Of a DNA stretch of 31,623 nt, positions 1 to 31,623 are shown one piece after another. Numbering within the stretch: position 1 is the first letter of the stretch; each line of letters opens with the position of its first letter. The notes below the pieces were generated by a model that was not told where the DNA came from, did not search any database, and was given only the letters and a program-made list of their open reading frames with translations. This DNA is from Clostridia bacterium. GTDB lineage: Bacteria; Bacillota; Clostridia; Christensenellales; Aristaeellaceae. The stretch covers positions 1-31,623 of the forward strand of contig JAKSQG010000002.1 in the NCBI GenBank assembly GCA_024404275.1, in the 5' to 3' direction. The position numbers and the translations under genes were made by a program.

Positions 1-8962: not shown

Positions 8963-9889
8963 TCAGGATTGGGTACAGCGGAGGAAGACTTCCTCCAGCG
9001 TGCTTTCGGCCGCCTCCAGCCGCATCAGCGGCATTTCCAACGCCGTCAAAAGGGTAAACAGCTCCTGCTCGGCGGTGCCGCCGGCCTTGCAGGTCAGGTT
9101 CAGGGCGATCTGTCCCTTATCGTCGCAGGGAACGCGGACGGCGGAAATCACCGAGGGCAGCGACCGGACGCCGCTCATCAGCTGCTTCTCGCTGCCCAAT
9201 ACCCTGGCGGACAGGCGGTAGGTGCTGCTTTTGCCGATGTCCTGCAGCTTTTCGTCAAAAACCACGCGGCCGCGGTGCAGGATGACCGCACGCGTGCACA
9301 CCTCCTGTACTTCGCTCAACACATGGGAGGAAAAGATGACCGTGCGCCCATGGGAAAGCGAGCGCACCAGCTCCCGGAATTCCACCGTTTGCCGGGGGTC
9401 CAGACCGGAGGTGGGCTCATCCAGCACCAGAATGGGCGGGTCGCCGCACAAGGCCTGCGCCAAACCGACCCTCTGCCGCCAGCCCTTTGAAAGGTTGCCG
9501 ATGCGGCGCCCTTCCACCTCTTTCGTATGCGTCAGCTGCAGGATTTCATCGATGTGCGCCTCGGCGTCCGCTTTCACCACCAGACGCAGGGCGCAGACGA
9601 AGCGCAAAAAATCGCGGACGGTCATTTCATCATACAGCGGCGCCTGCTCCGGCAGATAGCCCAGCAGCTGCTTGGCTTGCCGGGGCTCCAGCGTCAGGTC
9701 ATGACCGTCCAGAGAGATACTGCCCTGTGTGGGGGCCATAAAACCCGTCAGCATGTTGAGCAGCGTGGTCTTGCCGGCACCGTTGGGTCCCAGCAGTCCC
9801 AGCACCTCGCCGGGCTGCACCCGAAGCGAGATATCGTGCACAGCCTCCTTGCTGCCATAACGCTTGCTGACGGAAGAAATCACAATCAT
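8963..9889 (-). CDS. ABC transporter ATP-binding protein
   Basis: Contains Walker A GPNGAGKTT, the signature LSKGWRQR and Walker B ILVLDEPTSGLD. An AGGAG RBS lies upstream. Stop codon is TGA. Confidence 0.92.
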   Translation of the reverse strand: MIVISSVSKRYGSKEAVHDISLRVQPGEVLGLLGPNGAGKTTLLNMLTGFMAPTQGSISLDGHDLTLEPRQAKQLLGYLPEQAPLYDEMTVRDFLRFVCALRLVVKADAEAHIDEILQLTHTKEVEGRRIGNLSKGWRQRVGLAQALCGDPPILVLDEPTSGLDPRQTVEFRELVRSLSHGRTVIFSSHVLSEVQEVCTRAVILHRGRVVFDEKLQDIGKSSTYRLSARVLGSEKQLMSGVRSLPSVISAVRVPCDDKGQIALNLTCKAGGTAEQELFTLLTALEMPLMRLEAAESTLEEVFLRCTQS

Positions 9890-9919
9890 CCCGGGAATAC
9901 TCCTTTTTGGTATCGTCTC

Positions 9920-9925
9920 ATTATA
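9920..9925 (-). promoter_or_regulatory. Candidate extended -10 (TGcTATAAT) for the ABC operon
   Basis: The minus strand reads gtgcTATAATgag about 30 nt upstream of the RBS. The -35 element is weak. Confidence 0.4.
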
Positions 9926-9960
9926 GCACGTCGTGCCCCCTTATGGGTGAATAATATGTG

Positions 9961-9998
9961 AACAAACAAAAAGAACCGCCCCGGGAAGCCCGGGACGG
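9961..9998 (-). terminator. Intrinsic terminator after the HD-domain gene
   Basis: The minus-strand RNA forms CCGUCCCGGG-CUU-CCCGGGGCGG followed by UUCUUUUUGUUUGUU. Confidence 0.8.
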
Positions 9999-10011
9999 AA
10001 GTAAAATCTTA

Positions 10012-10596
10012 TTACAGCGCGGCACATTCGGCGGCCACCGCGGCTTCGCAGCTCTGCATGGCGCGAAGCGTGCGGTCCAGCAGTTCCTCCAGCGTCCAGC
10101 CCAGGATCTCGGCACCCTTGCTGATGACCTCGCGGGAGCAGCCGGCGGCAAAACGCTTGTCCTTGAACTTCTTTTTGAGACTGGAAAGCTCCATGTCCGT
10201 GCAGCTGCCGGAGGGGCGCATGCGGGCGGCGGCACCGATGAGACCGGTCAGTTCATCCGCGGCAAACAGCACCTTTTCCATCGTGTGCTCGGGGGCAATG
10301 TCACAGCACAGTCCCCAGCCGTGGGAGCAGATGGCATGCACCATCTCGGCAGAGCAGTTGATCTCCGCCAGCAGCTCGGGAGCCTTCTGACAGTGCTGCT
10401 CGGGCCAGCCCTCAAAATCGATATCGTGGAGCAGTCCGCAAAGGCTCCAGAAACCGACATCCTCGCCAAAGCCCAGTTCGTTGGCATACCAGCGCATGCA
10501 GCCTTCCACCGTCAGGGCATGCTGCAGGTGGAAGGGTTCCTTGTTGTATTTTTTGAGCAGCTCCAGCGCCTGTTCGCGGGTGATGACGGTATTCAT
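10012..10596 (-). CDS. HD/HDIG-domain metal-dependent phosphohydrolase
   Basis: The 194-aa ORF contains an HD motif (LLHDIDF) and further His residues (HAICSH). A GGAGG RBS lies upstream. The ATG overlaps the ftsY stop by 1 nt. Stop codon is TAA. Confidence 0.8.
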   Translation of the reverse strand: MNTVITREQALELLKKYNKEPFHLQHALTVEGCMRWYANELGFGEDVGFWSLCGLLHDIDFEGWPEQHCQKAPELLAEINCSAEMVHAICSHGWGLCCDIAPEHTMEKVLFAADELTGLIGAAARMRPSGSCTDMELSSLKKKFKDKRFAAGCSREVISKGAEILGWTLEELLDRTLRAMQSCEAAVAAECAAL

Positions 10597-11522
10597 CAGT
10601 TGCTGTCCTCCGTTTTTTCATCCTCGCCGAAAAGTGCCCTGACGAACTGATTGGCGTCAAAGGCCTGCAGGTCGTCAATGCCCTCACCCACGCCGATGTA
10701 CCACACGGGCACGTTCAGCTCGCGGCGGATGGCAATGGCCACGCCGCCCTTGGCGGTGCCGTCCAGCTTGGTCAGGATCAGACCGTTGATTTCAACGGCT
10801 TCCTTGAACATCTTGGCCTGGTTGATGCCGTTCTGACCGGTGGTGGCGTCCAGAATCAGCATGCAGCGCACGGTGGCCTCGCTGAAGTCCTTATCGATGA
10901 TGCGGCGCATCTTCGACAGCTCGTCCATCAGGTTCTTTTTGTTGTGCAGGCGGCCGGCGGTGTCGATGATGAGCAGGTCGGCCTTGCGGGCCTTGGCAGC
11001 CTGCACGGCGTCATACACCACGGCGGCGGGGTCGCTGCCGGGCTGATGCTTGATGAGCGGCACATTGGCTCTTTCGGCCCACACCGCCAGCTGGTCATCG
11101 GCGGCGGCACGGAAAGTATCGCCCGCAGCCAGGATGACGCTGCGGCCGATCTATTGAAATCTCAGCGCCAGCTTGCCCACCGTGGTGGTCTTGCCCACGC
11201 CGTTGACGCCCACCACAAACATGACCATGGGCCAGTGCAGGGCGGGACGGGGAATGTTCATTTCCTCGGTCAGCAGCTCCTTGAACATTTCACGTGCCGT
11301 GGCGGCATCCTTGACCTTCTTGTCCTCGATGCGGCTGCGCAGCTCGTCAATGATCTCGGTGCTGGCTTTGACGCCCACGTCGCTGAGCAGCAGGATATCG
11401 GTCAGCTCCTCATAAAAATCATCATCGATGACACGGGTGTTTTCGACCAGCTCGTCCACCTTGTCGGAAATGTTGGATTTGGACTTGAACAGTCCCTGCT
11501 TCAGTTTTTGAAAAAAGCCCAT
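10596..11522 (-). CDS. ftsY: Signal recognition particle receptor FtsY containing one in-frame TAG
   Basis: ORFs 11151..11522 and 10596..11084 are in the same frame, and the sequence between them is open except for TAG 11151-11153. The GTPase motifs [10 protein letters not shown], DTAGR and TKLDG are all present. The joined length is 308 codons. AAGGAG RBS; stop codon is TGA. Confidence 0.93.
11151..11153 (-). other. In-frame TAG codon read as sense (ftsY)
   Basis: ...[48 protein letters not shown]... Confidence 0.85.
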
Positions 11523-11535
11523 ATCGTGTATCTCC

Positions 11536-14500
11536 TTACTGATAATTTTCCAGATTGACGCTTACCATGCGGCTGACGCCCTTTTCCTGCATGGCGACGC
11601 CGTACAGGGAGTCGCAGCGTTCCATGGTGCCCTTGCGGTGGGTGACGACCACAAACTGTGTGCCCTTGGCAAACTCCACCAGATAATCGGCAAAATAGCC
11701 GATGTTGGCTTCGTCCAGAGCCGCTTCGATCTCATCCAGAATGCAGAAGGGCGTGGGGCGCACCTTCAGCATGGCAAACAGGATGGCAATGGCGGTCAGC
11801 GCGCGCTCGCCGCCGGAGAGCAGGCTCAGCAGCTGCAGCTTCTTTCCCGGGGGCTGCGCCACCACCTCGATGCCGCAGGTCAGCGGCTCGTTCGGGTCCT
11901 CCAGCTTGAGCTCCGCCTGTCCGCCGCCAAAGAGGCGTACAAACGTTTCCTTGAAATAGCCGTTCAGACGGTCAAACTCGACCACAAACTGCTTTTCCAT
12001 CTGACCCATCAGCCGCTTGATGAGGCTGCGCAGGTCGGCTTCCGCCTTGGTCATGTCCTCCTGCTGGCGGGTCATGTCGTCAAAGCGTTCCTTGGTCTGG
12101 GCGTATTCTTCCACGGCACGCGTGTTGATGGGGCCCAGCGCGCGGATCTCCCTTTGCAGACCGGCGGCTTCCTTTTCACCCGCGGTCAGGGAGAAGGCAT
12201 CTGCCGGCAGGCGGTATTCCTCGGCGATGGCGAGCGTGGCCTCGTAGGTGTTCCACATGTGCTCGGTCAGCGTATTCAGCTCGTTTTCCGCACGGGCACT
12301 TTGCAGTTCGGTGCGGTGAAGCTGTTCGCCGTCGGCGTTGTATTTTTCGTGCAGGCGCTCGCTTTCGGCGACCAGCTCACGCTGCTGCGCCTGCTTTTCG
12401 GAACGTGTCTTTTCCAGTGCCGCGGTGTCCTCTTCCAGTTGACGCAGGGCGGCGTTCTGTTCGGCTGCCGCCTCGGTCAGCTGCCGCAGCAGCTCGGTGC
12501 CGTCCTCCAGCATCTTGCGCTGTTCGGTCAGCTTGTTTTCGGCTTCGGCACGCTCCTGACGCAGGTCGTTTTCCTCCTGCTCGCGGCGTTCCTTGTCACG
12601 GCGCAGGGTATCCAGCTTGTGCTGCAGGTCGGCCAGTTCCAGCCTTCTGCGCTCCAGACCGCCGCGCAGCAGATCGGCTTTTTCGCGGGCGGCACGCAGT
12701 TCATCCTGCAGCTGCTCGGTCTTCTGCTCCAGCGCTTCGCGGTCCACCGCAGCGCTTTCGGTGCCCTCGGTCAGGCTCTTGAGGTCAGCCCGCAGCTCTT
12801 CCAGGCTGTCCACCAGCTGTGTGATGGCAGCGCGCGTTTTGTTCAGCTGCTGCTCGGCGCTTTCCAACTCGGCAGAGGTGTTGAACACATGCTCCTGCTC
12901 ACGGGCAACGGCGATCTCCTGCTGATGCATGGCCTCGGCAGCCTCGGCACTCAGGCGGCGGGCTTCCCGCTGCTTGTCCTGCAGGCGCACGGCTTCTTCG
13001 GTCAGATGGTTGAACAGCTTTTCATCTTCCTGCAGCCGCGCCGTCAGTTCCTTGATCTCGCGTTCACGGGAAAGGAAGTTGCTGGTCTTGCCCTTCATGG
13101 AGCCGCCCGTCATGGAGCCGCCCGAGTGCATGACCTGACCGTCCAGCGTGACCAGACGGAAGGAATAGCGTCCCGCGCGCATGATGGGCAGGGCGGCATT
13201 CAGGTCGGATGCGATCACGGTGCGCCCCAGAAGGTTTTCCATCACGGGGCGGTATTTCTGATCATAGCCGATCAGCTCGCTCGCCACGCCCAGGCAGCCG
13301 GGCATCGACAGCACACGGCGCTCCTCGTTGTTCAAACTGTAGGGGCGCACGGTGTTGAGGGGCAAAAAGGTGGCACGGCCGCCGTCGGTGCGCTTCAGGT
13401 ATTCGATCAAACGCTTGGCGGTCACATCGGTGCCGGTAATGATGTTCTGCAGGGCGCCGCCCAGCACGGAATCAACGGCGGTCTCCAGTTCTTTGGGAAC
13501 CTCGATCAGCTGGGCGACCACGCCGCACACATCGGGGTCATTATGCCCGGCCTGCAGGGCCCGGCGGACGGCGTTGGCATAGCCCTCCATGTCACGGGCC
13601 ATTTCGCTCAACACGTGCAGGCGGCTGCGGGCGGACTGCATATCCAGGTTCAGCTTCTGCCTGCGGTCGTTCTGCGTGTTCATTTCATCGCCGAGTGAGC
13701 GGGCTTCGGCTTCCAGACGGCGGGCTTCGCCGCGGCAGGCGGTCAGGGTCTCGTCAGCCTCGCGCTGCAATTCCAGCGCGGCGTCATACTGCTGCCGCAG
13801 TTCCGCCTGACGGCTCACGCGTTCGCTTTCATTGGAACGCAGCTGCTCCAGATAGTTTTCCATCTGGGCGCACATCGTTTCCTTCTGGGTGCGGCTGTTG
13901 CGCACATCGCTCAGACGGTTGACAGCGGTCAAAATATCGGCTTTATGATCATTGAGCCGCTCCTCGGCTTCTTCGGCGGCTTGTTCGGCGGCGGCGGCCT
14001 CTTCCTCGGCGGCCGTCAGCGCTTCAGCGGCAGCGGTCAACTCCTCCTGCATCAGGGAGCCGCTGCCTTCGCCTTCCTCGGCAAGACGGCGCAGCACCTC
14101 AAGGCGGCTGTCCGCGGCGGCGACCTGCGCGGTCAGGCGTTCTTCCTCGGCCTTCAGCGCTTCACCGCGGGCTTCGGCTCGCTCCCGCGCCGTTTCGGTC
14201 TTATGGGCTTCCTCGGAGCTCAGACGGATGTCCGCCCGGTACTGACTGATATCATCCTCCATGCGGCTGATGATGTCGTCCAGCGCGGTACGCTCATTGC
14301 TGTTTTCATGCAGGCGCGCTTCGGTCTGCAGCTGCGTGTCGTGCAGCAGCTCCAGCGTTTCCTTCAGTTCCCTGATGCGCTCGGAAAGCTTATCCTGCCG
14401 CAGCAGGAAGATGTTCATTTCCAGCGTCTTGAGCCGCTCGGCCAGCTCCTGATATTTCAGCGCTGACTGCGCCTGCTCGTGCAGCGGCTAAATGCGGCTG

Positions 14501-15096
14501 CCCAGCTCCTGCAAAAGGTCGTTGACGCGGCTTAAATTGTCCAGCGTGCGGGACAGCTTGTGCTCGGCGTCTTCCTTGCGCACGCGGAAGGTGCTGATGC
14601 CGGCGGCCTCCTCAAAGACCTCGCGGCGGTCCTCACTCTTGTTGGAAAGAATATCGTCGATACGGCCCTGACCGATGTTGCTGTAGCCGTCCTTGCCGAT
14701 GCCGGTATCATAAAACAGCTCACGGATGTCCTTGAGCCTGCAGGCTTTTTTGTTGAGATAATATTCGCTGTCGCCGTTGCGGTACAACCGGCGGGTCACG
14801 GCCACCTCGGCAAAGTTGGTGCGCAGGGCGCCGTCCTCGTTTTCAAAGGTCAGCGTCACCTCGGCAAAGGTCAGCTTCTTGCGCTTCTCCGTGCCGTTGA
14901 AGATGATGTCCTGCATGCTGCCGCCGCGCAGCTCGCGGGGGTTCTGCTCGCCCAGCACCCATTTGACGGCGTCGCCGATGTTGCTTTTGCCCGAACCGTT
15001 GGGGCCCACAATGCCCGTGATGCCGCCGTTGAACAGCACTTCGGTGCGCTCGGCAAAGGACTTGAAGCCGTAGATCTCCAGTTTTTTCAGCTTCAT
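11536..15096 (-). CDS. smc: Chromosome segregation protein SMC containing one in-frame TAG
   Basis: ORFs 14488..15096 (head with Walker A GPNGSGKSN) and 11536..14418 (coiled coil, hinge, LSGGERAL signature, Walker B FCILDEIEAALD) are in the same frame. The intervening 14419-14487 is open, so the only interruption is TAG 14488-14490. The joined length is 1186 codons. Stop codon is TAA. Confidence 0.95.
14488..14490 (-). other. In-frame TAG codon read as sense (smc)
   Basis: ...RVNDLLQELGSRI-TAG-PLHEQAQSALKYQELAERLKTLEMNIFLL... Confidence 0.85.
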
Positions 15097-15767
15097 CGGG
15101 CGCCCTCCCCGCTTTTAAGGTACCGCAGGGCAGCTTCCGCCGCGGCCTGCTCGGCCCGCTTTTTGCGGTTGCCCTCGCCGCGTCCCAGCTCTTTTTCCTC
15201 ACTGTAGACCGCCACGGTAAAGGTGCGCATGTGGGCGGGGCCTTCTTCACTGAGCGTTTTGTATTCGGGGCAGGGCAGCCCCTTTCCCTGCAAAAGCTCC
15301 TGCAATTCGGTCTTGCAGTCCGTGACCGGGATGGGCACGGCTTTTTCGTCGGGCCACAGGGCGTTGACCAGTTTGGCGGCCTGCTCATAGCCCGCGTCCA
15401 GATAGACGGCGGCGAGCACGGCTTCCATGGCGTCCGCCAGCACGGCGGGACGTTCCCTTTCTCCGCTGATGTCACTGCCGTGATTCAGCTTCAGATAGCT
15501 GCCCAGATGAAGCGAGCGCGCCACGGCGCACAGCGTTTCCTCACGCACCATGCGCGCACGAAGAAAGGTCAGCCCGCCCTCCTCCAGCTCGGGGTGGTGG
15601 CTGAACACAAAGTCGCCCATCGCCAGCTGCAGCACGGCGTCCCCCAAAAACTCCAGCCGCTGGTTGTTTTCCGGGCCGCAGGAGGGGTGCGTGAGTGCCA
15701 GCTTCAGATAGGAACGGTTATGAAAGGTGTAATGGAGCGCTGCCTCCAGCAGGGTAAGATCGGCCAT
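15093..15767 (-). CDS. rnc: Ribonuclease III
   Basis: ORF 15093..15809 is trimmed to ATG 15767 (MADLTLLEAAL), which follows AGGAG. It has the RNase III signature NQRLEFLGDAVL and a C-terminal dsRBD. Its TGA overlaps the smc ATG (ATGA). Confidence 0.93.
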   Translation of the reverse strand: MADLTLLEAALHYTFHNRSYLKLALTHPSCGPENNQRLEFLGDAVLQLAMGDFVFSHHPELEEGGLTFLRARMVREETLCAVARSLHLGSYLKLNHGSDISGERERPAVLADAMEAVLAAVYLDAGYEQAAKLVNALWPDEKAVPIPVTDCKTELQELLQGKGLPCPEYKTLSEEGPAHMRTFTVAVYSEEKELGRGEGNRKKRAEQAAAEAALRYLKSGEGAR

Positions 15768-15791
15768 GGTTTTACTCCTGTTTATCCGCGT

Positions 15792-15826
15792 ACACAAAAC
15801 GGGCTGCATTGTTTCAGGCAGCCTGT
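15792..15826 (-). terminator. Hairpin plus U-tract after acpP (partial terminator or processing site)
   Basis: The minus-strand RNA forms CAGGCUGC-loop-GCAGCCCG followed by UUUUGUGU. Confidence 0.45.
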
Positions 15827-15845
15827 TCTCTGTGCGCGGGGATGA

Positions 15846-16076
15846 TTACTGATGCTCTTCGATATAGCTGACAACATCCGCCACCGTTTTGAAGTTGACA
15901 ACGGCGTTATCATCCACCATGATGTTGAAGGTGTCTTCCAGCTCCATGATCAGCACCATCACGTTGGCGCTGTCGGCACCCAGGTCTTCCACCAGACGGG
16001 AAGAAGGGGTGACCTTATCGGCGGGAACCTTCAGCAGCTTTTCCACCAGAGCGGTGACCTGTTCCAGAATCGTCAT
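15846..16076 (-). CDS. acpP: Acyl carrier protein
   Basis: The ORF is 76 aa with a DLGADS phosphopantetheine-attachment motif. An AAGGAG RBS lies upstream. It sits between plsX and rnc. Stop codon is TAA. Confidence 0.9.
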   Translation of the reverse strand: MTILEQVTALVEKLLKVPADKVTPSSRLVEDLGADSANVMVLIMELEDTFNIMVDDNAVVNFKTVADVVSYIEEHQ

Positions 16077-16090
16077 GTTTTTTATCTCCT

Positions 16091-17131
16091 TTAACCGTTA
16101 TTCGCGGGGGAAGTCTCATTTGCCTGCTGCTTGGCCAGGGTCTCCTTGACGGCGGCTTCGATGCTGCCGACCACGTTGGAGTTGATCATGTTGACGCACT
16201 GACGGATGGCGCAGGCCACGGCGTGCGCGTTGGAGGAGCCGTGTGCCTTGACCACAGCACCCTTGACGCCCAGCAGCGGGGCGCCGCCTACTTCGGCATA
16301 GTCCATGCGCTTCTTGACGCGCCTGAACGCGGGCTTGGCCAGCAGCGCGCCGATCTTGGAGCGGGTATCGGCCATCATTTCATCCTTGATGATGTGCAGC
16401 AGCGTGCCGGAGACGCCTTCCATGAACTTGAGCACCACGTTGCCGGCAAAACCGTCGGTCACCAGCACATCGGCCATGTCGGCGGTCACGTCGCGGCCTT
16501 CGATGTTGCCCACAAAGTTGATGGGGGCTTCTTCCAGCAGCTTATACGCTTCCTTGGTCAGCTTGCAGCCCTTTTCGGCTTCGGCGCCATTGTTGAGCAG
16601 GCCGACGCGGGGGTTTTTGACGCCGCGGACGCAGCGCATATAAGCGTCGCCCATGATGCCGAACTGCTGCAGATACTGGGGCAGGCAGTCGACGTTGGCA
16701 CCGCAGTCGATGAGCAGGAAAAAGTCCTTGCCGTTGGGCAGCATGGGGGCAAGGGCGGGGCGCTCAATGCCGTCGATGCGGCCCAGCACAAAGATGCCCG
16801 CGGCCAGCGTGGCGCCCGTGGAGCCGGCGGACACAAAGCCGTCCACCTCGTGCTCGCGCAGGGCCTTCATGCCCTTCGCCTGGGCGCTGTCACGCTTGCG
16901 GCGCACCGCCATGACGGGCGCTTCGCAGTTGGTGATCACCTCAGTGGTGTGTTCGATCACCAGCCGGTCCATGATGTCATCACAGCCGGTCAGCAGGGGC
17001 TTGATGGCAGCCTCGTCGCCGGACAGGGTAATCTTGAGGTCTTTGTCATTGCGCAGCGCCTCAATGGCGCCGTTAACGGTACAGCCGGGGGCGTTGTCGC
17101 CGCCCATGGCGTCCAGATAAATGTGAATCAT
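16091..17131 (-). CDS. plsX: Phosphate acyltransferase PlsX
   Basis: ORF 16091..17323 is trimmed to ATG 17131 (MIHIYLDAMGGDNAP, a typical PlsX N-terminus). PlsX-like sequence runs throughout. Stop codon is TAA. Confidence 0.92.
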   Translation of the reverse strand: MIHIYLDAMGGDNAPGCTVNGAIEALRNDKDLKITLSGDEAAIKPLLTGCDDIMDRLVIEHTTEVITNCEAPVMAVRRKRDSAQAKGMKALREHEVDGFVSAGSTGATLAAGIFVLGRIDGIERPALAPMLPNGKDFFLLIDCGANVDCLPQYLQQFGIMGDAYMRCVRGVKNPRVGLLNNGAEAEKGCKLTKEAYKLLEEAPINFVGNIEGRDVTADMADVLVTDGFAGNVVLKFMEGVSGTLLHIIKDEMMADTRSKIGALLAKPAFRRVKKRMDYAEVGGAPLLGVKGAVVKAHGSSNAHAVACAIRQCVNMINSNVVGSIEAAVKETLAKQQANETSPANNG

Positions 17132-17167
17132 GTGTTTCACCGCCTTGAAAATGCTTGAACGTTTGCA

Positions 17168-17196
17168 ATTATAGCATAGCTGAAAACCGTTTGCAA
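17168..17196 (-). promoter_or_regulatory. Sigma-A-type promoter for plsX-acpP
   Basis: On the minus strand, TTGCAA (17196-17191), a 17-nt spacer and TGcTATAAT (-10 at 17173-17168). Confidence 0.6.
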
Positions 17197-17220
17197 CCGC
17201 TGCCCGTTTTTGGCCACAAA

Positions 17221-17880
17221 TCAATAAAACAGCAGGTTTTTCAACGCTTCCGGGGTGTTTACGAAGCAAGCGTCGGGGCAGTCCTGCCGTACCAGCTGGG
17301 CCAGCTCGTCCTCGTGTCCCCACATGGCCACGGCGATGTCGCAGCCCGCGGCACGGGCCATGGTGTAGCCGGGCTTCAGGTCATCGACCACCAGAATGTC
17401 CTTGAGCTCATAGCCGAAGCTGTCCATGATCCTGTGAATGGGCGCGGGGGAGGGCTTCTGGTTTTCGGCGCCCACCTCCCAGCCCAGCGTCAGGTCGGGC
17501 ACGGGCAGCCCTGCGGCTTCATAATCGCGCACAATGTAGCGCGCGTAGGAATGCGATACCACGCACACCCTGCCGCCCTCGGCCTTCTGACGGCGGATGA
17601 TCTCCGGCATGCCGTCATAAAAGGGCGGCACGCGGTCGGATACAAAACGGAACCAGTTTTCCTATTGAAACTTCATTTCCTCGTCCGTCATGTGCAATTG
17701 ACCGCGGCAGAATTCGTCAAAGGTCAGCTCATACCACTGCCGCTGATATACACTGCGGGGAATGTTCAGCCCCGGGCGCAGCTTGCTCATGGTGTCAAGA
17801 AAAGAAAGATAATGGATGGTGTCGGTGGAGCGCACCGCGGTGTCATCGTGGTCCAGCACCAGGCAGGGATAACGCGTCAT
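17221..17880 (-). CDS. HAD-superfamily hydrolase containing one in-frame TAG
   Basis: ORFs 17662..17880 (motif I LDHDDT) and 17221..17631 (KPSPAPI and DD motifs) are in the same frame. The gap is open except for TAG 17662-17664. The joined length is 219 codons. Stop codon is TGA. Confidence 0.85.
17662..17664 (-). other. In-frame TAG codon read as sense (HAD hydrolase)
   Basis: ...LHMTDEEMKFQ-TAG-ENWFRFVSDRVPPFYDGMPEII... Confidence 0.8.
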
Positions 17881-17902
17881 GCAGGTACCTCATGGGTATA
17901 AA

Positions 17903-18020
17903 AATACCGTAAAGATCGGGCTGGCCCGCGGCACATCACAACAAATGCTTACTGCTGCTTCCTTCCGGACCTGACAGGGTTCACACCGTGCAATCGCACG
18001 GGGCCCGACCTTTACGGCAC
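17903..18020 (-). ncRNA. ffs: Small (4.5S-type) signal recognition particle RNA
   Basis: The minus-strand RNA contains the universal SRP helix-8 core CUGUCAGGUCC-GGAA-GGAAGCAGCAG. A closing helix pairs CCGUAAAGGUCGGGC with GCCCGAUCUUUACGG, followed by a UAUUUUUA tail. Confidence 0.88.
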
Positions 18021-18024
18021 AGAC

Positions 18025-18053
18025 AGTATAACAGATAATTTGCCAAAACACAA
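18025..18053 (-). promoter_or_regulatory. Promoter of ffs
   Basis: On the minus strand, TTGTGT (18053-18048), a 17-nt spacer and TGtTATACT (-10 at 18030-18025). The transcription start is predicted a few nt before the SRP closing helix. Confidence 0.55.
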
Positions 18054-18080
18054 GCGAAAAATACAATGTCAGCCAGAGTG

Positions 18081-18109
18081 TTGACAATCTTTGCCCTGCA
18101 TGCTATACT
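18081..18109 (+). promoter_or_regulatory. Sigma-A-type promoter of the FMN-riboswitch operon
   Basis: TTGACA (18081-18086), a 17-nt spacer and TGcTATACT (-10 at 18104-18109). Confidence 0.7.
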
Positions 18110-18129
18110 GCCCTCGACAACTGAACAGA

Positions 18130-18243
18130 ATGAATCTTCAGGGCGGGGTGCGATTCCCCACCGGCGGTATAGCCCGCGAGCCTCAAAAAGGTTGATCCGG
18201 TTGAATTCCGGAGCCGACAGTACAGTCTGGATGGAAGAAGTTT
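18130..18243 (+). promoter_or_regulatory. FMN riboswitch (RFN element) aptamer
   Basis: cttcagggcggggtgcgattccccaccggcggtatagcccgcgagcc...ccggttgaattccggagccgacagtacagtctggatggaagaag matches the conserved RFN core (AGGGCxGGGUG.AAUUCCC.ACCGGCGGU...GCCCGCGAGC...GCCGACAGU.AAGUCUGGAUG.GAGAAG). Confidence 0.92.
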
Positions 18244-18278
18244 CAAGCATTGCTTTTATTGCGCCGCATGGCGTGTCT

Positions 18279-18310
18279 TCCTCCCTGAAGTGATTCGGGG
18301 AGGTTTTTAT
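18279..18310 (+). terminator. Expression-platform terminator of the FMN riboswitch
   Basis: The stem tCCTCCC / GGGGAGG is followed by TTTTTATT. The left arm (cttcctcc) is also complementary to the 3' strand of P1 (ggaagaag), which would allow an antiterminator. Confidence 0.75.
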
Positions 18311-18334
18311 TATGCCGGAAGGAGGGAACACACC

Positions 18335-19201
18335 GTGAAGAAAACAATGGCGCAAAGGCTGAAGCCCTATCTGTTTCTGATGCCCATGCTGGTGTTTGCC
18401 GCGGGTTTTGTGTACTATCCCTTCTTCAAGACCTTCCTGTACAGCTTTTCCCGCGTCAATGCCCGCGGCGATATCCTCGGCTTTGTGGGGCTGCAGAATT
18501 TCACCTATCTGTTCAGCCGCAGGGAATTTTCCGCCGCCCTTGGCAATACGCTCAGGCTGGCGGTCATCAACGTGCCCGTCACGGTCGCCCTGACCATGTT
18601 CCTGGCGCTGCTGTGCACCAGAAAAAGGGGCATCAGTGCAGCGGCGGAGACCATGTTTGCCCTGCCGATGGCCATTGCCATGTCGGCGGTGGCGCTCATC
18701 TTCAAGGTGCTGCTCAATCCCACGGTCGGCTATGTCAACCACCTGTTCGGTCTGACGGTCGGCTGGTACCGCGATAAAAACACGGCGCTTTCGGGCATCA
18801 TCCTGCTTACGGTGTGGATGGGCATCGGCTTCAATTTTCTGCTGTTCCTGTCCGCCTTCCGGGGGGTGCCCGATCAGCTGATCGAATCCGCCCGGCTGGA
18901 CGGAGCGGGTGGGGCGGCGGTGTTCTTTTTCATCCGTTTTCCGCTGATCACGCCCACGCTTCTGTATGTGGTATGCACCAACATGGTGCAGGCACTGATG
19001 ACCAGCGGACCCGTCATGATCCTGACGCAGGGCGGCCCCTCCCGCTCCACCACCACGCTCATCTATATGATGTACACCTCGGGCTACGGCTCATCGAACT
19101 ATTCTCTGGCAGCCTGTGTGGTGCTGGTCACCTTCGCCCTGACGCTGGTCTGCACACTGCTGGCCTTCGCGGCGGAAAGAAAGAAGGTGCATTACCAGTG
19201 A
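18335..19201 (+). CDS. Carbohydrate-type (CUT1) ABC transporter permease, MalF/UgpA-like
   Basis: ORF 18290..19201 is trimmed to GTG 18335, which lies 8 nt after GGAGGG (ATG 18347 is the alternative start). It has six TM segments and the EAA loop ESARLDGAG. Stop codon is TGA. Confidence 0.88.
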   Translation: MKKTMAQRLKPYLFLMPMLVFAAGFVYYPFFKTFLYSFSRVNARGDILGFVGLQNFTYLFSRREFSAALGNTLRLAVINVPVTVALTMFLALLCTRKRGISAAAETMFALPMAIAMSAVALIFKVLLNPTVGYVNHLFGLTVGWYRDKNTALSGIILLTVWMGIGFNFLLFLSAFRGVPDQLIESARLDGAGGAAVFFFIRFPLITPTLLYVVCTNMVQALMTSGPVMILTQGGPSRSTTTLIYMMYTSGYGSSNYSLAACVVLVTFALTLVCTLLAFAAERKKVHYQ

Positions 19202-20022
19202 AAAGACGAATGGTTCGCCTTCTGACCGATGCCCTGACGCTGGCGCTGGGCTTCGTGGTGGTTTTTCCCATCCTGTACGGATTGATGGGGGCATTCAAAT
19301 CCCCCGCGGAGTTTGCCGCCCAGCCGCCCACCGTATTGCCGCGTTCCTTCTCCTACACCGATAACTTCGCCTTCGTGCTGCGTACGGTGCCGCTGCTGCG
19401 TTACTTTTTCAACTCCCTGACGGTGGCGGTGCTCATCAGCACGGTGCGCCTGCTGGCGGCGCTGCTGGCGGCCTACGCGTTTGTGTACTTTGAATTCCCC
19501 GGCAGAGGGCTGCTGTTCATGCTGGTGCTTGCCACCATGATGCTGCCGGGCGACACCATGACGGTCACCAATTATCAGACGGTTTCGCGTCTTGGGCTGC
19601 TCAACACCTATCTTGGCATGAGCATCACCTCCTTCGTGGGCGCGTCGCAGATGTTCATGCTGCGGCAGAATTTCAAGACCATGCCCACGGCCATCCGTGA
19701 GGCCGCTATTCTGGATGGCTGCGGCGACCTTCGGTATCTGTTCTTCATCCTGACGCCCCTGTCCCGCCCCGTGCTGGTGACGCTGTTTGTGCAAAGCTTC
19801 ATTGGCGCGTGGAACACCTATCTATGGCCGCTGATGGTCACCAGCCATGATGAAATGCGCACCGTGCAGGTGGGCATCACCATGCTGACCTCGGTGGAGG
19901 GCACCAATTACGAAACGGTGCTGGCGGGCGTCATGCTCTCGCTCATCCCTGCGCTGTTTGTATTCCTTTTCCTGCGCCGCGGCATCTCCAAAGCCATGAC
20001 CGCGGGCTCCCTGGTGGGCTGA
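19198..20022 (+). CDS. Carbohydrate-type (CUT1) ABC transporter permease, MalG/UgpE-like
   Basis: The frame of ORF 18814..20022 is trimmed to GTG 19198, which overlaps the upstream TGA (GTGA); ATG 19210 is the alternative start. It carries the EAA loop EAAILDGCG. Stop codon is TGA. Confidence 0.85.
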   Translation: MKRRMVRLLTDALTLALGFVVVFPILYGLMGAFKSPAEFAAQPPTVLPRSFSYTDNFAFVLRTVPLLRYFFNSLTVAVLISTVRLLAALLAAYAFVYFEFPGRGLLFMLVLATMMLPGDTMTVTNYQTVSRLGLLNTYLGMSITSFVGASQMFMLRQNFKTMPTAIREAAILDGCGDLRYLFFILTPLSRPVLVTLFVQSFIGAWNTYLWPLMVTSHDEMRTVQVGITMLTSVEGTNYETVLAGVMLSLIPALFVFLFLRRGISKAMTAGSLVG

Positions 20023-20074
20023 TGCTGTTATCCCCGGGGCCGCGTCCCCGATAAAAATAAGGAGGAATCGTATC

Positions 20075-21352
20075 ATGAAAAAACTTTCCGCGCTGTTTGT
20101 GATCCTTACCCTTGTTTTCAGCCTTTCCGCCGGAGTGCTGGCGGAGACCCCTGTCACCCGCATCGTTTTCTGGCACTCCATGAATGAAGAGGCCGGCGTG
20201 CTGCTCGAAAAGTATGTGAAGGATTTCAATGACACCGTCGGCGCTCAGCTGGGCATCGAGGCCGAAGCCGTCTATCAGGGCTCCTACGCGCAGGCGACCC
20301 AGAAGCTCAACGCCATCCTGCAGGCGGGCAATTTTGCCGAGCTGCCCGATGTGATGCAGATGGACGCGACCGGCAAGGTGGCATATTTCACCTCCGGCAA
20401 GGCCTACACCGTGGACGACCTGCTGCGGGATAAGCCCGATACCGACGTTTCCGGTCTGCTGGGCGCGGCGATGGGCAACTGGAACTACACCGGCGTGCAG
20501 CTGGGTGTGCCCTTTGCCACCTCCACCACCGTGACCTATTATAACAAGACGGTGCTGGGCGAAGCCGCTCCCGAGACCTTTGCCGATATCAGCGCCGTGA
20601 CCGCTCCCGAAGGCACCGTGGTGTATGCCACCGTGCCCAACACCACCACCCTGGCCAACTGGCTGGGTCAGCTGGGCAGCTATGTGGTCAACAACAAGAA
20701 TGGCAGCGAAGGCAGTGCCGATGAGCTGGCCTGCATCGAAAACGGCGCTCTGGAGACCTTCCTGACCGAATGGAAGGCGCTGTATCAGAGCGGCGCGCTG
20801 CAGAACTACGCCGGCTCCACCGATGAGTTCGTGGCGGGCAAGCTGCTCATCATGACCTCTTCCTCTTCCAAGGTCACCTCCCTGCTGGCTTCCATCGGCG
20901 GCAGCTTTGAACTGGGCGTGTCCGTTTATCCCAAGGTGAACGCGGATGCCGCCTTCGGCGCCACCGTTTCCGGCAGCTGTCTGGTGATGTTTGATACCGG
21001 CAAGCAGGAAGCCGCCTGGGCGCTGGAAAACTACCTGACCTCTGCCGATGTGCAGGCGGACTTTGCCGTGGGCACCGGCTACATCCCCTCCAACAGCGGC
21101 GCGCTGGAGACCGAAGCCTGGAAGCAGCTGGTCGCCGCTCAGCCCGCTTATAACGTGGGTCTGGAGCAGCTGATGGCCACCCCCGCCGATATGCGCTCTG
21201 TCACCGTGGGCCCCTCCGCCGATTTCTACTATGCCATTCAGGATTGCGTCAGCGAGATGCTGGACAGCGACCTCACCCCTGAAGAGACCGTCGAAATGAT
21301 GGAGGATGAGCTGGGCGGACTGCTTACCCAGTACGCCATGGCCAATCCCTGA
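20075..21352 (+). CDS. Extracellular solute-binding protein (family 1) of the ABC transporter
   Basis: The ORF is 425 aa with an AAGGAGG RBS and an N-terminal signal peptide (MKKLSALFVILTLVFSLSAGVLA-ETP) that has no lipobox Cys. Stop codon is TGA. Confidence 0.88.
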   Translation: MKKLSALFVILTLVFSLSAGVLAETPVTRIVFWHSMNEEAGVLLEKYVKDFNDTVGAQLGIEAEAVYQGSYAQATQKLNAILQAGNFAELPDVMQMDATGKVAYFTSGKAYTVDDLLRDKPDTDVSGLLGAAMGNWNYTGVQLGVPFATSTTVTYYNKTVLGEAAPETFADISAVTAPEGTVVYATVPNTTTLANWLGQLGSYVVNNKNGSEGSADELACIENGALETFLTEWKALYQSGALQNYAGSTDEFVAGKLLIMTSSSSKVTSLLASIGGSFELGVSVYPKVNADAAFGATVSGSCLVMFDTGKQEAAWALENYLTSADVQADFAVGTGYIPSNSGALETEAWKQLVAAQPAYNVGLEQLMATPADMRSVTVGPSADFYYAIQDCVSEMLDSDLTPEETVEMMEDELGGLLTQYAMANP

Positions 21353-21372
21353 TTTCAATCATTTTATGCACA

Positions 21373-21414
21373 GGGGGAACGCTCGCATCGGGCGTTCCTC
21401 CTGCCTGTTTTTTT
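21373..21414 (+). terminator. Hairpin plus T-run after the binding-protein gene (partial terminator)
   Basis: The arms GGGGGAACGC / GCGTTCCTCC form a 10-bp stem with one G.U pair, followed 6 nt later by TTTTTTT. Confidence 0.5.
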
Positions 21415-21433
21415 ATCGAAAGGAGCATGCGGC

Positions 21434-22324
21434 ATGGAACTGTCCACTTCGACCAACATCTGTGCCTTTACCGCCACGCGGCGGCGTCTGCCGGTGGAAT
21501 TCTGCATTGAGCAGTGCGCCAAGGCGGGCTACAAGGTGCTGGATTTCAACTTCTGCATCGCCATGAACCCCGATTCGCCCCTGCGCGGAGAAAACTGGCG
21601 GCAGTACATCGACTCGGTGGCGGAGCTGTCCGCCCGTCTGGGGGTGCGCTTTTCGCAGTCGCATCTGCCGTATTATGATGTGGACAAAAAGAAGGGCACC
21701 GAAGAAGCCCGGTTGATGGAGGAGCTCATCCGCCGTTCCATTATCGGCAGTCATGTGCTGGGCGCCCGCTGGGCGGTGACGCATCCCTTCACCGTGTACG
21801 CCCATGCCGAAGATGAAGAAGTCAACCGCAGCGCCAACCTGACCTATTACGCGCCGCACATGGAGCTGGCGCAAAAAAACGGCGTGGGCATTGCGCTGGA
21901 AACGGATTTTGATCTGCCGCATCAGAAGATCTACTGCTCCGATGTCGGCGAGCTCATCCGTCTTTGTGATGCCTTTGATGCTCCCCAAACGGCGGGCATC
22001 TGCTATGATTTCGGGCATGCCAACCTGCAGAAGGACAAAAGCACCCACCGCGAAAAGCTGAACCGCATCGGCAGCCGCCTCAAGGCCGTGCACGTGCAGG
22101 ATAATCACGGCACCGAGGACGAGCATCTGCTGCCCTTCTTCGGCTCCATCGATTGGGATGACGCTATGGCGGGCTTGCGGGATATCGGCTATGATTACGA
22201 CCTGACCTTTGAGGTGCAGGAATTCGGCCGCTGCCTGCCTGCCGATATGAAGCATCTGACCGTCGAATTGTCCCGTGCGGTGGGGCAGAGGCTTCTGGAC
22301 AGGATCGCCGCGCCCTTGACTTGA
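21434..22324 (+). CDS. Sugar phosphate isomerase/epimerase-like (xylose-isomerase-fold TIM barrel) protein
   Basis: The ORF is 296 aa with an AAAGGAG RBS. Its sequence pattern (…GIALET…, …DFGHANL…, …HVQDN…, TFEV) is typical of the AP-endonuclease-2/TIM-barrel family. Stop codon is TGA. Confidence 0.75.
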   Translation: MELSTSTNICAFTATRRRLPVEFCIEQCAKAGYKVLDFNFCIAMNPDSPLRGENWRQYIDSVAELSARLGVRFSQSHLPYYDVDKKKGTEEARLMEELIRRSIIGSHVLGARWAVTHPFTVYAHAEDEEVNRSANLTYYAPHMELAQKNGVGIALETDFDLPHQKIYCSDVGELIRLCDAFDAPQTAGICYDFGHANLQKDKSTHREKLNRIGSRLKAVHVQDNHGTEDEHLLPFFGSIDWDDAMAGLRDIGYDYDLTFEVQEFGRCLPADMKHLTVELSRAVGQRLLDRIAAPLT

Positions 22325-22344
22325 AAGGGCCGGCGTGGTAAAAT
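22316..22344 (+). promoter_or_regulatory. Sigma-A-type promoter of the Mn-riboswitch operon
   Basis: TTGACT (22316-22321, overlapping the upstream stop), a 17-nt spacer and TGgTAAAAT (-10 at 22339-22344). Confidence 0.65.
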
Positions 22345-22350
22345 AAAACC

Positions 22351-22442
22351 GTTGTGAGGGAGTAGGGAGCGCGCTTGCGCGTAACAAGTCAACACACCGG
22401 CCTGAGCGGTCTGGCTTGTTTTAAATCGCGAGACTCATGCGT
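22351..22442 (+). promoter_or_regulatory. yybP-ykoY (manganese) riboswitch aptamer
   Basis: gtgaGGGAGUAGggagcgcgcttgcgcgtaacaaGUCAACAcacc...cgcGAGACtcatgc carries the conserved GGGAGUAG, GUCAACA and GAGAC elements. It lies directly upstream of mntP. Confidence 0.85.
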
Positions 22443-22486
22443 AACTGCGAAGCTATGCATGCTCTTTCCTTTGCGCGGAATTGCAG

Positions 22487-22512
22487 GTATGGCGTCGCCA
22501 TACTTCTTTTTT
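22487..22512 (+). terminator. Expression-platform terminator of the Mn riboswitch
   Basis: GTATGGCG-T-CGCCATAC followed by TTCTTTTTTTAT, ending 19 nt before the mntP RBS. Confidence 0.8.
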
Positions 22513-22530
22513 TATCTGGAGGCGATTCCC

Positions 22531-23109
22531 ATGAACTTTGTATTCTTCCTCAACAGCGTACTGTTTGGCATCGGTCTGGCCATGGACGCGTTCTCTGTCT
22601 CGATGGCCAACGGTCTCAACGAGCCCAAAATGCCGCTTCGCCGCATGGGGCTCATTGCCGGCACCTTTGCCGTGTATCAGATTCTGATGCCGCTCATCGG
22701 CTGGGTCTGCGTCCACACCATCGTGGAGCAGTTCAAGGCCTTTGAACGCTTCATTCCCTGGATCGCACTCATCCTGCTTTTGTATATCGGCGGCAAGATG
22801 GTGTGGGAGGGCATCCATCCCGGCGAGGAAGGCGAGGAAAAGCCCGCCGTGGGCTTCGGCGCGCTGATGGTGCAGGGCATTGCCACCTCCATTGACGCCC
22901 TGTCTGTGGGCTTTACCATTGCGGACCTGTCCCTGACAGAGGCGCTGGTGGAATCGTTCATCATCGGCATCGTGACCTTCGGCATTTGTCTGGGCGGCCT
23001 CAAGATCGGCAAGGTCTTCGGCAACAAGCTGGCGGGCAAGGCTTCCATCCTCGGCGGCGTCATCCTCATTGCCATCGGCATTGAGGTGTTCGTCAGCGGA
23101 ATCATGTAA
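22531..23109 (+). CDS. mntP: Manganese efflux pump MntP
   Basis: ORF 22375..23109 is trimmed to ATG 22531, which follows ctggaggcgattccc. The upstream part of the ORF covers the riboswitch. The duplicated DAFSVS / DALSVG motifs of the MntP/YebN family are present. Stop codon is TAA. Confidence 0.9.
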   Translation: MNFVFFLNSVLFGIGLAMDAFSVSMANGLNEPKMPLRRMGLIAGTFAVYQILMPLIGWVCVHTIVEQFKAFERFIPWIALILLLYIGGKMVWEGIHPGEEGEEKPAVGFGALMVQGIATSIDALSVGFTIADLSLTEALVESFIIGIVTFGICLGGLKIGKVFGNKLAGKASILGGVILIAIGIEVFVSGIM

Positions 23110-23121
23110 AGGAGAGAGATT

Positions 23122-24132
23122 ATGCTGGTACCTGTGCTTCTGTTCTGTCTGGGTCTGGTATTGCTCATCAAGGGCGGCGACTGGTTTGTGGACGGCGCCA
23201 CCGGCATCGCCCACCGCTTCCATGTGCCGGAGCTGCTCATCGGCGCCACGGTGGTCTCCATCGGCACTACGCTGCCCGAGGTGATGGTCTCCGCCACCTC
23301 CGCATTGGGTGGTCACAGCGAGATCGCCTACGGCAACGCCATCGGCTCCATCATCTGCAATACGGCGCTCATTTCGGCCATCACCATGGCGGTTCGTCCC
23401 TGCAAGGTGGATCAGAAAACCTTCCGCGGTCCCGTCATTTTCTTCTTTGCCGCGGCGCTGTTCTATTCGCTGGTGGCGTATATCACCGGCAGCTTCTCCC
23501 GCATCGTGGGCATCGTGCTGTTGGCACTGTTTGTGGCTTACATCCTCTACAATGTGCGCAATGCCCGCCTGCATCCCGAACTGGCCGAAGAAGAGGAAGA
23601 CGAAGAAGAGGGCAAGCCCGATTTTCTCACTTCCCTGCTGAATAAGGTGACCAAAGGAAACGAGAGCATCTCCAACTTCGGTCTGCTGGTCATCGGTGCC
23701 GCGCTCATTGCCTGGGGTGCCGATCTGCTGGTGGATAACGGCACATTGATCGCCCAGTCGCTGGGTGTGCCCGAATCGGTCATCGCGCTGACCTTTGTGG
23801 CACTGGGCACCTCGCTGCCCGAACTGGTGACTGCCATTACCAGTCTGGCGAAGGGACACGGCGCGCTGAGCCTTGGCAACATCGTGGGCGCCAACATCTT
23901 CAATCTGGTGCTGGTGGGCGGCGTGTCCATCACGCTGCGCCCCTTCAACATTCCCGTCGCCAAAACCGTGGCGGGCATGAACGCCTCGCTGCTGGTGGAA
24001 ATTCCCGTGATGCTGTTCGTCATGGCCTTTATGACGCTGCCCGCGCTCAAGCGCGGCAAGCTGACCCGTGCTCAGGGCATCACGCTGCTGGCCGTGTATG
24101 CTGCCTTCTGCGTGTTCCAGTTTGTCAGCTGA
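23122..24132 (+). CDS. CaCA-family cation (Ca2+)/Na+ antiporter, YrbG-like
   Basis: The ORF is 336 aa with an AAGGAG RBS. Two alpha-repeat regions are present (GATVVSIGTTLPE...GNAIGS and ALGTSLPELVTAI...GNIVGAN), with an acidic central loop. Stop codon is TGA. Confidence 0.88.
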   Translation: MLVPVLLFCLGLVLLIKGGDWFVDGATGIAHRFHVPELLIGATVVSIGTTLPEVMVSATSALGGHSEIAYGNAIGSIICNTALISAITMAVRPCKVDQKTFRGPVIFFFAAALFYSLVAYITGSFSRIVGIVLLALFVAYILYNVRNARLHPELAEEEEDEEEGKPDFLTSLLNKVTKGNESISNFGLLVIGAALIAWGADLLVDNGTLIAQSLGVPESVIALTFVALGTSLPELVTAITSLAKGHGALSLGNIVGANIFNLVLVGGVSITLRPFNIPVAKTVAGMNASLLVEIPVMLFVMAFMTLPALKRGKLTRAQGITLLAVYAAFCVFQFVS

Positions 24133-24156
24133 CGGCGGCCGCAACCGCATGTACGT

Positions 24157-24198
24157 CCCCGCTTTCCGAAGCGTCGCTTTCGGAAAGCGGGGGCTTTT
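24157..24198 (+). terminator. Intrinsic terminator after the mntP-CaCA operon
   Basis: The arms CCCCGCTTTCCGAA / TTCGGAAAGCGGGG form a 14-bp stem, followed by GCTTTTGATTT. Confidence 0.85.
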
Positions 24199-24201
24199 GA
24201 T

Positions 24202-24230
24202 TTGACTTTTGGTTCCGTTTGGATGATAAT
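24202..24230 (+). promoter_or_regulatory. Candidate promoter of the adenine deaminase gene
   Basis: TTGACT (24202-24207), a 17-nt spacer and GATAAT (24225-24230). Confidence 0.5.
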
Positions 24231-24282
24231 GAATGTATCCGCAAAGCGGAACGACATTCAATATTTACGGAGGAACACCGTT

Positions 24283-26055
24283 ATGAGAACCCTCAAAAGC
24301 AAGGACCGTTCCCGCCTGATCAAGGCCGCCATGGGTCAGCTTCCCTGCGACCTGACCGTGAGCAATGTGAAATATCTCAATATGTTTACCGGCGAGATCT
24401 ACCCTGCCGAGGTGGATGTGCTGGACGGTTTTGTGGTGCGTGTGCGTGAGGAAGGCGTGCAGGCTCCCGCTGCTTCCAAAGAAACCTACGACGGCAAGGG
24501 CGCGTACCTGATCCCCGGCTTTATCGATGCGCATATGCATGTCGAATCCACCATGATGATCCCCGAAAACGTTTCCCGCGGTATCGTGCCGTGGGGCACC
24601 ACCACCATCTGCACCGACCCGCACGAGATCGGCAACGTCATGGGCGTTGAGGGCGTGCGCTTCATGCTGGAAAACGCCAAAAAGTCCGCTCTGCGGCAGT
24701 ATGTACTGGCGCCCTCCTGTGTGCCTGCCGTCCCCGGCCGTGAGAGCACGGGTGCTGCCTTTACCGCCAAAGAGGTGGGAACCATTCTGGATATGGACGA
24801 CGTGGTCGGCGTGGCCGAAGTGATGGACTATGTCGGCGTCGTGACCGACAATGAGCGTATGCATTCCATCGTGGAGGAGGGCCTCAAGCGCGACCTGCTC
24901 ATTCAGGCGCATGCCCCCTTTGTGACGGGCGATATGCTCAACGCCTACCGCATCGGCGGTCCGCTCAGCGACCACGAGAGCACCTGCGCCGCCGAGGTGC
25001 GCGAAAAGCTGCGTGCCGGCATGTATGTCGATCTGCGCGCCAGCTCTATCATTGACGGTCTGGCGTTCCTGGTGGATGGCTGCCGCGATCATTACTGGAA
25101 GGACCATGTGGCCATCTGCACCGATGACGTGCATGCCTCTGACCTGCTGACGGTGGGTCACATCAACAAGGTGGTCAAAAAGACCATTGCCGCGGGCATT
25201 GATCCCCGTGACGCCATCAAGATGGCGACCTATAACGCGGCGCGTGAATACGGCTTTGACGATCTGGGCGCGCTGGCGCCCGGCTACATCGCCGATATGC
25301 AGCTGGTACGGGAGTTGGATGGCGGCAAGCCCGAAGCGGTGTTCATCGAAGGCAAACTGGTGGCTGAAAACGGCTGCTATCTGGCAGGGGATACCCTGAC
25401 CGAGGCGCCCTGCCTGCCCAACACCGTTACCATTCCCCAGCTGAACAGCACCGGGGACTTTGTCATGCGTGTGCCCGAGGGGTATACGGGCAGTACCATC
25501 ATGGTGAATGTGATGACCGTGTCTCCCGCAAGCCCCATCCTGCGCATGGTGGTGCCCACCGAGCTGCCGGTCAAGGACGGCGCCGTCGATATCAGCGGCG
25601 ATCCCTCCCTGACATTCGTCTGCTGTGCCAACCGTTATGGTACGGGCAGCAAGACCATTGCCGTGTACCGTGATTTCGGTCTGCTGAAGGGTGCCTTTGC
25701 CTCGACTGTATCGCACGACAGCCACAACCTGACCATCGTGTACCGCGATCCCGCGGAGGCGCTGCTGGCGGCGAAGACGCTGCAAAGCGTGGGCGGCGGT
25801 ATTCTGGTGGCGGAGGGCGAAAAGGAAACGCACGTGGCGCTGCCCGCGGCGGGTCTGATGAGCTACAAGCCCTGTGCCGGTGTGGCAGAGGAGATCAACG
25901 CCCTGCAGAAGGTCATTGACGAAGTGAGCGGCGGCCGCCTGACGGTGCTGGCGAGCGCGATCCTGGCACTGCCCGTGCTGCCCGGTGTTGTCATCACCGA
26001 TATGGGTCTGGTGGACGGCACCAACCAGAGCTTTGTACCGGTATTTGCCCTGTAA
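24283..26055 (+). CDS. ade: Adenine deaminase
   Basis: ORF 24202..26055 is trimmed to ATG 24283, which follows GGAGG. It has the amidohydrolase metal motif LIPGFIDAHMHVES. At 590 aa its length is typical of Ade. Stop codon is TAA. Confidence 0.88.
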   Translation: MRTLKSKDRSRLIKAAMGQLPCDLTVSNVKYLNMFTGEIYPAEVDVLDGFVVRVREEGVQAPAASKETYDGKGAYLIPGFIDAHMHVESTMMIPENVSRGIVPWGTTTICTDPHEIGNVMGVEGVRFMLENAKKSALRQYVLAPSCVPAVPGRESTGAAFTAKEVGTILDMDDVVGVAEVMDYVGVVTDNERMHSIVEEGLKRDLLIQAHAPFVTGDMLNAYRIGGPLSDHESTCAAEVREKLRAGMYVDLRASSIIDGLAFLVDGCRDHYWKDHVAICTDDVHASDLLTVGHINKVVKKTIAAGIDPRDAIKMATYNAAREYGFDDLGALAPGYIADMQLVRELDGGKPEAVFIEGKLVAENGCYLAGDTLTEAPCLPNTVTIPQLNSTGDFVMRVPEGYTGSTIMVNVMTVSPASPILRMVVPTELPVKDGAVDISGDPSLTFVCCANRYGTGSKTIAVYRDFGLLKGAFASTVSHDSHNLTIVYRDPAEALLAAKTLQSVGGGILVAEGEKETHVALPAAGLMSYKPCAGVAEEINALQKVIDEVSGGRLTVLASAILALPVLPGVVITDMGLVDGTNQSFVPVFAL

Positions 26056-26063
26056 GTTATCTT

Positions 26064-26097
26064 GGGAGGGGAGGAAACGCCCCTCCCGTTTTCTTTT
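26064..26097 (+). terminator. Intrinsic terminator after ade
   Basis: The arms GGGAGGGG / CCCCTCCC flank an 8-nt loop and are followed by GTTTTCTTTT. Confidence 0.85.
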
Positions 26098-26129
26098 GCC
26101 CGGGGGAGATGCCCGTTTCTGCACGGTGG

Positions 26130-26158
26130 TTGCTAAAAAACGCGGCTTGTGTTATACT
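26130..26158 (+). promoter_or_regulatory. Sigma-A-type promoter of murA
   Basis: TTGCTA (26130-26135), a 17-nt spacer and TGtTATACT (-10 at 26153-26158). Confidence 0.6.
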
Positions 26159-26198
26159 GAATGTTGCAACTCTATGAGAGTGAGGAGAAGCGTAACGC

Positions 26199-27460
<1,262 letters not shown>

Positions 27461-27464
<4 letters not shown>

Positions 27465-28012
27465 CACAGAATGTAAAAAGCGTGATGAACGCTTATGAAA
27501 CGCTGGGGCTCAAATGGGGCGCCACGCAGGACGAGGTCCGCGCCGCGTACCATGCCCTGGCCAAGAACTGCCACCCCGATCACTGCACCGAAAGGGGAAA
27601 GCAGGATGCGGCGCAGGAGCAGATGATTCGGCTCAATCTGGCTTATGAAGAGGCCATGCGCACGGCTTCACAGCGCAAAGTGGTGCAGAATACAGGCCTT
27701 TCCTTGGAGGAAGCCAAGCATCTGGCTGTCAAGATGAGCGGCATGAAGCGCTGGGAAAGCGCGCTGCGCTATCTGGACAGGGCAGAGAGCAAGGACGCCG
27801 AGTGGTACTATCTGCGGGGAAACGCGCAGATGAACCTCAAAGAGTGGGGAGAGGCGCACCGCAGCTTCCGTGAGGCGGTCCGTCTGGAACCCGACAACCT
27901 GACCTACCGGCGGGGCGCATTTGACGCAGCCTGCGCCGTAAAAAAACACAATAAGCCCCTGCGGCGCTGCGCTGACGCGCTTGGCGCGCTGCTGGGCGGC
28001 AGAAAAAAGTAA
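27461..28012 (+). CDS. J-domain (DnaJ-like) protein with a TPR-like C-terminal region
   Basis: The ORF is 183 aa. The J-domain reads YETLGLKWGATQDEVRAAYHALAKNCHPDH, including the HPD motif. The start is either GTG 27461 (4-nt overlap with the murA stop) or ATG 27485. Stop codon is TAA. Confidence 0.8.
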
Positions 28013-28044
28013 AAACGTCCGTGCGACAGGCACGGGCGTTTTAT
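28011..28044. terminator. Bidirectional intrinsic terminator between convergent genes
   Basis: AAAAA-CGTCCGTGC-gacag-GCACGGGCG-TTTTAT. An A-run and a T-run flank a 9-bp stem with one G.U pair. Confidence 0.8.
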
Positions 28045-28051
28045 GATGCGG

Positions 28052-28954
28052 TCAGAACAGGTCGAGCATGCTGTCCAGATAGATCTCTTCCCGCACGGTG
28101 AGTTGGTATTCGGGACGGACCAGATAGTACAAAAGCATTTCCAGCACAACGGCGCTGCCCAGACCGCGGCCTTCGATCTTGAACTGGTCAAAGCCCAACG
28201 GCAGATAGGTATCGCGGATGTCTTCGTTGCTGATGAAAGCGGGGGAGGCCATAGCCCGGGAGAAGCGGTAGCCGCCGCCGGCGGTGTAGGGGCAGAGATG
28301 CTCGGCCGATTCGCCCAGACTTTTGCGGCTGACCGTTTCATAGCAGGCTTTGCGCTCCGCACAGCGGATGTCGCAGCACTCGTTGACCAGGAACTCGACT
28401 TTGTCCCTCTGCGGCTGTGTGAGGGTCTGCCAGCGGTCAAACGCTTTGTTCAGCCGGAAATCGGGCACCACATAAGCAAATTCGGGGCGGTTCAGCTCCT
28501 TGACGCAGTCGTCAAAACCCGTCAGCACCTTGGTGGTGGAGGAGACAAAATACATCGAGGGATAGCGCTGCCGCAGCTCCTGCAGCAGAAGATCGGAGTG
28601 CACGATGACGCCGCTCGGAACGCGGCTTTTTTCAAACAGTCTGCACAGGGCGTGACAGCGGCGGTCGGAAAGATGCTCCTGTTTGAGCAGGGAGTTGGAA
28701 AAGGTCAATCTGGCGGAGATGCCGTATTCTTCTGTCAGGGCAAGCACCTTTTCAGGCACTTCTTCGCCAAAGCCCACACGCCCGCCGCCCCACAGGCAGT
28801 CTGCCGGAGCCCCGTAGAGGGAGGCGATGGCGCACTTTTCATAAAAGAATTCCCGGTGTTCTTTGTACAGCTTCAAAAAGACGCTGTACAGGTCATAAAA
28901 CTCAAACAGACCCGGCAGATGAAAACAGGCCGTCTGCTTTGGTGCTTTTGTCAT
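28052..28954 (-). CDS. Hypothetical protein, tentatively a peptidase-U32-like TIM barrel
   Basis: The ORF is 300 aa with an AGGGAGG RBS. The FKIEGRG motif is reminiscent of the U32 family (recalled, not verified). Stop codon is TGA. Confidence 0.7.
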   Translation of the reverse strand: MTKAPKQTACFHLPGLFEFYDLYSVFLKLYKEHREFFYEKCAIASLYGAPADCLWGGGRVGFGEEVPEKVLALTEEYGISARLTFSNSLLKQEHLSDRRCHALCRLFEKSRVPSGVIVHSDLLLQELRQRYPSMYFVSSTTKVLTGFDDCVKELNRPEFAYVVPDFRLNKAFDRWQTLTQPQRDKVEFLVNECCDIRCAERKACYETVSRKSLGESAEHLCPYTAGGGYRFSRAMASPAFISNEDIRDTYLPLGFDQFKIEGRGLGSAVVLEMLLYYLVRPEYQLTVREEIYLDSMLDLF

Positions 28955-29095
28955 CCGATTGCCGCCTCCCTTTGCCTGTCTATCGTATCATTCCGCCGGC
29001 GGATGCGCAAGCGGAACGGCGATAAAAAACCGTCTCCGGTGCTCAGGGTGTGTAAATCCTGCTGCGGGGTATAGCCATTTGACCGGGGAATGTGT

Positions 29096-29101
29096 TATAA
29101 T
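29096..29101 (+). promoter_or_regulatory. Candidate extended -10 (TGtTATAAT) for the CotH gene
   Basis: tgtgtTATAATaag lies about 55 nt upstream of ATG 29158. The -35 (TAGCCA at 17-nt spacing) is weak. Confidence 0.45.
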
Positions 29102-29157
29102 AAGCTGCAAACCGATTTTTTTCTGCCGCAAGGCTTTTTGGATAAAGGAGATTCAGT

Positions 29158-31623
29158 ATGGCCAATTCCCGCAGCCGCCGCAGTTCCCGCAGCGTGGGAC
29201 GCTTTGATTACAGGGCGCTGACACTGATCGTGTTTTCTTTTGTGATGCTTCTGTTCATCATCATCGGTCCCAAGACCCCTGTCCACCGCGCACTCAACGC
29301 GACGGGTGATGGGGAAGGCTCCTGGGAAGGGCTGGTCATCAGCGAAGTGATGAGCGATAACGAATCCGCCCTGCCCGATGAGAACGGCACCTTCTGCGAC
29401 TGGCTGGAGATCTGGAACAGCAGCGACGAGGTGATCAGCCTTGAAAATGTTTCACTGTCCAACCGTTCCGACCGCAGCAAATTCATCTTTCCCGCTCAGG
29501 TGCTGGCGCCCGGTGAAAAGGTGATCGTTTACTGCGACAGCGTCAACCGCAACACCGCGGGCGAGGCGTACCACGCCAAGTTCAAGCTGTCCAGTCTTGG
29601 CTGCACGGTGTTCATGTTTGACCCGAGCGGCAAGCAGATCGATTCCGTCACCGTGCCCACGCTCAACACCAACGAATCCTACAGCCGCATGGAGGATGGC
29701 CGCTTTGAGGTGACCGACCTGTACAGCCCCGGCTACCCCAACACCGAGGATGGTCACATCCTGTATCTGGCCAACTACACCATTGAGGCCGATACCCTGT
29801 ACATCAACGAAGTCATGGCCGCTCCCCGCAGCGGACTTCGTGACGAGGACGGCGAATTGTCCGACTGGCTGGAATTGTACAACGCCAGCAATGAGCGCAT
29901 CTATCTGCGCAACTATGCCCTGTCCAATAACGGTGCCAAGCTGCTCAAGTGGTTCTTCCCCGATGACGCCTACATTGAGCCCGGTCAGTACTATGTGGTG
30001 TTCTGCTCCGGCAAGGACCGGGACGGCGCCGAGACGGGCTATCCCCACACCAATTTCCGCCTGTCCGCCGAGAAGGAGACCATCTACCTGTCCAACCGTC
30101 TGGGCAGCCTTGTGGATGTGATGACATGGGACAACCTGTCGGTCGACTGCAGCTACGGCCGTGTGCCCGGCAGCAACGCCCGTCAGGTGTTCACCCTGGC
30201 TACCCCCGGCGCCCCCAACAACAGCGAGGGCGCCGCGCTGGCGGATAAGTACCTGCGCGCCATCAACAAGACGGGCATCTACATCACCGAGGTGATGAGC
30301 TCCAACGATGTCATCAAGGCGGCTTCCGACTCCCCCAACAAGGACTGGGTCGAATTGTACAACAGCACCACCGCCGCGGTCGATGTCAGCGGCTGGGGGC
30401 TTTCCGACAACATCAACTGGCCCCGCAAGTGGCAGTTTCCCGAGGGCACGGTGCTGTGGCCCGGTCAGTACAAGATCGTCATGCTGGACGGCGCCGATGG
30501 CGTCTCCGCGGGCGGTACGTTGCATACCTCCTTTCGTCTGCTGCGCGCGGGCGGCGAAGTGATCACCCTTTCCGATGCCACAGGCTATGTGCTGGATAAG
30601 ATCGCGCTGCCGCTGATTCCCACCGATTACAGCTATGGCCGCACATTGGGGTTGGGCTCTTTTTTTTATTATGATACCCCCACACCCGGCGGCGCCAACG
30701 GCACGGGCTTTGGCGGCTTCACCGAGGCCCCCGCGTTTATGACCCGCGGCGGTCTGTTCTCCTCCAACGTAGAGGTGGAGATCGTGGTGCCCGCGGGAAC
30801 CACCGTGCGCTACACTACCGACGGCACCGTGCCCACGGTCAATAACGGCACCGTCTACACCGGTCCCTTTACCATTACCGGCACCACCGCTGTGCGCGCC
30901 CGTGCCTTTGTGGGCGGCGACCGCAAACCCTCCGACACCATCACAGCGACGTACGTGCTCAAGACCTATTACTCCCTGCCTGTGGTGTGCCTCGTGACCG
31001 ACCCCGACAATCTGTGGAACGAATCCACCGGCATTTTTGCCGCGGGCGCGGGCATTGACCTGGCCAGCTACAGCTACATTCCCTTCAAGCACCCCTCGCC
31101 CGTGTACCGCATTCAGAAGGAAGCAGGCGTCAAGGTCAGCTCCTACGCCGAGATGTACCGTCAGGGCGAGACCGACCCCGTGTTCAGTCAGGGCGTCGAA
31201 ATCGGCATCATCGGTCAGTACTCACTGGATATGCCGCAAAAATCCATCAAGATCCACGCAAAGGCGCGCTACGGCAGCAAGTATATCAACGGCGCCGTGT
31301 TTGAGGACAGACCCTTTACCCAGTACCGCGCGCTGGTGCTGCGCAACAGCGGCAACGACTGCGTGTGGACGCGCATGGTGGACGGCGTGCAGAGCCGCCT
31401 CGCCGACAAGATCGGCACCACTGTGGTGCATCAGGCGTGGCAGCCCGTCATCGTTTACATCAACGGTCAGTACTGGGGGCACTACAACCTGCGTGAGCGC
31501 GTGGGCGAATACATGGTCGCCCAGCACGAGGGCGTGCCGCTCAATGAAGCCAAGTCCATCGACGTGCTGGAGAGCAACGGTACCTCCAAATCGCAGATCA
31601 ACAACGGTTCCAACGAGGAGTGG
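29158..31623 (+). CDS. Membrane-anchored CotH-family protein with three lamin-tail domains (LTD), 3'-truncated by the window edge
   Basis: The frame is open from ATG 29158 (AAAGGAG RBS) to the window end, 822 codons. It is absent from the ORF track because it has no stop inside the window. It starts with an Arg/Ser-rich N-terminus and a TM segment (LTLIVFSFVMLLFIIIG). Three LTD-like repeats follow (SEVM...DWLEIWN, NEVM...DWLELYN, TEVM...DWVELYN). The C-terminal region is CotH-like (LRNSGND...YINGQYWGHYNLRER). Confidence 0.85.
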   Translation, partial: MANSRSRRSSRSVGRFDYRALTLIVFSFVMLLFIIIGPKTPVHRALNATGDGEGSWEGLVISEVMSDNESALPDENGTFCDWLEIWNSSDEVISLENVSLSNRSDRSKFIFPAQVLAPGEKVIVYCDSVNRNTAGEAYHAKFKLSSLGCTVFMFDPSGKQIDSVTVPTLNTNESYSRMEDGRFEVTDLYSPGYPNTEDGHILYLANYTIEADTLYINEVMAAPRSGLRDEDGELSDWLELYNASNERIYLRNYALSNNGAKLLKWFFPDDAYIEPGQYYVVFCSGKDRDGAETGYPHTNFRLSAEKETIYLSNRLGSLVDVMTWDNLSVDCSYGRVPGSNARQVFTLATPGAPNNSEGAALADKYLRAINKTGIYITEVMSSNDVIKAASDSPNKDWVELYNSTTAAVDVSGWGLSDNINWPRKWQFPEGTVLWPGQYKIVMLDGADGVSAGGTLHTSFRLLRAGGEVITLSDATGYVLDKIALPLIPTDYSYGRTLGLGSFFYYDTPTPGGANGTGFGGFTEAPAFMTRGGLFSSNVEVEIVVPAGTTVRYTTDGTVPTVNNGTVYTGPFTITGTTAVRARAFVGGDRKPSDTITATYVLKTYYSLPVVCLVTDPDNLWNESTGIFAAGAGIDLASYSYIPFKHPSPVYRIQKEAGVKVSSYAEMYRQGETDPVFSQGVEIGIIGQYSLDMPQKSIKIHAKARYGSKYINGAVFEDRPFTQYRALVLRNSGNDCVWTRMVDGVQSRLADKIGTTVVHQAWQPVIVYINGQYWGHYNLRERVGEYMVAQHEGVPLNEAKSIDVLESNGTSKSQINNGSNEEW
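29331..30660 (+). repeat. Three tandem protein-level repeats (lamin-tail domains, period about 158 codons)
   Basis: Repeat starts lie near 29331, 29798 and 30278. Each has the x-I-x-EVM...(D/K)DW(L/V)E(I/L)(W/Y)N(S/A)(S/T) pattern followed by ...SF/NFRLS.... Confidence 0.7.

What the first reader, a model, noticed from the sequence alone, without database searches (positions are those of the whole stretch)
10596..11522. ftsY carries an in-frame TAG between the G1 (P-loop) and G2/G3 regions
The P-loop [19 protein letters not shown] is followed by TAG and then [17 protein letters not shown], which is the invariant FtsY continuation. The downstream ORF-track piece only starts at an internal GTG. 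Neither half alone could form a GTPase domain. E. coli ([25 protein letters not shown]) and B. subtilis ([25 protein letters not shown]), both recalled from memory, have Gln at the aligned column, which is a variable position.
Basis: partly seen in the sequence, partly recalled or inferred. Interest (0 to 1): 0.7.

Follow-up and report, generated by a model that had tools for sequence, protein, structure and literature searches.

The report
Bacterium reads TAG stop as glutamate
The in-frame TAG in ftsY is real, and it is one of eight in this 31-kb window that all sit where relatives have glutamate, so this uncultured gut Clostridia lineage very probably translates the UAG "stop" codon as glutamate, a genetic-code change not reported for any bacterium.

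Summary
ftsY (10596-11522, minus strand) has TAG as codon 124 (11151-11153), between the P-loop and the DTFRAAA motif.

It is not an error or a pseudogene.
- The same TAG is present in all 13 independent contigs of this lineage, from at least 7 sequencing projects.
- Between strains, the ftsY sequence downstream of the TAG has 27 synonymous and 4 nonsynonymous differences (pN/pS 0.05).

It is not specific to ftsY. The window holds 8 in-frame TAGs in 5 genes: ftsY, smc, murA (3), a SpeE-like methyltransferase (2) and a HAD hydrolase. There are no in-frame TAA or TGA codons and no frameshifts. None of the 24 genes ends in TAG.

Every TAG with a comparator corresponds to Glu:
- ftsY: 13 of 13 related species have GAG or GAA.
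- murA-327 and methyltransferase-169 are invariant Glu columns (120/120 each).
- Close strains carry GAG where others carry TAG.
- Only GAG exchanges with TAG (4 observed). CAG gives 0 against 20.5 expected if TAG meant Gln.

The base 5' of TAG has repeatedly changed to A/T, for example CAG GAG to CAA TAG, which indicates selection on decoding context.

Best reading: UAG is reassigned to Glu in this lineage, recently (about 1.2% of Glu codons). The tRNA(CUA) and the status of RF1 could not be reached with these tools.

The parts
10596..11522 (-). ftsY coding sequence (308 aa + TGA), read through one TAG
   Evidence: ORFs. Pfam SRP54 6.9e-76 and SRP54_N span the TAG. Solved FtsY structures match at 1e-87. 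pN/pS is 0.04 upstream and 0.05 downstream of the TAG.
11151..11153 (-). In-frame TAG, ftsY codon 124 (the finding)
   Evidence: Sequence. TAG in all 13 contigs of the lineage. GAG or GAA (Glu) in 13 of 13 related species.
11154..11156 (-). CAA codon 5' of the ftsY TAG (CAG in all 13 relatives): coupled context change
11184..11210 (-). FtsY G1 P-loop GVNGVGKTT (aa 105-113), upstream of the TAG
11100..11120 (-). FtsY DTFRAAA motif (aa 135-141). It is downstream of the TAG and upstream of the first possible restart codon (GTG, codon 147).
11536..15096 (-). smc (1186 aa + TAA), read through one TAG
   Evidence: Strain L001 has an uninterrupted 1186-aa call.
14488..14490 (-). In-frame TAG, smc codon 203
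   Evidence: GAG in strains L001 and L011. Relatives have E 8, D 5, G 2, A 1. Preceding codon is ATT here and ATC in GAG strains.
4374..5279 (-). SpeE-like SAM methyltransferase gene (301 aa + TAA) with two TAGs. It starts at ATG 5279, preceded by GGAGGA.
5244..5246 (-). In-frame TAG, methyltransferase codon 12
   Evidence: GCG GAG in L011, GCA TAG here. The column is variable and E is the commonest residue.
4773..4775 (-). In-frame TAG, methyltransferase codon 169
   Evidence: Glu in 120 of 120 homologs, motif PWMS.CPSE. TCC GAG in L011, TCT TAG here.
17221..17880 (-). HAD-family hydrolase gene (219 aa + TGA), read through one TAG
   Evidence: Pfam HAD_2 residues 10-184 span the TAG. NCBI annotated only the 129-aa piece after the TAG (P0121).
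17662..17664 (-). In-frame TAG, HAD codon 73 (CAA TAG GAA)
   Evidence: Shared with L011. The homolog column is variable and uninformative.
26199..27464 (+). murA (421 aa + TGA), read through three TAGs
   Evidence: Translation. Pfam EPSP_synthase 2.8e-88, residues 9-408. Solved MurA structures match at 1e-118.
27177..27179 (+). In-frame TAG, murA codon 327
   Evidence: Glu in 120 of 120 homologs. GAG in the 98.5%-identical strain L027.
27276..27278 (+). In-frame TAG, murA codon 360
   Evidence: TAG also in L027. The column is variable. The closest full-length homolog, P0001, has E.
27438..27440 (+). In-frame TAG, murA codon 414
   Evidence: TAG also in L027. Column counts are D 54, N 23, E 16, and most of the closest homologs have E.
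17911..18010 (-). Bacterial small SRP RNA gene (functional partner pathway of FtsY), intact
   Evidence: Rfam RF00169, 76 bits against a gathering score of 40.

Best explanation
In this uncultured gut-associated Clostridia lineage, UAG is no longer (or no longer only) a stop codon. Ribosomes decode it as glutamate. ftsY, smc, murA, the methyltransferase and the HAD gene are therefore ordinary full-length genes in which a few GAG codons have become TAG.

Shown here:
- TAG codons sit inside constrained, essential genes.
- They persist across strains and across two sub-lineages.
- They arise only from Glu codons, including at invariant-Glu positions.
- They never serve as gene ends in the DNA examined.

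Inferred, not shown:
- Decoding is by a tRNA with anticodon CUA that is charged by GluRS, most simply a duplicated tRNA-Glu with a changed anticodon.
- Release factor 1 is lost or weakened. RF1 loss would free UAG only, because RF2 still reads UAA and UGA. This fits the absence of any in-frame TAA.

The change is young:
- TAG makes up about 1.2% of Glu codons.
- Sister species at about 65-70% SMC identity still end genes in TAG.
- New GAG-to-TAG changes are accepted at roughly a third of the neutral rate.

A/T has been repeatedly fixed at the base before TAG. This suggests that decoding is still context-sensitive, as expected for an incompletely optimised or still partly ambiguous codon.
For: 1. 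Eight in-frame TAGs lie in 5 genes that carry the genome's coding signature. There are no in-frame TAA or TGA codons and no frameshifts.
2. Pfam and PDB matches run uninterrupted across the TAGs.
3. The ftsY TAG is present in 13 of 13 contigs of the lineage, from ENA, Logan and NCBI assemblies that are 93-99% identical to the window.
4. Purifying selection acts on both sides of the TAGs. Against L011, ftsY downstream of the TAG has Sd 27 and Nd 4, and smc downstream has Sd 160 and Nd 35.
5. Amino-acid identity points to Glu. The ftsY column is Glu in 13 of 13 relatives. murA-327 is Glu in 120 of 120 homologs. Methyltransferase-169 is Glu in 120 of 120. Strain polymorphisms are always TAG versus GAG or GAA, at 6 sites.
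6. Between the window and L011, GAG<->TAG differences number 4, against 14.5 expected if neutral. CAG<->TAG gives 0 against 20.5 expected if synonymous (P about 1e-9). AAG gives 0 against 15.3, TAC and TAT give 0 against more than 10, and TGG gives 0 against 4.4.
7. No gene ends in TAG, in 24 window genes (15 TGA, 9 TAA) and 16 further calls in L030.
8. There is a coupled synonymous S-to-W change at the base 5' of TAG in 6 of 7 sites that have a comparator. A/T is at -1 in 7 of 10 TAG sites against 25% before GAG (p=0.004). CAA precedes TAG, whereas CAG precedes GAG or GAA in 24 of 24 cases.
9. TAG is still a stop in sister species, for example at the end of smc in L015.
10. The literature held here lists no bacterial UAG reassignment.
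Against: - No tRNA(CUA) and no information on RF1 could be obtained. The window and all fetched loci of the lineage contain no tRNA. A guess at a tRNA-Glu-like CUA anticodon arm found only one chance match.
- There is no protein-level evidence.
- The absence of TAG stops is weak evidence on its own, because relatives also use TAG for only 2 of 79 gene ends.
- The HAD TAG column is variable and its nearest homologs have N, L or D. murA-360 is also a variable column.
- GAG-to-TAG changes occur below the neutral rate and need a favourable context, so decoding may be inefficient or ambiguous rather than a clean reassignment.
- Only about 50 kb of the lineage's genome was examined.
Confidence: 0.85

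Rival explanations
1. Ambiguous intermediate. A Glu-inserting amber suppressor tRNA coexists with a functional RF1, so UAG is both stop and Glu. Only contexts that favour suppression are tolerated. This is a variant of the main explanation, not an opposite.
For: GAG-to-TAG changes are accepted at only about a third of the neutral rate. There is strong selection for A/T at -1, and ATC is enriched at +1. TAG makes up only about 1.2% of Glu codons.
Against: murA needs three read-throughs and is essential, so decoding must be efficient. No gene was seen using TAG as its terminator. Context sensitivity can also come from a poorly adapted tRNA without any RF1.
Confidence: 0.3
2. UAG is read as glutamine by a supE-type tRNA-Gln(CUA), as in the TAG-recoded gut phages. 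This is what the reader's E. coli and B. subtilis comparison hinted at.
For: Gln is the usual meaning of reassigned UAG in phages and many eukaryotes. E. coli FtsY has Gln at the aligned column. E-to-Q substitutions are often tolerated on protein surfaces.
Against: There are no CAG<->TAG exchanges, against 20.5 expected if synonymous. All 9 informative sites derive from Glu codons. Two sites are invariant Glu in 120 of 120 homologs, with no Gln at all. The ftsY column is Glu in 13 of 13 relatives.
Confidence: 0.05
3. Unspecific leaky read-through by near-cognate tRNAs, with no dedicated tRNA (for example after RF1 loss). This would give mixed residues at TAG.
For: The context dependence (CAA-UAG, A/T at -1) resembles known leaky-stop contexts (own knowledge). 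No tRNA(CUA) was found.
Against: Mixed insertion would not be tolerated at invariant-Glu positions in essential MurA. It would also allow TAG to arise from CAG, AAG, TAY and TGG codons, and none is seen. Three TAGs in murA require high efficiency.
Confidence: 0.05
4. Pyrrolysine: UAG is decoded as Pyl genome-wide, as described for some archaea.
For: The codon is the same. A genome-wide UAG-to-Pyl code exists in archaea (preprint listed). Some Clostridia carry pyl genes (own knowledge).
Against: TAG sites correspond exclusively to Glu, including invariant Glu. AAG<->TAG gives 0 against 15.3 expected. No pyl genes are in the window. There is no shared downstream RNA structure.
Confidence: 0.02
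5. Pseudogenes, or sequencing or assembly errors: the genes are broken, or the TAGs are artefacts.
For: Standard annotation splits these genes into fragments.
Against: The same TAG appears in 13 independent contigs. pN/pS is 0.01-0.07 on both sides. The only disruptions are TAG codons, never TAA, TGA or indels. The affected genes are essential (ftsY, smc, murA). All sites are Glu sites.
Confidence: 0.01

Closest known systems
UGA-to-Trp (table 4) and UGA-to-Gly (table 25) codes of Mycoplasmatales, insect endosymbionts, Gracilibacteria/Absconditabacteria and some Eggerthellaceae
   Same: A bacterial stop codon is captured as a sense codon throughout the chromosome. The expected mechanism is a cognate tRNA plus loss of the matching release factor. 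Standard-code gene callers fragment the genes.
   Different: A different codon is involved (UAG, hence RF1, rather than UGA and RF2), and a different amino acid (Glu). This genome has about 60% G+C and is not reduced, whereas most UGA cases are AT-rich or reduced. All known bacterial stop reassignments involve UGA.
UAG-to-Gln recoding in gut phages (crAss-like, Lak and others; table 15-like)
   Same: UAG is used as a sense codon in the same gut and rumen habitat. Phage-encoded suppressor tRNA(CUA) genes are known (Borges et al. preprint).
   Different: Those are phage genomes whose hosts use the standard code, and the meaning is Gln. Here the codon lies in chromosomal housekeeping genes (ftsY, smc, murA, next to leuS, rnc, plsX and SRP RNA), and the meaning is Glu.
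UAR-to-Glu nuclear codes of peritrich ciliates (table 30) and Blastocrithidia (table 31)
   Same: A stop codon is read as glutamate through tRNA-Glu with a matching anticodon (PMC12153298).
   Different: Those are eukaryotes in which UAA and UAG change together through eRF1. Here only UAG is affected, with no in-frame TAA, as expected from the bacterial division of labour between RF1 and RF2.
UAG-to-pyrrolysine, including the genome-wide 'Pyl code' of some archaea
   Same: The codon is the same, and TAG is rarely or never used as a terminator.
   Different: That system needs pylTSBCD and inserts a lysine derivative. Here the sites are Glu-specific.
Engineered E. coli with all TAG removed and RF1 deleted (C321.deltaA and later recoded strains)
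   Same: The logic is the same: once TAG is (nearly) unused as a stop, RF1 is dispensable and UAG can be given to a tRNA (PMC11903333).
   Different: That system is synthetic. This would be a natural counterpart that started from a family in which only about 2.5% of genes end in TAG.
FtsY, the bacterial SRP receptor (the gene that carries the finding)
   Same: The N domain and the SRP54-type GTPase domain, with G1-G5 and DTFRAAA, are all present. It lies in the smc-ftsY operon, with SRP RNA nearby.
   Different: Nothing differs about the protein itself. Only the spelling of codon 124 is unusual.

Membership tests
FtsY (SRP receptor, SRP54-type GTPase) | N-terminal helical-bundle (SRP54_N) plus SRP54 GTPase domain in one polypeptide | tested here: met
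   Pfam SRP54_N 1.3e-11 and SRP54 6.9e-76 (residues 99-298, spanning codon 124). Full-length matches to solved FtsY structures at 1e-87.
FtsY (SRP receptor, SRP54-type GTPase) | G1 P-loop, [12 protein letters not shown], TKLD and GxGE motifs intact and in order | tested here: met
   All five were found at aa 105-113, 135-141, 187-191, 251-254 and 277-281.
Stop-codon reassignment (alternative genetic code) | The codon occurs in frame in many conserved genes, at positions aligned to one particular amino acid | tested here: met
   There are 10 unique TAG sites in 5 genes of the lineage. Nine have comparators, and Glu is the closest-relative residue at every one. Two sites are invariant Glu in 120 of 120 homologs.
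Stop-codon reassignment (alternative genetic code) | Genes containing the codon remain under purifying selection downstream of it | tested here: met
   pN/pS is 0.05 for ftsY and 0.07 for smc downstream of the TAG.
Stop-codon reassignment (alternative genetic code) | The codon is no longer used to terminate genes | tested here: inconclusive
   0 of 24 window genes and 0 of 16 further genuine calls in L030 end in TAG. Relatives use TAG for only 2 of 79 gene ends, so about 1 was expected anyway.
Stop-codon reassignment (alternative genetic code) | Phylogenetically coherent: shared by a clade and absent from its sisters | tested here: met
   It is present in the window, L001-L010, L027 and L011/L030. 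It is absent from L012-L026, where TAG ends some genes.
Stop-codon reassignment (alternative genetic code) | A tRNA with the matching anticodon (CUA) and identity elements for the new amino acid | not testable with these tools
   No tRNA lies in about 50 kb of the lineage's DNA. A pattern search for a tRNA-Glu-like CUA arm gave only a chance hit. The whole genome is needed.
Stop-codon reassignment (alternative genetic code) | Loss or alteration of the cognate release factor (RF1, prfA) | not testable with these tools
   prfA is not in the window, and the rest of the MAG could not be fetched.
Pyrrolysine decoding | UAG sites are not tied to a standard residue (or are Lys-like), and pyl genes are present | tested here: not met
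   The sites are Glu-specific, and AAG<->TAG gives 0 against 15.3 expected. No pyl genes are in the window. The rest of the genome was not examined.
Pseudogene | Relaxed selection and mixed disabling lesions (all stop types, indels) | tested here: not met
   pN/pS is 0.01-0.07. Only TAG occurs, with no TAA, TGA or frameshift.
Programmed read-through or SECIS/PYLIS-type recoding | A conserved cis-acting RNA element downstream of the stop | tested here: not met
   Mean MFE of the 75 nt downstream of the 8 TAGs is -25.0, against -22.6 +/- 5.3 for 241 GAG controls. There is no shared structure. Two sites (ftsY -38.1, murA-360 -36.7) are individually stable.

The most novel reading that the evidence does not exclude
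This is a natural bacterial genetic code in which UAG encodes glutamate. It would be the first reassignment of UAG to a standard amino acid in a cellular prokaryote. It has been caught at an early stage: TAG is about 1% of Glu codons, GAG-to-TAG gains still segregate among strains, and each gain is followed by a compensatory A/T at the preceding base. That makes the 'codon capture versus ambiguous intermediate' question directly observable in a living population.
Probability: 0.8. Interest if true: 0.95.

Novelty: new variant of a known kind. Interest (0 to 1): 0.9.

Why it matters
All accepted bacterial stop-codon reassignments involve UGA. A bacterium that reads UAG as Glu would add a new genetic code table.

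It would also show that a genome with about 60% G+C, not visibly reduced over the ~50 kb examined, can change its code. The starting point was a family that had almost stopped using TAG as a terminator.

Because the change is young and polymorphic, it offers a rare natural system for studying how a freed codon is repopulated and how context selection acts.

It would provide a natural Glu-charging amber suppressor pair of interest for genetic-code engineering.

There is a practical consequence as well. Standard-code gene calling fragments essential genes of this lineage: ftsY is called as 123 + 156-162 aa, smc as 216 + 960 aa, and one piece is annotated 'hypothetical protein MJ136_00265'. This distorts annotation, pseudogene counts and MAG quality estimates.

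Tried and rejected
- An exact-protein look-up of the HD-domain neighbour found nothing.
- The ABC ATPase look-up found only a record without DNA.
- A simple GC1/2/3 filter for real genes let antisense frames through. I replaced it with homology-based frame choice and a codon-usage model.
- 'No TAG stops' turned out to be weak evidence, because relatives hardly use TAG either.
- The tRNA hunt failed. ARAGORN found no tRNA in the window or in any focal-lineage locus; the only hits were two tRNA-Arg(ACG) and a tmRNA in relatives' loci. Rfam found no tRNA in the window.
Both returned the same chance match inside a coding region of a 42%-GC phage contig.
- The HAD homolog alignment was uninformative for the TAG column.
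- There is no consistent downstream RNA structure.
- The plus-strand ORF 28043-29074, which would end in TAG, was rejected as antisense to the real minus-strand gene.
- ORF 33-536 (+) was rejected as probably antisense to a truncated DUF3877 gene.
- RF1 could not be addressed. No tool gives access to the remainder of the MAG.
Full report
**Observation.** ftsY lies on the minus strand from ATG 11522 to TGA 10596-10598. Codon 124 is TAG (window 11151-11153). The TAG falls between the P-loop GVNGVGKTT (aa 105-113) and DTFRAAA (aa 135-141). DTAGR, TKLD and GVGEG follow. The first canonical start codon after the TAG is GTG at codon 147, so a separately initiated C-terminal piece would lack the conserved segment [22 protein letters not shown]. 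With X at the TAG, the protein gives a single SRP54 GTPase match (6.9e-76, residues 99-298) plus SRP54_N. It aligns end to end with solved FtsY structures (1e-87).

**Not an artefact and not a pseudogene.** The 123-aa N-terminal fragment that ends at this TAG is on record in 10 other contigs from ENA and Logan assemblies of different runs. These contigs are 98-99.4% identical to the window, and all carry TAG with synonymous differences around it. The GTDB species-representative MAG (L011/L030, GCA_045599485.1) is roughly 88-97% identical per gene, and it has the TAG too. Between the window and L011, ftsY has 8 synonymous and 1 nonsynonymous differences upstream of the TAG, and 27 and 4 downstream (pN/pS 0.04 and 0.05). 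Against L001 the downstream part has 7 and 0. An intact SRP RNA gene lies 6 kb away. The ftsY stop overlaps the start of the next gene (TGATG).

**Not specific to ftsY.** Real genes here show GC1 about 0.62, GC2 about 0.43 and GC3 about 0.76. In such frames the window has eight in-frame TAGs in five genes:
- ftsY codon 124
- smc codon 203
- murA codons 327, 360 and 414
- a SpeE-like methyltransferase, codons 12 and 169
- a HAD hydrolase, codon 73

Pfam domains run across them. Among 8,819 codons there is no in-frame TAA or TGA and no frameshift. All 24 credible genes end in TGA (15) or TAA (9). The only ORF that would end in TAG (28043-29074, +) is antisense to the real gene by a codon-usage test. 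In L030 the only gene calls 'ending' in TAG are the smc and ftsY N-terminal fragments.

**What the TAGs stand for.**
- ftsY 124 is Glu (GAG 10, GAA 3) in 13 of 13 related species, within an otherwise identical RFQ-E-IGRSV motif.
- smc 203 is GAG in L001 and L011.
- L011 has its own smc TAG at codon 217. It is GAG in the window and in L001, and E in 11 of the 13 more distant relatives (D in the other two).
- murA 327 is Glu in 120 of 120 homologs. It is GAG in strain L027, which is 98.5% identical and keeps TAG at codons 360 and 414.
- Methyltransferase 169 is Glu in 120 of 120 homologs. It is GAG in L011.
- Methyltransferase 12 is GAG in L011. L011 in turn has TAG at codon 7, where the window has GAA.
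- murA 360 and 414 are variable columns, but the closest full-length homolog has E at both.
- The HAD column is variable and uninformative.

**Exchange rates between codons.** Across 5,875 aligned codons of the window and L011, GAG<->TAG differences number 4, plus one GAA<->TAG. About 11.6-14.5 would be expected at the neutral four-fold G<->T rate. CAG<->TAG gives 0 against 20.5 expected if TAG were synonymous with Gln (Poisson P about 1e-9). AAG gives 0 against 15.3, TAC and TAT give 0 against more than 10, and TGG gives 0 against 4.4. Glu is the only meaning consistent with these data.

**Phylogenetic extent and starting conditions.** Fourteen related species (about 65-70% SMC identity; rumen and gut MAGs) and one Christensenellales MAG show no credible in-frame TAG. 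They still end a few genes in TAG, for example smc in L015. However, TAG accounts for only 2 of their 79 gene ends. The family had thus almost abandoned TAG as a terminator. That is the precondition of the codon-capture model. It also means that 'no TAG stops' in the focal lineage is weak evidence on its own.

**An unexpected context rule.** Where a GAG-state comparator exists, the base 5' of the codon has also changed, synonymously, from G/C to A/T in the lineage that carries TAG:
- ftsY 124: CAG GAG to CAA TAG (13 of 13 relatives against 13 of 13 focal contigs)
- smc 217: CAG GAG to CAA TAG
- smc 203: ATC GAG to ATT TAG
- methyltransferase 12: GCG GAG to GCA TAG
- methyltransferase 169: TCC GAG to TCT TAG
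- methyltransferase 7: TCC GAA to TCA TAG

The one exception is murA 327 (ATC TAG), the youngest site. A/T is at -1 in 7 of 10 unique TAG sites, against 25% before GAG (p=0.004). CAG precedes GAG or GAA in 24 of 24 Gln-Glu pairs, whereas CAA precedes TAG. Six of seven coupled changes gives P about 4e-4, even allowing 0.2 per site. On the 3' side, ATC follows 4 of 8 TAGs against 26 of 348 GAGs (p=0.002). I read this as compensatory selection on decoding context. It implies that ribosomes translate these codons and that decoding is still sensitive to its surroundings. Possible causes are residual competition with termination, or a tRNA poorly adapted to a U-starting codon. Both are inferences. 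CTAG avoidance could explain only the C-to-W cases.

**Mechanism.** The following is shown: TAG is translated, it corresponds to Glu, it is confined to one lineage, and it is young. The following is inferred: a tRNA(CUA) charged with Glu, and loss or weakening of RF1. RF1 loss would free UAG but not UAA, which matches the absence of in-frame TAA. I could test neither inference. No tRNA lies in about 50 kb of the lineage's DNA. A scan for a tRNA-Glu-like anticodon arm with CTA returned only a chance match in a phage contig. There is no SECIS- or PYLIS-like structure.

**Comparison with what is known.** Surveys and reviews in the held library state that all known bacterial stop reassignments involve UGA. 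UAG is reassigned to Gln in gut phages, to Pyl in some archaea and to Glu, together with UAA, in some protists. Four further searches found no report of UAG-to-Glu in a bacterium. The case is therefore a new variant of a known kind of phenomenon.

**Verdict.** Confidence that UAG is decoded as Glu in this lineage is about 0.85. The tRNA and RF1 part remains to be shown from complete genomes and proteomics.

Noticed in passing
window 17911-18010 (-): Bacterial small SRP RNA gene (Rfam RF00169, 76 bits) lies between the HAD gene and the riboflavin-type transporter operon, 6 kb from ftsY.
   Followed up: partly
window 18130-18246 (+): FMN riboswitch (RF00050, 116.8 bits) lies upstream of two ABC permease genes and a solute-binding protein gene (18290-21352). 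This is probably a riboflavin-regulated transporter.
   Followed up: no
window 11154-11156, 14491-14493, 4776-4778, 5247-5249, 17665-17667; L011 10037-10039, 19222-19224: The codon before TAG ends in A/T in 7 of 10 unique TAG sites. It differs synonymously from the G/C-ending codon found in GAG-bearing strains or relatives, for example CAG GAG against CAA TAG. CAA is otherwise rare (30 CAA against 257 CAG).
   Followed up: yes
window 11148-11153, 4770-4775, 5241-5246, 27438-27443: Four of the eight TAGs are followed by ATC, giving TAGATC, which contains a GATC site. That is 4 of 8 against 26 of 348 for GAG (p=0.002). Whether this reflects 3' context selection (A at +4) or a mutational or methylation effect is open.
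   Followed up: partly
window 11076-11150 and 27279-27353: The 75 nt downstream of the ftsY TAG and of murA TAG-360 fold unusually stably (-38.1 and -36.7 kcal/mol, against -22.6 +/- 5.3 for GAG controls). The other six sites are ordinary.
   Followed up: no
whole window; L012-L026: Stop-codon preference differs. The window has TGA 15 and TAA 9. Relatives have TAA 55, TGA 22 and TAG 2. A shift towards TGA would fit reliance on RF2 alone, but it may simply follow G+C content. L030, of the same lineage, has 9 TAA and 7 TGA.
   Followed up: partly
window 16091-17323 (-): The long plsX ORF probably starts well downstream of GTG 17323. The Pfam domain begins at residue 67, and L011 has TGA codons in the 5' extension.
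   Followed up: partly
window 10594-10598 and 11522-11538: smc, ftsY and the following HD-like gene are tightly coupled. A GGAG lies 9 nt upstream of the ftsY ATG, directly after the smc TAA. The ftsY stop overlaps the next gene's start (TGATG).
   Followed up: no
window 17221-17610 (P0121) and public annotations of L001, L030: Public annotation treats the pieces as separate genes. Examples are 'hypothetical protein MJ136_00265' (129 aa, the HAD C-terminal piece), ftsY as 123 + 156 aa, and smc as 216 + 960 aa. The window is essentially the whole 31,625-nt contig of that NCBI MAG.
   Followed up: partly
window 29146-31623 (+): A large secreted-type protein with three lamin-tail domains, a chitobiase C-terminal domain, an Fn3-associated domain and a CotH kinase domain runs off the end of the contig. 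A CotH gene also neighbours murA in the relative L028.
   Followed up: no
L029 7278-7298 / L031 4830-4850: The tRNA-Glu-like CUA anticodon-arm pattern matched only a coding region of one 43,973-nt, 42%-GC phage contig, which is present in both the JGI metagenome and IMG/VR collections. This is a chance hit, not a tRNA.
   Followed up: yes

Follow-up and report, generated by a model that had tools for sequence, protein, structure and literature searches.

Within one uncultured genus of gut Clostridia, the codon UAG very probably has been reassigned from stop to glutamate, with genes that seem interrupted being translated instead at full length, with glutamate at every TAG. This reading is based on sequence comparison. 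That is, TAG is found in frame in many essential genes at positions where relatives have glutamate codons, and the amber stop therefore is apparently translated as glutamate. TAG thereby would represent a rare synonym of GAG and GAA, one that single G-to-T changes would both make and erase between strains and species. The term 'window' is used here to describe the whole stretch of DNA analyzed, 31,623 nucleotides in length, and 'genus' to describe the window's species (GCA_024500545.1) along with a sister species (GCA_045599485.1), the latter displaying 91.3% nucleotide identity to the window over 22.9 kb.

The smc gene and its in-frame TAG

The smc gene, at 11536..15096 on the minus strand, can be described as one gene of 1186 codons which encodes the Walker A head, coiled coil, hinge, signature motif, and Walker B of SMC. 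From an ATG at 15096 there are 202 codons leading to a TAG at codon 203 (14488..14490, minus strand, i.e., read as 14490..14488). This TAG is followed by 23 codons (14487..14419), which is PLHEQAQSALKYQELAERLKTLE, and then by an ORF of 960 codons (14418..11536) that ends with TAA, all in a single frame. The original prediction, that smc is one frame broken only by a TAG, is thus borne out. Alignment of the joined 1186-residue product to TIGR02168 (SMC_prok_B), which had been suggested as a check, gives 1052 bits versus a cut-off of 567, in one stretch across the TAG, with residues 2-1182 matching profile positions 1-1181 of 1181, i.e., from end to end. As a single polypeptide scoring above this cut-off, and with a head that aligns to B. 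subtilis SMC structures, the product belongs among prokaryotic SMC proteins. Public annotation employing translation table 11 cuts the gene in two, with the head deposited as an 'AAA family ATPase' (MCQ2453004.1).

In B. subtilis SMC (PDB 3zgx, 5xg3), the sequence here is ...ELEGQVEPLKIQASIAKDY..., with E opposite the TAG, in agreement with the glutamate predicted for this position. E also occupies column 203 in the closest database relatives, and the codon itself is GAG in a strain of the same species (L022) as well as in the sister species. The argument that the TAG is not a true protein end is supported. TAG is found at this codon in the window and in two related loci (L001, L002), and three sources independent of one another, namely NCBI GCA_024500545.1, Logan SRR17543910, and ENA ERZ27247093, list an identical, shortened SMC product of 202 aa. 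Both of the further assemblies with readable DNA, at 99.7% and 97.6% identity to the window, retain the TAG despite having base differences elsewhere, and a read error is therefore not its source. A GAG instead of a TAG had been offered as a sign against this reading, and literally such a GAG exists, i.e., in L022. The reading nevertheless is not overturned, as the two codons behave as synonymous alleles that segregate among strains, with TAG confirmed in three assemblies.

Might SMC instead be made as two polypeptides, that is, as a 202-aa head plus a 960-aa remainder initiated from the ATG at 14418? That ATG is indeed present 23 codons past the TAG, and two genes are what standard annotation supplies, but this alternative is one to which we assign hardly any probability. 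The intervening 23 codons are conserved as coding, differing from those of the sister species by 6 synonymous and 0 non-synonymous changes, which is consistent with the proposal that they continue the coiled coil. (Before the TAG these differences are 24 and 1, and over the rest of the gene 143 and 32, for 173 synonymous and 33 non-synonymous in total.) Separately translated polypeptides, which had been named as a contrary sign if seen in relatives, are not what relatives display, since L022 along with all relatives possesses a single uninterrupted ORF. The sister species has its own TAG at codon 217, 14 codons beyond that of the window, and there is therefore no fixed split point. A split SMC, furthermore, would leave unexplained the TAGs of four other genes.

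In-frame TAG codons beyond smc

The window contains 25 genes and 9629 codons, among which are 8 in-frame TAGs and zero in-frame TAAs or TGAs. Five of these genes carry the TAGs: smc (1), ftsY (1), murA (3), a methyltransferase-like gene (2), and a HAD hydrolase gene (1). Thus, though the initial observation as regards smc was right, it did not take in the extent of the phenomenon, and the 7 further sites, which are distributed over the 4 genes other than smc, point to the organism's code as the cause rather than to anything particular to smc. Frames were used only given both GC3 and homology support, as antisense shadow ORFs, a consequence of GC-rich DNA, polluted an all-against-all ORF comparison.

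The ftsY gene (10596..11522, minus strand; 308 codons, ending in TGA) matches TIGR00064 at 356 bits versus a cut-off of 261, in one stretch across its TAG. That TAG, codon 124 (11151..11153, minus strand), has the P-loop (GVNGVGKTT) on one side and the DTFRAAA motif on the other; it is TAG also in the sister species and is E in 13/13 outgroup loci. For murA (26199..27464, plus strand; 421 codons, ending in TGA), the match is to NF009470, with a single stretch spanning 5-419 that scores 566 bits (cut-off, 552). Its first TAG, codon 327 (27177..27179, plus strand), corresponds to E in 120/120 homologues, to GAA in the sister species, and to E in a protein of the same species (P0141). The second, codon 360 (27276..27278, plus strand), falls in a hypervariable column, where the sister species has CCG, the nearest homologue (P0121) has E, and others have P, S, D, or R, making the residue uninformative. 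The third, codon 414 (27438..27440, plus strand), is TAG in the sister species too, with E in the four nearest homologues and D, N, or E overall. Joined SMC, FtsY, and MurA thus each exceed their NCBIfam equivalog cut-offs as single stretches that span the TAGs.

The SAM-methyltransferase or spermidine-synthase-like gene (4374..5279, minus strand; 301 codons, ending in TAA) has weak matches to PRK03612 and PRK00811, and differs from that of the sister species by 72 synonymous and 29 non-synonymous changes. Its TAGs at codon 12 (5244..5246, minus strand) and codon 169 (4773..4775, minus strand) both are GAG in the sister species, with the converse seen at codon 7, which is TAG in the sister species and GAA in the window. 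The HAD-family hydrolase gene (17221..17880, minus strand; 219 codons, ending in TGA) is split by standard annotation into 72 + 140 aa. Its TAG, codon 73 (17662..17664, minus strand), is common to the window, two related loci (L023, L024), and the sister species, but the column is variable, mostly Tyr or Phe in distant homologues, and is uninformative as to amino acid.

Codon-level comparison with the sister species and other strains brings the genus total to 15 TAG sites within coding sequence, spread over 9 genes. A different codon is present in another strain or species at 9 of these 15, and it is GAG or GAA at 8, with CCG, in the hypervariable column, the exception. Given as a null GAG's share among the sense codons that are one step from TAG, the probability of 8 or more of 9 is 8e-5. 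Outgroups supply glutamate at three further sites (ftsY, 13/13; murA codon 327, 120/120; chrA, 112/120), with three sites uninformative (HAD codon 73, codon 259 of a caspase-like gene, and murA codon 360). Every informative TAG column, that is, points to glutamate. At the chrA site glutamine had been expected, an expectation overturned by the E of 112 homologues versus the Q of 8, out of 120. Two further ideas are rejected: A-to-I editing of mRNA, which would yield UGG rather than GAG, and a modification of the DNA that makes a base appear as T, which would ignore the reading frame and would not spare GAA or GGA.

It could be argued that smc and these other genes simply are broken, i.e., that they are pseudogenes or products of sequencing or assembly error in a metagenome-assembled genome. 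Broken SMC genes do exist in other assemblies, with one (L042) possessing an in-frame TAA, a scaffold gap, and a frameshift, and another (L019) a deletion along with a frameshift. What is seen in this genus is different. TAG is present in many unrelated, conserved genes, and interruptions are only ever TAG, never TAA, TGA, or frameshift. The sites recur in independent assemblies, some being common to species that are 9% diverged. Downstream of the TAGs there is strong purifying selection, rather than the mixed disruption and relaxed selection of decaying genes, and each of the 19 gene pairs between the window and the sister species has far more synonymous than non-synonymous differences. With ftsY and murA being essential genes besides, gene breakage or error is scarcely believable as an explanation.

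Another alternative is that of partial or ambiguous suppression, whereby an amber suppressor tRNA would coexist with a working RF1, UAG would be both stop and glutamate, and products would be mixed. The rarity of TAG, at 0.08% of codons, is what one would expect were its use still costly. The absence of TAG as a terminator, for its part, is statistically indecisive. Terminators in the window are 15 TGA, 9 TAA, and 0 TAG (24 genes), and TAG ends 0 of the approximately 43 genes read genus-wide, but as relatives end only about 7% of genes with TAG, the probability of 0 of 24 is 0.19 and of 0 of about 43 is 0.05. That absence still leans away from partial suppression, as too does the free swapping of TAG and GAG across strains and species, as though neutral. 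In addition, murA with its three TAGs, ftsY, and smc would need near-complete read-through: 30% read-through in murA would by computation give 2.7% full-length protein, and three TAGs in this essential gene therefore require efficient decoding. Partial suppression thus appears improbable, if less outlandish than gene breakage, and reassignment of UAG to glutamate remains the preferred reading.

Extent of the trait and possible means of decoding

The TAG-bearing genes sit in a chromosomal housekeeping neighborhood, plsX-acpP-rnc-smc-ftsY, with leuS and murA. Two species, which are 91% identical, and several strains carry the trait, and outgroups lack it: plsX-acpP-rnc-smc-ftsY contains no internal TAG in 14 outgroup loci (approximately 69% SMC identity). 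One outgroup locus (L008) uses TAG as the terminator of smc, in contrast to the TAA of its relatives. Seeming in-frame stops of plsX and ftsY in outgroups are rejected as instances, being natural C-termini. Similarly rejected, as evidence of a wider trait, are the truncated SMCs found on long contigs (P0004-P0006, among others), which reflect ordinary damage, not TAG.

Decoding would call for a tRNA with a CUA anticodon, charged with glutamate, and presumably encoded by this genome. The most economical origin of such a tRNA would be tRNA-Glu(CUC) by a change of C36 to A. It might alternatively be derived from tRNA-Gln(CUG), charged by a non-discriminating GluRS and not amidated by GatCAB. Release factor 1, in turn, would either be lost or no longer be competing at UAG. 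A likely route is codon capture, as TAG already is a rare terminator in relatives.

ARAGORN searches covered the window, the sister contig as rebuilt (47 kb), L035-L039, L041, and the full set of 16 related loci; three of these were also searched with Rfam. The only tRNAs these searches turned up form a single cluster, Arg-His-Gln-Lys-Leu-Gly-Gly-Lys, with no Glu tRNA and no CUA anticodon. The approximately 70 kb of the genus that is readable, made up of the window along with the sister contig, L035, and L041, thus yielded no tRNA(CUA). When a metagenome was scanned for tRNAs resembling tRNA-Glu but bearing a CTA anticodon, only two unrelated small contigs were returned. One of these contigs (L031) does carry two tRNA(CUA) genes but, belonging to another lineage, was rejected as the source of the decoding tRNA. 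The RF1 gene, prfA, does not occur in these approximately 70 kb of readable DNA.

UAG is also the pyrrolysine codon, is decoded as such by some Firmicutes, and conceivably could specify here pyrrolysine or another non-standard residue by way of a dedicated synthetase and tRNA pair. ARAGORN labels any tRNA(CUA) as Pyl. Yet no pylT, pylS, pylBCD, or methylamine methyltransferase genes are present among the called genes of the approximately 70 kb of readable DNA. The TAG columns, moreover, are specific to glutamate (8/9 within the genus; 120/120, 112/120, and 13/13 in outgroups), rather than being tied to no residue or being lysine-like, and the invariant glutamate of MurA fits with a synonymous glutamate codon, not with a bulky lysine derivative. 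Pyrrolysine or another such residue is thus a highly improbable meaning of UAG in this genus. It is very unlikely, too, that UAG specifies a glutamate-like non-standard residue, or glutamate that is modified on its tRNA, via a tRNA(CUA) paired with an enzyme dedicated to it. Glutamate and a close analogue that is tolerated at glutamate positions would, however, look the same given comparison of sequences alone. If true, such a residue would go beyond a new synonym and naturally extend the set of amino acids used in translation.

Comparison with known codes, and implications

Among bacterial codes, UGA has become a sense codon in table 4 (Trp; Mycoplasmatales and others) and in table 25 (Gly; Gracilibacteria and Absconditabacteria). 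Reassignment of UAG to glutamate would resemble these in being a change of stop to sense across a lineage, affecting a bacterial chromosome, with in-frame stops in conserved genes of one clade. It would differ in that UAG rather than UGA, RF1 rather than RF2, and glutamate are involved, and in that the genome is GC-rich (60%) instead of AT-rich or reduced. Code 15 of gut phages (crAss-like, Lak, and others) likewise has UAG reassigned, in the animal gut, with a suppressor tRNA(CUA) expected. That code, though, is one of phage genomes, mainly of their late genes, and specifies Gln, and was rejected as an explanation since here it is chromosomal housekeeping genes such as smc, ftsY, and murA that are affected, with an aligned residue of Glu. 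The nuclear code of peritrich ciliates (NCBI table 30) shares with the present case UAG as glutamate and, to our knowledge, is the only established code which does so. It is eukaryotic, however, and reassigns UAA as well, whereas here TAA ends 9/24 genes and the genes are bacterial. Ciliate contamination is excluded on the same grounds, i.e., TAA is a terminator and the operons are bacterial.

The archaeal 'Pyl code' (10.1101/2024.09.30.615893), by which all TAG is pyrrolysine, is similar in being prokaryotic, with TAG within ordinary genes and not a terminator, but it is archaeal and needs pyl machinery, whereas here the TAGs are at glutamate positions and no pyl genes are seen. The same mechanistic model, that is, tRNA(CUA) with competition by RF1 removed, applies to amber suppression in the laboratory and to E. 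coli lacking RF1 (supE-type suppressors, C321.deltaA). Those systems are engineered or strain-level, whereas that of this genus is natural, is inherited across species, and has new TAGs building up in essential genes. According to the Codetta paper, every known bacterial stop reassignment involves UGA (PMC8629427), and a 2026 survey, KACI, lists no UAG reassignment in bacteria (10.64898/2026.04.02.715157). It appears, then, that a bacterial code with UAG as glutamate has not been reported. The lineage probably is missing from code-inference surveys because the codon is so rare.

On a practical level, annotation with table 11 fragments essential genes of these genomes. The reading of UAG as glutamate predicts peptides which span the TAGs, such as SMC ...R/IEPLHEQAQSALK and MurA ...K/VIEAIFENR. 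Confirmation would make this lineage the first among bacteria known to have the amber codon reassigned, the first prokaryote to read amber as glutamate, and the fourth bacterial code, beside tables 11, 4, and 25. The host of this change would be a GC-rich and apparently free-living gut anaerobe, not an organism whose genome is AT-rich and reduced. The reassignment appears to be recent, as TAG makes up only about 1% of glutamate codons and still is turning over between strains, and codon capture in progress would thereby be directly observable. [quoted passage not shown]

The smc frame and its TAG

As the original prediction had held, a 202-codon smc head ORF (minus strand, ATG at 15096, stop TAG at 14490..14488) and a 960-codon ORF (minus strand, 14418..11536, ending in TAA) lie in one frame, interrupted by that TAG, with 23 in-frame codons, PLHEQAQSALKYQELAERLKTLE, between the TAG and an internal ATG. 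The joined product of 1186 residues matches TIGR02168, the prokaryotic SMC equivalog, from first to last profile position in a single stretch (1052 bits, with a cut-off of 567 bits). The Glu that was predicted for B. subtilis likewise is correct, its SMC in the PDB having this residue (within ...GQVEPLKIQ...) aligned to the TAG, and E is found as well in the closest database relatives (smc 203, sites being codon numbers within each gene).

The smc TAG is real. The same 202-residue truncated product occurs in three independent sources (NCBI GCA_024500545.1, Logan SRR17543910 and ENA ERZ27247093), and two assemblies with readable DNA possess TAG at the same position while other bases differ (identity to the window 99.7% and 97.6%). 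GAG rather than TAG had been anticipated to count against this reading; TAG is present in the window and in L001 and L002, other assemblies of its locus, and both the sister species and L022, a same-species strain with 97.7% identity, indeed have GAG. This does not refute the reading, as TAG and GAG behave as synonymous alleles and TAG is supported by three assemblies.

Synonymous versus non-synonymous differences from the sister species number 24/1 before the smc TAG, 6/0 in the 23 codons up to the internal ATG, which had been predicted to continue the coiled coil, and 143/32 after. As the synonymous excess persists 3' of the TAG, that DNA is translated in the same frame, and as the sister species' TAG sits 14 codons further on (smc 217, GAG in the window species), there is no fixed point at which SMC might be split. 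A two-piece SMC thus is contradicted. Pseudogenes or sequence errors are contradicted by the independent assemblies, the TAG-only interruption and the synonymous excess. Ordinary assembly damage, in contrast to this TAG-only pattern, is seen in smc of other Clostridia lineages, i.e., a deletion of about 120 codons plus frameshift (L019, 162-3352) and an in-frame TAA plus scaffold gap (L042, 10001-13572).

The rnc stop and smc start overlap by 4 nt (15093-15096, minus strand), and the order plsX-acpP-rnc-smc-ftsY is common to all related loci. Many long antisense 'shadow' ORFs (e.g., 686 aa opposite smc, 11638-13698, plus strand) are a by-product of 60% GC rather than genes, and give rise to spurious protein-level matches between related loci.

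TAG at glutamate positions across the genus

The prediction was right about smc but too narrow, as its TAG is one of many such signs genus-wide. Translation of all window frames backed by third-position GC gives, over 25 genes and 9629 codons, eight TAGs in frame, with neither TAA nor TGA interrupting any gene; of the 24 genes ending inside the window, 15 terminate with TGA, nine with TAA and none with TAG. In-frame TAGs, marked by asterisks, are found once in ftsY (...GKLALRFQ*IGRSVILAAGDTFRAAA), three times in murA (KSKVI*AIFENRF, IIEGV*ALYGAPV and LRALGA*IWREELP), twice in a SAM-methyltransferase-like gene and once in a HAD-family hydrolase gene. Joined FtsY and joined MurA each exceed their NCBIfam equivalog cut-offs in a single stretch. 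The genes lie in bacterial operons and often terminate with TAA, which excludes contamination by a ciliate using table 30, where TAA and TAG both encode Glu.

A scan of species-representative genomes yielded 16 related loci. L003 (JAZRWA010000059.1, GCA_045599485.1, 'Clostridia bacterium ... SGB_3710') is syntenic with the window, shares 91.3% DNA identity with it along 22.9 kb, and is a sister species; its 47-kb contig was reassembled in full from four database look-ups. SMC identity is about 69% in 14 gut or rumen Clostridia genomes, the outgroup, and 48% in one Christensenellales genome. Further same-genus contigs came from other samples (L022-L030, L035-L039 and L041).

Codon-by-codon comparison of the window species with the sister species or other strains shows TAG opposite Glu codons in both directions. 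The window species has TAG and the sister species GAG at methyltransferase 12 and 169, or GAA at murA 327; the sister species has TAG and the window species GAA at methyltransferase 7, or GAG at murA 271 and aldo-keto reductase 385 (L035). At site 333 of a caspase/FlgD_ig-like gene TAG is present in four window-species contigs and Glu in another genome, and at hypervariable murA 360 TAG is opposite CCG in the sister species. For nine TAG sites with a different codon in another genome, that codon is Glu in eight (P ~8e-5 under the most generous null). Both species have TAG at ftsY 124, HAD 73, murA 414 and caspase-like 259. Among homologues, E occupies 13/13 outgroup sequences at ftsY 124, 120/120 at murA 327, and 112/120, with Q in the other 8, at a chrA site that is TAG in the sister species; the nearest homologue has E at both murA 414 and murA 360. 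The HAD 73 column is uninformative, as distant homologues vary there and most have Tyr or Phe. Each of the 19 orthologous pairs between the two species shows many more synonymous than non-synonymous differences.

Very probably, then, judging from these comparisons, UAG serves as a Glu sense codon in this genus. That UAG should be a codon for pyrrolysine or another special residue is highly implausible, since the TAG columns are Glu-specific, some of them invariant Glu, and no pyl genes are present in the genus DNA read.

Public table-11 annotation fragments the recoded genes. The smc head (14488-15096, minus strand) bears the label 'AAA family ATPase' in its deposited record, MCQ2453004.1, and recorded gene calls divide ftsY into 123 + 156 aa, the HAD gene into 72 + 140 aa and, in the sister genome, murA into 270 + 142 aa. 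A small SRP RNA gene (17911-18010, minus strand; RF00169, 76 bits) adjoins the HAD gene; ftsY, which encodes the SRP receptor, is about 6 kb away. An FMN riboswitch (18130-18246, plus strand; Rfam RF00050, 117 bits) lies directly 5' of an ABC permease-permease-binding protein operon (18347-21352), suggesting a flavin-regulated transporter.

How UAG may be read

Given three TAGs in essential murA, 30% read-through is computed to leave 2.7% full-length product, and decoding thus should be efficient. Ambiguous suppression with RF1 retained accordingly is rated improbable. A Glu-charged tRNA(CUA) reading UAG, with RF1 lost or weakened, is a reasonably favored mechanism, if less firmly so than the Glu meaning itself. 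In RF1-deficient E. coli, near-cognate reading of UAG inserts mainly Gln, Tyr, Lys or Trp; a Glu-specific meaning differs from this, which favors a dedicated tRNA. Its simplest origin would be tRNA-Glu(CUC) with C36 changed to A. Alternatively, as GlnRS is generally absent from Clostridia, Glu would also be delivered by a suppressor descended from tRNA-Gln, if the non-discriminating GluRS charged it and GatCAB did not act on it.

No tRNA(CUA) is present in the window, the 47-kb sister contig or the other same-genus contigs examined, and a metagenome pattern scan for the decoding tRNA matched unrelated contigs only. One of these, a 1.8-kb JGI contig (L031), possibly phage and outside the genus lineage, has a tandem pair of tRNA genes whose anticodon is CUA (278-353 and 600-674, plus strand), the latter fitting the pattern (Glu-like variable-loop and T-arm sequence). 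An eight-tRNA cluster conserved in the genus (L034 7172-7901 and L035 4646-5373, both minus strand) consists of Arg-TCT, His, Gln-TTG, Lys-TTT, Leu-TAG, Gly-GCC, Gly-TCC and Lys-CTT, with neither tRNA-Glu nor a CUA anticodon among them.

TAG beyond the genus and among known codes

Every known bacterial stop reassignment concerns UGA according to the Codetta screen (PMC8629427), and the number of codes in Bacteria is put at three in a 2024 preprint (10.1101/2024.09.30.615893). A 2026 survey, which covered about 2.7 million assemblies and cautions that stop-codon inferences require supporting evidence, lists no UAG reassignment in bacteria (10.64898/2026.04.02.715157). Full-text literature searches on UAG/TAG-to-glutamate in bacteria, or on the assembly accession, returned nothing relevant. 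The genus would work in the manner of stop-codon reassignments already known, and of amber suppression in laboratory strains lacking RF1. Phage code 15 (Gln) reassigns the same codon, and the nuclear code of peritrichs uses the same amino acid; each of these systems nevertheless differs from the genus in host, codon or amino acid.

No internal TAG occurs in plsX, acpP, rnc, smc or ftsY of the 14 outgroup loci, and TAG there keeps its standard meaning, as smc of one (L008) ends in TAG at the exact position of its relatives' TAA. TAG terminators are rare in the outgroup (about 13/196 GC3-selected ORFs), and their absence among about 43 genus genes therefore is only weakly significant (P ~0.05). 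That same rarity would have left the ancestor well placed for codon capture. Within the genus, a 40% GC island in a 60%-GC contig (L041 2229-3900, minus strand) holds the gene of an LRR_5 (BspA-like) surface protein, which TAG interrupts twice in frame; genes that probably were acquired horizontally therefore carry sense TAGs too. At the level of sequence comparison, UAG is shown to be decoded efficiently at Glu positions, and this decoding to be inherited across a genus.
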